Below are positions 1 through 64,000 of a DNA stretch of 64,000 nt, piece after piece. Location of the stretch: contig CAWKDC010000001.1 in assembly GCA_963848305.1 (NCBI GenBank), positions 32,001 through 96,000 of the forward strand. The letters are read 5' to 3'. The notes beneath the pieces were generated by a model. The model was not told where the DNA came from, searched no databases, and saw nothing but the letters and a program-made list of their open reading frames with translations. A program made the position numbers and the translations under genes. The DNA is from an uncultured Gammaproteobacteria bacterium (GTDB lineage Bacteria; Pseudomonadota; Gammaproteobacteria; JABCZS01). Positions within the stretch are counted from its first letter, which is position 1; every line of letters begins with the position of its first letter.

Positions 1-1259
1 AGCCCGAGCAGCGGGAAGCCAGACTGGCTTTTATTATGCGCTGGCAGCAGTTCACCGGTCCGATCATGGCCAAAGGGCTGGAGGATTCTGCCCTTTACGT
101 TTACTACCCCCTGAGTTCGCTGAACGAGGTCGGCGGAGCTCCCGATTCCTCGGGAGTGCCGGCCGCCGAATTTCATGTATTCTGCCGCAACCGGCAGAAG
201 CACGGCCACACTCTGAATGCCACCTCCACCCACGACACCAAGCGCGCCGAAGATGTGCGCGCACGAATTAACGTGCTTTCCGAAGTTCCCGAAGAGTGGG
301 ATACGGCCCTCCAAAGCTGGACACGACGCAACATGGCCGAAGAAGATCCCGGTCGAACGGGCAAAAGGTCCCCGATCCTAACGAGGAAGTACCTCGTTTA
401 CCAGACCATGCTGGGGGCTTGGCCGCTGGACAAAGGGCGACATTTCCGCCTTCCGAAAACGGCTCCAGGATTACATGGTGAAAGCGGTGCGGGAGGCGAA
501 TGGTCCACACAGATTGGAGCCGCCCCAACGTCCGCCACGAGCAGGCGCTGATCCACTTCATTAAATCCATCACTCAGCCGTCGGAAGACAACAAGTTTTT
601 GCCCGACTTCCTTCGCCTGCAGCGGCAAGTTGCCTACTGCGGGGCGCTCAATTCCCTGGCCCAGCTTTTGCTCAAAATCACCGATTCCAGGGGTTCCGGA
701 TTTTTACCAAGGCTCTGAGCTTTGGGACTTCCGCCTGGTTGATCCTGATAACCGGGGTCCGGTGGACTTCGAAAAGCGGGTGCGCCTGCTGGCCGAGCTC
801 CAGCGAGCAGGAGGAACAACGCGGCCGTTTGGACCTCATCAGGGACCTCCTTGACCACTGGCAGGACGGGCGCATCAAACTCTTTGTGACCTCGACAGCC
901 CTCAACTTTCGCCGGGATCACGCCCAAGCTGTTCCTGAAGGGCGATTACCAGCCATTGCACGGCGACGGGGCCCAAAAAAGAGAAGGTCTTTGCGTTTAT
1001 GAGGCGTACCGAGGACGCCTGGGCGGTCACCGCCGTGCCAAGATTCGTCACGAAGCTGGCTTCCCGCCGGGCAGCCTCCCACGGGAGAAGGCGTATGGTC
1101 AGCCGGTACGGTGCTTCTACCTAAGGGGGCGCCGACGGATTGGGTCAATGTGCTGACCAGGCGAAAGCCTGAAGGTTCGCACTTCAAAGCAGGGAGCGCC
1201 CCTTGCCGCTGGCGGAGGTATTTGGTAAGTTTCCTGTGGCACTGCTTACAAGCGGGTAG
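1..1259 (+). CDS. treY: malto-oligosyltrehalose synthase, C-terminal part (truncated at window edge, several frameshifts)
   Basis: Motifs spread over consecutive frames: [71 protein letters not shown]; ends ...FPVALL near TAG 1257-1259; adjacent to treS. Confidence 0.9.
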
Positions 1260-1383
1260 TGCAGCGCGGCATTAGGCCGCAACGCTGAGTCGTGGCATGG
1301 CCATCCCGGCCATGGCGTTAACACGGGAAAGATGCCCGTGCCACGTCTGGTGCTCTTGCACCGCTGCGCTGCGTGGCCCAACT

Positions 1384-3050
1384 ATGACCAACCCCGAACC
1401 GAGCACCTACAAGCCTCCGGACGATCCGCTTTGGTACAAGGATGCGGTCTTCTATGAGGTCCATGTGCGCGCCTTTTGCGACAGCGATGGCGACGGGACG
1501 GGAGACTTCCGCGGGTTCGCGCAAAAGCTGGATTATCTGGAGGACTTAGGCGTCAACACCATTTGGCTTCTTCCCTTTTACCCCTCGCCGCTCAAGGACG
1601 ACGGGTACGATATCTCCGACTATACGAACGTTCACCCTTCCTATGGCACCCTGGACGACTTCCAATTGGTTTTGGACCAGGCGCATCGGCGGGGAATGAG
1701 AGTCCTCACTGAACTGGTCATGAATCACACCTCGGACCAGCATCCGTGGTTTCAGGAGGCAAGGCAATCCAAGAACAACCCGCGCCGCGATTGGTACGTG
1801 TGGAGCGACACTCCCGATCCCTACAGGAAGGCCCGTATCATCTTTATCGACACCGAACTCTCCAACTGGGCCTGGGACCCGGTTTCCAAGTCGTATTACT
1901 GGCACCGCTTCTTCAGCCACCAGCCGGATCTTGAATTATGACAATCCCGCCGTCCGGGAAGAGATGTGGAACCTCATGAAGTTCTGGCTGGATAAGGGCG
2001 TCGACGGATTCCGTTTGGACGCCGTTCCCTATCTGGTCGAGCGGGAAAACACCAACTGCGAAAACCTGCCCGAGACCCACCAGGTTCTTAAGGACCTTCG
2101 AAGCCGGCTGGCCCAGAATTACCCCAACCGGTTTCTGCTGGCCGAAGCCAACCAGTGGCCACAGGACGCGATTGCCTATTTCGGCACCGGCGACGAGTGC
2201 CACATGGCCTTTCACTTTCCCCTCATGCCGCGGATGTTCATGGCCATCCGGCTCGAAGACCGCAAGCCGATCATTGATATCATGCAGAGCACCCCGGCCA
2301 TTCCCGAGTCATGCCAGTGGGGCTTGTTTCTACGCAACCACGATGAGCTGACGCTGGAAATGGTGACCGACGACGAGCGGGATTATTTGTATGACGAATA
2401 CGCCAAGGACAAGAGCGCCCGGCTCAACCTCGGAATCCGGCGGCGCCTGGCGCCTTTGCTCGAAAACGACCGCCGACGCATCGAACTGATGAACGGCATG
2501 TTGATGTCGCTGCCGGGAACACCCATCATCTATTACGGAGATGAAATCGGGATGGGAGACAACATTTACCTGGGGGACCGCAACGGTGTCCGCACGCCCA
2601 TGCAATGGAATGCCGGCTGGAATGCCGGGTTTTCCGCTGCCGACCCGGAACAGCTCTATTTCCCGCTGCTGTCAAATCCGCTGTACGGCTATCAAAGCGA
2701 TCAACGTGGACGCCCAGAAAAGGTCCCCCCACTCTCTGCTGTCCTGGATGAAACAGATCATTCGCGTGCGGAAATCCACCCAGGCGTTCGGGCGGGGGAC
2801 GCTGGAATTTCTCGACTCGCCGAATCACCGGGTTCTGGCTTACGTCCGGGAAATGGGAAAGGATAAAATATTGGTCGTCAATAATCTATCGAATTCCGCG
2901 CAGGCGGCAGAACTCGATCTTCGCCGGTTCAAGGGGGCAATCCCCATCGAGATGTTCGGCGGCAATCCCTTTCCTCGGGTGGGCGATCCTCCCTATCTTT
3001 TGACCTTAGGGCCGTATCAATTTTTTTGGTTCCGGCTGCGAAGGTTTTAG
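1384..3050 (+). CDS. treS: trehalose synthase / maltose alpha-D-glucosyltransferase (GH13, no maltokinase fusion); frameshifts near 1935 and 2698
   Basis: [72 protein letters not shown], ends [15 protein letters not shown]. Confidence 0.95.
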
Positions 3051-3055
3051 GAATT

Positions 3056-3166
3056 TTCGATTGTCGATTGCCGATTGTCGACTGATGATTGCCATCAAGT
3101 CCGCGAAGCGGGCTGATCGCCATCGGCATTCGATAAATCGGCAATCGAAAATCGGCAATCGACAAT
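3056..3166. repeat. inverted arrays of 7-bp repeats (CGATTGY / RCAATCG) forming an intergenic hairpin
   Basis: ttcgattgtcgattgccgattgtcga (3056-3081) versus tcggcaatcgaaaatcggcaatcgacaat (3138-3166). Confidence 0.8.
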
Positions 3167-3169
3167 GAT

Positions 3170-4453
3170 ATGGCTGTGACTGACGAATCCCTTCTTACCG
3201 ACGATTTCCTGCGACAGATCACCGCCGCAGGGGAAGTGGACATCCTTGTCGGCGTCCCCACCTTGAATAATCACGACACCATCGCGCGTGTCATCAGCGC
3301 CATTCGCGTGGGTTTCGTCAAGTACTTCCCGAGGGAAAGGGCCGCTCTGGTCAATGTGGATGGAGGGTCCAAGGATGGAACACAGGAGATTGTAAGGAGC
3401 ACAGCCGCCCCCGATTTCCGGGCCTTTCTGGCCTCCAGTCCGCTCCGCACCATGCACACGCTGACCACGTCGTACGGCGCGATGCAGGGAAAAGGGGGCG
3501 CCCTGCATGTGATCCTGGCAACCGCCGAGTTGTTGCGCGCCAAGGTATGCGCCATCGTTTCTCCGGACCTGGAAAGCCTGACGCCGGAGTGGATCGAAGC
3601 CTTGACGCGGCCGATTTACCGGGAGGGATTCGACTTTCTTGCCCCGATTTACCAGCGCCACAGGTTCGATGGGTTGTTGATCAGTCACATCCTTTCTCCC
3701 CTCGTGGCCGCGGCCTACGGCTGCGAAATCGAGGAGCCCCTGGGCGGGGAATTGGCGTTCTCGGGCCGGCTGGCTTCCCATTATTTGAGCCAGGATGCGT
3801 GGCAGTTGGACCTGATGCGCTCCGCGCCCGAAATCTGGATGGTCACCACGGCTCTGGTGGGAGAGTACCGGCTGTGCCAGGCCTTTCTGGGCCCCAAGGT
3901 GCATGCGGCAAATCCGGCGAGTCCGGACCTTGCCGTTACCATCCAACAAGTTGTAGGAGCGCTCTTCAGTTGCCTCGAAGCCCACCAGTCCTACTGGATG
4001 ACTCACGAAGGAATCCGGAGCGTTCCCGCCTTTGGATTCCAGTATGACCTGGACCTTCCACCCATCCGCGTCAACCGCAAGCGGATGCTCAACACGTTTC
4101 TGAACGGAGTAGCGGAACTCGCCTCAATCCTTGAAGCGGCCCTTTCTCCTCAGACCTTGCAGCAGATTCAAGCGATCGCGAAACTCGACGGCGAAGGTTT
4201 CTCGTTTCCCGACGATCTCTGGGTCAAGACCGTCTATGAATTCGCCGGCGCCTTTCACCGCTCGGTGATCAATCGCGATCATTTGCTGCAAGCCTTGACA
4301 CCGCTGTACCTCGGCCGAATCAACTCCTTTCTTTCAGAAAATCACAGGTCGAGCGCCACGGTAGCCGGGCAAAGGATCAAGAAGCTTCGTAGCCAGTTCG
4401 ATAGCTTTGAAGCCCTATTTGGGGGAACACTGGAACGCCCAGAAGTGAGGTGA
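3170..4453 (+). CDS. GT-A glycosyltransferase, glucosylglycerate/mannosylglycerate synthase-like
   Basis: DILVGVPTLNNHDTI, VNVDGGSKDGT, GKGGAL, APIYQRHRFDGLL, EPLGGELAFSGRLA, LGPKVH; osmolyte gene context. Confidence 0.75.
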   Translation: MAVTDESLLTDDFLRQITAAGEVDILVGVPTLNNHDTIARVISAIRVGFVKYFPRERAALVNVDGGSKDGTQEIVRSTAAPDFRAFLASSPLRTMHTLTTSYGAMQGKGGALHVILATAELLRAKVCAIVSPDLESLTPEWIEALTRPIYREGFDFLAPIYQRHRFDGLLISHILSPLVAAAYGCEIEEPLGGELAFSGRLASHYLSQDAWQLDLMRSAPEIWMVTTALVGEYRLCQAFLGPKVHAANPASPDLAVTIQQVVGALFSCLEAHQSYWMTHEGIRSVPAFGFQYDLDLPPIRVNRKRMLNTFLNGVAELASILEAALSPQTLQQIQAIAKLDGEGFSFPDDLWVKTVYEFAGAFHRSVINRDHLLQALTPLYLGRINSFLSENHRSSATVAGQRIKKLRSQFDSFEALFGGTLERPEVR

Positions 4454-4456
4454 TCT

Positions 4457-5158
4457 ATGGGAGACTTCATTGCGATCAGCCTGATTCAGACCCTGCACAC
4501 TTTCTCGCAGATGGTCATGCAATTTCTGCCCCGGCTGCTGGCGATGCTCATCATCGTCGTCGTTGGTTGGGTGGTGGCTTGGCTGGCGAAGGCCATTTTG
4601 CCGCGCATCTTAAATCTGGTCAGATTCAACTCGTTGTTTGTTAAGGCCGGGGTCGCGCAAGTTCTTAACAAAGCGGCATTGCCCACTCCCAGCGAAATGC
4701 TTGCTCGCCTGATCTTTTGGGTCCTCTGGATAACCTTCATTCTTTTCGGGCTGGAGGCGCTGCAGATTCCGGCCTTGCAGGAGGAGATTTCGGGATTGTT
4801 CCGGATTCTTCCCCAGATCTTCGTGGCCTTGGTCATCCTTTTCGTCGGGGTCTTGATCGCGAATTTCGCCTCGCGCGCCACTCTGCTCGCCGCCGTTAAT
4901 GCCAACTCTCCCTCGCCCCGGCTCATCAGCACCGTGGTTCGTTTCGTCATCATCGCCCTGGCAGTGACCATGGCCCTCGAAAGGGTGGGACTCGGAAGAG
5001 GGGTCGTGCTGATCGCCTTTTCAACGTTCTTTGGCGCCATGATGTTCGGACTCGCGCTGGCTTTTGGCCTGGGAGGCCGAGACTTGGCCAAGCAAGTCCT
5101 GGAGCGCCGCTTTCTGGAGGAGAAGAAGGAAGAGGACCAGGGGATTTCCCACCTCTGA
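4457..5158 (+). CDS. CmpX-like / MscS-associated TM-helix repeat membrane protein
   Basis: FLPRLLAMLIIVVVGWVVA, LPQIFVALVIL, ALAFGLGGRDLA; multiple TM segments. Confidence 0.8.
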   Translation: MGDFIAISLIQTLHTFSQMVMQFLPRLLAMLIIVVVGWVVAWLAKAILPRILNLVRFNSLFVKAGVAQVLNKAALPTPSEMLARLIFWVLWITFILFGLEALQIPALQEEISGLFRILPQIFVALVILFVGVLIANFASRATLLAAVNANSPSPRLISTVVRFVIIALAVTMALERVGLGRGVVLIAFSTFFGAMMFGLALAFGLGGRDLAKQVLERRFLEEKKEEDQGISHL

Positions 5159-5209
5159 CCCTCGTCCCTTGCTACAGAACCAAGCGAAACTGGGGTGGGG
5201 GTGCCGTTT

Positions 5210-5287
5210 GACGTAGAGGCGGCTTTAGGCCGCCATTTGCCGTGGTTTTACGGTCGCGACATGGCGGCGTAAAGCCGCCTCTACGTC
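5210..5287. repeat. GTAG-type REP doublet (REPIN) between convergent genes
   Basis: gacgtagaggcggctttaggccgccat ... atggcggcgtaaagccgcctctacgtc; inverted arms, each GTAG + GC hairpin. Confidence 0.85.
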
Positions 5288-5302
5288 TTCACCATCACTG
5301 AA

Positions 5303-6709
5303 CTAACAGCGGACAATCTTGTCACGATGGTGCGTCACTCGGGCAGTGGCGTTCCGCGTGTCCACCACAAGCGGGCTCTCGGTGACGACCAAGTCATAAT
5401 CCACATTGCTGTGGTCGGTCACGATCAACGCGCAATCGTGCGTGCGAAGCGCTTCCGCGGTCAGCGGGATGGATTCGCAGACCGAAGTCGTATTTCCGCA
5501 TCTTCCCCAGGCGCGGAACAAAGGGGTCGTGGTAGTCAACGTGAGCTCCCTGCGCGCCGAGCAATTCAATGATCTTCAATGCGGGCGATTCCCGGACGTC
5601 ATCGATATCCTTCTTATACGCCGCTCCCAGCACCAGCACGCGCGAGCCGTGCAAGGTTTTTCCGCGCTCGCCCAGCGCCGCCGCCACATGATTCACGACG
5701 TGATGGGGCATGGCCGTATTGATTTCGCCCGCCAACTCAATAAAGCGCGTGGGAAATTCATACTCGCGCGCTTTCCAGGTCAGATAAAACGGATCGACGG
5801 GAATGCAATGCCCCCCAAGACCCGGCCCCGGATAAAAAGCATTGAACCCGAAAGGCTTGGTTTTCGCCGCGTCGATGACCTCCCAGATATCGATGCCCAT
5901 GCGCATGCACAGAAGCTTGAGCTCATTCACCAGGGCGATGTTCACGGAACGGTAGATGTTCTCCAGAAGCTTCGTCATCTCCGCGGTCCGGGATGAACTG
6001 ACCAGTGGGTGCGTTCGAAGATACTCTGATAGAGCGCCTGCGCGGCCAAAGCGCTGGAGGCGTTCACGCCCCCGACGATCTTGGGAACCTGGCGAGTTTG
6101 GAATTGCTTGTTTCCAGGATCCTCGCGCTCCGGGGAAAAGGCCAGGAAGAAGTCCGGTTCCGCCCCCTCGGACGCCGTCACGGTGACGCCGTCGGTGGTG
6201 TAGGGGGAAACGGGACATTTCAGCCCGCCTTCTCCAGAATGGGAAGCATGTCTTCGTCGGTGGTTCCCGGATAGGTCGTACTCTCCAGCACGATCAATTG
6301 GCCGGGCTGCAAATGCTCGCTCACCAGCTTTGGCGGTATTCAGGACAAAGGAAAGGTCGGGTTCGCGGTGTTTGTCGAGAGGGGTGGGAACGCAGATGAT
6401 GATGGCGTCCATTTCTTTGAGCCGGGTGAAATCGTCGGTGGCCTGAAAACGCTTCTTTTCGACTTCCTCGGCAATGCTGGCAGCAGAGATATGATGAATG
6501 TAGCTCTCTCCCCGCCGGAGCTTTTCAATCTTGCCGGGGTCGATGTCAAACCCCGTGGTCTGCGAACCCGGCGTGGCGCACAAAAGCCCAAGGGGCAGCC
6601 CCACATAACCCAATCCGATCACTCCCACGCGAGCCGTTCGATCCTGAAGCTTCGCAGACAGGCCAGACACTCGCGGTCCCGGAGTAAATGGCCCTTTTCC
6701 AGTTCCCAT
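5303..6709 (-). CDS. nucleotide sugar dehydrogenase (UDP-N-acetylhexosamine 6-dehydrogenase, WecC/WbpA family); frameshifted
   Basis: [86 protein letters not shown]. Confidence 0.9.
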
Positions 6710-6812
6710 GAATATTCCTCCCTCGTGCCTATATGATTATCGATCAGGCAGCCCAGCAGGCCGCCTGGCGGACAATGGCGCCCAAAGCCGGCCATACTGG
6801 AAATCGCTTTCT

Positions 6813-7596
6813 CTACCAATCACGCGCGAAGCCGGCCGTCCATCCGCCATCCACCACCAGCACGGTGGCGGTGACGTAGCTGGCGTCATCGGATGCCAGA
6901 AAAAGCGCGGCCTTGGCAATTTCTTCCGGCGTTCCCGGCCGGCCCAGCGCTACGTGAGACAACAAGCTGTCGCCAGTTTCTTCCCTTCCGGGCTGTAGAA
7001 CAGCGACTTCGTTCCTTCCACAAGGATCGAGCCGGGGGCGATAGCGTTCACGCGAATCCCATATTGCCCGACCTCCAGGGCGTGGGAGCGGGTAAAGTTT
7101 ATCACCCCGGCTTTGCCGCCGCGAAGGCCGATTGCACGCGAACTGGTACGACGCCAAACGCCGAACTGATGTTGATGATGGTTCCCTTGCGGCGTTTCAC
7201 CATGCGGGCCGAAACAGCCCGCGAACAATAGAAGAGCCCGTCCAGGTCCACGCGGATGATCCGGTGCCAATCGTCATCCAGGAACTCGTGAATAGGGTGG
7301 CGCTCTTTGCCCAGGTTGATTCCTGCATTGTTCACCAGGATATCGATTGGCCCGAGGTCCGCTTCCACGGCCGCGACCATCGCGTTCACCACATCCACGT
7401 CACCGACATCTCCCGGGTAGAATTTTGCCTTCCCGCCGCGCTTTTGAATCTCCGCAACGGTCTGCTCGCCGGTGGGTTTAATGTCATTCACGGCAATCAC
7501 CGCGCCGTTTTCCGAGAAAGCGTAGGCCATGGCCTGCCCAATACCCTGCCCGGAGCCGGTAATCAACGCGACGCGTCCCGCTAAGTCCACTTTCAT
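6813..7596 (-). CDS. SDR family oxidoreductase (FabG-like); frameshifted
   Basis: [38 protein letters not shown]. Confidence 0.9.
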
Positions 7597-7797
7597 AGAT
7601 CTTCCTCCGAGGATATTAACCGTTGGCCTCGTTTCTGGTAAAGGAGCGGCAAGCGAGAAATGCGCCGTTCCCATCAAGCTTACGGCCGGTAAAAGGAGGT
7701 TCACTCCCCGGCACGAAATCTACTCTGCCTTAAGCCGCAAAGTCAAGTACAGGCGAGTTCACCTCGCCATATGGCGGCGTAGAGCCGCCTCTACGTC

Positions 7798-8003
7798 CAA
7801 CACAGTTCACTTAGCTGTCATCAGGGATTAAACAAATCTAATTACGTGCGAAGCACCTTGGAGTGCGAGTGGCAGCAGCCACCGCCTTCCGCCCGAGATT
7901 CATACGGGACTCGCACGAATGAAAGGCGGTGGCTGCTGCCACTCGCACTCCAAGGTGCTTCGCACGAGCCCATGTCAAAATGCGCGCTAAGTGAACAGTG
8001 TTG
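7798..8003. mobile_element. 206-bp MITE copy 1 (18-bp TIRs, 10-bp target duplication, internal 44-bp-arm hairpin)
   Basis: TIRs caacacagttcacttagc / gctaagtgaacagtgttg (17/18 match); TSD cctctacgtc at 7788-7797 and 8004-8013; second copy at 29500-29705. Confidence 0.9.
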
Positions 8004-8117
8004 CCTCTACGTCAGAAGTTAAGCGTAGCTTCACTTCGATTGAGTTTTTGGGCGCTTCAGAGTAAGTTATGGCTGCCTTGGCGAATTGCAGCAGGGGGTC
8101 AGAACAGGGAGGCAGCA

Positions 8118-10283
8118 TGATCCAGCATCCTATTTGCGCAACCAGCACCGCGGACAATTGCATACGTCAAGTCTTGGGGAATTGGCGATGTGAACGCGCC
8201 TGCCTGAGCTTCTTTTCTCGCCTCGCACTAGTGGTCTTCCTGGGGGCCGCCATGATGCCATTTCCGGGCGGAGCGTTCGCGCAGGAAGGAGCTCCGGTGG
8301 CGCGGTGGTCATTCGACAATGCTACCGGCCCGGCGGTGCGCGACACGGCGAGCGGAACGGAGGACAAGGTTGGAGGTTTCTACCAATACGTTGCGGGGGT
8401 TTCTGGAAATGGCTTGCGGTTTGATGGATACACCACCAGTGTCGTCCGCAAGGCGGAAAATGCCCCCAGATTGCACGGTTCATTTTCGGTGGAAGCCTGG
8501 ATCGCCCTTGATACGTACCCATGGAACTGGATTCCCGTGGTTGACCAGGAGAAGGATCAGCAGGCAGGTTACTTTTTCGGCGTGGACGCGCTTGGGCACG
8601 TTGGTCTGCAGGTGGATATTGACGGGATTTGGTATTCCGTGACCTCGACCGACGCAAATTCCGCTGAAGAAGTGGGCTCAGATTACGGGGACCTTCGAGG
8701 AGAACCGTGGACTGACCCTATACCTTGACGGAAGAGAAGTGGGACGTCTAGCTGCGCGCGGTGCGATGCTGCCCGCCGATATGCAGGACTTGGTGATCGG
8801 CAGGGTGCGCGAACCGTTGCCTCCCTTCCCTTCTTTCGCCATTAACCCGTGGCATCCGGTCTGGTACTCGCTCGATGGCATTTTGGATGAGGTGGCGATT
8901 TATGACCGGAGTTTGAGCGGAGAAGAGGTTCAGAGGACCTACGCCTCTGCTCACGCCCCCGCCGGAGAAGTTATCCCGTGGCCGGTGCTTCCCTCCGGCC
9001 CTCCCGGAGCGGGTCCTTTCGGCGCCTACTATTACACCCTCAAGTACGAGGACACCTGGGACCGTCTGCGGCGCATCGGGCCTGATTCCGACGTGGTGGT
9101 CCGCTTCGACGACTCCCCGATTCGCCTGGTCTTCTGGCAGGGGACCGGCTACATCCCCACCTGGGTCACCGAGAACGGCACGTGGTATACGGACGAATTC
9201 CTTGAAGGGTACGCTTCCGAATGCCCGGACCACGGGGATTGCGAGCCCATGTCCGACAAGCAGGACAGGTATTCGCACGTCAACATTGTGGAGAGCAGCG
9301 ACGCGCGCGTGGTGGTTCACTGGCGTTATGCGCTGGCGGAGGTGGAACATTACCTGGGCGCCGAGCCCGATCCCTTGACGGGATGGTTTGATTGGGCCGA
9401 CGAATATTGGACGGTTTACCCGGACGGGGTGGCCATTCGCAAGCAGGTCTTGCATCCCACCGACCAGACCAAGGGGTTCGAATGGCAGGAAACCATTGTC
9501 ATCAACCCGCCCGGCCGCCGCCCGGACGATGATATCAATCTGGACGCCCTTACCATTGGCAATATGAAAGGAGAGACGGCCACTTACACCTGGCTGCCAA
9601 AGGCTTCAGGAGTGTACGGGGATCTGCACCAGCCTAAATCCATTGATAAACCTGAGAATCCAAATATCCAGTTGGTGAATCTGAAATCAGCCTGGAAGCC
9701 TTTTGAAATCGTTTCTCCCACCCATGCCAGATTCAAAGTCTTCAATGTTTCACAGTCCTATTTCTCGTTTGGTTGCTGGAACCATTGGCCGATCACGCAA
9801 ATTGCTTCCAGCGCCAGATATCTGCGTGGCGCCCGACCGGGCGTCGCACACCTCGCTTTCCCACATCTATTGGGACACCTATGCAACCACCGAAAGTTCG
9901 ATCACCAAGCTTCTGATGGATGGCTTGACCACGAAATCGGCCGCGGAACTGCTCCCGCTGGCGAAATCGTGGTTGTCGCCACCCCCGGTTGAACGTCGAA
10001 GGCGAGGTCTTTCAAAGCGAGGGCTACGACCCGGCGCAGCGGGCCTTTGTGGTGGTCCGGAAGAATGGCGGGAAAGCCGGCGGCATTGGCGTTGACTTTG
10101 CAGGCCAGCGATTCCTCACCGGTTTTGAATCCGGCCATCGTGATCAAGAACTGGGGAGATGGCGGCGGCGCAACTGAAGATCAACGGGAAACCGGTAAAC
10201 TGGGGGAAGGATTTCCGCCGCGGGTACGTTCAGGAATCTCGACGGCACTGACTTGGTCGTGTGGATCCGGCGGGAGTCAGTAA
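8118..10283 (+). CDS. secreted LamG-like jellyroll (concanavalin A-like) domain protein; several frameshifts
   Basis: Signal-like segment ending AFAQE; VARWSFD, GNGLRFDGY, FSVEAWI, LDGILDEVAIYDRSLS; ORFs 8069-8728, 8739-9992, 9703-10095, 9989-10177 and 10047-10283 read as pieces of one protein. Confidence 0.7.
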
Positions 10284-10450
10284 TGCCTGTCCAGATCGCG
10301 TTGACACCGGCGCGCTAAAAAGGCCGTGCCGCGACCGAACACCTCTCGTAGTGGCAAGCCTCGGGTCCCGAAGCGCTAAGAAAAGCGTGGTCTCGAAGAG
10401 ATTGCCAGCCTGCATCGCGGTCTTTCAGCACTGTACCTTTGGGGGAGTCA

Positions 10451-11785
10451 ATGAACGAAACTAAAGTCGAAAGGCTCGGCAACGGATTGGGCGATAACAA
10501 CGGCCTGTCCTGGTCCTGCAATTACGCGCGGGTGATGGGCGCCCAGGAACCCTCCGTCAGCCCGCGGGAGCGATCGATCATCCGGGAACATGCGAAACGG
10601 GTGGCCGAGATCGCCGCCGACCCGTCGCAGCAGATCAAGAAGCAGCTCTGGCTCAGCCACAACGCCCTGGGAGAGACCCGGCCACTCATCTTCGCTGACC
10701 CGGAGAACGCGTGGTATGAGGTCATCCCCGCGGCCCAATTGCAGTGCGAAGGAAACCTGGCACGATTGTGGGAATTCAAGCTCCTGAAGGAAATCTACTG
10801 GGCCGAGAGAATCCGGGACGACAGAGTCATCGAACCTGCGTTTACGGTGTACCACATCTTTGAAGAAAGTGACTTCGGTATCGATGTGAAGATCATCGGC
10901 GCGGACACCGGGGGGGCCTACCGGTGGGAGTCGGCGCTCACCAACTACGCTGACATGGACAAGCTAAAGTTCAGGACGATCAAAGTAGATCCGGAAAAAA
11001 CCTCAAGGCTCTATGACCTTGCGAATGACGTCCTGGGAGACATCCTTGAGGTAAGACTCGCGGGTGTGTGGTGGTGGTCGCACGGCATGACCTCCGACCT
11101 GATCCTGCTGAGAGGTTTCGAGCAGGCGCTGTACGACATGTCTGACAACCCGGAGGGCCTGCACCAGCTCATGGCCTTTCTGCGGGATGAAAATCTGGCA
11201 AAGCTCGATTTTCTCCAGGAGAACGGGCTCCTCTCCCTCAACAATGGCGGCGACTTTGTCGGTACGGGGGGCTATGGGTGGTCGAGCGAGCTCCCCGCGG
11301 CAGGCTTCGACGGTCGGCGGGTAAGAACCCAAGATATGTGGGGATTCTGTGAGAGCCAGGAAACCGTGGGGGTCTCACCCAAGCAATTTGAGGAGTTGGT
11401 CTTCGCCTATCAGCTACCGATCCTCGAGCGCTTCGCACTGAACATCTACGGCTGTTGCGAGCCGCTCGACGGCCGCTTCGACATCATCAAGCGAATTCCC
11501 AGGCTGAGGAAGGTGACCGTGTCGCCGTGGTCGGATCCGCGCGGGATGGCGGAGAAGATCGGCAGGAACTACGTCTACAGTTGGAAGGTCAAGCCGGCGG
11601 AGATCGCGCCGCCCGTCATCGATGAAGCGCAGATCCGGCAAGGGCTTCGCGACGCATTCGAGGCGACTTCCAGGAACAACTGCCGCGTCGAGGTCCTGAT
11701 GAGAGATGTCATGACGCTGGGAGGAAATCCGGAAAACATCATCCGGTGGACGCAAATCGCCCGCGAGGAATCGGAGCGTTCGTAG
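10451..11785 (+). CDS. uroporphyrinogen decarboxylase/CIMS-like superfamily protein of unknown function
   Basis: LRGFEQALYDMSDNPE, SQETVGVSPKQFEELV, YGCCEPLD, SPWSD; RBS ggggag before ATG 10451. Confidence 0.65.
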   Translation: MNETKVERLGNGLGDNNGLSWSCNYARVMGAQEPSVSPRERSIIREHAKRVAEIAADPSQQIKKQLWLSHNALGETRPLIFADPENAWYEVIPAAQLQCEGNLARLWEFKLLKEIYWAERIRDDRVIEPAFTVYHIFEESDFGIDVKIIGADTGGAYRWESALTNYADMDKLKFRTIKVDPEKTSRLYDLANDVLGDILEVRLAGVWWWSHGMTSDLILLRGFEQALYDMSDNPEGLHQLMAFLRDENLAKLDFLQENGLLSLNNGGDFVGTGGYGWSSELPAAGFDGRRVRTQDMWGFCESQETVGVSPKQFEELVFAYQLPILERFALNIYGCCEPLDGRFDIIKRIPRLRKVTVSPWSDPRGMAEKIGRNYVYSWKVKPAEIAPPVIDEAQIRQGLRDAFEATSRNNCRVEVLMRDVMTLGGNPENIIRWTQIAREESERS

Positions 11786-11805
11786 GGCCGAACGGCGTTC
11801 GGCCC
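11782..11805 (+). repeat. single GTAG-type REP overlapping a stop codon
   Basis: GTAG GGCCGAAC GGC GTTCGGCC C. Confidence 0.6.
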
Positions 11806-11955
11806 GGGCCAGCGCTACTGGCGACGCTTGAGTTTTGCTCCACGGAGGGCGTGAAGTGCAGGCCAAGGGTTTGAGGCGCGCCGGGGCAGGGGTCGACTCA
11901 CCTGACCCACACCCCGGCGGAACTGGCGCCCAAACCGACTGCCGGCATGCAGCAC

Positions 11956-12465
11956 CTATTGCATATACGACACATAAACGTAGTCAGTGCTCTTCTGCGT
12001 TATGTGGCAGCTAAAACACTCTTTCTTCATGTCCTTCACGGAACCCGCTACTTGATCGTCCTGAAAAACTTCAAAGCCCCACCCTCCTGTGTCCGGATAA
12101 AGCTTGGAGTTTTTCTTCATCAAGTAACGGGCCTTCATTCCCCGAGGCTCGATTGCCCCCTGGGGGGTGCTGATGTTGAAGAGTTCCATGGCGAACATCG
12201 AACCATCGGCATATGCTTTGTGGTCCTTTAACGAGGTCCAGCCGATGTCATTCACATAAATGTTGTGGAGACCTCCAAACATGTCATACAGTTTGTTCTC
12301 TTTACTAAAGATCACCATCGTTCTGGTGTGCCTCCAATGGCGGGGATCGTTGGGATAGGCAGGATAGGCAAGGGCGGGTTTCTTCTGCGCCTGGGCCACT
12401 AAGGTCCCCAGGCCCACCGCCGCGCTCACGAAAACCATTAGTAGAATCTTAGTTCTTGAGGTCAT
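11956..12465 (-). CDS. cytochrome P460 / cytochrome c'-beta family protein
   Basis: Signal peptide; GLHNIYVN, YADGSMFAMEL, MKKNSKLYPDTGGWGFEVF, C-terminal CFSCH heme motif, DYVY. Confidence 0.85.
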   Translation of the reverse strand: MTSRTKILLMVFVSAAVGLGTLVAQAQKKPALAYPAYPNDPRHWRHTRTMVIFSKENKLYDMFGGLHNIYVNDIGWTSLKDHKAYADGSMFAMELFNISTPQGAIEPRGMKARYLMKKNSKLYPDTGGWGFEVFQDDQVAGSVKDMKKECFSCHITQKSTDYVYVSYMQ

Positions 12466-12745
12466 GGTGAGATACCTCCTCGTTCTAGGTTGGCGTGACT
12501 TCCGCACTACGTAAGCAAAGAAAAGGCTTTCAGCGGCACCCATTCTAGCGCGGTTATTCCCGATTCTCTATATCTTCATGCAATATCTTCTTCACGCGAT
12601 ATCATTTTTCACGCGATATCATTGACTGCGAACACCGACTATGCTAAAAACTCTCTGCTTTTTTGCCCCAAGGTGACCATCGATTACGCTCATGCAATGC
12701 CCCGTGCTGTTCCCTCCCAATCCTCTCATCTGGACTACGGCCTTT

Positions 12746-14392
12746 ATGAAAAAGGTACCCTGCTTGTGGCTGGCTTTTCTATTCTCTGGTCTCGTATGGT
12801 TTGCTCTCCCCGAAAGGACAATGACTGGATCGGCGGGATTCGCAGACAATGCCTTTCCGGGTGAAAGCAATCCAGACATGTCATCGCGGGATCCGCACTC
12901 TTCCGCGGCAATCTGCTACGCCTCACCCCATGGGAATGACACGGCGGATGGATTGACCTTCAGGAGCGCCAAGCAGGATGTGATGTCGTGCTATGACGCT
13001 ATTCCTGGTGGAACCATTGTCATGCTGGATGGCGGTCACGGAGTCCCGCTGCGCGCCTGCCCGCGTGTGGATCCCGCAGGCTGCGGAATCTGGATCATGG
13101 GTTCAACAGACCCAAATTATGCACACCCCCCTGCCGGGTGGAGAAAAGAAAAGGCCATTAGTTTTGTAGGAGGCATGCGAACCGGTGACGAAGCGCTCGG
13201 TCATGACTACCAAACCCATATCGCCGCCGGCGGATCTGACTCGAAGCATCCCGGAATTTGGCTGAGTTCCACGTTTCAAATAACCTTTGAAAACATTTTT
13301 ATAACCTCTTGCCTGCCGGCTTTGGTCGGGACAGACTCCAACAGAAATCCGGCAAACGGGCAATCGTGGGACAATGTCTTCGATAACGTCGGGTTCTGGG
13401 CAACAAAATCTGTGGGCTGCGGGCCGGGGATCTTTATCAGTTCATCCTCAAGCCGCAACTTCATTAGGCACTCACAGGTTCAAGGGTCGACGTCAGAACA
13501 TGCCCTCGCCGCAACGATCTCGCGCCAATCGAATATCGTGACCTTCACGGCTAACGCCAAACTGCCGGCATCGTGGAAAACGGGCATGGTGGTCGGCGTG
13601 GAAGGCGTTCGTGACCCTGATTTCGACGGCGGGGATTTCACCATCACGCTCATTGGCGCCAAGACGTTCACCTATCCCCAAATCGGGCCGGAAGCCACAT
13701 CCTCCGGGGGCAGGGCGGCCTCAGATGGCAATCAGGCAATCGTGATGAACCCCCATGGGGCACAGGGAAACTCTCTGTCCGCGGATGATTTACATTTATA
13801 CGATGGAGCCATGAAGGTCTATGCCGGGACTTCGCGCACAAACTTAGATGTCGCTAAAGTAGACCAAGAGGGCGGGTTTGGCCCTGCAATCTGGATTGCT
13901 ACCTGCAATTCTTCAATGGTTGTAAACGCCCAGGACATTCGCACCGCCAAGCGGGACCTAGACGGAATATTTGCTTCGGTCAGATCTGATTGCACCAAAA
14001 GCGCGCAAGATCTTGCCAGCAGACCACACGTCCAATACGCCTCTGTCGAGGGTCCAGCAAGATTTTTTGGGGGCGAGGATCCGTCAAGGACAATCGCAAA
14101 TCCACCCTTAAGGAGCCAGCGCGGGAATCTCAAGAGCGGACTTACCAAACAAACGAAGGCCTTTGCCGTGCAAGTTGGCGCATTTCGCGATCCCGCCAAT
14201 GCAGACCTTGTTAGGGCACGCGTGGGGGCAACCTATGGCCCGGTGGTCATCACCCGTTCCGACCAGAGCAACCATCCCTTCTACCGAGTTTGCGTGGGCC
14301 ACGAAAGTTCCCCGAGTGCGGCGCGGGAATTAGGGGAAAAGCTTCGCAGCGCAAATTTGGCGGCAGGGACTATGGTCGTCAGAGTGAACTAG
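12746..14392 (+). CDS. secreted beta-helix-like protein with C-terminal SPOR domain
   Basis: Signal peptide MKKVPCLWLAFLFSG; CYASPHGNDTADGLT beta-helix start; FAVQVGAFRDPANA...YRVCVG...AARELGEKLR SPOR. Confidence 0.7.
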   Translation: MKKVPCLWLAFLFSGLVWFALPERTMTGSAGFADNAFPGESNPDMSSRDPHSSAAICYASPHGNDTADGLTFRSAKQDVMSCYDAIPGGTIVMLDGGHGVPLRACPRVDPAGCGIWIMGSTDPNYAHPPAGWRKEKAISFVGGMRTGDEALGHDYQTHIAAGGSDSKHPGIWLSSTFQITFENIFITSCLPALVGTDSNRNPANGQSWDNVFDNVGFWATKSVGCGPGIFISSSSSRNFIRHSQVQGSTSEHALAATISRQSNIVTFTANAKLPASWKTGMVVGVEGVRDPDFDGGDFTITLIGAKTFTYPQIGPEATSSGGRAASDGNQAIVMNPHGAQGNSLSADDLHLYDGAMKVYAGTSRTNLDVAKVDQEGGFGPAIWIATCNSSMVVNAQDIRTAKRDLDGIFASVRSDCTKSAQDLASRPHVQYASVEGPARFFGGEDPSRTIANPPLRSQRGNLKSGLTKQTKAFAVQVGAFRDPANADLVRARVGATYGPVVITRSDQSNHPFYRVCVGHESSPSAARELGEKLRSANLAAGTMVVRVN

Positions 14393-14815
14393 AAAGTTTC
14401 CCAATGTCCGCGCAGCGTCTTCTCCTCTTCGTTCACCATATCACTCAGATTCAGCATCTTTGCCCACAGGACTTGAGATACGTTAACTCGTTGGGCATGT
14501 CAATGTCTCCCAATAATTCCGTGGTGGACTTGTCAAATCTCCCCGCTTAGGTAAAAGTCTTCTGTTATTGCGGAACCACTTTGGGCAAATTGTCCCTGCT
14601 AGGCGACCTTTTCGTCCTCACGCTTTGACGCTTCAGGATATTTTACGGACATCATGACCGAAAACATACAATATCTAGCGTATCTTTAGATTTCCTACGC
14701 AATCTAGAGTATGTCACATAATAATCATGCGATTTAAGGTAGTACCTGAGTACTCTAGACTTCAATATGTGATACCGGTAATTTAGTCGGGCGAGGACTG
14801 AGGAGTAATATTTTT

Positions 14816-16159
14816 ATGAAGACCGGAAATCACAAATTTGACCGCGGGACTGCATTAATACTCGCCACGGCCTGCATTGCCATGGCCATTTTAGCCACGT
14901 CTTGTGGTGGTGGGGCCGGCAGCAGCGCCACCGCTGATACAGCCTCCACAACAGGACTCTCGATAAGTCCCCCTACCGTGACCTTCGGCAGCCAAGCTGT
15001 TGGGACGGCAAGTGCGGCCCAGACCAACACCGTCACGAATGCGGGCAACTCGGCCGTGGGCATTTCCAGCATTGCGCTCGGAGGGACAAATCCCAGCGAC
15101 TTTGCACAATCCACTAACTGCGGCTCCACCGTTGCGGCGGGTGCCAGTTGCACAATCACCGTGACCTTCCAACCGACGGCGACGGGAACTCGCAGCGCCG
15201 AAGTAACTGTCACCGACAATGTCTCCCACAGCCCCCATAAGGTCAGCGTCAGCGGAACGGGTATGGCGTCTACTGTCACCCTATCTCCCACCAGCCTCAC
15301 TTTCGCCAGCCAAACCGTCGGCGCCGCCAGCGCGGCCCAGACCATCACGCTGAGCAACTCGGGCAACGCGGCCTTAAGTGTGACCAGCATCGCGGTCTCC
15401 GGCGCCAACGCCAGTGACTTTACAGAAACCAATAATTGCGGATCAAGCGTGGCGGCTGGAGCCAATTGCACGATCAGCGTTACCTTCAAGCCGGCCGCGG
15501 CAGGAGCTCGCACCGCCGCCATCTCCGTTACGGACAACGCTACCGGCGGCCCGCAGAGCGCGGTCCTTTCGGGCACCGGGGGGAGCACTACCGCCGCGGC
15601 CAGCGTTTCGCCCACCAGCCTGTCTTTTGGGAACGAAGCGGTGGACATGGTCAGCACCTCGCAAGTCGTTACCCTGAGCAACACAGGCAGCGCGGGCTTG
15701 GGCATCTCGAGCATCGCCTTTACGGGTGCTGATGCCGCCGACTTCACGGAGGTTGACACTTGCAGTCCCGCGGTGGCCGCAGGGAGCACTTGCACGATCG
15801 CAATTTTATTTACACCCGCCGCCAGCGGAACGCGCACGGCTACCTTGAGCATCGCCGACAATGCCACCGGCAGCCCGCAGTCCGTGTCGCTTTCGGGCTC
15901 GGGAACGCACGACGTAATGCTGTCTTGGACCGCCAGTTCGACTCCTGGGGTCATGGGCTATAACGTCTACCGGGGGACGACCTCCGGTGGAGAGAGTGCG
16001 GCACCGCTGAATTCCGCGCCGGTTTGCAATACCACATTTGCGGACGCGAATGTCACGGCAGGAGCGACGTACTACTATCACGTGACGGCCATAGCTGCGA
16101 ATGATGTTACGCAGAGCTCGGCCTCGAACGAAACGACTGCAACCGTCCCCACACCTTAA
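14816..16159 (+). CDS. surface lipoprotein with three ASH/choice-of-anchor D Ig-like repeats and an FN3-like C-terminus
   Basis: Lipobox LATSC; three ~105-aa repeats (SPxxxxF...TLSNxG...DF...C...CTI...FxP...G.R...DN); LSWTAS...GYNVYRG...YYYHVTA. Confidence 0.85.
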   Translation: MKTGNHKFDRGTALILATACIAMAILATSCGGGAGSSATADTASTTGLSISPPTVTFGSQAVGTASAAQTNTVTNAGNSAVGISSIALGGTNPSDFAQSTNCGSTVAAGASCTITVTFQPTATGTRSAEVTVTDNVSHSPHKVSVSGTGMASTVTLSPTSLTFASQTVGAASAAQTITLSNSGNAALSVTSIAVSGANASDFTETNNCGSSVAAGANCTISVTFKPAAAGARTAAISVTDNATGGPQSAVLSGTGGSTTAAASVSPTSLSFGNEAVDMVSTSQVVTLSNTGSAGLGISSIAFTGADAADFTEVDTCSPAVAAGSTCTIAILFTPAASGTRTATLSIADNATGSPQSVSLSGSGTHDVMLSWTASSTPGVMGYNVYRGTTSGGESAAPLNSAPVCNTTFADANVTAGATYYYHVTAIAANDVTQSSASNETTATVPTP

Positions 16160-16370
16160 CATCTGACACCAGTGAGCTTGATGTCGAACGCCAACTCCCC
16201 CGGCTGGTTGCCTGACCGACGTCAAGGGGAATTCACCCCTGCCGTCCTTTGCTTCTCTTAGCGGACCCCCGTCCACGGACCGCCAATTCGTGGTAATTTG
16301 TACAAGCTTCCTTATACTCCGCCCGCACTGATCCGACTTAGATCAGGAGAGTGCCGGCGAGATCCTTACC

Positions 16371-17927
16371 ATGGGGATGAAAGGTATGAGCAAAGGACAG
16401 AAAGTGGCGATCTTTGACACAACGCTGAGGGATGGCGAGCAAGCGGCTGGGTCGAGGCTCAGCAGCCCCGATAAGCTCACGCTGGCGCGGCAGTTAGCCC
16501 GACTGAAAGTCGACGTCATCGAGGCCGGATATCCCGCTTCTTCGCCCGAAGACTTCGAGGCCGTCAAGCGGATCGCGCAGGAGATTGACGGCCCGGTGAT
16601 CTGCGGTTTGTCGCGTGCCGTGCCCGAGGACATTGAGGCCTGCGGCAAGGCGCTGGCGAGGGCCAAAAGGCCCCGCATCCATACCGGCATCGGCGTTTCG
16701 GATATTCACATCATGGGGAAATTCCGCGACGAGAAATACGGCAAGACGCTCGGTGAGAAGAAGGTCAAAATGATGCAGATGGCAGTGGAGGCGGTCAAGC
16801 GGGCTCGCAGCCACGCCGATGACGTGGAGTTCTACGCCGAAGACTCCGGCCGCGCCGAGCCGGCGTACCTCTACGAAATCCTCGAGGCCGCCATTGATGC
16901 CGGCGCCACCGTCGTCAACATTCCCGATACCACCGGCTACGCGGTGCCGGAGCAGTACGGAGCACTGATTCGGGGCATTGCCGAGAACGTCCGCAACATC
17001 CAAAGCGCCACCATCAGCGTCCACTGCCATGACGACCTGGGCATGGCGGTTGCCAACTCGCTCGCGGGCATCCGCAACGGCGCCCGCCAGGTGGAGGGTA
17101 CCATCAATGGAGTCGGAGAACGGGCGGGCAACGCCGCGCTGGAAGAGATCGTCATGGCCCTCCGCACGCGAGCCGACTTCTTTGGGGTGTCTACCGGCAT
17201 CGACACCCGCGAACTGTATCGCACTAGCCGCCTGGTATCCGATCTGCTCGGCACGGTGGTTCCGCCCAATAAAGCCGTGGTGGGCGGAAATGCGTTCTCG
17301 CACAGCTCGGGAATCCACGTGGATGGATTTCTGAAAGACCGGGAGACTTACGAGATCATGCGCCCGGAGGACGTCGGCCTGGCGCAGAGCCACGTGGTTT
17401 TGACGGCGCGCACCGGACGCGCCGGGTTGCGCGCGCGCCTGGAAAAGCTGGGGCACAAGCTTTCCAAAGAGGATCTGGACGTCATCTATCAGCGCTTTCT
17501 GGCCGTGGCGGACAAGAAACTCGAGGTTTTCGACGAGGACCTGGTTGCCATCGTGCGCGACGAATTACACCCGGTGCCCGAAGTCTGGCAGCTCGAATAC
17601 TTGCACGTTTCCAGCGGTACTTCGGCCATCCCCACCGCCACCCTGCGCTTGCGCGTCCATGGGGACGTGCGGGAGGGGGCCGCGATCGGAAACGGTCCCG
17701 TAGACGCCGTCTATAAAGCGATCACGGCACTGGCGGGAGACTCTGTCCGACTGGTGCGCTACGACATTCACGCCGTGACGGGCGGCACGGGAGCCATGGG
17801 CGAAGTAACCGTGCAGCTCGAAAAAGGGGAGCGGCGGGTCGTGGGGCGGGGCGCATCCACTGACGTGATTGAAGCGAGTGCCAAAGCGTACCTGGACGGG
17901 CTCAATCGATTGGCGAGCCTCGGCTAG
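16371..17927 (+). CDS. leuA: 2-isopropylmalate synthase
   Basis: IFDTTLRDGEQ, NIPDTTGY, HCHDDLGMAVANSL, GVGERAGN, PPNKAVVGGNAFSHSSGIH, C-terminal regulatory domain GNGPVDA; start may be 16386. Confidence 0.95.
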   Translation: MGMKGMSKGQKVAIFDTTLRDGEQAAGSRLSSPDKLTLARQLARLKVDVIEAGYPASSPEDFEAVKRIAQEIDGPVICGLSRAVPEDIEACGKALARAKRPRIHTGIGVSDIHIMGKFRDEKYGKTLGEKKVKMMQMAVEAVKRARSHADDVEFYAEDSGRAEPAYLYEILEAAIDAGATVVNIPDTTGYAVPEQYGALIRGIAENVRNIQSATISVHCHDDLGMAVANSLAGIRNGARQVEGTINGVGERAGNAALEEIVMALRTRADFFGVSTGIDTRELYRTSRLVSDLLGTVVPPNKAVVGGNAFSHSSGIHVDGFLKDRETYEIMRPEDVGLAQSHVVLTARTGRAGLRARLEKLGHKLSKEDLDVIYQRFLAVADKKLEVFDEDLVAIVRDELHPVPEVWQLEYLHVSSGTSAIPTATLRLRVHGDVREGAAIGNGPVDAVYKAITALAGDSVRLVRYDIHAVTGGTGAMGEVTVQLEKGERRVVGRGASTDVIEASAKAYLDGLNRLASLG

Positions 17928-18145
17928 AAGGCCGGACGTCGGGGTTTCCATGGCGCCGTCCTCGGGTCAAGCGAAATCATACGAAAGGGGAAACTTCCGG
18001 AAACGAAGGCTACCCGACAGTTATCGGTGAACGCTGGGCGACTACCGAGGAGTTATTTCCCCGAACCCCGTATCCGCGGAGTTTGCATACTTGCTGGTAG
18101 TAAGGGCGTTTTCCCACGCGGAATCCGCATTTAGGGTAGGTGCTG

Positions 18146-18487
18146 CTATCCGGCGAGCCTGCGGAAGGTAGGGTGTTCGCTCCCCGCTGTGGTCGCCGCT
18201 GGAGTCTTGCGGTAGACGAAAACGATTTTGCCGGACTCGGGGACGGCGTCACGGTCGGGCTGAACGCCGCGGTCGTTCACCAGGTGGGCGAACACGGCTT
18301 GGGCGGCGTCGGTGGTGTAGGCTTCGCGATAGGTTAACTCATCGCCCAGATCGGCCTCCCGGTGCCGCTGGAAGAACGGCCCGCGCGCATCTTTGGCCGT
18401 CCCTACGCACCATTCCTCGCACGCACCCCCGTGTTTCCGAATGTGCCCTTCCATGTCTTCAATAATTTCCTGACGGTTGATAGGCAT
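18146..18487 (-). CDS. small hypothetical protein, possibly a degenerate GIY-YIG-like fold
   Basis: 113 aa with RBS-like gagaaagg upstream; WCVGTAKD...FFQRH and VFVYRK. Confidence 0.6.
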   Translation of the reverse strand: MPINRQEIIEDMEGHIRKHGGACEEWCVGTAKDARGPFFQRHREADLGDELTYREAYTTDAAQAVFAHLVNDRGVQPDRDAVPESGKIVFVYRKTPAATTAGSEHPTFRRLAG

Positions 18488-18652
18488 AATCGTAGCCTTT
18501 CTCTTCAGTTTTAAATCTTGAATCTGCCCCTCGCCCCTTGTCAGTCGTTACTCGCCACTAGTTCTTGGGCGTTTCACATTTGCAAACATGTGAACGCTCG
18601 TCGTATTGGGAGCCGCGGAGTAGTTCTGAGATAGGCGCAACGCGCTACCCGC

Positions 18653-18881
18653 CTTCTCCGAAAAAAAATTCCGGCAGAAATTGGACTACATGCACAAGAA
18701 CCCGGTGACGCGCGGCCTGGTGATCTCTCCCGGTGATTGGCCGTGGTCAAGCTGGAGGTTCTACTATTCACAGGATGCATCGATTCTCCGCATGGACCGG
18801 ATGCGTTGAGTCCAACTTTCGAGAAGTCCCTTCGGGAGATCGCAGACTTCAAAGAGCCGGAGTCTGCCAGCCCCCGTGTCT
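18653..18881 (+). pseudogene. 3' remnant of a RAYT transposase with its right-end REP (direct repeat of 21722-21951)
   Basis: Near-identical by eye to 21722-21951; encodes KLDYMHKNPVTRGLVISPGDWPWSSWRFY then agaagtcccttcgggagatcgcagac. Confidence 0.9.
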
Positions 18882-19029
18882 TGCAGCATTTCGACATTGA
18901 AGGTTACTAAGCAAGATTATGTTATGATCCCAGGAACCATCGGCTTGGCACGCAGACACACATCAAGAGCAATGCGCCAGCCGGCCGGAAGCCCTGGAGC
19001 TGCATATTAGTGCCACAGGGCGGGAGAGG

Positions 19030-19563
19030 TCATTTCGTGATCGTCACGTCACTAACGGACTTGAGGATCAGTCGAGTCTGATACAACGTACTGGGCGTGA
19101 ACCCATAGCCTTTCCTGACGACGGTCTTGCCAGTCTTATCCGTCACTGTCAATTTGTCTGGACCGTCGAACCGTCCGACGAGCGTCGCGAATACTCGGCC
19201 TTCTGGAGGCTTAGAGGACGGGCCGATCTGCAGTCCCCACCCGTACTTCGAAAGCGCTTCGTCCAACTTCTTGAGATTCTCATCTTTCAATAGACTGAAT
19301 TCAGGGCGGTCCGAGTCTCGCACGAGGTCCGGGGAATAGAGCGCGACGGCCGCCCCTTTGTGGTCGCACTCCGCCAGGAGGACAGAAATCTCGAATGCCG
19401 CGTAGACTTGCGTGCGAATGCGAACCATTTTCCCGCTAAAGGCCGCCGGGTTCCGAACGAGCTCGCACACCGTGGTGTCAATGGGGTTCATAGCCGCCCT
19501 GTCGGGCAACGCACAAATTCCGAGCGCCACGATCGCCAATAGAATCGTTCTCAATGTGGACAT
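19030..19563 (-). CDS. putative immunity protein (secreted) of the upstream Rhs toxin
   Basis: Starts 17 bp after the Rhs stop with RBS gggaga; signal peptide; TTVCELVRNPAAFSGKMVRIR motif. Confidence 0.65.
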   Translation of the reverse strand: MSTLRTILLAIVALGICALPDRAAMNPIDTTVCELVRNPAAFSGKMVRIRTQVYAAFEISVLLAECDHKGAAVALYSPDLVRDSDRPEFSLLKDENLKKLDEALSKYGWGLQIGPSSKPPEGRVFATLVGRFDGPDKLTVTDKTGKTVVRKGYGFTPSTLYQTRLILKSVSDVTITK

Positions 19564-19580
19564 GTGATCTCCCTTCCCGC

Positions 19581-21227
19581 CTACTGCTGCTCCCAGGGGT
19601 CATGATAGGGCAATGGGTCAACAAAGATCTTGCCGGGATTCAGACGAGGGTACGTACCCATGATCAGATTCGATGTGCCAGCATCGTTGAAACCTCGGCC
19701 ACTCGTAAAGATAGTGTAGCCGCCAGCCGAAAGACCGGACAGGCCAAGCCCTTGTGCCACCCAAGCGGACGTTTCATACCCGCGATACTCGAACGAGAAG
19801 TCCGGCAGCGGGGCCGTCGAACTCCTTGGATCGAGATTGTCCATCACGTGGGTTCCCTCGTGGCCAGCATTTATCGCCATGATGGTTTCGTTTGGATTCT
19901 TGCTCATGTCGAACGTAACTGCTGAGCCGACCGTTGCAGCAGCACCTAGCCCGCGCAGGTCGCCGGTCGTGACGGTCACTCCGTTATCATCGCCTGCCTT
20001 GCCATAGGTCTTCAGAACTGCATCGAGCCTCGCACGCTCCTCGCTGCCCTTTCCGAAGCTGTTTCTCGCCGCTTTTATGTCGTCCAACGAATCCTTAAAC
20101 TCTTTCTTGAAAGCCTTGAAATCAGCGTTACACTGTTTGTCAGATTTCTCGCAAGGGTTCTTGAAATCGTAGAGCCCGGTGGGATCGACGCGAGTGGTGG
20201 GATTATTCCGGACATAAGCATACATATTCCAGGTCTGGGGGTCGCTGGGGTCGGCAGCGGCCAGGCCTGCCGGGTCGGGGGTGAGCCAGCGGCCGGCCAG
20301 GTCGTCATAGACCCGGTGCGGGGCCAATTTAAAATCGCCATCCCCCTCCTGAAACGCCGCCCACTCCCACTCCCATAAATTACCGGCCGTTTGCCACAAC
20401 TGACCCCAGGGGTACCACAGTAAGTCCTCGGTCCAGTTCCCCAGATGGTTGGTGTCCTGGGTTGCGGAACCGAGAAAGTTGGGGTGCTGAAGATAGGTCT
20501 CGTTGTTGTCACGGGAATATGCTGCGATTTTCCGCCCCCCCGCTCGTACCTGGTCCACCCACAAGCTGCTGCCGTCGGCGTTCCCCAGCCAATCACCATT
20601 GGGAGCGAACAATGCGGACATGTTGGTCCACGGCACGGCATAGTAGACCTCTTGGCCGAAGGCATTATAAACTGCGCTGGAATTGGTTTCCCGCCCCTCG
20701 CCATCCCAGGAGAAGCTATTCGTGCCGTCACTGGTCAGATTCCCCGCGGCGTCGTAGCTGAAGCCGTCAATGCGATTCGGGTAATTGTTGTAAGTCAATA
20801 CCGGGCAAGGGCCGTTCGTAGACCCGTTCATCAAGCAGGTCATGTTGCCGTAGGCGTCATAGCCAAAGGCGAGGTTATACGTGCTGTTGCCGCTCGCCTG
20901 CGCGCAAGCCAGGCGATTCACGCCGTCATAGACATACAAGGCCGAGTGGCTCATCGTGCTGTTCACCGCGTCCGTGAAAGTATAACCAATCACGTCGCCG
21001 TTGTTGCCGCTCCCGGACGCGGACACGGGGCAGCCGGGCGGCGTACTGCCGCCGGGCAAAGAGTAATTATACCCCAGTGTATAGTACGCTCCGGGGTTGC
21101 CGCTGGTGCCCAACTGAATCTGGGTCGGCTGCATCCGGTTATTGTAGGAGTAGGTTTCCTGGCTGTTCGTGCACCCGGAACCCGCGCAGCCGTTGGTGAG
21201 ACCGCTTAGCGCCCCCCAGGGAGTGTA
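19581..21227 (-). CDS. 5'-truncated (orphan) RHS repeat-associated core protein with C-terminal HExxH metallopeptidase-like toxin domain
   Basis: YD repeats (YDGVNRL, YDAYGNM, YDAAGNL, WDGEGRE); GRWLTPDPAG...WNMYAYVRNNP...DPTGL core end; HEGTH in the C-terminus; sequence above 21227 is RAYT/REP. Confidence 0.85.
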   Translation of the reverse strand, partial: YTPWGALSGLTNGCAGSGCTNSQETYSYNNRMQPTQIQLGTSGNPGAYYTLGYNYSLPGGSTPPGCPVSASGSGNNGDVIGYTFTDAVNSTMSHSALYVYDGVNRLACAQASGNSTYNLAFGYDAYGNMTCLMNGSTNGPCPVLTYNNYPNRIDGFSYDAAGNLTSDGTNSFSWDGEGRETNSSAVYNAFGQEVYYAVPWTNMSALFAPNGDWLGNADGSSLWVDQVRAGGRKIAAYSRDNNETYLQHPNFLGSATQDTNHLGNWTEDLLWYPWGQLWQTAGNLWEWEWAAFQEGDGDFKLAPHRVYDDLAGRWLTPDPAGLAAADPSDPQTWNMYAYVRNNPTTRVDPTGLYDFKNPCEKSDKQCNADFKAFKKEFKDSLDDIKAARNSFGKGSEERARLDAVLKTYGKAGDDNGVTVTTGDLRGLGAAATVGSAVTFDMSKNPNETIMAINAGHEGTHVMDNLDPRSSTAPLPDFSFEYRGYETSAWVAQGLGLSGLSAGGYTIFTSGRGFNDAGTSNLIMGTYPRLNPGKIFVDPLPYHDPWEQQ

Positions 21228-21231
21228 GGCC

Positions 21232-21943
21232 GGCTGGCGCTCAGACACCCGTTCTTTGGTGTCTGCGATTCCCGAAGGGACGTTCTCTTCCGGCCCCGCA
21301 CCGTCGAGAGTATACTCTTCTGCGCCATGCCCTTCTACCACCGCGTTTACAGTCCCGGTGAACTGCAATTCATCACCACCAGCACCTATCGCCGCACGCC
21401 CCTTTTCCTCTCGGATCGCTTTCGGCGCTGCTTTGTCCAGAGGCTGGAGGAGGTGCGGCAGGAATTACATTTCCTGCTCGTCGGCTGGGTTCTGATGCCC
21501 GAGCATTTTCATATGCTGATCAAGCCCGAGCCCGCCGAAACCACTCCCCTGATTATGAAGGGGCTCAAGGAGGAATCGGCCAAGCGCATCATCAGAACAC
21601 TTCGGGAAAACCTTCGGTATCCTTGGTGCCGGAAGACGCTCGCCAGGCTGCGGCTGCCCTCCACGGTTCACGATGAATCACACTACCGCCTCTGGCAGCG
21701 CCGCTTTTACCCCTTCAATGTCTTCTCCGAAAAAAAATTCCAGCAGAAATTGGACTACATGCACAACAACCCGGTGACGCGCGGGCTGGTGAGTTCCCCC
21801 GGCGACTGGCCGTGGTCAAGCTGGAGGTTCTACTATTTGCAGGATGCGTCAATTCTCCGCATGGATCGGATGCGCTGAGCTCAACTTACCAGAAGTCCCT
21901 TCGGGAGATCGCAGACTCCAAAGAGCCGAAGTCTGCGCCAGCC
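21232..21943 (+). mobile_element. RAYT element: transposase gene flanked by ~50-bp inverted hairpin (REP) ends
   Basis: Left ggctggcgctcagacacccgttctttggtgtctgcgattcccgaagggac (21232-21281) is an imperfect inverse of right gtcccttcgggagatcgcagactccaaagagccgaagtctgcgccagcc (21895-21943). Confidence 0.8.
21327..21878 (+). CDS. REP-associated tyrosine transposase (RAYT, Y1 HUH family)
   Basis: FITTSTYRRTPLF, HUH motif VLMPEHFHML, LWQRRFY, catalytic DYMHNNPV, WPWSS. Confidence 0.92.
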   Translation: MPFYHRVYSPGELQFITTSTYRRTPLFLSDRFRRCFVQRLEEVRQELHFLLVGWVLMPEHFHMLIKPEPAETTPLIMKGLKEESAKRIIRTLRENLRYPWCRKTLARLRLPSTVHDESHYRLWQRRFYPFNVFSEKKFQQKLDYMHNNPVTRGLVSSPGDWPWSSWRFYYLQDASILRMDRMR

Positions 21944-22217
21944 CCGTGTCTGGAAATGGTTGAGTGATCTTTACAATCGTGCCTGAGAGAGCCGGCGCGG
22001 CGATCTCCGCGGCAATCTTCCCGGCTGCCAGCCTACCCATCAAGTCCTGACCGAGGCTCACGAACAACGAAAATGGAATAAGGAATTTGACCGAGGCGCT
22101 AAGCCAAAGCCAGTAGCGGACTTGGGCGCGATTCTTGCGGAAGGCGAGCGTCAGCAGCCCCACCACAACCGCAAACACCGTTGATTGCCACAAATGGTTC
22201 GTCACCTCAGCGATCAT
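21944..22217 (-). pseudogene. N-terminal fragment of a BlaR1/MecR1 (M56 peptidase) sensor, truncated by the RAYT element
   Basis: NHLWQSTVFA...KNRAQVRYWLWLSASVKFLIPFS; runs into the RAYT right end after ~90 aa; no HExxH domain left. Confidence 0.85.
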
Positions 22218-22614
22218 TTCGATTCATGCTTCCTTTCTGCTTGTGTTCGAGATCAAGCTTCTTGATGGTCTTCTCCAACTCTCGAACGTCATCAAGGGTG
22301 AGCTTCCCCGCTTCGGCCAACTGCGCCATCATGGGTTGAGCCTGCCCTCCGAAGAAACTCAGAATGTCGTCAAGGAGCCGGCGGCGTGCCACGTCCCGGG
22401 GCACCGTCGGTTCGAAAATATGAGCGTTGCCGATCTTCCGGACTCGGCGCACTGCCTTCTTGCCCTCCAGCCGGTACACCGTGGTCTGGATGGTGGTGTA
22501 TGCCGGCCGAGGCTCCGGAAACGACTCCTGGATCTCCCGAATGGCTGCCTTTCCATGGGTCCATAGGACTTCGAGGATTTGGAGTTCGAGCTTGGTCAAT
22601 TTTGGTCGGGCCAT
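22207..22614 (-). CDS. BlaI/MecI/CopY family transcriptional repressor
   Basis: LTKLELQILEVLW, PAYTTIQTTVYRLEGK, NAHIFEP; overlaps the M56 gene start. Confidence 0.92.
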   Translation of the reverse strand: MARPKLTKLELQILEVLWTHGKAAIREIQESFPEPRPAYTTIQTTVYRLEGKKAVRRVRKIGNAHIFEPTVPRDVARRRLLDDILSFFGGQAQPMMAQLAEAGKLTLDDVRELEKTIKKLDLEHKQKGSMNRNDR

Positions 22615-22638
22615 GTGCCTTCTACTATTCTCCATCTA

Positions 22639-22666
22639 AAATTACTACAATATAGTAGTATGTCAA
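22639..22666 (-). promoter_or_regulatory. sigma70 promoter with BlaI-type operator
   Basis: Minus-strand TTGACA (22666-22661) -16 bp- TAATTT; palindrome TACTAC-N6-GTAGTA at 22643-22660. Confidence 0.75.
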
Positions 22667-22961
22667 GAAAAATATTTTGCGACCTTGGAGGGCGATTGGT
22701 CGCCCGCTCGAAGCTGATCGACACTCCCGCTGATTACTCCTGCGTGGTCGCCCAGCGTCTACCGATCCATGGAAATCTGGGCGGATCACGGCCACTCGGA
22801 AGCTATTCCGGTCAAGTCCCCTTCGAGGAGGTTTGTCCTGGCAGAGCACTCGCCGGATTAATCGCGAGTAACGGCGTACGGTAGAGCGGTCGCCCAGTTC
22901 CCGCCTCGCGCAGTCTGCACCTATTATCGGCAATACGCCGCCAGCCGGCTGTAGCGTCATC

Positions 22962-23264
22962 TAAGCCGTTAACCTAGGGATTGGAAGCGCCCCAAAGCCC
23001 GCGATGCGGGCGTGATCATGTCGCCATGGGAAAAACGTAGGGGAACATGTTCTGAGCCCCGGAGGGGGCGACATCGGGCCCCGTTGGTGGGGAATCAAGC
23101 ACGGTCGGCGGCAGGTTTTGGCCAGAAGAATTCACCGATGCCGCCCCTACGGGGCTGACGAGGCCCGCATGGCATCAGCATCCCACGGCTGGCTAGCCGT
23201 GGGCTACAGGATGTCGCCACTGCCGCGGCTTTGGATCAGACCACTTCCCTTGGGTTGACGCTTA
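22962..23264. repeat. REP-cluster / MITE-like element with nested hairpins and imperfect terminal inverted repeats
   Basis: Ends taagccgttaacctagggattgg / ccacttcccttgggttgacgctta; inner agccccggagggggcgacatc / gatgccgcccctacggggct; cccacggctggctagccgtggg. Confidence 0.6.
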
Positions 23265-23477
23265 TTGGCCGGTTGGCCTGGGCATTGTTAGGACGCCCAT
23301 TTGGGGCTGGGAAGTACGAACGTCTATGTCGAATTCACTCCATCAAATTAGGACATCACCGGATGCCCCAATAATTTGACAATCGCGGAAACTGGCTTTA
23401 TCAATAATAGGGCTGGAATTTCAGGCAAGTCCTTCCGATAAAAGAAAATCCAGACTGACAATAGAGCGGAGGTTTTT

Positions 23478-24950
23478 GTGCGGCAACCAGAAAAGGCGAC
23501 GGTGGGAGTATTCGGGATTGGGCTGGCGGCATACTGGCCACAGTTCCACGGGCTCAAGGAGCGGCTGGAAGGCTACCAGCGCAAGGTGGAACAGCGCATC
23601 GGCCAATGGGCCACGGTCGTCAGCGCCGGCCTGGTGGACGACACTCCCAAAGGTCTCCAAGCCGGTGAAGCCTTTCGTCGCGCGAGCGTCGATCTGGTTT
23701 TCTGCTACGTCGGCACCTACGCAACTTCCTCCACCGTATTGCCCGTCATCCAACACGCCAAGGCGCCCGTGGTGGTTCTGAACCTGCAACCACGCGCCGC
23801 GCTCGATTATGCGCACACCGATACGGGCGAGTGGCTGGCCAACTGCTCCGCCTGCTGCGTTCCGGAAATCTCCGGAGCGTTTGCCCGCGCGGCCATTCCC
23901 TTCCGGCAAGTCACCGGCATGCTCGACCCGGAACCCGATGTGCGCGAACCGAGCGAATCCGCGTGGAGCGGAAATCGAGGAATGGTGCGCCGCCGCCAGG
24001 GTGGTTCACAATCAGCGCCGGGCTCGCATCGGATTCCTCGGGCACCCCTACCCCGGAATGCTCGATATGTACAGCGACTTCACCCAGCACCAGGCGCAAC
24101 TGGGGACGCACATCGAAGTTGCTGGAAATGTGCGACCTGGAGGCGCGCGTGAGCGCCGCCACGGATGCCGAGATCGCGCGCAAGGCGGAGGAGACGCGCA
24201 GCATCTTTGACATCAGTGAGGACAGCCCGTCCGACCCGCTGGCGAAAAAGCCCGCCCCGGAGCAGATGGATTGGGCCTGCCGCGTTGCCGTGGGGCTCGA
24301 TCACCTGGTGGAGGATTTTGACCTCGACGGCCTGGCCTACTACTACCGCGGCGTGGGCGGCAACATGTATGAGCGGATCTGGGCGCGGCGTGATCCTGGG
24401 ATGCTCGCTGCTGACCGCGCGCGGAATTCCCTGCTCCGGTGAAGCCGATCTGAAAAATTGCCAGGCGATGAAGATCATGGACCTGCTGGGCGCGGGAGGC
24501 AGCTACACGGAGCTTTACGCCATGGACTTCCGCGAGCGCTTCATCCTGATGGGCCACGACGGCCCCTTCCATCTGGCCATCGCCGAAGGCCGGCCGATCC
24601 TGCGCGGGCTCGGCCTCTACCATGGCAAATCGGGATTCGGCGTCAGCGTGGAAGCCAGCGTGCGCAAAGGCCCCATCACCATCCTCGGCCTCACCCAAAC
24701 CTGCGATGGCCGGCTGAAATTTCTCGCGGCCGAAGGCGAATGCCTCGCCGGCGAGCGGCTGAAGATCGGCAACACCAACAGCCGCCTGCGATTCGCGCTT
24801 GAACCCGCGCCGTTCATCAATGCCTATTGCAGCGAGGGGCCTACCCACCATTGCGCGCTGGGCGTCGGCCACGTCCTGGGCAAGCTTAAGAAGGTGTCAT
24901 GGCTCACGGGGCTGGAACTGAAAGTCATCGGGCCGACGAGCGGGCAATAA
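23478..24950 (+). CDS. L-fucose/L-arabinose isomerase family protein; frameshifted
   Basis: GIGLAAYWPQF, YPGMLDMYSD, GIPCSGEADLK, MGHDGP, KIGNTN, GPTHHCALGVGH. Confidence 0.85.
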
Positions 24951-25266
24951 GCGTTTCGTCAAGTTACCAGGATGCAAGCATAGGAGCCCAGTGCCACGAG
25001 CGAGCGCAATGCTCTCCTCGAGTGGTCGCAGGCGAAAGAATGTGTTGCAGTTTACCACACAGGTGTGCGCAAATTTCCCCACAAATAGTCCTACCCACAC
25101 CGGCATAAGTGTTCAACTTTTAAACAAACCGACCCCTGAATAGACATTTAGTTCCTGTTATGACGCAGACTTTTGGTCATAGTCTTGCGCGGAACCGTGC
25201 AGATCCGCGGCTTGGAGGACTTTATCCACCGCAAATTCGGAAGAGAGTGCTGCTTCGGATTGGGGG

Positions 25267-25731
25267 ATGGCATTGAGTCGCTTTTTCCGAGATTCCGGAC
25301 ACTTGATTCGTCCCGCGCTGGTCCTGCTGGCGGGAGTGGTTATCTTTCTGATTATCCGTGCCGCTGTGGTGCCCAAAGACTTTGGGAAATATGGACACTA
25401 CCGGGCGGGTGCGCTTGACATGATCGCCGCGCTCCCCATTGCCTATGCCGGCGGAAGCCAATGCGCCCTCTGCCACGACCAGGAAGCCAAGGTGCATGAC
25501 GGGGGTAAGCATGCGAGTGTGCATTGCGAGGCCTGCCACGGCCCCCTGGCCAAACACGCTGACGATCCCGTCGCCAATGTGCCCAAGCTGCCCGACGTAG
25601 CCAACCTCTGCCGGCGCTGCCATGAAAAAGACGCCGCCAAGCCGAAAGGCTTTCCCCAAGTGGATACGGTCGCGCACTCCCAGGGCATGCTTTGCAACAC
25701 TTGTCACCAGCCGCACAATCCGCACCTCTGA
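25267..25731 (+). CDS. membrane-anchored tetraheme cytochrome c
   Basis: N-terminal TM helix; CALCH, CEACH, CRRCH, CNTCH. Confidence 0.9.
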   Translation: MALSRFFRDSGHLIRPALVLLAGVVIFLIIRAAVVPKDFGKYGHYRAGALDMIAALPIAYAGGSQCALCHDQEAKVHDGGKHASVHCEACHGPLAKHADDPVANVPKLPDVANLCRRCHEKDAAKPKGFPQVDTVAHSQGMLCNTCHQPHNPHL

Positions 25732-25747
25732 GGGAGGAGTTAGAAGC

Positions 25748-26488
25748 ATGGAATTCAGCAGGCGAGACCTCTTCAAGATTGGCGGAAAAATCCTGGTGCT
25801 GGCCTCCACCGGCGCCACGCTCGAACAGATCATGGGCGCTGCCCCTGCGCCTGAAGCCTACCGGAGGGCGGACCACTGGTGGGGCATGATCATCGACATC
25901 GACAAGTGCATTGGCTGCGGAAGCTGTGTGCGCGCCTGCTCGCAGGAGAACCACGTGCCCGCCGGGTACTTCCGGACCTGGGTGGAGCGGTATCAGGTGG
26001 AGGAAGGAAAGCAGCCCATCGTCGACTCGCCCAATGGAGCGATGGAGGGCTTCCCCGTCGCTACGCGCGCGGGCCTCAAGAGCTTCTTCGTTCCCAAACT
26101 TTGCAACCACTGCGCCGATTCCCCATGCGTGCAGGTCTGCCCGGTGGGTGCGACGTTCCTGAGCCCGGATGGCGTCGTCCTGGTGGACACGACCTATTGC
26201 CTTGGCTGCCGGTATTGCATCCAGGCTTGCCCGTATGGCTGCCGTTACCTGCATCCGGAAAAACATGTGGTGGATAAGTGCTCGCTCTGCTATCACCGCA
26301 TTACCAAGGGTCTCACCACCGCCTGCTGCGAGAACTGTCCCACAGGGGCGCGCCAATTGGTGGATTTCAAAAACCCCAACGATCCCGTTCACGAGTTCCT
26401 GCGCAATAACAAAGTCGAGGTGCTGAAGCCGTATATGGCCACGGGAGCGAAGGTCTACTACAAGGATCTGGATGGCGCGGTGCGATAA
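25748..26488 (+). CDS. Tat-exported 4Fe-4S dicluster protein (NrfC/DmsB family)
   Basis: SRRDLFK twin-Arg; CIGCGSCVRAC, CNHCADSPCVQVCP, CLGCRYCIQACP, CSLC...CCENCP. Confidence 0.92.
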   Translation: MEFSRRDLFKIGGKILVLASTGATLEQIMGAAPAPEAYRRADHWWGMIIDIDKCIGCGSCVRACSQENHVPAGYFRTWVERYQVEEGKQPIVDSPNGAMEGFPVATRAGLKSFFVPKLCNHCADSPCVQVCPVGATFLSPDGVVLVDTTYCLGCRYCIQACPYGCRYLHPEKHVVDKCSLCYHRITKGLTTACCENCPTGARQLVDFKNPNDPVHEFLRNNKVEVLKPYMATGAKVYYKDLDGAVR

Positions 26489-26500
26489 AGGAGCGAAGCA

Positions 26501-27670
26501 ATGATTCCTGGCGTTGAAGGCTTCATGTACCCCAACGAGGTGGAGTTGCAGTGGGGCCTGCTCATTGTGCTCTACCCTTACATCACCGGGCTGGTGGCCG
26601 GCGCCTTCATCCTGGCGTCGCTCGAGCGCGTCTTCAAGGTGAAAGGCCGTGCGGCCCACTTACCGCCTGGCCTTGCTGACGGCGCTCGGCTTCCTGCTGG
26701 TAGCGCCCCTGCCCCTGCAATTGCACCTGGGGCATCCCGAGCGCTCCATGGAGATGTACCTCACGCCCCACGCGATCCTCGGCCATGGCCATGTTCGGTT
26801 TTGTGTACTTGTGGTACCTCATGGTGGTGCTGCTGCTCGAGGTCTGGCTGGAGTACCGCGCGGACATCGTGCACCTGGCGCAAACCACCACTGGCGTTCG
26901 GCGACTCATCTACAAACTGCTCACCCTGGGGTCGATGAATGTCAGCCCCGAGGCGCGGCGAATCGACGAAAAGGTCAGCTACGTGGTTACCGTCATCGGC
27001 ATCCCCTCGGCGTTTCTGCTGCACGGGTACGTGGGATTTATCTTCGGCTCGGTGAAGGCCAATCCCTGGTGGTCCACTCCCCTCATGCCCGTCGTGTTCC
27101 TCTTCTCGGCGATGGTTTCAGGCATTGCGGCGGTCCTGGTGCTGTACATGGCCTTCATGAAGGTGGAGAAGATGTCCATCGACATGCCGTGCCTCGACAC
27201 CATTGCCAAATACCTCTTTTACACCTTCGTCATCGACTTCTCGCTGGAGATGCTGGATCTGGTGCATCGCACCTACGAGGCCGATGAATCCTTCCGCTCC
27301 CTGGATTTCATGGTGCACACACGATTGTGGGGATCGCAAGTGATTCTCCAGATCATCGTGGGTACGCTGGTGCCCCTGACGATCCTTGCGGCCAACCAGC
27401 TTTGGCGGTTCTCGGAAGTTCGCCGCAAGGCGATGTATCTCATTGCCTCTCTGCTGACCCTGATTGGCATCTTCGCCATGCGCTGGAACGTGGTGATCGG
27501 GGGCCAGTTGTTTTCCAAGAGTTTCCTTGGGATACACCTCTTACAAAGTTGAATTCGCAGCCAAGGAAGGCTTGCTGCCGGCCATCGGATTAATGATTCT
27601 GCCCTTCGTAATCGTCGTTGCCCTGGTGAAGCTTCTGCCCCCATGGGAAGGGGAAGCCAGCAAGGTCTAA
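26501..27670 (+). CDS. NrfD/PsrC family quinol-oxidising membrane subunit; frameshifted
   Basis: WGLLIVLYPYITGLVAG, HLGHPER, LHGYVGFIF, FSAMVSG, RWNVVIGGQ. Confidence 0.88.
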
Positions 27671-27680
27671 AGGAGCTGCC

Positions 27681-29401
27681 ATGTTGCAGGCAGATCTGGA
27701 CGAACTGCGCCAGCAGGTTCGCGATCTTACGAACCGTATCTCTCGTCTGGAGGAATCTCTCGCGCCCCGCGAGAGCGTGACGCCCGACCCGGGAAGCAGA
27801 GCCTCCTCGCCCTGCCCGAGGATCCCGGACATCCTCTCGCAAGTTCCCGACACCACTTCCGTTCTCCCGGTTCTCGGAGGCGGGCTTCTCGGCTTGGCAG
27901 GCGCCTACCTGCTGCGGGCCATCGCCGAATCGGGAGCCCTTCCACCGAGGGCGGTCTTCACGCTGGGAACCCTCTACGCCGTGGCCTGGCTGCTCTGGGC
28001 GGCGCGAGTTCCCGTCGAACGCCGGTTCGCGCACCACCTTGTACAGCCTCACGTCCGTGCTGATCCTTTCACCGCTGCTTTGGGAGTCCACGCTGCGCTT
28101 TCACATCATCACCACTGCGGAGGCCAGTGTGATTCTCATGGCCTTACACCCTGATCGGCCTGGCGGTATCCTGGCAGAGGGACTTGCTGATCGTTGCCAC
28201 CATTACTACCCTCGCGGGCCTGACCACGGCCGGCGCGCTGCTGATCGCCACGCACGACGTGCTGCCCTTCACCTTTGTCTTCCTGGCCATCGCTGCGGCG
28301 GTGGAAGTGTGCGCTTGCCTCAACCACTGGCTGGGTGAGCGGTGGCTGGCGGCGGCCGCCGCCAATCTTTCCGTCCTGCTGGCCACCTGGCTGGTCACCA
28401 ATCCCCGCGGCCTTCCGGAGGTCTACGCGCCCATTCCGGTACGCGCCCTGTTCGCCGCGCAAATGGCGCTGGTGGCCATCTACCTCTCCAGCGTTATGGT
28501 GCGGACCCTCCTGCGCGGCCTTGCCTTTACTAATTTCGAAACCGGGCAATGCGCTCTGGCCTTTGTGATTGGCGTCGGAGGCGCACTTCGCTTGTCCGCG
28601 GGCGGTGCGCACATCGCTCCCGCCCTGGGGGCATTCGCGCTGGTGTGCGGCGCGGCATGTTACGCGATCTCGTTCATGGTGCTGGAACGCCACGGCTCGC
28701 ACGGCCGCAACTTTTACACCTACTCGACCTTCGGAATGCTGTTAGTCCTGGTCGGCTGCCGAATCCTGTTGAATGACGGCGCGGCCGCGGTCGTATGGTC
28801 CGCACTGGCCATAGCGTGTATCGGCGCGGGCGGGCTCTGGGCCAGGCTGACGCTGGAAATTCACGGCGGCATTTATCTGGTACTGGCGCTCGCGCTCTCG
28901 GGCGCCTTCCAGCAAGCCGCAGGGTTTCTCTTGGGAGCCGATCTCTGGCCCGGTTCGGCCCCTACGGCGCTCTGGATCGGCGCGGCGGTGGCCGGAGCCA
29001 GTTACCTGCTGGCCGTGCGGTTCACTCCCTCTCTCAGCGGCTGGAATTTCCGCGCCCTCCGCGTGGCCGTTGCAGCCGTCCTGGTTTGGGTGGTGTTGGG
29101 CCTTTCGGCGGGAGGCCTGACCGGTATTTATCACGGACTCTTCGGTTTCGAAGCCGGAAACCCCTATTGCGCAACCCTGCGGACCGGCGCCGTGACAGCC
29201 GCTGCCGTGCTGCTGGCCTTGGCGGGTTCCCGCCCCTACTTCAGCGACCTTGCTCAATTGGTTTATCCTCTCATGCTCCTGGGCGCCTATCGCCTGGTCG
29301 CCGACGATATGCACCAGGATCGCAAGGCCGTCCTGTTCCTCTCGCTGCTGCTTTATGGCGCCGCGCTCATGGCGATACCTCGTCTCCGGCGTTCTGGGTA
29401 G
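27681..29401 (+). CDS. polytopic membrane protein with N-terminal coiled coil (DUF2339-like); frameshifted
   Basis: ORFs 27681-28154, 28039-28338 and 28184-29401 give continuous hydrophobic helices; RBS aaggag. Confidence 0.6.
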
Positions 29402-29499
29402 AGTCCATGAGGGGCGCGGCCGACAGCTATCTGGGTGGAACTTCCAGCCACAAGTCGATCTGCGCCTCTGGGAGGCACCGAGAAAACCGGGCTAGGCGG

Positions 29500-29705
29500 C
29501 AAAACTGTTCACCTAGCTGTCGTCAGGGATTAAACGAATCTAGTTACGTGCGAAGCACCTTGGAGTGCGTGTGGCAGCAGCCACCGCCTTTCATTCGTGC
29601 GAGTTCCGTATGAATCTCGGGCGGAAGGCGGTGGCTGCTGCCACACGCACTCCAAGGTGCTTCGCACGAGCCCATGTCAAAATGCGCGCTAAGTGAAAAG
29701 TGTTG
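29500..29705. mobile_element. 206-bp MITE copy 2 (internal spacer inverted relative to copy 1)
   Basis: TIRs caaaactgttcacctagc / gctaagtgaaaagtgttg; flanks gggctaggcgg / gggctagccgg (11 bp, 1 mismatch). Confidence 0.9.
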
Positions 29706-29708
29706 GGG

Positions 29709-30905
29709 CTAGCCGGGACGGGAAAGAACGTAGGTGAATCGTTCCTTGAGTCTTAGGAACGGCAGCTCCAGGAATTGATATGAGGCTATGGAAAAGGCAA
29801 CCGTAAGCGCGAGACCCAGCAAGGCATACACAGGGTAAAGCCCCGCATGAAGCGTCCCAAGGACTTTGCGCGCCAGGAGCAAAGACAAATAGTGATAGAC
29901 GTAGAGCCCATAAGAGATTTTGCCCAAATACACGAGTCGAAACCAACCGACCATCCGCATGCGTTCCACGGGCAGACCGAGGGCAGAAAGAAACAGCAAA
30001 GTACATGCGGCCGCTACCAAAGGGAAACCTAACATTCCACGCAGCAGGGTGGGGGCAGCGCCAGGTGCCGTGCCACCAAGGAGTTCGGCTGCCCCCATCA
30101 ACCCCCCGAGCCCAACAATAACAAAAATCAAACGCACACCGATGGAAAGTGAGGGGATTTTTCCCCGAAGACCCAGGGAGATGAGAATGCCCACCGCAAT
30201 GCCATCGAGCCTGGTAAAAGTGCTGTACGAAAGCATCTGCATGGTTGTGTGCCCAGCCAGCAGAATAAACCGCGTCCCCGAAGCCAGCACCAGCAGCCCG
30301 ACCGCCACTGCGGCCAGGCGCTTAGGCGAAGACCTCCGTACCACCCGGGGCCAAAGCAAATAGAATTGCTCCTCCACCGAGACGCTCCATAGCGGCAAGG
30401 CAACCGAAGCAGGAAGTCCATGCAGCGCACTGATCCAGTTGCCACTCAGGAGAAGAAAGGCCAGCACGTATTGCCAGGTAAAAATCTGCCCAGCCACAAA
30501 CTCGTGGAGCGTCCAGGCAATCCCGATAAAGAAGAAATAAAGCGGCCAAATTCGCAGGATGCGGCGCACGTAGAAGGCTTTCACATCAAGAAACCCACGC
30601 TTCGCCTTTTCTCTCACCAGCAACTCCGTAATAAGGTAAGAGCTCAGCACAAAAAACAGGTCAACACCGAAGTTCCCGGCCCCCAGAGCATCATTGCCCA
30701 GGCGAATCAAGCTCGATACCAGCGGCATTACCGTGTAACGCAGCAGTTCCGGTGGAATAGAACGGGGCTTGAGATGATAAAAGAAAACGCCAAGAAACGC
30801 GAAGAAGCGAAGCACATCCAGCTCCGGCCGATAAAAGCGCTCTCCGGTTCCAATTTTCGACCCGGCGATCTCATTCGAATTCCGGATCAAGCCCGGTGGG
30901 ATCAT
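29709..30905 (-). CDS. acyltransferase family 3 (OafA-like O-acetyltransferase)
   Basis: RPELDVLRFFAF, GVDLFFVLSSYLIT, FYVRRILRIWPLY, WSVSVEEQFY, LGKISYGLY. Confidence 0.92.
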   Translation of the reverse strand: MIPPGLIRNSNEIAGSKIGTGERFYRPELDVLRFFAFLGVFFYHLKPRSIPPELLRYTVMPLVSSLIRLGNDALGAGNFGVDLFFVLSSYLITELLVREKAKRGFLDVKAFYVRRILRIWPLYFFFIGIAWTLHEFVAGQIFTWQYVLAFLLLSGNWISALHGLPASVALPLWSVSVEEQFYLLWPRVVRRSSPKRLAAVAVGLLVLASGTRFILLAGHTTMQMLSYSTFTRLDGIAVGILISLGLRGKIPSLSIGVRLIFVIVGLGGLMGAAELLGGTAPGAAPTLLRGMLGFPLVAAACTLLFLSALGLPVERMRMVGWFRLVYLGKISYGLYVYHYLSLLLARKVLGTLHAGLYPVYALLGLALTVAFSIASYQFLELPFLRLKERFTYVLSRPG

Positions 30906-30917
30906 AGAAGTCCTAAG

Positions 30918-31829
30918 CTAAGAGTGAGGGTTGGTCATGTCTTCAAGCCTTTGGACGACGTCTTTCTTAAGGCTGCCCGGACATACGGCTACGAAATCAT
31001 AACCCGACGGTCTGCTCATTCCCCTTGTGACTCGGTACAATTGCGTGGACCAATACTTCTTCTGGTCATACGCTAAGAACTCGTATCCCATTCCGGCGAG
31101 CAAGGTGACGACGTTCTCTGACCAAAACCCGTCTTTCCCCAAGTGGCACTCGAACAACACGACGCCCGGTTTCTGATCTTGCATCCAGTCCCGCATCGAT
31201 TCGAGAACCACTCCTTCATGACCCTCCACGTCGATTTTGATCAGTGATACCTGCCGGCAATCCAGAGCCCGGACAAACTCTCCCGCATCCTCGACGCGAA
31301 CGTGGATCCTTTCGCCGGGAAGTTGCTGGTCCTCTGAAACCATGCTTGTCCTCCCCAGATTGCCAACCTCAATAACTGCCATCTCCGCCGACCCGCTTCG
31401 ATTGGACAGAGCGCATTCATGGATTACGGCCTGCCGGTAGCCATTGATAAGCATCGATTTTCGAAGACACTGCGCTATCGCGGGTTGGGGCTCGAAAAAG
31501 TGAACTTTCCCTTCCTCTCCCACCTTCTTGCAGGCGAAGAGGCCAACGACACCAAAGTTGGCACCGATGTCCAAGACCGTATCGCCAGGACGCAACACAG
31601 CCTCCAGCACGCAGGTGATCCGAGGGTCGTGCTCCCCCCAGAGATACATCGCACGACCGACATAGTCATTCAGGAAGACGATCGCCCGCGCACCATATCG
31701 GAGCTCGGCGGTGGCGACTCCTTCACCGCACATCCATGCGGCGATTGCCGAGTCGGTGATGCGATGACCAACCTTGACCGTTTTCAACTTGCGGACAACG
31801 CTGGCAAGTGCAGCACGCGCATATTCCAC
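30918..31829 (-). CDS. FkbM family methyltransferase
   Basis: VLDIGANFG, FEPQP, IKIDVEGHE. Confidence 0.9.
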   Translation of the reverse strand: MEYARAALASVVRKLKTVKVGHRITDSAIAAWMCGEGVATAELRYGARAIVFLNDYVGRAMYLWGEHDPRITCVLEAVLRPGDTVLDIGANFGVVGLFACKKVGEEGKVHFFEPQPAIAQCLRKSMLINGYRQAVIHECALSNRSGSAEMAVIEVGNLGRTSMVSEDQQLPGERIHVRVEDAGEFVRALDCRQVSLIKIDVEGHEGVVLESMRDWMQDQKPGVVLFECHLGKDGFWSENVVTLLAGMGYEFLAYDQKKYWSTQLYRVTRGMSRPSGYDFVAVCPGSLKKDVVQRLEDMTNPHS

Positions 31830-31895
31830 TATCTGAAACTCCTTTACCCCAGGAAAGGGGAGCGTGGCTAGGTTCCCGGACGAATGACCTTCAGC

Positions 31896-32717
31896 TCATT
31901 TACGTTTCGACGCCCAAACATGAAGATCCTTAATTCGTGGGTGGGTCTCGATCTGGTTGAATCCCAGAGTGCGCAGTAAACCAATGACGTCGTCTGGCTT
32001 CAAATTCGGGGGCAGAAACCCAGGGTGGACTTCACAACAAACAAGTTCGCAAGAGGGCTGGGAGAGCGTCCGAGTGAGTCCCTGAAGAACGGAATGCTCA
32101 TGTCCTTCCACATCGATCTTTACTGCCCGAGGTGGAACCAAGCCCCGACTTTCGACAAAACGATCACCGTGGACGACGTTCACACGCTCCGCGTGCACAG
32201 GCGCGCCATCGCCGTCATCGGAGCCAACAATGCGCCCTGCGCCCGCCACGTCACCGGTCTGAAGCGTGGCATTGCCGTCCCGGTTACTGAGTGCCAACCG
32301 AAAGGGCTGAACGTTGTCCAGGTTATTCAGCTTTAGATTCTCCCGCAATCGTCCGTAGGAGTCAGGTTCAGGCTCGAAAGCAACAACGCGTCCCTCTTCC
32401 CCTACTACCTGGGCAAGAAAGACCGTGTACAAGCCCGTCGCTGCGCCGATGTCGTAGAGACAATCTCCTGGGGTGAGCTTCCCCATCAAGAACTCGAGCG
32501 TCTCGCGCTCTCCACCCATGGAATCCAAAGCCTGAACCGTGGATGCTGAATAGACATGGAATTGCGCTTGTCGCCCGGCTACGGAGATCTGATGTTTACC
32601 GCCTTTAGGAGCAAAGCAAAACCGATATACCCTAAGCAGGAGACCGCGGATCCCCAATAAATCCGTCAACCGAACGAAGAATGGATGTCGGGCAATTCTC
32701 TTCAACGAATCTCGCAT
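31896..32717 (-). CDS. FkbM family methyltransferase
   Basis: YDIGAATG, VAFEPEP, VKIDVEGHE. Confidence 0.9.
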   Translation of the reverse strand: MRDSLKRIARHPFFVRLTDLLGIRGLLLRVYRFCFAPKGGKHQISVAGRQAQFHVYSASTVQALDSMGGERETLEFLMGKLTPGDCLYDIGAATGLYTVFLAQVVGEEGRVVAFEPEPDSYGRLRENLKLNNLDNVQPFRLALSNRDGNATLQTGDVAGAGRIVGSDDGDGAPVHAERVNVVHGDRFVESRGLVPPRAVKIDVEGHEHSVLQGLTRTLSQPSCELVCCEVHPGFLPPNLKPDDVIGLLRTLGFNQIETHPRIKDLHVWASKRK

Positions 32718-33832
32718 TGGGTCCTTCTTGCCTCACGATCGTGATATCTCCATTTTCCACCGATTCCCCGGTAGCCATCCACCATCCCTCGAAAAATGGC
32801 CAACGCCGCCTGCGGGCGGCGTGAAACTAGATTCTTCAGAATCCGCGCTGAGCACAACACGCTGTTCAGGAGATGAAAAAAAGCGCGCCAAGGCATGGCG
32901 AGGTTTCCCCTGGCCATGAAGACGCGGTTCCGGCTCTGGTAGTAATAGGCCAAAGAATTGAACTGACCTCCGCTGCTGCTTGCCGCCCCATGGTGAACGA
33001 CCGCATGGCAGGCCATGACGGTTCTGTAGCCAGCTCGTCGGGCGGCCTCACAGATTTCCATGTCCTCGCCATATAGAAACAACTTTTCATCCAAATAGCA
33101 TCCGCGTAATCGGTAAACATCTTGAAGAGCCGCCCTACGGATGAGCATGGCTGCTCCTGACACCCAGGACATGGCCTGGAACTGCATTCCATTGTCGGGC
33201 CGGGCATGGCGTAAGGGAAAAAGAGGGCGAAACAATTGACGCGCCACGGAGACCGAGTCGTCGCATCCCATGAATTGGTAATGACCGCTCTCTTCATCTT
33301 TGATCAGCGCGCCCACGATGCCCGCGCCACTCACGTGCCCTGCTTCCAGGCCACGCGCCAGACAATCTCTTTCCACCAGCGCATCATTATTGAGGAAAAA
33401 GACGTACTCGGCGGGCAGCAGGCGGCGCAAAGCATACTGGATCGCCACATTGTTCCCGCCCGTAAATCCAAGGTTTTCCGCGTTGTTAATCAGCACCAGC
33501 CGCCGGAAGGAACCGCAACGCTGTAAATCCTGTTCCATGGCCGCATCGCCGCCAGCGACGGCAACCTCCCTGCTGTACTCAACAAAAGCCCCGCCTTCCC
33601 GGAAGTGAGCCTTCGCCCAGGCACGCAACTCCGCAAGGGATTCGTTACCTGAACCATTTTCCACCACAACTATCAGGTAATTTGGATATTCGAGCTGCCG
33701 GACGGATCCGATGCATTCCAAGGTGTGTCGCCAACTATTCCAGTTTAAAATGCTGATCGCCACAAGGGGTGCGGACGGCTCCCACGCAGTTTCCGGTGAG
33801 TTGAGTTCTTGCATGCTCCCCATTTTTTTCAT
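32702..33832 (-). CDS. GT2 family glycosyltransferase (rhamnosyltransferase-like)
   Basis: ILNWN, VVENGS, NLGFTGGNN, FLNND, SGAAML, FLYGED. Confidence 0.9.
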   Translation of the reverse strand: MKKMGSMQELNSPETAWEPSAPLVAISILNWNSWRHTLECIGSVRQLEYPNYLIVVVENGSGNESLAELRAWAKAHFREGGAFVEYSREVAVAGGDAAMEQDLQRCGSFRRLVLINNAENLGFTGGNNVAIQYALRRLLPAEYVFFLNNDALVERDCLARGLEAGHVSGAGIVGALIKDEESGHYQFMGCDDSVSVARQLFRPLFPLRHARPDNGMQFQAMSWVSGAAMLIRRAALQDVYRLRGCYLDEKLFLYGEDMEICEAARRAGYRTVMACHAVVHHGAASSSGGQFNSLAYYYQSRNRVFMARGNLAMPWRAFFHLLNSVLCSARILKNLVSRRPQAALAIFRGMVDGYRGIGGKWRYHDREARRTQCEIR

Positions 33833-33835
33833 CCA

Positions 33836-34921
33836 TCACCCGGCCCGCGTTGCAATCAAGACCAGTTCTTCTCCTACTTTGCCGTTTAAAAGACGGAGCG
33901 ACTCTTCCAGGGCCAAAAACGCCCAAGCTTGATAAGCCACGCGGCGGCCGGGCCGGCGCCCGTCGTGCGGATGCGGCACTCCGCGGCGGATCGCCTGACT
34001 AAAGATGTAGATCTCGCGGCTCAAACGATCGATGGTGCGCAGAGACTCCGTGTGCAGCCCCGCCCGATCTGCGCAAGCCTGAAGTCCTCGCAGCGAAAAC
34101 AAGTGCAAATGGCGTGGCGGCTCAAGGCCGCGCCAACAGGATTTGAAGAAGCGGTGCCCGAGACTTTCGACATTTGGCGTTATCGCCACCAGCCGGCCAT
34201 CGGGCTTGAGAACCCGACAGCATTCACGCAGCAAGGCAACGGGATCCGGCACGTGCTCGATAACGTGGTGCAAGGTAATGGCATCGACGGAGGCGGCAGG
34301 CAGCGCCGCTGCCTCCAGCGTGCCGGTAGCCACATCCAAGCCCAAGCGCTCGCGCGCCACACGGGCGGCGTCAGGGTCAGGCTCAACCCCCTGCACTTGC
34401 CAGCCATAATCTCGCATGCGCCCCAGGAAGACCCCGCTTCCGCACCCAATGTCCAGAAGCCGGCCGTCCGCAGCTAGGGGTAAGTACATCACTATGGCCC
34501 CCGCCGCCTCTCGCAGGAGTGGGAACAGTCGCCCCACTTTGCCCACGAGTTCCCACGAGCGGCCGGGGAGAGACGCCCGGTAACCATAGTGCATGGCAAG
34601 GACAGACATTCTTAGCTTGTAATGCCAGCTCGCCGCCACAGGTGGGGCTTCATCAGCGGAGGGCGGCTGCCCATGTGTGTGGTAATGTTCGTAGAGCTTT
34701 CCAATGTCCTCTGGCGCCGGCTGGGGGTTTAGCCACACGAGGCCACACGGTCGGCACTTGAAGAGATTCCACACACCAGGGGCATCGAACAGCCGGTCGC
34801 GGAGGCCGGTGTAAAGGGCTTGGCCCGGGCGCCCGCAGATTCGGCAGATTCCCAAACTCCGGACACGAACCCCCTCGTTCTCAAGCGCCTCCGTGGTTCC
34901 ATTTTTCGAGCAAGAGTTCAT
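33836..34921 (-). CDS. class I SAM-dependent methyltransferase with N-terminal CxxC Zn ribbon
   Basis: CRIC...CRPCG; LLDIGCGSG, HVIEHVPDP, PRHLHLFS. Confidence 0.9.
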   Translation of the reverse strand: MNSCSKNGTTEALENEGVRVRSLGICRICGRPGQALYTGLRDRLFDAPGVWNLFKCRPCGLVWLNPQPAPEDIGKLYEHYHTHGQPPSADEAPPVAASWHYKLRMSVLAMHYGYRASLPGRSWELVGKVGRLFPLLREAAGAIVMYLPLAADGRLLDIGCGSGVFLGRMRDYGWQVQGVEPDPDAARVARERLGLDVATGTLEAAALPAASVDAITLHHVIEHVPDPVALLRECCRVLKPDGRLVAITPNVESLGHRFFKSCWRGLEPPRHLHLFSLRGLQACADRAGLHTESLRTIDRLSREIYIFSQAIRRGVPHPHDGRRPGRRVAYQAWAFLALEESLRLLNGKVGEELVLIATRAG

Positions 34922-36474
34922 CAGCGCGATACCTTGACCCACTGTCGGATGTGCCCCTTCTCCTCCAGGTCCAGGATGTAATGCCAAGTAACCACCAGGA
35001 ATCCGGCAGCCAGGAGCAAACTAAAGAAGATCTGGGCGAGTAGGTTGTGGCTCCAGACCCATAGAGCCAGGAAGCCAAGGGTCAGGGCAGCCAGGATCGC
35101 AAGGCTTCGCAATACGTCTCTACCCGCAAGTAAGCGGGGGGAGGAGTGCGTCACCCAGAGGGCGGCAATGGTGAGAAGCAGGAAATCAAGGGTGACGCGG
35201 GCGGAAAAGGCGAGGGCCGCTCCGGGCAGCCCAAGCTTCGTGACCAGGAACCAAAGCAGGCCGAGATGGAAAGGAACTTCGAGAAGATGAAACTTGGCAG
35301 TCAAGTCAGGGCGCCCGACCCCCTGCAAAAGATTGTAAGGAACGTAGGCAAGGGCGTTAATCAGTGTTCCCACCGTAAGGATCTGAAGCACCAGCGTGCC
35401 CTCGGAGGCAAATTTGGCGCCGACCCAGAGGGTCAGAAGCGGACGCGCGAAGAAGATCATAGCAAGCGATGCCGCTCCAACCACAAGCAACACGTATTTA
35501 AGAGAACGGACCAGGGCGGTGCTGATCCACGCATTGTCACCGCGCCCGTGAGAGGTGCTGAAGGCCGGAAATAGGGCGGCGGTAAGGCTGGCGGGAAGGA
35601 TGATCAACTTGGACGAAATCATGAACGGGGGCGTATAGAAGCCGATCGCCGCGACGGACAAGAGTCCGCCGATAACAAATCGATCAAAGTAAGTCAGGAT
35701 TGGGATAACGGCGCCAGAGACCGTGACCCAGCCACCGAAGCCGAGCAGGGGAAGAACGAGCGAGCGCTGGTATGTTATGGCATGTCTTAGAACTGGGTAA
35801 AGACGCAGGCAGAGGAGGCCATAACCCCCCAACGCCACAATTCGGCTCAACACCAAACCCAATACGACAGCACGAAGGCCAAACCCCACGGCCAACATCA
35901 TAGCGGGTAGGAGGTAATAGAGCACCGCGCTGGGCAGGCTGATTGCATTCACGAGGTCGAATCGCTGAGAAGCCCCTAGCACGCCCTGGAACGTGCCCGT
36001 GGCAAATCCAATGGGCAGGGAAATGGCCAGAATCAGAAAGACCCAGTGGGCCTCCGTTCGGAGTTGGGGCGGAATCTTGAGGAGGCGATCGGAAAGGGCG
36101 GGCGAGCCTGCGGCGAACAGAACGCCAGCCAGCATACCAAAGCCCGTTTGCGTGGCCACGGCGGTCCAAACCAGCGCGGGCAGGCGATCGAGTTCACCCT
36201 TGCCGAGAAGTTCCGCAACAAATTTGGTGGTAGCAGGGCCGATGCCGAAATCGAGGAGAGCGAAATAGCCGACGACCAGCCAGGCGAGCGACAGCAGGCC
36301 GAAACGGTCCGCGCCCAGGCGGCGGATTACATAAGGCATCGTAACAATGCCAACCAGGAGCGGGATGACCTGCCCGGCAACATTCAATGCCGTGTTGCGG
36401 GCCAGCACATGACTACCAATTTTCAGGGCTGGGGCACGCGAAGGCTTCGGCGCAGTTTCAACTGACATTTCCAT
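34921..36474 (-). CDS. wzx: polysaccharide flippase
   Basis: ARNTALN, LGADRFGLL, DFGIG, FDRFVIG, many TM helices, in a glycan locus. Confidence 0.88.
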   Translation of the reverse strand: MEMSVETAPKPSRAPALKIGSHVLARNTALNVAGQVIPLLVGIVTMPYVIRRLGADRFGLLSLAWLVVGYFALLDFGIGPATTKFVAELLGKGELDRLPALVWTAVATQTGFGMLAGVLFAAGSPALSDRLLKIPPQLRTEAHWVFLILAISLPIGFATGTFQGVLGASQRFDLVNAISLPSAVLYYLLPAMMLAVGFGLRAVVLGLVLSRIVALGGYGLLCLRLYPVLRHAITYQRSLVLPLLGFGGWVTVSGAVIPILTYFDRFVIGGLLSVAAIGFYTPPFMISSKLIILPASLTAALFPAFSTSHGRGDNAWISTALVRSLKYVLLVVGAASLAMIFFARPLLTLWVGAKFASEGTLVLQILTVGTLINALAYVPYNLLQGVGRPDLTAKFHLLEVPFHLGLLWFLVTKLGLPGAALAFSARVTLDFLLLTIAALWVTHSSPRLLAGRDVLRSLAILAALTLGFLALWVWSHNLLAQIFFSLLLAAGFLVVTWHYILDLEEKGHIRQWVKVSR

Positions 36475-36506
36475 CTTGGTTTACTGACAAATGGCGAGTA
36501 TACGCT

Positions 36507-37327
36507 TTAACCGCCGCGCCGCGCAATTCCACTGCCCCTCCCGTCCCTGGGTCCCCGCCTGTGCCCCATCACATCGAGGAGCGAGAGAGCCATAAACTGG
36601 GGGCCGTAGATCAAGGCCCGTCGCCAGACGGTGCGGGGCTCATGCAACAATCGCCATAGCCATTCCAAGCCGGATTGGCTGGCCCAGCGCGGAGCCGGAA
36701 CAACTCTTCCACTGTGAAACTTGATCGCCGCCCCGACCGCGACGATCACCGGCGCCTTCAGCCGGTCGCGGTGGGCGACAATCCACCTCTCCTGTTTGGG
36801 AAGCCCCAGCGCCACCCAAAGCACATCGGGGTTAGCCTGATTAATCATTTCAATGACTTGCGCGTCTTCTTCGGGAGTAAGCTGGCGAAAAGGGGGCGAA
36901 TAGGCGCCGACAATCTGTACCCCCGGGTGCTTCTGCCGCAGCCGGTTGCTCGCCGAGCGTCAGGGTTTCATCCGTATCACCGTAGAAGTAATTGGTGATA
37001 TCCCTTCTCGCGGGAAAGCTCACAAAATGCCGACATTAAATCCGCCCCGCGAACCTGATGGGTGGCACAGGACATTTTTTTGGCCGCAACCCGGGCAGCC
37101 CAGCGCCCGTCCGGCACGGAAAGGTCGGCGGTATGGAGAACGGCACGGAAATCGGGGTGCTTGTGCGCCTCAAGCGCCCCGTGCGAACCCGTCACCGCGA
37201 TCCAATGGGGCTGGCGACGCTCCCGGATCCATTGCTCCATCAAGCGCAAGACAGACTTAATGTCAATAATATGAACGGGCGCTCCGAGAACCTCGGTGCA
37301 GGGCGGGAGCCCGGCCTGTTCGGTCAA
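36507..37327 (-). CDS. WecB/TagA/CpsF family glycosyltransferase; frameshifted
   Basis: ADLSVPDG, VRGADLM; WVALGLPKQERW, AVGAA, GLEWLWRLLHEPR. Confidence 0.9.
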
Positions 37328-38064
37328 AAGGTTGCGCTTCCATATTCATGTTGGACTACGGTAACTTTCGGCCGCGCGGCACCCATTAGCCCTTTACCCC
37401 GAATGGCTGGCGCTTCGCACGGGGGCTTGCCTACCGGCGCCATTCGCTTTTTTGAGGCCCGCCGCCCGCCCAGCAACCGTGGCAGCTTTGCTGAGCGCTC
37501 TTCCCATTTTCCGGTAAAGGTCACGAGGAAGGAGATGAAAACCAGGCGAAGGTCCAACCAAAAGCTTTGCTTCTTGATGTAGACAAGATCGTAACGGAGC
37601 TTCTGGCGGCGGGGCAATTCGCTGTGGCCATAAATCTGAGCGATTCCGGTAAGCCCTGGGGTAACGGCGTGACGGCGGTCGAACCCGGGTATTTCCACCC
37701 GAAATTTCTTCACCAGTTCCGACCACTCGGGCCGAGGTCCGACAAAACTCATGTCACCGCGGAAGATATTCCAAAGCTGCGGAAGCTCGTCCATCGCCGT
37801 GGCACGCAGAATCCGGCCCACGCGCGTAATTCGCGGATCGCGTTCGGTGGCCGGAACGACTCCCCACTTGGCATCCGAATCCGGCACCATGGAGCGGAAC
37901 TTGACGCTTTGGAATTCCTTGCAATCCTTCCCCACGCGGGGTTGGCCATAGAAAATGGGACCGCCATCCTCGATCTTAATGGCAACGGCAATCGTCGCCC
38001 AAATCGGCGAAGAAACAATCAAGCCGAGTCCGGAAAGCGAAATGTCAAAGATGCGTTTGAGCAT
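37324..38064 (-). CDS. bacterial sugar transferase (polyprenyl-phosphate priming phosphoglycosyltransferase)
   Basis: [42 protein letters not shown]. Confidence 0.93.
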
Positions 38065-38135
38065 GTTTAGTTTATAGGTTACAGGGCATAGGTTACAGCA
38101 CTCAAGCTACCATCTAAACTTATGATTCCCTGCCC

Positions 38136-38558
38136 CTATTGCCTTTCACCTGATCCTTCGAGCAGGCGCTTCCGCAACGCTGTAAGCATCTTGCTTATTT
38201 CAGTTATCAGACTAAGACTCGGTTCTGCCTCGTCTTTGGTCAAGTAGACCAGTCGGACAGCCAACATCAAGAAAGTCTCGGTCTCCATAAGAGAGCCTTT
38301 AGCGATTGCTAGAAAATTTGCATAGTCCTTCCGGCTTCCCCGGGCGCTGCCTTCCGCGATATTGGCCGGGACAGATGCCACTGCTCGGGTGATTTGTGCA
38401 GTAAGACGGTACATTTCTGTCGGTGGAAACCGGGATGCCAGACGATATATTTGGACAGCCAAGTCCATCGCCTTCTGCCATACAACCAAGTCGCGATGCG
38501 ATCTTATCGGTCGCCTGTCGCCTATAACCAAACAACCTGACCCCTGGTCACCAATCAC
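38136..38558 (-). CDS. four helix bundle protein (23S rRNA intervening-sequence protein / Avd-like family)
   Basis: HRDLVVWQKAMDL, FPPTEMYRLTAQITRAVASVPANIAEG, FLAIAKGSLMETET. Confidence 0.93.
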   Translation of the reverse strand: MIGDQGSGCLVIGDRRPIRSHRDLVVWQKAMDLAVQIYRLASRFPPTEMYRLTAQITRAVASVPANIAEGSARGSRKDYANFLAIAKGSLMETETFLMLAVRLVYLTKDEAEPSLSLITEISKMLTALRKRLLEGSGERQ

Positions 38559-38603
38559 CTTTCCCCCGTAGCCGGAGACCTGTAACCTGTCCCCTGTAAC
38601 CTT

Positions 38604-39764
38604 TTACCTTTCGCCTCCCAAGCCACCGGGCAATGTCAGCAGGGCTCGCAAGGTTGCCAGCAGTGCACGATGGTGCCAATCAAACTTCAGCTTGCCATTC
38701 AATCGAACCAACAGGTTGGAGGCATTTGCTGCATCGAAGAATCTGTCAATTTGCTTGTCAGTAAAGTGGCTGGCAAGCTTCCGGGCGAAATATCCAACCA
38801 TCAACTCATTGCCGAAAGTCGATCGCCAATAACGTTCGAATTCGCCCAAGGTCCGGGCGTTGAAGTTCTTGCTCCGGAAAGCGCGAATCAGCACGTCAGC
38901 CACCAGTTCGGCGGAAAGTAGCCCGTAGTAGATTCCGCCACCCGTTGTGGTCTTGATGTGCCCGGCCGCTTCACCTGCGGCGATAACGCGGTCCGAAACG
39001 CAGCGACCCACGGCGGCCTGGGCAATCCCCTTTCGATCGATACGTAATGTCGAAATGTCTGTCTGGGGCGCAATTCTACGGACGAGCCTGGCGAAATAAG
39101 GGTCGGGGTTGTCCTCCGTCATAAGCCCCACTCTCCACCGGTTGTTACCCAGAGGAATTTCCCAGCCAAATGCGCCGGGGGCAACCCCTTGGCCCACAAA
39201 TACCCGGGTGGCATTCCCATGCCCATTAGGTGGCAGGGACATTTCCGCCTGGACGGCGCGAAGGAATTGCCGGGGATGCGCCAATCCCAGGGCAGAGTTC
39301 AAGGAACCATTAACGCCGGTGGTTATGACCGCCACCTGTGCCCGCACTCTGGCCGGCCCTGTCTCCGAATGGCGGAATTGGACTTCCACCGAATGTTTTT
39401 CAACCTGCAGAGAATTCACCCAGCAACCAAGCTGCAAGTTCACGCCGGCGTTAACGGCGCGCTGGGCCAAAGCACGATTAAATTCACCTTTATCGATTAC
39501 CTGTGCGAGCGGCGCATCCGTCCGATGCTCCAACTTCCTTCCCCCGGGGGAAATGGCTTGAATGCATCGAATGTTTGACAAGATAGGCTGCGAGGGAAGG
39601 TCAAATCGAGGAAAAGCTTCGTCACCGACCACGCCCGAGCAGATCGCCCTTTCGCCAACCCGGTTTTGGGCCTCGAAGAGGACAACATCCAGCCCTGCCT
39701 GTGCCAACAGAAAAGAGGCGTGAATGCCTGCCGGACCTGCTCCGATGACGACTACGTCCTTCAA
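38604..39764 (-). CDS. geranylgeranyl reductase family FAD-dependent oxidoreductase
   Basis: VIGAGPAG, ICSG, PGAFGWEIP, GEAAGHIKTTTGGGIYYG. Confidence 0.85.
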   Translation of the reverse strand: MKDVVVIGAGPAGIHASFLLAQAGLDVVLFEAQNRVGERAICSGVVGDEAFPRFDLPSQPILSNIRCIQAISPGGRKLEHRTDAPLAQVIDKGEFNRALAQRAVNAGVNLQLGCWVNSLQVEKHSVEVQFRHSETGPARVRAQVAVITTGVNGSLNSALGLAHPRQFLRAVQAEMSLPPNGHGNATRVFVGQGVAPGAFGWEIPLGNNRWRVGLMTEDNPDPYFARLVRRIAPQTDISTLRIDRKGIAQAAVGRCVSDRVIAAGEAAGHIKTTTGGGIYYGLLSAELVADVLIRAFRSKNFNARTLGEFERYWRSTFGNELMVGYFARKLASHFTDKQIDRFFDAANASNLLVRLNGKLKFDWHHRALLATLRALLTLPGGLGGER

Positions 39765-39867
39765 ACTGTCTCCCTCGCCCTTCTATTCGTCTTGATACTT
39801 CCCCAGCAACAGAATTCAGTGAAATCACTTAGACCGCGTAAGCCCATCGTAGTTGATGTCCGGATCG

Positions 39868-40782
39868 TCAAAACCCTGTCACCTGCGACTGGAGCAACTC
39901 CTGGCCACGCCCAGATATCTGTATATTGAACTCGCCCAATCGTTGGCCTTCCTTGAGGTAATGCGCCAGACCGACCATCCAATGGGGAAGGGCGCCCAGA
40001 TGATTTTCAATCAAGCGACGATTTTCCAGCACGGAATACGCCGGCCGAGGGGCCCTTCGTCCGGATTCCTGAGTCGAAATCGGTACCACGCGCACTCGCT
40101 TCAGTCCCGCCAATTCTACGATCGACTGGGCAAATTCAAACCAACTACAGTTCCCCGCCCCTGTCGCGTGGTAGATTCCGTAAGCTTCGGTTCGCATCAT
40201 CTCTGCAAGCTTCAAAGCCAAGTGGTGCGTATACGTCGGGGAGCCCCGTTGGTCACTCACCACCCGAAGCTCGTCACGCTCCATGGCAAATTTGACAATC
40301 GTGGCCACAAAATTCTTGCCGCGCGGCCCGTACAGCCAAGAAGATCTGACAATGAAGTACCGCTTGAGCAACGACTGCACGTGACATTCGCCCCCCAACT
40401 TCGACTGGCCGTAAACGCTGAGGGGATGGGTGGCGTCATCCTCCCGATAGGGTCTTTCCGATGATCCATCAAATACATAGTCGGTGCTAACGTACAGCAA
40501 AATCGCGCCGCTTTCGGCACAAGATCGCGCCAGATTCCGCGTCCCCTGGGTATTGACCTCGTCGGCCAACCGGGGGTTCGCTTCACAACCGTCGACATCC
40601 GTGTAGGCAGCGAGGTGATACACAAAATCCGGCCGCAAATCCCGAAAAGCCTTTTGAACCGCGGCCTCATGAGAGATGTCAAAATCGTTGAGGTCCACGC
40701 CCACAACTTCGTGTTCGCTCCCCAGGCATGGCAGCAGCGCATTCGCCAGCATTCCCTTGGCGCCCGTGACAAGAACGCGCAC
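39868..40782 (-). CDS. rfbD: dTDP-4-dehydrorhamnose reductase
   Basis: VTGAKGML, AAYTDVDGCE, STDYVFDG, YGQSKLGGE, DQRGSPT, RPAYS. Confidence 0.95.
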   Translation of the reverse strand: MRVLVTGAKGMLANALLPCLGSEHEVVGVDLNDFDISHEAAVQKAFRDLRPDFVYHLAAYTDVDGCEANPRLADEVNTQGTRNLARSCAESGAILLYVSTDYVFDGSSERPYREDDATHPLSVYGQSKLGGECHVQSLLKRYFIVRSSWLYGPRGKNFVATIVKFAMERDELRVVSDQRGSPTYTHHLALKLAEMMRTEAYGIYHATGAGNCSWFEFAQSIVELAGLKRVRVVPISTQESGRRAPRPAYSVLENRRLIENHLGALPHWMVGLAHYLKEGQRLGEFNIQISGRGQELLQSQVTGF

Positions 40783-41829
40783 TACTTTCTTCCTCCGCGG
40801 TTGAGCACTTTCTTCATCGTGGAATCCCGACGATCATACTGCTGGCGGTAATATGCACGATAGGCGCGCGCCGTCACGCGCCTTATCCATTCACCGTTGG
40901 AAAGGTACCAGTCAACAGTTTGCTTCAGTCCATCTTCCAAGGTTATTTGCGGCCCCCAACCCAATTCCTTTTTTGCCTTTTCGCTGTTGAGGGCGTACCG
41001 GCGGTCATGACCGGGGCGATCCTGCACATAGGTCAGCAAGGAATCGGGCTTTGCCGACAAGCTGCAAAATACGGCGCGCGATTTCAAGGTTGGGCCATTC
41101 GTTCCCGGCGCCCAGATTGTAAATCTCTCCGTCACGGCCCTGGTGCAGGGCAGCATCCAGCCCTGCGCAATGATCCATGACATGGATCCAATCCCTGATC
41201 TGTAGCCCGTCCCCGTACACAGGAATATTCTCCCCCTGAAGTGCACGGGTAATAATGAGTGGGATGAATTTCTCCGGGTACTGGTAGGGGCCGTAGTTAT
41301 TTGTGCACCTTGTGATAATAACCGGAAATCGGTAAGTACGGAAGTAGGCACGAGACAGGAGGTCGGCGCCGGCTTTACTGGCCGCGTAAGGGCTGTTGGG
41401 GGCGATAAGGGATTCCTCCGTGAACTTTTCGCCGGAGGGAGCGCTTCCGTACACCTCATCGGTGCTTACCAGGATAAACCGTTTGACTCCCGCGTGACGG
41501 GCGGCGTCGAGCAAGCACTGAGTTCCGAGAACATTCGTTTTAACGAAGGCGGTGCTATCTAGAATGCTCCGGTCAACGTGGGATTCGGCCGCGAAATGGA
41601 CGACCGCGTCAACCCCCTTCAAGACTTCCCGAGCTTTACTGCGATCACCAATGTCTCCGCGTACAAAAGCGTGCCGTTTGTTCTTTTCCAAATCCCGCAG
41701 GGTATGAAGGTTGCCGGAGTAGGTCAGCTTGTCCAGATCTAGAATTGAATACCCGGAGTGGTGCGCAAGGATGTAGCGAATAAAGTTCGAACCGATGAAT
41801 CCTGCTCCCCCTGTGACCACGAGCTTCAT
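40782..41829 (-). CDS. rfbB: dTDP-glucose 4,6-dehydratase; frameshift near 41060
   Basis: TGGAGFIGSNF, HFAAESHVDRSI, STDEVYG, YAASKA, DRPGHDRRY. Confidence 0.95.
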
Positions 41830-41903
41830 TTCTAGCCCTCTATTTCTATATGGAGTTAAACGGGTATTCCAAGACCGTGACAAAGTACTTGGGCCTTGAG
41901 AAG

Positions 41904-42629
41904 CTATGGATGCGGCATGCCATCTGCCACCAGGTTCGTTGCCAATCGGAGTGACTCGAAAGTCCCCGCGTCCGTCCACCAGCCTTCCAAAATGCTGTGA
42001 GTTAAGGTGCCTTCCCGCAAATAGGCATTGTTGACATCGGTTATTTCCAGCTCGCCGCGATGGGAAGGTTTGAGTCGGTTGGCCTTTTCGAATACCGTTG
42101 CGTCATAGAAGTAAACACCGGTGACGGCAAAATGACTTGCCGGGGATGCCGGCTTTTCTTCGATGCGGGCAATCCTGTCCCCATCAAACACCGGGACGCC
42201 AAACCGTTCGGGGTTGGAAACTTCCTTGAGGAGGATGTGTGCCCCATTGGGTTGCTGCACAAATTTCTCGGCAGCCTGCTTGATGCTTCCCTCCAGAATA
42301 TTGTCACCAAGAATCACGCAAATCCTTTCACCTTCCGCAAAAGCCTCAGCCAGCCGAAGAGCATCGGCGATCCCGCCTTCCCCCTCTTGATAGGCATAAT
42401 TCAGACGCTTCAGTCCAAATTCCTTCCCATTGGCCAGCAATCGCAGGAAGTCGCCAGCGTTGCGTCCTCCGGTAACAATGAGGATCTGTTCGATTCCAGC
42501 ATTTACCAGTGTCCGGAGGGGATAATAAATCATAGGAGCGTCGTATACCGGCAGCAAGTGCTTATTGGTAACTTTTGTCAAAGGGAACAACCGCGAACCT
42601 GTTCCACCTGCCAGAATGACACCCTTCAT
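41904..42629 (-). CDS. rfbA: glucose-1-phosphate thymidylyltransferase (short form)
   Basis: GVILAGGTGSRLFPLT, NKHLLPVYD, LGDN, EEKP, RGELEITD, WTDAGT. Confidence 0.92.
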   Translation of the reverse strand: MKGVILAGGTGSRLFPLTKVTNKHLLPVYDAPMIYYPLRTLVNAGIEQILIVTGGRNAGDFLRLLANGKEFGLKRLNYAYQEGEGGIADALRLAEAFAEGERICVILGDNILEGSIKQAAEKFVQQPNGAHILLKEVSNPERFGVPVFDGDRIARIEEKPASPASHFAVTGVYFYDATVFEKANRLKPSHRGELEITDVNNAYLREGTLTHSILEGWWTDAGTFESLRLATNLVADGMPHP

Positions 42630-42758
42630 CTCGTAATCCTCCTAATGCTCGGCCACCGCGACTCACAACTGACTCCCAGACGTTGTCCGTCCCATACCCA
42701 TCGCCCAGAAACGGAGTTCGTCAGGATAGGGAGAACGATCCCCCTCCACTAAAGTCCT

Positions 42759-44102
42759 TCAATTCAAAAATCCCTCGTCGCGTTCTGAAGCCGGTTCCGA
42801 GACCACTCTTCTGGGGCGATCAGGCAAAGAGCTTAAATGCGTTGCGACGGCGACGCACACCACAAACCAAGCGGCATTGGCAGCAACACGCAAGTTGAAA
42901 TCGACCAAACTATGGCAGAGCAATCCCACCGCGCCCACCACCGCGCCGACTTGAATCCAACCCCACCTCGTCCGGAGACGTTCCGGGATGTGTAGAAAAG
43001 CCCGGCGAAAGAAAAGCACCAACCCCCAAATCAAAAGGACGCCCCCCGCCAATCCCGTCTCCGCCAAGCCCTCCGCGAAGTCATTGTGGGCATGTGACCA
43101 ATGAAGTTCGGACGGATGAGTCATATAGGCGGGGAATACAGTCTCAAAGGATCCCACTCCGATTCCCTGCCTGAGATGGCTTCGCGCCATTCGGAGCGTG
43201 TCCTCCGCTACCCAGAATCGGTCGCCCAATTTCCCTTGGATGGAGTTTTCCGTTTGGAAAATTGACAAGGCGCGGTTGCCCACACGGCCCGAACTAGCCA
43301 TCCAGGCGAAAACGCCAGCCGAGATCAAAACCCCTCCGAGGATCAGGGGGAAGGCGCGATGCCACACGCCCGTGGGCCGATGCCAAAAAATGATGAATCC
43401 AAAAACCAGGACTTCCACCAGCATAACCGCGGCACCGCCCCGCGAACCGCTGATCACAATCGGAGGCGAGGGCAACTCCCACGACCAGCCAGAGCAACAG
43501 CCGTGGCACCTTTCGCGAGTACCCCGAAAGGACATATCCCGCCGCGATCGGAATCAGCATTTCCATTAAGCCACAGTAGTCGTTGGCGCTAACGTAGGGG
43601 CCGAAAGGACCGAATGGCGTCGCCACACTCCAATAGATCAAGCCTTGTCCTGTCGTCATAACCTGTGCGAGGGCCAGCACGCTCAGACCCAATGCGAGCA
43701 TGGTAACAACCAATCCCCACCATTTTAGGGCCCTGCCATTTTCGGGTTGCGTAAATAAAAGTTGGCCCGCCAGGAAGAAGAACACAAAGTTGGTGATGAG
43801 CTTCAGGACGGCCTCACGCGTGGCCACGTGATCAGCGGTCAATCCCGCAAAGAATTGTACACTTGCGATCAAAAGCAGCAACAGGAAAGGCCAGTAGAGC
43901 GGAGACCAGCTCACCTCGAGAATGCCGCGATGAGCGCAACCCGCAGCCCATAGAACCAGCGTGAGCAAGGCCAAAACCATCAAGGCACCCCAGGCCCACG
44001 GCTGTACGGCGCCGAAAGCCCACGGGGCGGCAAAAATTGTGGCCAGAAAGAGAATTCGCGCTCCAGAGTGGAAAAGAGATGAGTCCGCCCGGCCGTCGTC
44101 AT
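42759..44102 (-). CDS. O-antigen ligase / Wzy_C family membrane protein; frameshifted, start approximate
   Basis: PWAFGAV, GPYVSAND, SGSRGG, GIGVGSF, HAHND, ETGLAG, HSLVDFNL. Confidence 0.85.
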
Positions 44103-44154
44103 GCGGTGTGGTTCTGCCGCGATGATGGGAAGACCTTGAAATGGTTGGGGATTG

Positions 44155-45497
44155 TCACCGGGTCCTCGCTTGGTTCACCTTGGGTCCGGAAGCGTCCACG
44201 GCGCGAAGAGTCACATCATCCAGCCAGACCGTGCCGGTTATGTCCCGCGAAGATGCTTGCTCTTTGGGCCGCCAAAAAGAAACTCTTACCGCTTGCGTCT
44301 GCGGTTGGGTCATAAACTCAACATCGATCGGGTGCCACGCCGTGGTTCCCACCGTCGGATCGCTGGTCCGAGCAACGCAATCTGCACAACCCATCTCATC
44401 TACCCGCAACTGCGGTCCGCTGCTGGAGGTGAGATTGTCGGATCGCACATAAGCAGTTAATTGATAATGCGTGCTGGGTCGAATGCGAACGACTTGATTC
44501 ACCAGTTCATATTCCACATTTCGACCGAACACGAAATCAATCCGCAGGCACTTCCCGCCCTTGTAGGCGGAGGGATCAGAGAAATCATAGGCCAAGTCCT
44601 GGGAATCGCTTGATACGCCAGTCAAATCCGGTGTTGAGAGGCTGCCCCTCAAAACCCCCGTTATAGAGCAGGTTGGCGGATTGGGAATTGGGCGCCGGGG
44701 GGATGACCCCCGCATGTTGAAGGTCGTTCCACACCGTGCCGGCATCCTGTATTTGATTATGGTCGATTAGGAAGTCCAAAAAATGTTTTACCATTGAAAT
44801 GTTGGGGGAACGATCAGGCCCGGAGATCATTTGTCCCCAAATTTTCATGGCGTTTTCGTAATCGGCGACGGAGCTCAAAAACATCAGGAATGCAAACCTT
44901 GCGGAGGCATTCTTTCCGTGGGGGACAACCTGCGCGTAGATCGCTTGCGGGTCGCGGGTCGCGCGAAGGCACAAGCGAAATGTATTATCGAGGTATTCCG
45001 GAGCCAATTCCAGCAAGTCTGCGAAAGTAGGGGAAGGCCTTGTCCTCGCGATTCGTTAAGAGGTAATGATTTCCTGCCGACCACAGTAAAGCGGGAGTCA
45101 TGGGGTTAAGCACAATGGCTCGCTCAAAAGCCTCATCCGAACACGCGATGTCTCCGACAAAATCACAGGCCGTTCCCAGATCCGCCCAATAATCCCAATG
45201 GCGAGGGTTGAGTTCGACGGCTTGCCGGAGATATTTCACTGCCTCGGAAAGATTGAGGTCCGTGGGATCAAAGGTATAGACCAATCCCAGGCGATGGACC
45301 AAGTCGGCATTATCCGGATCCAGTCGCAGCGCCTTTTGAAGGTCGGTGATGGATATGGTGTCAAGGCGGGAAGTTACTCGGGCCACGCGAATCGCTTCCC
45401 AGGCCAAACCAAGGCTGACGGCAACGATGGGCATCAGGAAAAGAACGGCCCGCCACCAAGGGCGCAAGGAGGCATGCCAAAATGTGATTCGAATCAT
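44155..45497 (-). CDS. TPR-repeat membrane-anchored protein with C-terminal carbohydrate-binding-like domain; frameshifted
   Basis: ALRLDPDN, AVELNP; NLLYNGGFE...GFDW; GTVWLDDV. Confidence 0.7.
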
Positions 45498-45654
45498 GCC
45501 GGGACGTTAGCTCTCTCACCAGAAAGGTCAGGGTTGGGCATGTTGACTCATCTCTCGTGTGATCCTGGAAGAGACGATTGACGAATAAGGGGCAGGCCGG
45601 TCCAATCCCCCTTGGAGGGAAATCCCCACTCGTTCGTCCGACTACGTTGAATGC

Positions 45655-48009
45655 TCATGCCCGGCGGGATGAATCCTTTCTGGCATGGCCTCCTCCGGAA
45701 GAATGCGAGGGATTCGACACCGAGGCTTCATCATAGTAGGACTGATGATAAGGGCCGTAATAGGAGCCATAGTAAGTGTCGAAGCGCATGTCAACCTTGT
45801 TAAGGACCATTCCCAGAACCCGCGAGCCGGCGTTTTCAAGGATTCGATGCGCCCGGGCAAGGGCGCCCCGTGCCGTCGTACCACTGGCCACCACCAATAT
45901 AACGCCGTCCACCATTGCGGAGAGGATCACGGCGTCGGTCACCAGAAGCAGCGGGGGGGAGTCGATAACAATCTGCGTAAACCGCTTCAGCAAGTCCTTA
46001 AGGGTCGCATCCATCATGTGCGAAGAGAGCAGTTCGGCAGGATCGGGAGGCCGAGGCCCGGCCGGCAAGATCCAGAGATTGGGGATACGTTCATATTGGA
46101 TCAGAACTTCATCGAGAGAATGAGCGCCGGTCAAGAAGCTGCTCAAACCCCTTTCATTGGCAACTCCCAGGGTCTTCGCAACGGATGGGCGGCGCATGTC
46201 GGCATCAATGATCAAAACCGGGCCTTGCCTCTGGGCAAAAGACATTGCCAAGTTAGTGGCAGTGGAAGTCTTTCCTTCGCCCATCTGTGCGCTGGTGACC
46301 AGCAAAGTTTGCGGTGGACGCGGAGCGGTGGAGAGTAAAACGGAAGTCCGGAGGCTGCGGAACGACTCCGCCATAGGCGAGGATGGACGCTTAAGAACAG
46401 CCAAGCCCACACCATTCGGTCCGGCAGCCGCGCCCAGAGAAGGGCCCCCAGCCATTTGCTTCCGTCGATAACCGTCAGTTTCGGCAGGGATTACGGCCAA
46501 AGCCGGAGCATTGACAAGCCTCTCCGCTTCTTCAGCAGTCCGGACCGAACTGTCGAGAGCTTCCTGTACGAAAGCCAGCGTAATCCCAAGAATGAGGCCG
46601 ATCATCAGACCGGCGGCCAAATTGCGCGGCCGGTTTGGGCTAATGGGAGTCGAAGGCGGAGTGGCCGGGTCAATAACGTGAACATTGGTGACTTGCAGGC
46701 TGGCGGAAAGGGTGGCATCCTTCAAGCGTTGCAAGAGGCTCTCATAGAGCTGCTGGTTAATGTCGAATTCCCGCTTCAAAATATTGTGTTCGATCATGCG
46801 TTGATTAAGCGCACTGACATTTTCTTTTTCCTTGGCCATCGCCTCACCGATAAGTTTTTCCCGGCTTAGCGCCTCCAAATAATCGTTGTGAGCCTTCTCA
46901 ATCGCTAGCTTACGCGCCGCCTCCATGAGAGATTGCAACTGCGTAAGCTGGTCATGAAGGCGGACGGCTTTAGGGAAATTCGGCCCATATTGGGTCAGGG
47001 CGTCAGCATAAGCTGCCTTGAGATCACTGTATTTCTCCTCCAAATGCTGGAGAACTCTGTCTTCCACAATAATTCCAACCTGGCCTTCGTTGGCCTTGGC
47101 AAGCTCATAAAGAGATTGCTTCTGAACCCGGTCACTCTCTGCATTGGTGTAGTCCCTGTTCAGTTGCTCCAGCCTCTCATCGTTGATAGTCCCCTTATCC
47201 CCAACGCTGACAATCAGGTTCTGACGCTCATAATCGATCAAAGCCTGTTGAGATTTCTCCACCTTCACCTTGAGTTCCTGTAATTGTTGCTCCATTCCGC
47301 CCGATGCGCGTCGGGTAAAGTCATTCCGCTGCTCGAAGTTGGCGTCGGTGTAGTTATCAATCAATCTATTCACGGCATTCGCCGCCAACTCAGGATTCCC
47401 GCTTTCATAACTTACCGCCAGAATACGGCTGTCCTTTAGGGGTGCAACCGAAAGTCCCTCCTTAAAATCTCCGATCAAGGCTGCCTTGCGTGCCGCGGCA
47501 ATTCGAATGGCCGATTGCCCAGGAGCACTCGCCATGCCCGGCGAGGCGGCGCGGTCAAGTCCAAGCTGCTGCAGCGTTGTCCACGCCAGGCTGTCACTTT
47601 GTAGGACCTGCATCTGGGTGACCAGGAACGAGTTATCATCCACGGGAGACTGACGGTAAACCTCGTTGAGGGTTTGGAGTTGGGGGTAAGTGGTTTCGAC
47701 ATCAACAGTTGCCGTCGCCTTATACACGGGAGACATCTTAAAGGTGTAAATCGCCGTCAGCACTGCCACAATGACAGTGGCCGTAACGATCGTCGTAATA
47801 CGCTTCAGGACGACTTGCCAGAAGGTGGCAAAACTGAAATGAGGTTCACTTCCTTGGGCCTCTAAATCCAGCGTCGTTGGTGTGAACGTATTAATCCGAT
47901 GCGGCAATTGACGTTCAATGGGTGATAATGAGTCGTTGTCAGGCACCTTAAAAAGCTCCCTCGAGAAAAAATCCGATTCCGCTAGACCCTCGGCAACTCC
48001 AGTACTCAA
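45655..48009 (-). CDS. wzc: polysaccharide co-polymerase / tyrosine autokinase
   Basis: Two TM helices with periplasmic coiled coil; ESFRSLRTS, Walker A GEGKT, IDADMRRP, IDSPP, Tyr-rich tail. Confidence 0.93.
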   Translation of the reverse strand: MSTGVAEGLAESDFFSRELFKVPDNDSLSPIERQLPHRINTFTPTTLDLEAQGSEPHFSFATFWQVVLKRITTIVTATVIVAVLTAIYTFKMSPVYKATATVDVETTYPQLQTLNEVYRQSPVDDNSFLVTQMQVLQSDSLAWTTLQQLGLDRAASPGMASAPGQSAIRIAAARKAALIGDFKEGLSVAPLKDSRILAVSYESGNPELAANAVNRLIDNYTDANFEQRNDFTRRASGGMEQQLQELKVKVEKSQQALIDYERQNLIVSVGDKGTINDERLEQLNRDYTNAESDRVQKQSLYELAKANEGQVGIIVEDRVLQHLEEKYSDLKAAYADALTQYGPNFPKAVRLHDQLTQLQSLMEAARKLAIEKAHNDYLEALSREKLIGEAMAKEKENVSALNQRMIEHNILKREFDINQQLYESLLQRLKDATLSASLQVTNVHVIDPATPPSTPISPNRPRNLAAGLMIGLILGITLAFVQEALDSSVRTAEEAERLVNAPALAVIPAETDGYRRKQMAGGPSLGAAAGPNGVGLAVLKRPSSPMAESFRSLRTSVLLSTAPRPPQTLLVTSAQMGEGKTSTATNLAMSFAQRQGPVLIIDADMRRPSVAKTLGVANERGLSSFLTGAHSLDEVLIQYERIPNLWILPAGPRPPDPAELLSSHMMDATLKDLLKRFTQIVIDSPPLLLVTDAVILSAMVDGVILVVASGTTARGALARAHRILENAGSRVLGMVLNKVDMRFDTYYGSYYGPYHQSYYDEASVSNPSHSSGGGHARKDSSRRA

Positions 48010-49115
48010 TGGTAGATCATCATTGCCTGCCCGCCGGTGGTCGCAACTTCAATAGCAGCAGTGGTGGATGCATGCAGAGCCTTAAGCCCGCCGCTTTCTG
48101 GCACAAAGAGAATATCGTCTGGCATCAACCGAATATCTGCAATCTGCCCTTTGACCATGGCTTTGTAATCCACGGGAATTTCCTCCCGCTTTTCGCCCTG
48201 GGCCGCCGGATCCCGCCGCAGGATAACAATATGGCTCCTTTTGGCAATGCCGTTCACGTCGCCCGCCAAGGCCAATGCTTTAAGTACCGTAGTGTGTTGT
48301 CGAGCATCGCTCAGCACGTATCCTCCGGGGCGCGCAACGGCACCCAAGACGTAAATGAGGTCGGCCTTCTGGACCGTGATTCGATCACCCGGATAAAGGA
48401 GGATGTTGGTATTGGTATTGTCGTCGCCCGTTTCCACCAGCTTTCGAATTTTCAGAGTGAATGGCTGCCCATTGGCCGAAGGATCCACTGCACCAGTTCG
48501 GGCGCTTTCTTCAAGGTCGGCGCGCTGGCCGACCGCCCCCCGCGATATTACCGCATCATCGCTGGCACTATTGGTCAATCCCCCCGCCTTAATGAGAATC
48601 TCGATTAACCGAGTGGGGCCAAAAATCGGATAGGCCTGAGGACTTCTAACTTCCCCCGAAACCAGTACAGTATGCAACCTCGTTTCCTTGAGCGAAACTG
48701 ACACTTGCGCGTTATTCAGCATGCCTGCATCGTGAAATTTGGTGGCAATCAAGCGTGAAAGCTGATCCAACGTTTCGCCCGCTGCGGGGATCGGTTCAGG
48801 CAGCAGGGGCAGGGTCAATAAGCCATTGGAACTAACCCGATAGGTTCGAGTGACTTCAGGCACGTCCATCACCTGGATGTCCAACAAATCTTCCGGGCTC
48901 ACCGTGTAATCGTTGATGGGCGCCGGTTGGCCATCGGAGGGACCTACGAGACCGCTGGCGGCCTTCGAGGCTACCGCTGGCTGCGGCGGAGTACCCGAAT
49001 TCTGCCGCTGTGCCCACGCCAGCGTCAAACCAGTCATAAGATATAGCGCCAGTCCCGGCCCGCATACCTTCGCAAAAACTCGCAGATCCCAAACCTCCAC
49101 CCGTTTACTGACCAT
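48006..49115 (-). CDS. wza: polysaccharide export protein with SLBB domains (Wza-like)
   Basis: YTVSPEDLLDI, GEVRSP, AGGL, LYPGD, YVLGAVARPG, DILFVP. Confidence 0.85.
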   Translation of the reverse strand: MVSKRVEVWDLRVFAKVCGPGLALYLMTGLTLAWAQRQNSGTPPQPAVASKAASGLVGPSDGQPAPINDYTVSPEDLLDIQVMDVPEVTRTYRVSSNGLLTLPLLPEPIPAAGETLDQLSRLIATKFHDAGMLNNAQVSVSLKETRLHTVLVSGEVRSPQAYPIFGPTRLIEILIKAGGLTNSASDDAVISRGAVGQRADLEESARTGAVDPSANGQPFTLKIRKLVETGDDNTNTNILLYPGDRITVQKADLIYVLGAVARPGGYVLSDARQHTTVLKALALAGDVNGIAKRSHIVILRRDPAAQGEKREEIPVDYKAMVKGQIADIRLMPDDILFVPESGGLKALHASTTAAIEVATTGGQAMMIYH

Positions 49116-49846
49116 CGGCCCACCTCACTCCTATACTCAACCGCCTTCCATGCTGATTTTCCCAGGTATCGGCCTTCATCACAAACCTGTTGCTTGCACC
49201 TCGTCCTCCCGGCAGAAATGCTGACCTAATGGTATGTTCAGCGGATTGGCGGCGATTCCACAGGGCTCGTGACTGCATACTCCCTGGTGTGCTCCGTGGC
49301 AGATTAAGAGGCATCTGCGGCTGGCAACTCAATCACATGGACTGCTGAGGTCTCATCAGGCTGATCTCTTTCTTGACGGTCTCCGGGGCACCTAACCTCC
49401 AGAGGGGATGTCGGGAAAGGGCTTGCGAACTAGCGCGTGCGAGCTTTGACTTGCGTCGCCGGGAACGACGACAGGGTTCCCATCCTCTCGCCGTAAATCT
49501 TCTAAACCCCTCGCGAAGCCCCCTCGAACTCGGCAAAATGAGAATTCCGCCCATGTCATCTTTTCGTTCTTTGCAGCTGCTTTGAATTAAGATGACAATC
49601 TGTAAGTTTGCGGGTATAGGCCTTCCCAAGCACTAACGACACCTAAGGAACCGCCATGGCACCGGTTCGGCGTGGTTATTGAGTTCCGGCAAGTCGCACC
49701 GACATAATTCGACGGGAGTTAGTGTACGTCTACGTTGTCATGTTGTCAATAGCGAGGGGAATCGGGGGGAATCGTTACGGGGGGATCTTTGGTGACACCC
49801 CCTTGACACTGCACTTCTAACCCCATTAGGATGAGGAGGACAAATC

Positions 49847-51289
49847 ATGAGCGACAATTCCAATCGGCAAGAGACGAGTTTCGATGATGCCGCCATCACG
49901 GTCCTAGGCTTAGGCCATATCGGCCTCCCAACTGCGCTCGGTTTGGCGGAGTTGGGAAAGCGTGTTGTTGGCGCTGACGACGATAAGGGCAAGGTGGGAC
50001 GTATTCGGGCGGGGGACCCGATTTTTTTTGAACCCGGCCTTGAAGATCTGTTGTCGAAGCACCTTCAAAGCGGAAGATTTCAGGCCGTCGATGATGTGGA
50101 AGCCGCAGTGCGTTCGGGTTCCATCATTTTCATATGTGTCGGTACACCACAAAAAGCCAGCGGTCAAGCTGATCTCGGTCAGGTAGAAGCGGTGGCGCGC
50201 GTGGTGGCACGCAACTTGAATGGATACAAACTCATCGTTGAAAAGAGCACCGTTCCAGCCATAACCGCACATTGGCTCAAGCGAGCAATTGTGCGCTATT
50301 GCCCTGGGAAGCTAGCTACGGCAGGCGAGGGCACTGCGGGCCCGTCTTCCCCAACGCCCTTGGATTTCGATATTGCCTCCAATCCCGAATTCCTTCGCGA
50401 AGGCAGAGCCCTGGAGGATTTTTTCCATCCTGACCGCATCGTGTGCGGGGTCGATTCCGAGCGGGCGCGCGATATCTTGACAAACCTTTATAGTCCCCTA
50501 CAACGGCCGATAGTGGTTACGGATACAAGCACCGCAGAATTAATCAAACATGCTGCTAACGCCTTTCTTTCGATGAAGATATCGTTCATCAACATGGTTT
50601 CGGATTTGTGCGACGAGGTGGGGGCAAACGTCACTGCGGTAACGCGTGGCATCGGACTGGATTCCCGCATTGGTCCGCAGTTCCTTGACGCTGGAATCGG
50701 CTACGGCGGTTACTGTTTCCCCAAGGATGTTCGGGCCTTCATTCACTTGGCGGAAGAGCATGGAGTGGATTTCTCGCTTCTCCAAGAAGTGGAGCGCGTT
50801 AACCAACGTCGCGTAGACGTCTTTATCAAAAAAGTCCAAAAAGTGCTATGGACGTTGCGCGGAAAGACCCTTGGAATTCTCGGATTGGCTTTCAAAGCCG
50901 GGACCGATGACATTCGGGAGGCGGTCAGCCTTAAGATTATACAAGCCTTACTCAATGAGGGATGCATGCTGCGCTTGTATGATCCGCAAGCCATGCCAAA
51001 CACCCGGGAAGTGTTTCCTGCCTCGACGGAACGACTCAGTTACTGTTCCTCCGCCTATGAGGCGGCGCACGGAGCCCAGGCCCTGCTTGTTATTACCGAG
51101 TGGGAAGAATTCCGCCAGCTCGACCTCTTGCGTTTGCGGAATAGCATGGAAGTACCTATTTTGATAGATGGTAGAAACCTTTTTGATCCTGACGCTGTCC
51201 GCAAAGCCGGTTTCGAATATGTTTCGATAGGGCGCGATGGGGCGACACCCGCTGGCGCTCACACGCATTCGGCAAAATTCGCCGACTAG
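49847..51289 (+). CDS. ugd: UDP-glucose 6-dehydrogenase
   Basis: [55 protein letters not shown]. Confidence 0.93.
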
Positions 51290-51328
51290 CGTGGACCACG
51301 CTGTAGCGGCAGGCGGAGGTGCCCCTCT

Positions 51329-52378
51329 ATGTCCAATTCTGCTTCAGGCGAGAATCTCCGGCCACTAACCCTTGTTACCGGCGGCGCGGGTTTCTTAGGT
51401 TCCCATCTTTGCGACCGTCTCCTGGCGGAGGGACACGATGTCATCTGCCTCGACAATCTTATTACCGGTCGTCGTGAGAATTTTCTGCATCTTCTCTCCG
51501 ATCCGCATTTCCGCTTTGTGCTTCACGACGTGACCCGGCCGATTGACTTCCCCGCCCTGCTCGCCTCCTCCCCAGGACAACCGCCATTTGCTTCTCGCCG
51601 GCTAAGTTACATTTTACACTTTGCATCGCCGGCCAGCCCGAAGGACTATGCCCGGCACCCGATTCACACTCTTAAGGTGGGAGCGCTGGGAACCTACCAT
51701 GCGCTGGGATTGGCAAAAGCCCACGGGAGCGTCTTCCTGTTGGCCTCTACCTCGGAAATCTATGGCGACCCGGAGATCAGCCCGCAGCCCGAGAAATACT
51801 GGGGGCATGTTAACCCCATCGGTCCGCGCAGCGTTTATGACGAGGCCAAACGGTTCGCGGAGGCCATAAGTATGGCCTATCACCGCGAGCACGGAGTCAA
51901 GGTGCGCATTGTCCGCATCTTCAATACGTATGGCGAGCGTATGCGATTGGAGGACGGGCGCGCCTTGCCTAATTTCATGGTCCAGGCCCTGCTCGGCCAA
52001 CCCCTGACGGTGTATGGAAAGGGCAGCCAGACCCGCAGCTTGTGTTACGTCAGCGATCTGGTGGAGGGACTTTACCGGCTACTGCTGTCAAACGAGACCG
52101 GACCGATCAACCTGGGAAACCCTGAAGAGCTCTCCATTCTGCAACTCGCCGAGGCCATCCTTCGCGCCACGCAAAGCAAGAGTTCCATCATCTTTGAACC
52201 CCTTCCCGAGGATGACCCGCAGCGCCGCCAACCCGACATCACCGCCGCCCGCGGAAAACTAGGGTGGCAGCCCCACGTCAGCCTGGATAACGGCTTGGCC
52301 AAGACCCTTCCCTATTTCCAATCCTCATTGCAGAATCTATCCCAGCCCGCCGACGCCCCAGATGAGGACATCCAGTGA
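51329..52378 (+). CDS. UDP-glucuronic acid decarboxylase (UDP-xylose synthase)
   Basis: [52 protein letters not shown]. Confidence 0.93.
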
Positions 52379-52381
52379 GGA

Positions 52382-52960
52382 TCAGGGGTGGGTTGGAGAC
52401 AGGGTAGCGCCGGGACGGGTTTCCGGCTGCGTCGGAGCCTTGGGGGGGCGTGGAGGAAGGGGGGCTGTTTTGGGAATCACTCTTCGGTCGACATACTCTA
52501 ACAAGCTTTTCTTGACATTCTGTACTTCTCCCGATGCCAAAACGTCGTGCGGGAGTTCCTGAAAATCTTTTTCAATGGCCGCCTTGAGGTCCCGATTGAG
52601 CTCCTGTGCTTGCCGGTCCAGTGCCTCTTGGGAAGCACGGCTCAGGAGATCCATCGTTTCGTTCAGCTTCACCAATTCATCGTGATTGAGTTTGTCATGC
52701 AGGGCCGCGTAGTCGTAGGAGTTGTAAATCGGACCGGTGCACTGGACCATTTCATCACTCCAGGGCTCGTTAGGGTCGATTGGAGTTGCCGTAAGCTGAC
52801 CATCGCAGACGAACCCGCCCCTGCCCATTCGAATCGACTGATTCGGTCCCGCGACAACCCGGATTTCCTGTGCTCGCAGAGTTCCAATGTTCAACAAACC
52901 GAATAGTGCAACAAGCGCTGACCATGATGCGAAGCGGACGGTATTTCTGAACTCGCACAT
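52382..52960 (-). CDS. secreted hypothetical protein with coiled coil and Pro-rich tail
   Basis: RBS aaggag; signal peptide ending LRA-QE. Confidence 0.6.
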   Translation of the reverse strand: MCEFRNTVRFASWSALVALFGLLNIGTLRAQEIRVVAGPNQSIRMGRGGFVCDGQLTATPIDPNEPWSDEMVQCTGPIYNSYDYAALHDKLNHDELVKLNETMDLLSRASQEALDRQAQELNRDLKAAIEKDFQELPHDVLASGEVQNVKKSLLEYVDRRVIPKTAPLPPRPPKAPTQPETRPGATLSPTHP

Positions 52961-53160
52961 TGAGGTAACTCCTTCGTTTCGGACGTCCTAGAGTCCTAGC
53001 CGCATACTCATTATTACCACACAGCCGCTGATAATCAACCGCCACCCGCATGCATGCGCGGGCCCTCGATTGTGTGATCGGGGTGAAGTCTTTGCAAGCG
53101 TAGCGGGGACTTGTTTTATATGCCCATCGGTTTTCCGACCGTTCGCGCTACATTTCCTGC

Positions 53161-54048
53161 CTACTGCTGATTGCTTCCTGCCTTCGGTTCTTCCACGCCG
53201 CCGGTAATCTTTGAATTCACGCGGAACTTGCGATAGTCGCTGTATGTCGAGGTGCCATTGAGGGACTTATGAAGGAAGAGAAGGCGGGCATGCAGATGAA
53301 ACTCACCGTAGGACGGCATCCAGATCTCGTTATTCACGAACCGCTGCTCCAGAACGACGTTTCCGCCCTTCTGCACGGAGGCCAACAGGCCGCCTCCCAC
53401 CTTCACACTCTCGAGGAAACGGGCTTCCAGGCGCACGCCCTGCTTGGCCTGCTCGTCAATCCAGAGGGTTCCTCCCAAGGATTTCAGTAGCTTATCGACC
53501 AGAGAATGGGGCTCAAATTCCGGGCGGGGCGCAAAATCCATTGCATAAACCTCGCGCCCCTGATAGGTGTCGCGACGCAGATTGTAGAAGCAGTCCGCCG
53601 CTAAGAATTTCGCCAAAGTAATCGCGTCCTTGCCGGGGTTCTCGCCTGCCTCCCGTTTGGCAACTTTCTGGCGGGCCTCGGCTTCCTGTTTACGGACGTC
53701 GTCGTCCTGCTTCTTGCTTTCCCTCTCGGTTAAGGGCTTGCCCTCTCTGCTCACCAGTCGCTCAATTTCCCAAGGGCCGATAAAATAGACCTCGTACTCC
53801 TTGATCTCGGTCGATTTCACGCGCCCCTGGGAGTCAAACTTCTCATCTTCATCCTTGCGATGAAATATGTAGTCCTTGCGTGCTGCCTCAATCTGTTTTT
53901 GGTTCTCCCAAACGGTTTTGATGAGCGTCGTAGGGTCGGGGGAGGCCGCATTGCGGGCTGCGGGTTCGGGGGGAACGGCCTTGCCCTGCGGATAAAGCGT
54001 TAATGCCCCGGCAGCAGTAAGCGACGTGAGGCACGCAACTCGGGCCAA
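53161..54048 (-). CDS. secreted hypothetical protein (beta-rich, conserved-looking)
   Basis: 295-aa ORF with signal-like N-terminus; GTLWIDEQ, WMPSY, YSDYRKF. Confidence 0.7.
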   Translation of the reverse strand: MARVACLTSLTAAGALTLYPQGKAVPPEPAARNAASPDPTTLIKTVWENQKQIEAARKDYIFHRKDEDEKFDSQGRVKSTEIKEYEVYFIGPWEIERLVSREGKPLTERESKKQDDDVRKQEAEARQKVAKREAGENPGKDAITLAKFLAADCFYNLRRDTYQGREVYAMDFAPRPEFEPHSLVDKLLKSLGGTLWIDEQAKQGVRLEARFLESVKVGGGLLASVQKGGNVVLEQRFVNNEIWMPSYGEFHLHARLLFLHKSLNGTSTYSDYRKFRVNSKITGGVEEPKAGSNQQ

Positions 54049-54090
54049 TGCCAGGAAAATTAAGGATGGGGAAAAAGGGCTTTGAATATT

Positions 54091-54165
54091 TGGCTCCTCG
54101 GCCAGGACTCGAACCTGGAACCCTTCGGTTAACAGCCGAATGCTCTACCATTGAGCTACCGAGGA
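54091..54165 (-). tRNA. tRNA-Asn(GTT)
   Basis: TCCTCGG-TAGCTCAATGGTAGAGC-ATTCGG-CT GTT AA-CCGAA...GGTTCGAGTCC-TGGCCGAGGA-GCCA; encoded CCA. Confidence 0.98.
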
Positions 54166-54206
54166 GTGTACCTACACCTTAAACATCGGCGTAAGCGAGC
54201 TTTAAG

Positions 54207-54236
54207 TTTATAGCACAGAGGGAAAAAGGTCGTCAA
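54207..54236 (-). promoter_or_regulatory. sigma70 promoter of tRNA-Asn
   Basis: Minus-strand TTGACG-18 bp-TATAAA with extended TG. Confidence 0.6.
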
Positions 54237-54348
54237 CTGCGGCACCAAAATCGGGTGCGCGACATAAATGTGACGGTTTGGGTTGGCTCTTTTTTTGTCG
54301 CTCATATCCTTACGTATATGATACGTTAGGACAAAGGAGACTCTAAAT

Positions 54349-54753
54349 ATGCCCCCCTCACTGGATGTTCTCGTGAACCAACGGGCCGAATTGCTCCGCC
54401 AGATCGCGCAACTCGGTGACCTCCGCAGTGGTTCTATCACCAGCATTACCGGTCGCTGCGGCAAGCCCAATTGTCGTTGTCATCAGCCGAACCATCCCGG
54501 CCATGGCCCCAACTTCCGTCTGACCCACAAGGTGCAGGGCAAGACGGTGAGCGAAACCTTCCCCAGTCCGGCCGCCCGACGCCAAGCGGAACAGCAGATT
54601 GCCGAGTTCCGCACCTTTCAACAACTGAGCCGGGCCTTCCTGGAGGTGAACGAAAAGATTTGTCGCCAGCGTCCCTTGCCGGCGGAGACGGAAGGGGCGG
54701 AGCAGGAAAAAAAACAGCGCAAGCCATTCAGCGGGAAGTCGCGCAAGAAGTAG
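54349..54753 (+). CDS. IS OrfA (DUF6788-like, CGKPNCRC motif)
   Basis: LRSGSIT...RCGKPNCRCH...GHGP; inside the IS. Confidence 0.8.
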   Translation: MPPSLDVLVNQRAELLRQIAQLGDLRSGSITSITGRCGKPNCRCHQPNHPGHGPNFRLTHKVQGKTVSETFPSPAARRQAEQQIAEFRTFQQLSRAFLEVNEKICRQRPLPAETEGAEQEKKQRKPFSGKSRKK

Positions 54754-56057
54754 AGTCGCTGTTGGCAGTCATCTTTGCCGGACGACGCCAGTCTGGCGGG
54801 CTGGATTTGGAAGCCGTGGAGATGGCCACGCGCGCGGCCTTGCACCAGGCGGGGGCGGCGGTGCTGGAGGAGTTGCTGGCTGCCCCGGACGAGTATCCTC
54901 GACAAGTTCCTTGTGGCTGCGGCCAGTCGGCGTACTACCACGAGAACCGTCCCAAGCAACTGCTCACCGTGCTGGGGCGGGTGGAGACGGAACGTCCCTA
55001 CTATGTCTGCCCGGCCTGTCACCAGGGGCAGAGTCCGCGCGATCAAGAGTTGGATGTGGAAGGCACGGAATATTCTCCTGGGGTGCGGCGGATGATGGCG
55101 GTGGTGGGCAGCGAGACCTCCTTTGACCAGGGGCGGGAACAACTCGAACTGCTGGCCGGATTGCCGGTGACGACCAAGGCCGTGGAACGCCACGCGGAAG
55201 CTCTGGGCGCGGAGATGGTCGCCCAGGAGCAAGCCGCCCTCCAGCGGGGCCTGCCCCTACCCTTGGCGGGACCGGCCGTTCCGGTGCTCTATGTCGAGAT
55301 GGATGGGACGGGAGTGCCGGTGGTGAGCGCGGAAACCGTAGGGCGAGTGGGGAAACAGACCGCGCAGGCGCGCACGCGGGAAGTGAAACTGGGGTGTGTC
55401 TTCACCCAAACGACGGTGGATGCCCGCGGCCGACCGAGGCGTGAGGAAGGCTCGACCACCTACACGGGAGGCATCGAAACGGCGGAGGCGTTTGGGCGGC
55501 GCATCTGTTTCGAAGCGTACCAGCGGGGCTGGAACCGCGCCCAGAAGAAAGTCGTCATCGGCGACGGTGCCCCATGGATTTGGAACCTCACCGCCGAGCA
55601 CTTTCCGGGAGCGATTCAGATCGTGGATCTTTATCACGCCCGTCAGCACTTATGGGAACTGGCGGGCAAGCTCTGGCCGAGCGACGACCGCCGCCGCCGA
55701 AAGTGGACCCGCCAACAGCAAAAAAAGCTGCAGGCGGGGCGCATCGAATCCCTGCGGCGCGGGCTGCGCTCGCTCTCTCCTGCCACCCCCGAGGCCGCCG
55801 AACTCCTGCGCCACACGGCCGATTATTTCGCCGTCAACGCGCCACGCATGCGCTACCCGGCGTTTCGGCGACAGCATCTGTTTGTGGGCTCTGGGGTCGT
55901 CGAAGCGGGCTGCAAGACTCTGATCGGCAATCGCCTCAAACGCTCCGGTATGTTCTGGAGGGTCCGAGCGGCCAACGCCATCATCGCTCTTCGCTGCCAT
56001 CGCTTGAGTGGTAAATTCGAGGATTACTGGGAGAACCGCCGGGGCCAGGCCGCGTGA
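54705..56057 (+). CDS. ISKra4-like DDE transposase, probably fused to OrfA by -1 frameshift
   Basis: CGCG...CPACH; YVEMDGTGVP, REVKLG, IGDGAPWIW, VDLYHARQHL, GSGVVEAGCK, RLKRSGMFW. Confidence 0.88.
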   Translation, partial: GKKTAQAIQREVAQEVESLLAVIFAGRRQSGGLDLEAVEMATRAALHQAGAAVLEELLAAPDEYPRQVPCGCGQSAYYHENRPKQLLTVLGRVETERPYYVCPACHQGQSPRDQELDVEGTEYSPGVRRMMAVVGSETSFDQGREQLELLAGLPVTTKAVERHAEALGAEMVAQEQAALQRGLPLPLAGPAVPVLYVEMDGTGVPVVSAETVGRVGKQTAQARTREVKLGCVFTQTTVDARGRPRREEGSTTYTGGIETAEAFGRRICFEAYQRGWNRAQKKVVIGDGAPWIWNLTAEHFPGAIQIVDLYHARQHLWELAGKLWPSDDRRRRKWTRQQQKKLQAGRIESLRRGLRSLSPATPEAAELLRHTADYFAVNAPRMRYPAFRRQHLFVGSGVVEAGCKTLIGNRLKRSGMFWRVRAANAIIALRCHRLSGKFEDYWENRRGQAA

Positions 56058-56253
56058 CTCTCACAGATTTGTCGCGCACCCACCAAAATCGGGCGACTCC
56101 AAGATTGCGCACGCGACACCACGAATGATTAGCGTAAGGCCGAAAATTCAAAGTACATCGCTAAGGGTGAATCGGGATCGTGAACGCTCCCTCCACGAGT
56201 TAACCGGCAGGGTTGCGAGCCCTCCGGATTCGACCCCTACACTTTTTGGTGTA

Positions 56254-57117
56254 TCACGTTGTGCTTTCAACCTGGCAAATCTCTGTCAGGATCACGGTGA
56301 TGTTGTCCGGACCACCGCCTTCATTGGCGCGGGTAACCAGATGCGCAGCTTTCTCATAAAGTCCGGCCTCAAGTTCCAGGGACTCGACGATGTCTGCCGG
56401 AGATACAACTTTGTACAATCCATCACTGCACAGCAAAAGTAGATCTTGTGGCTCCAGGTCAAGCGCCGCCATAATGACTTCAATCTTCGCTTGTGATCCC
56501 ACCGCCTGGACCAGCATCTCCTGGATATGCGCATCCACTTTGGTGAAGTCTTCACCCCGGCTGCGCAACTGGTTTCCGATGGTCTGATCCTGGGTTAACA
56601 AAACCAAATTTCCCTCACGGAGAAGATACGCGCGCGAATCCCCCACCTGCGCGATATCGGCGTGTTCCCCTTGCAAAAGCGCCGCGGTCAGGGTCGTCCC
56701 CATCGTCAATTTCTCGACGTAGCCTTGGGCATGGGCAAACACGGCATGGTGCGTGACCTCTACCGTTTTTTGCAGAGCAGAGGGCAAGTCCGGATCGCCA
56801 TTTTCTGAAACCTGAAGCTGGGTCAGGATTTCCTTGGCAAGCATTTCCACGCACAAACGGCTTGCCTCTTCACCACGAAAGTGGCCGCCCATGCCGTCCG
56901 CCACCGCCACCAGCAACCCGCCTTTTTCAATCTCGACAAGTCCCGGTCCGGCAAAGCGTGGAGCACTTCCGCCATCCAAGGGCAAAACCAGAAGGTTATC
57001 TTGATTGTTGTGCCGTCGGCGGCCCACATCGGTGACGTGAGCGACACGTGCATAGAGCCGGGGCTCGCCGTTCCTGTCATCATTTATGGGCGATAGTTCC
57101 GGCGACTGATCTGCCAC
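56254..57117 (-). CDS. PP2C-family Ser/Thr protein phosphatase
   Basis: TDVGRRRHNNQD, VADGMGG, MGTTLT, VGDSRAY, LCSDGL, GGPDNITV. Confidence 0.93.
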   Translation of the reverse strand: MADQSPELSPINDDRNGEPRLYARVAHVTDVGRRRHNNQDNLLVLPLDGGSAPRFAGPGLVEIEKGGLLVAVADGMGGHFRGEEASRLCVEMLAKEILTQLQVSENGDPDLPSALQKTVEVTHHAVFAHAQGYVEKLTMGTTLTAALLQGEHADIAQVGDSRAYLLREGNLVLLTQDQTIGNQLRSRGEDFTKVDAHIQEMLVQAVGSQAKIEVIMAALDLEPQDLLLLCSDGLYKVVSPADIVESLELEAGLYEKAAHLVTRANEGGGPDNITVILTEICQVESTT

Positions 57118-58047
57118 GAGGAAGATTCCTCCTCACTTCGCGTTTTTTGGGTTATTTTTGCCAGGTCATCTCAACCCATGCAGTTTAGCGAAAATTCCGG
57201 GAAATGCAAGCCACGGAATCCACTACGAATACCCCACGAACCCCTCGTTTGCCGATGTCCAGTGGTGCATGAGTGAAACTTCCCTGGCCACATCGATCAT
57301 AGCCCTTTTATTTTCATGGACATTTCCTGGAAAAAAGGTAACCGCCTTTGTTTTCTATGACATTCCCGGTTCCACATTTTTCGGCTATTATCTCATTGGT
57401 TTTCATCAATATTCCCGGTTGTTGACTAACCACCTGTCTTATCAATGACATTCCCGGATATTCCCCGCCGGCATCCTGTGTTTTCAATAACATTCAGGCT
57501 TCGCTCGTCATTTTCAGTGCAATTTCTTCTTGGGGATTCCGTAGGGCCTAGTTGCCCCAAAAAGAGTTCCATCATCCCTTTTTCCGCCGCGGGAAACAGG
57601 TTTACGGTTTGGGCGCGAAAATGGCTCGGGGCTTCTTCAGAGGGCGGAGTGGGGAATTTGCGCAGTGGCACGACGGCGCCTCGCTTCTAGCTACCTTGTC
57701 TAGTATACACGATAGCCTAATATTGTCAAGAGACATTATGCCCGAAACGGACGATTGCCAGCTCAGGCTCGCCGTAGCCTTACAATCAGGCAGTGTCCCA
57801 TGACCATCGCCAAGCCTTGGAGGTTACAGCACAAGGGCACGATGGCTTTCATCACGGGGCTGCCGACCGTAAACCAGGAAGGATATCACCACGGAGTGTC
57901 TGCCAGCCGCCGGCGGGTCCATAGTTGGCAGAAACTTCAGTTTCGGCCTACGCAGAATCAATAACTTACGTGAAGTTTCCGGAGAGGGCACAGAGGTCGC
58001 GGAGAACAGGCGGAGAAAAAGCAAGGGTCCCGACCCCTTGCAAGGTC

Positions 58048-58126
58048 GGTGGCACAGGCACTCCTGCCTGTGCGCAATGCATAGAATGCATCAGCCCTCG
58101 GCACAGGCAGGAGTGCCCGTGCCACC
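58048..58126. repeat. REP doublet (GGTGGCACAGGCACTCCTGCCTGTGC family), copy A
   Basis: 26-bp inverted arms around a 27-bp spacer. Confidence 0.85.
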
Positions 58127-58162
58127 GCGCTCCTCGGCTGTTCCTGGCCACTATCCACTGCC

Positions 58163-61012
58163 TTACTCGTATCGCAGCGCCACCATGGGATCGACCTTAG
58201 CGGCCCGCCTGGCTGGGATGTAACTCGCCATGAGCGCCACTCCGATGAGCAGGAGCGCAACGAACAAATACGTCGGCCAGTCGTTGGGCTTGACATCGTA
58301 GAGCAAGCTCGACAATACCCGCGTCACCACAAGCCCGGCAGCAGCTCCGGCTCCCACTCCCAGCACAGTTAAACTAATTCCTCGCGTCATAATAAGCGCT
58401 ATTACCTTCCGCCGTTCAGCCCCTAGCGCAATGCGGATACCGATTTCACGGGTGCGGCGAGTGACTTCATAGGAAAGCAAGCCGTAAAGTCCAACGCAAG
58501 CAAGCAGCAGCGCCAGCAATCCGAAAAAGCTTGCAAGGCGCGCAATCATGCGCTCCTGCGTCACGAGGCCTTCGATGCTTTCGGATTGGGTACGTACCGC
58601 AAACAGCGGAAGATTGCTGTCCAGACGCTTCGCGAGTTCACGCACGGTAGGGACCAGAATGGAAGGATTCAAAGCAGTGCGGATTTCAAAATGAGCTCCG
58701 CCGCCTGTCAGTGGAACGTAGACGGCGGGATGAATTTCGCGGCGCAAATCGCTGTCTTTGGTGTCGCCCACGACCCCGGCGATTTCCCACTGGCGCGATT
58801 TAGGCTTGCCCACGGCGGAATCTCCGCTTGTTCCCTGGCTGTCTCCTTGGCCCAACATTTTGCCAAGCGGATTCTGGTTCAAGAAATACTGGCGAACAAA
58901 GGCCGCGTTGACGAGGACGGGAATCGGCAGGCCAACTTCCGCTGACGATTTTGCCGCCGCTGACGCAGCCTGGGAAGATGCACCGTGTTGGGGAGAGTCC
59001 CCGGAGGAAGCGGCTTGGGCTGCCTGGTTGAAGTCCGCGGCCGTGAACGTCCGGCCTTCGAGCAGCGGAATGCGCAGGGTCTTCAGGAAATCCGGCCCAA
59101 TGGCGAGCATATCCACTTCTTCCGTCGTCTTTTGGGGCTGTCCTTCCACGTGGACGTCGGTGGTCCAAAGGCTGCCACTAAGCAACGCGTCCGAAGAGTA
59201 GCTGACCGAGATGACACCCGGAAGAGCGGCGATTTGATCCTGCAAGTTGCGGTAAAGGCTTTGAATCTGCGCATCCCGGTATTTTTCCAGGGTGGGATTG
59301 ATGCCGAAGAGCAAGACGTTTCGGGTGTCGAAACCGGGGTTGATGCTGTGGAGGTTTTCGAGCGTTCGTACCATCAGGCCCGCACCAACGAGAACAATCA
59401 TGGAGAGCCCTACCTGGACGACCACGAGCGTCTTCTCCAGATGCCATCGCCGGCCCGCGTGCCTCCCTCCCCCGGGAAGCGTGGAGGCATTTTCCTTGAG
59501 CGCCGACGTCAAATCGAGGCGCGTGCTGCGGAATGCCGGTGCGAGGCCGAAAACGATTCCGGTGAGAAGTGAGACTGAAAGCGTAAATGTAAGGGCGCGC
59601 CAATCCGGCTCGACCGCAAAAGGAAACGGGCTGTCGGCATTGCCCAAGATGAACGCTGTCATGCCTCGGACGCCCCAAACCGCCAAAAGCACTCCCAGCA
59701 TGCCCCCGGCCAGTGAGAGCGTGACGCTTTCAGTCAGCAGTTGGCGCACAATCGTCCAGCGTCCAGCGCCCATGGCCAGGCGAACCGCCATTTCTTTCTG
59801 CCGGGCCGTAGCGCGCGCCAGCAGCAAGCCGGCCACGTTCGCGCAAGCAATCAAAAGGACAAAACCCACGGCACACATCAGGACGTAGAGTGGCTTGGAA
59901 AAGAACATGCGCTGGCCTGTGAGCCCCTGCTGAGCTGGAACGAGGACGATTCTGGGGTCGTCGGATTCCTTTGCAAGTGCCTTCGCGCCGTGCACCATCT
60001 CATTGCGAAAAATCAGAGTTGCCGCCGCTTGCGCCTGCCCAAGGGAAACCCCGGCTTTAAGACGGGCAACGATGACCAGCCACCAGTTGGTAGGGCCTTG
60101 GATGTCCCTCCCCCACGCAAGGTTCAAACGCGGAAACAGCGATAAGGTCAGGAAAAGGTCTTGCCGCTTCCCGGGAGAAAGCCTGGTAAAGCCGGGCTCC
60201 GCCACGCCCACAATTGTGAACGGTACGCTATTCAAGAAGATGGTCCGGCCAATGGCGGCGCGTTCCCCCGCGAAAGCAGTCTGCCAATAGGCGTAGCTCA
60301 GGACAACGGCCGGCAAGGCGGAAGGGAGGTCGTCACCCGGGCCGAGCGTGCGCCCCAACACGGCCTTCACGCCCAGGGTGGAGAAGTAATCGCCAGAAAC
60401 AAGTTCGCTCTGTACCATGCGCGCCAGTCCGTTGCCGCTGAGGACTAGGTCCGGGGGTCCCGCAAACGCCGCTGCTCCGGAAAACACATCTTTCTGAGAA
60501 CGGATCGACTCGAAAAAGGGGTACGGCATAGAACAGCCGGATGGATCCTTGGCACTGCCCTTTTCGCAATCGCCGTAGGAACTGACCGAATTGGCGTGCG
60601 GCGACTTATGTGCGGTCCAGCGCAGCACCACGAGTTGCGATGGGTCGCGGACCGGCAAGGAGCGCAACATGACCGCATCAATCAGAGTGAAGATCGCCGT
60701 GTTCGCCCCGATGCCGAGACCAAGCGTGATCACCGCCACAGCGGTAAAGCCGGGGTTTTTTCGGAGCATGCGCAGAGCGTACCGCAGGTCTTGCAGCAGG
60801 GTTTCAAGCCAGCGATAACCCCACATGTCGCGCGTCACCTCCTTGACCAAGGTGACGTTGCCGAATTCGCGGACGGCTGAAGTGCGGGCGTGCTCGGCGG
60901 TTTCGCCCTGCTCTATGCGCCCCTGCGCGGCCATGCGCAGATGACTCTGGACCTCTTCCTCTAATTCCTCTTCACGCTGCCGCCGGTGAAACAAACAGTC
61001 CCAGAGAGTCAT
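58163..61012 (-). CDS. ADOP family duplicated ABC permease (MacB/FtsX-like)
   Basis: QDLRYALRMLRKNPGF, GIGANTAIF, LLIACANVA, RQLLTES, RTREIGIRIALGA, IPARRAAKVDPMVALRYE. Confidence 0.95.
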   Translation of the reverse strand: MTLWDCLFHRRQREEELEEEVQSHLRMAAQGRIEQGETAEHARTSAVREFGNVTLVKEVTRDMWGYRWLETLLQDLRYALRMLRKNPGFTAVAVITLGLGIGANTAIFTLIDAVMLRSLPVRDPSQLVVLRWTAHKSPHANSVSSYGDCEKGSAKDPSGCSMPYPFFESIRSQKDVFSGAAAFAGPPDLVLSGNGLARMVQSELVSGDYFSTLGVKAVLGRTLGPGDDLPSALPAVVLSYAYWQTAFAGERAAIGRTIFLNSVPFTIVGVAEPGFTRLSPGKRQDLFLTLSLFPRLNLAWGRDIQGPTNWWLVIVARLKAGVSLGQAQAAATLIFRNEMVHGAKALAKESDDPRIVLVPAQQGLTGQRMFFSKPLYVLMCAVGFVLLIACANVAGLLLARATARQKEMAVRLAMGAGRWTIVRQLLTESVTLSLAGGMLGVLLAVWGVRGMTAFILGNADSPFPFAVEPDWRALTFTLSVSLLTGIVFGLAPAFRSTRLDLTSALKENASTLPGGGRHAGRRWHLEKTLVVVQVGLSMIVLVGAGLMVRTLENLHSINPGFDTRNVLLFGINPTLEKYRDAQIQSLYRNLQDQIAALPGVISVSYSSDALLSGSLWTTDVHVEGQPQKTTEEVDMLAIGPDFLKTLRIPLLEGRTFTAADFNQAAQAASSGDSPQHGASSQAASAAAKSSAEVGLPIPVLVNAAFVRQYFLNQNPLGKMLGQGDSQGTSGDSAVGKPKSRQWEIAGVVGDTKDSDLRREIHPAVYVPLTGGGAHFEIRTALNPSILVPTVRELAKRLDSNLPLFAVRTQSESIEGLVTQERMIARLASFFGLLALLLACVGLYGLLSYEVTRRTREIGIRIALGAERRKVIALIMTRGISLTVLGVGAGAAAGLVVTRVLSSLLYDVKPNDWPTYLFVALLLIGVALMASYIPARRAAKVDPMVALRYE

Positions 61013-61075
61013 GGCTGACCTTCTTTGCGTGCGAGATTCACGATCTCGGAATATTCGCTATTCCCTTGCAAGGTT

Positions 61076-61203
61076 GGTGGCACAGGCACTCCTGCCTGTG
61101 CCGAAGCCTGATGCATCCCATGCATTGTGCACAGGCAGGAGTGCCTGTGCCGAAGCCTGATGCATCCCATGCATTGTGCACAGGCAGGAGTGCCTGTGCC
61201 ACC
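61076..61203. repeat. REP triplet of the same family, copy B (49-bp internal tandem duplication)
   Basis: arm-spacer-inverted arm-identical spacer-inverted arm. Confidence 0.85.
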
Positions 61204-61243
61204 TCACTCCAAAACGCTACGCGCATTTTCGTCCACTCCTAAT

Positions 61244-61597
61244 TCAATATTCCGGACTCATAACCCCCGCGATGGCGTTGACGATCTGCTCCCATCGGTC
61301 CTGCTCGCAAACCAACTGCTTCCTGCCGGAGGAAGTCAGGCGGTAGAACTTAGCGCGCTGGTTGCTCTCTGTCTGCTTCCATTCGGCGGTTATCCAACCC
61401 TGTTTTTCCAGCCGATGGAGCGCGGGGTAGAGCGACCCGGTCTCAACCTGCAAGACCTCGCCCGAGCGCCCATGAATGGATTGGCTGATTCCGTAGCCGT
61501 GTTGCGGCCCCCACTGCAGGGTCTGGAGAATGAGCATGTCCAGCGTCCCTTGCAGTAACTCAATGCGATTCTGATAGCGTTCCCTTTTTGGTTTCAT
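61244..61597 (-). CDS. PadR family transcriptional regulator (acidobacterial type)
   Basis: LLQGTLDMLIL, HGYGI, GSLYPALHRLE, RAKFYRLT. Confidence 0.95.
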   Translation of the reverse strand: MKPKRERYQNRIELLQGTLDMLILQTLQWGPQHGYGISQSIHGRSGEVLQVETGSLYPALHRLEKQGWITAEWKQTESNQRAKFYRLTSSGRKQLVCEQDRWEQIVNAIAGVMSPEY

Positions 61598-61600
61598 GCT

Positions 61601-61633
61601 GTAGATAATCTACGCTTTACTAGAGAGTGTCAA
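61601..61633 (-). promoter_or_regulatory. promoter with palindromic operator upstream of padR
   Basis: GTAGATAATCTAC palindrome at 61601-61613; minus-strand TTGACA at 61633-61628. Confidence 0.6.
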
Positions 61634-61829
61634 CTACTCTTTTGGAGGCTTTTCGGCGGGGAACACGGTGCGGTGCTACCCCCTTCGAAAAGCCCAATTG
61701 GAATATGATGAAGCCGGGAGACAAACTGGAAATTCCGGTAAAATGGTGAGCAGGGCGATCATACTTTGTGGAGGAATTCGTTTGCAGACGAGTGGCAGCA
61801 CTCTCCCAGGCGAGGGCGGAGGTGACTCG

Positions 61830-62291
61830 ATGATCCAGTTTAAGGTGAATGGAGTTGAGCGCATATTTGACGGCGATCCCGAGATGCCGGTGCTTTGGTA
61901 CCTGCGCGACGTCCTGGGCCTGACGGGAACCAAGTTCGGTTGCGGAGTGGCGCTTTGCGGGGCGTGTACCGTGCACCGAAATGGAGAGGCGATCCGGTCA
62001 TGCGTGGTTCCTGTCCGCGTGGTAGCCGGCGCAGAAATCACGACGATAGAAGGCATCGCCGGAGCGGGTTTGCATTCCGTTCAGAAAGCCTGGATGGATC
62101 TCAACGTCCCGCAATGCGGCTACTGCCAGGCAGGACAGATCATGCAGGCGATCGCCCTGTTAAAGAGCAAACCGCGACCCAGCGATCAGGATATCAATGA
62201 GGGGATGTCCGGTAACATCTGCCGTTGCGGGACCTATCAGCGAATCCGCGCCGCTATTAAAGCTGCTGCGGTGGCGACGGAGGCGTCATGA
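61830..62291 (+). CDS. (2Fe-2S)-binding subunit, isoquinoline 1-oxidoreductase alpha/CoxS family
   Basis: [34 protein letters not shown]. Confidence 0.93.
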
Positions 62292-64000
62292 GCCCCATCC
62301 AAAATGTCAGCCGGAGAGGCTTCCTGATGGGCGTGCTTTCAGGAGGGGCCTTTGTCCTTGGTGCTTACCTTACCCCGAACGCCGCGCAGGCGGCCCCGGA
62401 GGCCGACACTCCCGCCGATCGAGCTGTCTTTCATCCGAACGTGTTTCTTGGTCTCGAGACGGATGGGACGGTTTACATCATTGCGCACCGGTCAGAAATG
62501 GGAAACGGGAGCCGCACCGCTCTGCCTCGCCTTCTGGCGGACGAAATGGATGCGGATTGGAATCGGGTGAAGATCGTTCAAGCCGTGGGCGATCCGCGGT
62601 ACGGGTCGCAGGATACCGACGCGTCGCGCTCCATTCGCGAGTTCTTTACCTTGATGCGCCAAGCCGGGGCCACGGCGCGGCTTATGCTCGTCCGCGCCGG
62701 TGCTGCCCAATGGTCTGTTCCGGTTTCGGAATGCGAATCCGGCCTCCATGTGGTTGTGCACAGGCCGACGCGCCGCCAATGGACCTACGGGGAACTGGCG
62801 CTCGCCGCCTCGAGACTGCCGGTCCCGAGGAAGGAAGAACTGCAACTCAAATCTCGAACCGCGTGGCGGTATACAGGCAAGGACGCAAGTCTTTACGATC
62901 TCAAGGACATTTGCACGGGGAAGGCAATCTATGGCATGGATGCACGACTGGAAGGCATGGTCTATGCGTCGGTTGAGCATCCGCCGGTTCTCGGAGGGAA
63001 AGTGAAATCCTGCCAGGATCAAGATGCCTTGCGAGTGCCGGGCGTGCGGCAAACCGTGCTCATCGAACCCTTCAAGCCTCCGCATGGCTTCCAGCCGCTG
63101 GGTGGGGTGGCGGTGATCGCCGATAACACCTGGGCGACGTTTCAAGGCCGCAAAAAACTTAATGTGGTGTGGGACCATGGGCCGAATGCCGCCTATAACT
63201 CCGATCAATTCAAGAAGGATTTACAGGAAACGGCGCGGCACCCCGGCAAGGTGATGCGCAATGAAGGGGACGTCGATGCGGAGTTTGCCAAGGCCGGGAA
63301 GACGTTTGAAGCCGAGTATTACGTCCCGCACCTTGCCCACGCCACCATGGAGCCGCCGGTGGCGTTAGCAGATTTCCGGGATGGCAAGGTAACTATCTGG
63401 GCGCCCACACAAAATCCCCAGGGCGTACAGCAGGTCATCGCCCAGGCCTTGGGTATTCGCCCGGAGGATGTGACGTGCCATGTCACCCTGCTGGGTGGTG
63501 GATTCGGGCGCAAGTCGTTTTCTGACTTTGCAGCGGAAGCGGCTGTCCTATCCAAGAAACTGGGACAGCCCGTCAAAGTGGTGTGGAGCCGGGAGGATGA
63601 CATCAAGTTTGATTACTACCTCCCCGTCGCAGCCGTGTACTTGAAGGCGGCGCTTGACTCCACGGGCAAACCGACGGCCTGGCTGCAACGTTCCGCATTT
63701 CCTCCGATCAATTCCACGTTTGACAGCGCGGCGCGTTATGGCGGCTGGGAACTCAAAGGAAACTGGATCGAGGTGCCGTTTGATGTCCAGAATCTTCGCG
63801 TCGAGAGTGGCCCCGCCCAAGCTCACGTTCGACTCGGATGGTTGCGGTCAGTGGCGAGCAACTACCATACCTTCGCCGTCCAATCTTTCGTGGATGAACT
63901 CGCGCATCACACCGGCCAGGACTCTCTTGAGTACCTCTTGGAACTTTTCGGACCGCCCCGCATCCTCGATCTCAATATTCCAAATTACCCACCGGAGCCC
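62288..64000 (+). CDS. molybdopterin-binding subunit, xanthine dehydrogenase/IorB family (runs off window)
   Basis: ATGA overlap with the upstream gene; SRRGFL Tat motif; [30 protein letters not shown] translated by eye; no stop before the window end. Confidence 0.9.

Follow-up and report, generated by a model that had tools for sequence, protein, structure and literature searches.

Genes and repeats at the locus

We analysed a 64,000-nt stretch of DNA (the window) of a soil Acidobacterium in which a 5'-truncated Rhs gene lies on the reverse strand. Its YD-repeat and core region (20184-21227; TIGR03696, 46 bits against a cut-off of 32.5) is followed, after a DPTGL motif, by a C-terminal toxin domain containing HEGTH (19581-20183), and directly downstream of this domain, on the same strand, by a candidate immunity gene (19030-19563, 177 aa, hydrophobic N-terminus) named for its position. 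Compared with a 1672-aa Rhs protein of a relative (G001:C17), the fragment matched residues 1088-1453 at 51% identity. Because this likeness starts at AYTPWGAL, residue 1088, at window position 21230, the gene is cut in its YD-repeat region at the tip of a REP, as a first-pass annotation of the sequence had stated, and some 1,090 N-terminal residues are absent. The open reading frame continues through the REP to a TTG at 21368, this extension having no likeness to Rhs. No full-length Rhs gene stands upstream of the fragment, where the REP tip is followed by a REP-RAYT-REP unit and then by a truncated blaR1. A Pfam search of the toxin domain returned no family, and an Atlas search led to a Peptidase_M91 cluster at 0.89, which we take as a lead only; the immunity gene matched no Pfam or NCBIfam family. 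The left neighbour of the locus is a 113-aa open reading frame (18146-18487, reverse strand) without Pfam or NCBIfam family, for which the Atlas search gave only unnamed clusters, at 0.97; homologous DNA occurs beside RAYTs in L004 and L031, partly in L003, and about 2 kb from Rhs fragments in G002:C456.

The intact RAYT gene of the unit was where the first-pass annotation had placed it, on the forward strand at 21327-21878 (183 aa; NCBIfam NF047646, 120.2 bits against a cut-off of 80; Pfam Y1_Tnp, E-value 3.3e-9), and its product shares 97% amino acid identity with that of L001. We built a REP profile from 164 REP copies and ran it on the window and on the whole assembly, yielding exactly three matches, all within the window (18822-18867, 21229-21286 and 21892-21944). 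REP C (21228-21286, reverse strand, E-value 6e-10; hairpin of 8 bp, z -2.59) forms the left end of the unit with its tip at 21228, and REP B (21892-21944, forward strand, E-value 8e-14; hairpin z -2.78) the right end with its tip at 21943/21944. The remaining match belongs to REP A (18822-18872, forward strand, E-value 2e-10), which has a 2-nt deletion in its tip and a hairpin of 8-9 bp (z -1.16) and is the right-end REP of a RAYT 3' stump (18651-18808, forward strand; residues 132-183, without the HUH motif; tblastn, 90% identity). By blastn, 18653-18867 is a direct copy of 21722-21936; the direct RAYT 3' copy with a REP previously described at 18653-18881 is therefore there, at 215 bp and 90.7% identity instead of about 230 bp. 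A RAYT fragment of G001:C40 is cut at the same residue as the stump, with a REP tip directly before it. A further, decayed copy, REP D (18945-18986, forward strand), was read from the sequence itself and consists of the 13-nt tip (18974-18986) and the distal arm only; the profile missed it and it has no hairpin fold (z -0.12).

The 13-bp repeat GGCCGGCTGGCGC at 21228-21240 has an exact inverted copy, GCGCCAGCCGGCC, at 18974-18986. The first-pass annotation had reported this repeat around the cassette and regarded both copies as outer tips of REPs; the repeat is present, with its left copy at 18974-18986 instead of 18972-18984, and the right copy is indeed the tip of REP C, whereas the left one belongs to the decayed, unfolded REP D. 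Since the tip GCGCCAGCC followed by a semi-conserved 4-mer closes nearly every copy of this REP family, the inverted repeat is neither chance nor a separate signal, and is best read as the shared REP tip of two facing units.

On the far side of the unit, the tip of REP B cuts a blaR1 5' fragment (21945-22217, reverse strand, about residues 1-98, found by tblastn), next to an intact blaI-type repressor gene (22207-22635, reverse strand; Pfam Penicillinase_R, E-value 1.8e-24). With the BlaR1 homologue of G002:C408 as tblastn query, residues 1-98 matched window positions 21945-22250, and the second half of blaR1 was not found anywhere in the assembly. The G002:C408 blaI-blaR1 pair (75% and 57% amino acid identity; no Rhs within 10 kb), the sole blaI-blaR1 homologue fetched, is probably a paralogue, and no relative was found in which an intact blaR1 adjoins a full-length Rhs gene.

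The REP-RAYT-REP unit in relatives

The 716-bp unit carries the RAYT gene between two inverted copies of one REP hairpin, with the conserved tips as its outer ends, and recurs in Terriglobia MAGs with the tips again outermost; homology to the units of other genomes runs from 21227-21232 to 21943-21944, with unrelated flanks. In four relatives we obtained 31, 59, 55 and 77 matches, seven of them full-length (one each in G001 and G003, two in G002 and three in G004). Many matches consist of a left-end and a right-end piece paired across a deleted middle, dozens being internally deleted or solo ends, and the internal-deletion joints of such derivatives also occur in soil metagenome contigs. Copies within one genome are only 84-89% alike, so the element is old. 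An analysis of 93 REP copies gave pairing in 96.9% of cells and compensatory changes in 102; none of 500 shuffles reached either figure, and slid controls pair in 24-60%; the REP is a selected structure.

The 7-Mb relative G001 holds 104 REP tips, against 19 for a control pattern. Among 100 of these 104, neighbouring tips within 6 kb face outward in 12 pairs, of which 11 span 31-707 bp and the twelfth, whose tips are imperfect, 4.9 kb; inward-facing pairs number 6 and same-orientation pairs 9, as expected for clustered units, and no outward-facing pair of this set was seen to enclose cargo. Unit tips thus point outward but those around the cassette point inward, which places the cassette outside both units, as flanking DNA between them.

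REP/RAYT units at Rhs loci

Rhs fragments were found in 9 of 80 RAYT loci, where about 0.6 would be expected (P 7e-9, or 2e-3 if Rhs density were five times higher), and on the RAYT tree the members next to Rhs are dispersed (their 9 rows require 9 changes, of which supported branches force at least 6), giving the association at least 6 separate origins. REP tips adjoin 6 of 27 Rhs fragment 5' ends, against about 0.14 expected under random placement within 3 kb; the loci in these comparisons were partly picked for carrying a RAYT. Besides the window, REP tips stand at the 5'-truncated end of Rhs/toxin fragments in L002, L030, L043 (twice) and G001:C40. The cut points differ at every junction (in the reference Rhs, residues ~956, 1099, 1232 and 1367; in one case the cut falls within the toxin domain), so the junctions arose separately. 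Units lie exactly between cassettes in L030, L002 and L043, and a RAYT or REP converges on an immunity-toxin-Rhs series in the window, G001:C40, L032, L034, L043, L069 and L124. In G001:C40, two inward-facing tips enclose a 622-bp Rhs core segment that duplicates part of the neighbouring Rhs at 95.7% identity. The other 21 of the 27 orphan fragments have no REP at their 5' end, including those of the classical main-plus-two-orphans array of G001:C17, and the 11% of RAYT loci near Rhs stand beside a remainder with very mixed neighbours.

We recovered the immunity gene at seven other loci. It accompanies the same toxin domain, with 63-80% amino acid identity, in L030/L146, L137, L143 and L145; in L144 and L147 it stands solo, the toxin being reduced to a short 3' remnant. 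HEGTH is conserved in L030 and L137. REPs are present only in L030 and L146, which share one arrangement in which the REP cuts inside the toxin. In L137, L143, L144, L145 and L147, homology extends from the toxin start at 20165 (the exact point in L137) or later to 0-20 nt past the immunity stop, without a REP at the module edges, so the toxin-immunity module moves without REPs. Overall the module occurs in five or six other, REP-free contexts, the shared part starting at the toxin domain boundary, and a second copy of the whole cassette was not found among the seven loci.

Origin of the arrangement

The arrangement most probably arose when REP/RAYT units inserted in an Rhs orphan array and in blaR1, after which units recombined with one another and the intervening DNA was lost. 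One unit would have entered the Rhs gene at about residue 1088 and another, in the same orientation, blaR1, at that time located upstream of Rhs on its strand. By homologous recombination the two units would then have removed everything in between, leaving a single unit flanked by the 3' part of Rhs and the 5' part of blaR1; downstream of the immunity gene, REP A with its RAYT stump, and likewise the decayed REP D, would be leftovers of further units. We infer this history of two insertions and one deletion. The unit's two tips interrupt different genes, Rhs at residue 1088 and blaR1 after residue ~98, and, because neither gene's missing half lies across the unit, a rearrangement must have come after insertion. 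Nor does simple insertion explain the tip abutment at 6 of 27 fragments, since in no case is the remainder of the gene found across the REP; this calls for either repeated, separate deletions or a process linked to REPs. Orphan toxin modules of CDI and Rhs loci disrupted by IS elements offer a precedent (PMC3150448). On the best reading, the cassette is DNA between units and not cargo within one.

The first-pass annotation, whose observation is confirmed overall and whose interpretation is partly supported, had instead proposed that the Rhs-CT/immunity cassette is cargo, mobilised by RAYT cleavage at two inverted REPs in the manner of a composite single-strand transposon. An intact RAYT does adjoin the cassette, exact 13-nt tips stand on both sides of it, the expected further copies abutting different Rhs modules at the same REP base were found (L002, L030, L043 and G001:C40), G001:C40 has its 622-bp copied segment between inward tips, and in vitro the TnpA(REP) of E. 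coli transfers strands and can cut to the left or right of its hairpin, also at a distance (PMC3479197), so that polarity alone cannot exclude action on flanking DNA. This origin is nevertheless very improbable: the tips face inward at the cassette and outward in the conserved unit, REP D has lost the hairpin that the E. coli enzyme needs for binding (PMC3479197), one of the two RAYT copies is a stump of 52 residues with 90.7% identity to the other, every junction has a different cut point, the REP-free contexts and the lack of a second cassette copy speak against it, as do the short outward pairs of G001 without cargo, and the junction pattern of the window is absent from 185,579 species genomes. 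The units might also take part in the turnover of Rhs arrays without carrying cargo, either as portable homology or as fragile hairpins prone to breakage, where cassettes are cut, lost or swapped from one array to another, or by travelling linked to incoming cassettes; a single crossover in the Rhs core would then integrate such a cassette, with the unit ending up between its immunity gene and the 5'-truncated core that it displaced. The excess of Rhs among RAYT loci, its dispersal over the RAYT tree, the six tip-bound 5' ends, the units placed exactly between cassettes and the seven convergent loci are in keeping with such a role, which we consider unlikely given the 21 REP-free fragments, the low share of RAYT loci near Rhs and the partial selection of loci for RAYT presence; the enrichment may only mirror the insertion tolerance of dispensable arrays.

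It is improbable, too, that the 21227/21228 junction is an artefact in which the repeated unit joined loci that are adjacent in no cell. Public short-read contigs from other studies bridged the junction between the decayed REP and the immunity gene (18986/18987) without mismatch (X1, 18830-19261; X6, 18830-19183) and, with 11 mismatches, that between the right REP and blaR1 (21944/21945; one X1 contig, 21774-22900). No public contig bridged 21227/21228, which is seen in this assembly alone; depth in the 21049-21219 bin was 0, 0.15, 0.73 and 0 in four metagenome runs, and the unit was 10-40 times deeper than its flanks in the same metagenomes. Near base 140,150 the G+C content of contig C1 drops from 58% to 46%; the contig looks chimeric outside the locus, pointing to one or more false joins in the assembly, and split open reading frames suggest that the assembly is error-prone; no other genome has the junction pattern. 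Against an artefact, REP tips abut truncated Rhs in four other assemblies from other projects, and long reads, if the assembly was built from them, easily span a 716-bp repeat.

Like the RAYT/REP-REPIN systems (E. coli TnpA(REP) with BIMEs, Pseudomonas fluorescens RAYTs with REPINs), the locus encodes a Y1 HUH enzyme of NF047646 between two inverted copies of a hairpin repeat that is over-represented in relatives and shows compensatory changes. Its REPs have conserved flanks, ATCG 5' and CGCCAGCC 3' of the hairpin, and not GTAG (PMC3479197). RAYTs are described as typically single-copy and housekeeping-like (PMC5581495), whereas the relatives carry 1-3 full-length copies of this subfamily, with other subfamilies also present in several genomes, and both ends, along with parts of the RAYT gene, persist in many derivatives, so that the whole unit acts like an old insertion sequence with miniature derivatives. 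With IS200/IS605 elements and their miniature derivatives it shares a small Y1 transposase gene between subterminal hairpins, sharp ends and many non-autonomous deletion derivatives, but the RAYT protein scored 32.6 bits on the IS200 model, below the cut-off of 55, and copies within a genome are diverged. The two ends of the unit are inverted copies of one hairpin, whereas the two hairpins of IS608 are similar and on the same strand. H-rpt (ISAs1-family) insertions inside E. coli Rhs elements are likewise an IS-like repeat and a recurrent component of Rhs loci, but their transposase is of another family and no hairpin repeat is involved.

The locus resembles orphan Rhs/CdiA modules of Salmonella, E. 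coli and Dickeya in having a 5'-truncated core that passes through a DPxGL boundary into a variable toxin, with an immunity gene downstream, and in that its toxin-immunity pair follows different upstream sequence at other loci. Orphan modules vary in how much upstream sequence they keep, and IS elements disrupt some of them (PMC3150448); here the fragment begins at a REP tip with truncated blaR1 beyond, in place of a full-length Rhs upstream, and the interrupting element is a RAYT/REP unit. Among the literature matches listed, none linked RAYTs with Rhs, one of them treating the two separately. The link of REP/RAYT to Rhs loci is real, and on the best reading an orphan Rhs module is decaying here next to a repeated REP-RAYT-REP element, which has probably cut and rearranged the locus.

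Boundaries of the REP-RAYT-REP unit and its truncated neighbours

The intact RAYT gene (21327-21878, +) encodes a protein of 183 amino acids that scores 120.2 bits on NF047646, the curated model for REP-associated tyrosine transposases (cut-off 80), and 32.6 bits on the IS200 model (NF033573), under its cut-off of 55. It is bordered by inverted REP hairpins, REP C at the left end (21228-21286, -, with a profile match over 21229-21286; hairpin z -2.59) and REP B at the right end (21892-21944, +; hairpin z -2.78), the pairing being backed by 93 copies. Directly right of REP B lie the first ~98 codons of a blaR1-type gene (21945-22217, -) and an intact blaI (22207-22635, -; Penicillinase_R, E 1.8e-24). 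Left of REP C, the cassette comprises an Rhs-like ORF (from 19581 upward, -) ending in a toxin domain, and a 177-aa ORF, the candidate immunity gene (19030-19563, -). Further left come a decayed REP D (18945-18986, tip at 18986), REP A (18822-18872, +) after a 3' stump of a RAYT gene (18651-18808, +), and a 113-aa ORF of no known function (18146-18487, -). We confirmed what the first-pass annotation had observed of the locus as a whole, including the exact 13-bp inverted repeat around the cassette, whose right copy lies at 21228-21240 and whose left copy lies at 18974-18986, two bases to the right of where it had been placed.

The Rhs ORF was recognized by the RHS-associated core domain model (TIGR03696, 46 bits with a cut-off of 32.5), with the DPTGL motif located at the end of the core. 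It scored 17.6 bits on the Pfam RHS_repeat model (cut-off 22), yet over ~350 residues it was 51% identical to the repeats of an Rhs protein of 1672 aa, encoded on a contig of a relative's genome (G001:C17). This similarity begins at AYTPWGAL, residue 1088 of 1672, corresponding to window position 21230, and the 47 codons upstream cross the REP into the RAYT gene on the opposite strand with no real identity to Rhs. The Rhs gene is therefore cut in its YD-repeat region at the REP tip, as had been proposed; the fragment aligns from residue 1088 of the reference onward, and a full-length Rhs with the N-terminal delivery part is absent. Similarly, the blaR1 fragment matches residues 1-98 of its homologue and reaches 21945, the first base past the right REP tip. 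Neither the missing N-terminal part of Rhs nor the missing half of blaR1 was found elsewhere in the assembly. The high-GC part of contig C1 that holds the window also carries a second, short Rhs core fragment (C1:12226-12600) and a second, complete blaI-blaR1 pair (C1:112342-113934), both outside the window.

Several smaller features were recorded around these boundaries. The 113-aa ORF and the toxin domain matched no Pfam or NCBIfam family, and an Atlas search gave leads only; homologues of the 113-aa ORF lie 0.6-1.3 kb from RAYTs in two related loci (L004 and L031, partly also L003) and ~2 kb from Rhs fragments in another relative (G002:C456), and the ORF is possibly a further orphan gene of the immunity type. 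REP A and REP B have ~8 nt in common past their tips (CCGTGTCT, 18873-18881 and 21944-21952), which are blaR1 coding sequence at REP B; the match may be due to chance or to a segmental duplication common to the stump and the intact copy. The sequence 5' of the RAYT stump (18600-18652), suspected to be a decayed REP by analogy with a contig of G001 (G001:C40), has a weak REP likeness by eye and no fold (z -0.02). The RAYT stumps of the window and of this contig are both cut at residue 132 and are 84% alike mutually and ~90% alike to the intact gene, values that fit a shared origin of the two stumps as well as separate ones. Where Rhs fragments abut a REP, the open frame continues upstream through it for 47 (window 21228-21368), 78 (L002 6190-6423) or 89 codons (L133 8933-9134); in REP-free Rhs orphans a stop mostly occurs 6-33 codons upstream, with 2 of 9 running open for 71 and 102 codons. 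Chance in GC-rich DNA is a possible cause of these long open frames.

The assembly consists of 4 contigs (1.89 Mb). The G+C content of C1 is 58% in the first ~140 kb, which include the window (C1:32001-96000), and ~46% in the other 1.75 Mb, with the switch near base 140,150, and the close relatives of the window's genes are all found in Terriglobia MAGs. Contig C1 or the bin probably combines DNA of an Acidobacterium with that of an organism of lower G+C content, and only ~140 kb of the assembly seems to belong to the window's organism. In addition, an alpha-amylase gene and one other gene are each split into two adjacent ORFs (1297-2866 and 23478-24950), which suggests frameshift errors in the assembly. 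Parts of the stretch are held by 11 public runs from 4 studies, and we compared four of these runs (one per study, as assembled short-read contigs) with the window over 17800-22900. The 18986/18987 joint is bridged with 0 mismatches by contigs of the soil metagenome runs X1 (18830-19261) and X6 (18830-19183), and the 21944/21945 joint by one X1 contig (21774-22900, 11 mismatches). No contig of the four runs extends over 21227/21228, the bin 21049-21219 being essentially without coverage, which is neutral on the join; the 27-nt sequence across 21227/21228 had no match in genome_contigs, a search that possibly excludes the record's own entry. The depth of the REP-RAYT-REP unit is 10-40x that of its flanks in these metagenomes, as expected of a repeat common to many soil Acidobacteria. 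In one contig of a third run (X7), position 21889 is followed on the same strand by 21270, a step back of 620 that connects the right end of the unit to its left end; some soil organism may carry the unit in tandem, or the joint may stem from a circle.

The unit and the toxin-immunity module in relatives

RAYT relatives occurred in 259 of 295 candidate stretches of species genomes, and we kept 80 loci, all of which come from MAGs of Acidobacteriota or Terriglobia. At one locus after another, the flanks are unrelated and the DNA matches the window from 21227-21232 up to 21943-21944. Four relatives of 7-9 Mb yielded 31, 59, 55 and 77 matches to the unit, full length in 7 cases; many of the matches consist of a left end of ~100-270 bp beside a right end of ~100-200 bp, i.e. 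internal-deletion derivatives, and the deletion joints 21495>21768, 21496>21764 and 21517>21763 are the same in relatives and in soil metagenome contigs. Alignment of ~150 ends showed one REP at both ends of the unit, inverted relative to each other, and composed in order of a small GTCCC-TTCG-GGGA(C/G) hairpin, ATCG, a CAGACnnn...nnnGTCTG hairpin and a near-invariant tip (CGCCAGCC) with a loose 4-mer, past which the ends have no further similarity. Across 93 copies, 96.9% of cells in the two hairpins are paired and 102 are compensatory; 0 of 500 shuffles came as high, and pairing in slid controls was 24-60%.

Within a single genome the full-length copies, some of them interrupted, are 84-89% alike; the unit family is old, with slow turnover. 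Full-length units of the subfamily number 3 in one relative (G004) and 2 in another (G002), and several MAGs give 3-5 RAYT loci. RAYTs are described in PMC5581495 as typically single-copy and housekeeping-like; here, in contrast, the whole REP-RAYT-REP unit is multi-copy with many deletion derivatives. The window's own assembly holds 3 REP copies, all at the locus, which says little about REP abundance because only ~140 kb seems to belong to the organism. In G001, 104 tips were found at ≤1 mismatch, versus 19 for a reversed control pattern. This genome also contains minimal symmetric elements of 31-40 bp, made of one hairpin with a REP tip on either side (C10:4135-4173, C32:60491-60530, C1:44359-44397 and C6:148565-148595), as well as outward tip doublets of 94-175 bp, which may be REPIN-like forms of the RAYT/REP family.

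Relatives of the 177-aa ORF were found at 7 other loci, L030/L138 and L146 being one identical arrangement. The relative follows the same toxin domain in L137, L143 and L145, with HEGTH kept where readable, and in L144 and L147 the immunity gene stands alone with the last ~40 nt of the toxin. The linkage kept in L030/L146, L137, L143 and L145 makes the two genes a candidate toxin-immunity pair. DNA similarity of the module starts at 20165, just past the DPTGL that ends the Rhs core, or later, and ends 0-20 nt beyond the immunity stop. Polymorphic-toxin modules are usually exchanged where the conserved core ends (PMC3150448), and the window's module behaves likewise; it needs no REP to spread. 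Among the immunity-gene loci a RAYT unit is present only in L030/L146, where the toxin domain, of 196 residues, is cut by the tip of the unit at residue ~51. In L030, a 2-mismatch pattern picked up a REP-like tip 3' of the immunity gene; it was rejected, as it lies within Rhs coding sequence and is negative with the REP profile.

Association of REP tips with Rhs breakpoints

Rhs, toxin or immunity matches were present in 9 out of 80 RAYT loci, which together span 830,579 bp; ~0.6 loci are expected from the 25 occurrences of the Rhs core domain in 36.4 Mb of five relatives (P 7e-9, rising to 2e-3 at a fivefold Rhs density). The Rhs-REP association predicted by the first-pass annotation is real in this set of loci, chosen partly for having a RAYT, though it may reflect no more than tolerated insertion into dispensable arrays. 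For a tree of 69 RAYTs we left out 11 of the 80 loci, L043 among them, because their matches were short or interrupted. The 9 rows next to Rhs require 9 changes on this tree, of which supported branches force at least 6, and these rows cluster no more than shuffled labels. An automatic count placed a REP tip within 15 nt of the 5' end in 4 of the 27 Rhs or toxin fragments whose ends lie inside a locus (~0.14 expected). This becomes 6 of 27 once the window and L002 are added, tblastn over-running into REP-encoded residues in both. The cuts fall at reference residues ~956, 1088, ~1099, 1232 and 1367, plus one inside a toxin, and since they differ, the REP/Rhs junctions arose separately. Units land in or beside Rhs cassettes far above chance, and hairpin tips coincide with exact Rhs cut points.

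The far side of the unit is never the other half of the cut gene: L030 and L043 have a preceding immunity gene there, and L002 and the window have unrelated DNA. Two inward tips on G001:C40 enclose a 622-bp piece of Rhs core, which shares 95.7% identity with part of an Rhs 1.7 kb away and adjoins the RAYT stump that is cut, like the window's, at residue 132. Beside this piece (L133, i.e. G001:C40:18000-36000, at 7849-9257) there is also a second RAYT-like gene, different from the first (111 aa, LPDHWHAIV motif), and a 135-bp flank is duplicated there too, in permuted order. No REP was found at 21 of the 27 fragment 5' ends, including the classical array of a main gene plus two orphans on G001:C17, and REP-free orphans in L124, L128 and L002 (first fragment) also begin only a few residues from 1088. 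Neighbours of RAYT units were very mixed: of the 139 flanking ORFs the first 69 were scanned, and 38 of these matched no family at E 1e-10, the others being metabolic, outer-membrane and defence genes. Some units also neighbour defence or mobile genes (L039 2542-5736, L010 7013-8449, L013 6819-9020 and L008 4710-5297), which encode a Cas9-like protein (RuvC_III + HNH), a reverse transcriptase, a restriction-modification enzyme of MmeI type and AbiU2. H-rpt elements are known from E. coli Rhs loci. A full-text literature search gave no RAYT-Rhs link among the matches listed. REPs and rhs genes are handled separately, with no circles from either, in bioRxiv 10.1101/2024.07.17.603846.

Origin of the locus

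The locus had been proposed to be a composite single-strand transposon in which a RAYT/REP system moves the cassette as cargo, and this proposal is not supported. The tips of the autonomous unit (21228 and 21944) face outward and are its outer termini, whereas those of REP D (18986) and REP C (21228) both face the cassette, which therefore lies outside both neighbouring units. According to PMC3479197, the E. coli enzyme is able to cut CT sites on either side of the hairpin and also at a distance, so polarity weakens the cargo model without sufficing alone against it. The same source reports that binding and cleavage by this enzyme require the hairpin and a conserved flanking tetranucleotide; REP D retains the 13-nt tip and the distal arm, is missed by the REP profile and has no fold (z -0.12 versus -2.59 for REP C and -2.78 for REP B). 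In a census of neighbouring tip pairs within 6 kb in G001 (100 of 104 tips), 11 of the 12 outward pairs span 31-707 bp and the other spans 4,942 bp with both tips imperfect, so that no cargo-bearing unit is evident among them; there are also 6 inward pairs (197-4,048 bp), about as common as expected of clustering units, and 9 pairs in the same orientation. None of the 7 other immunity-gene loci has the same cassette ends.

The structure most likely reflects two insertions and one deletion. One unit would have inserted into the Rhs gene and another, in the same orientation, into blaR1 upstream on the same strand, after which homologous recombination between the units would have deleted the 5' part of Rhs, the 3' part of blaR1 and all the DNA between them; downstream of the immunity gene, the RAYT stump, REP A and REP D would be what is left of further units. 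The element's boundaries, the cut at each of its tips, the decayed state of REP D and the module's spread without REPs are observed directly; the deletion and the sequence in which things happened are what we infer. An allele with intact blaR1 and no insertion, which the first-pass annotation had called for, was not found in five relatives, where a 16-kb query gave paralogue-level blaI-blaR1 matches only and no synteny across the locus; a comparison of the flanks of a G001 unit with three other genomes likewise found no empty site.

Two insertions plus a deletion do not fully explain the recurrent abutment of tips and Rhs breakpoints, which leaves some room for an active role of REP/RAYT units in the turnover of Rhs arrays. 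We consider this role unlikely, and it is equally doubtful that in soil Terriglobia they act as recurrent architects of these arrays, giving joints where cassettes are excised, deleted or gained; for example, one crossover in the Rhs core might integrate a cassette linked to a unit. The locus adds one more case to kinds of element already known, and it cautions that a short exact inverted repeat around a gene can merely be the common end of two adjacent repeat units. Had RAYT/REP really moved toxin cassettes, this would have given REPs a function and polymorphic toxins a new vehicle, which the evidence does not support. The acidobacterial RAYT family does depart from the single-copy, domesticated picture, and the non-random tie between units and Rhs orphans, with tips at the breakpoints, makes it testable whether REP hairpins or the enzyme cause rearrangements of toxin loci. 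If the units were indeed architects of Rhs arrays, a transposase family supposed to be domesticated and single-copy would have an active part in the diversification of polymorphic toxins.
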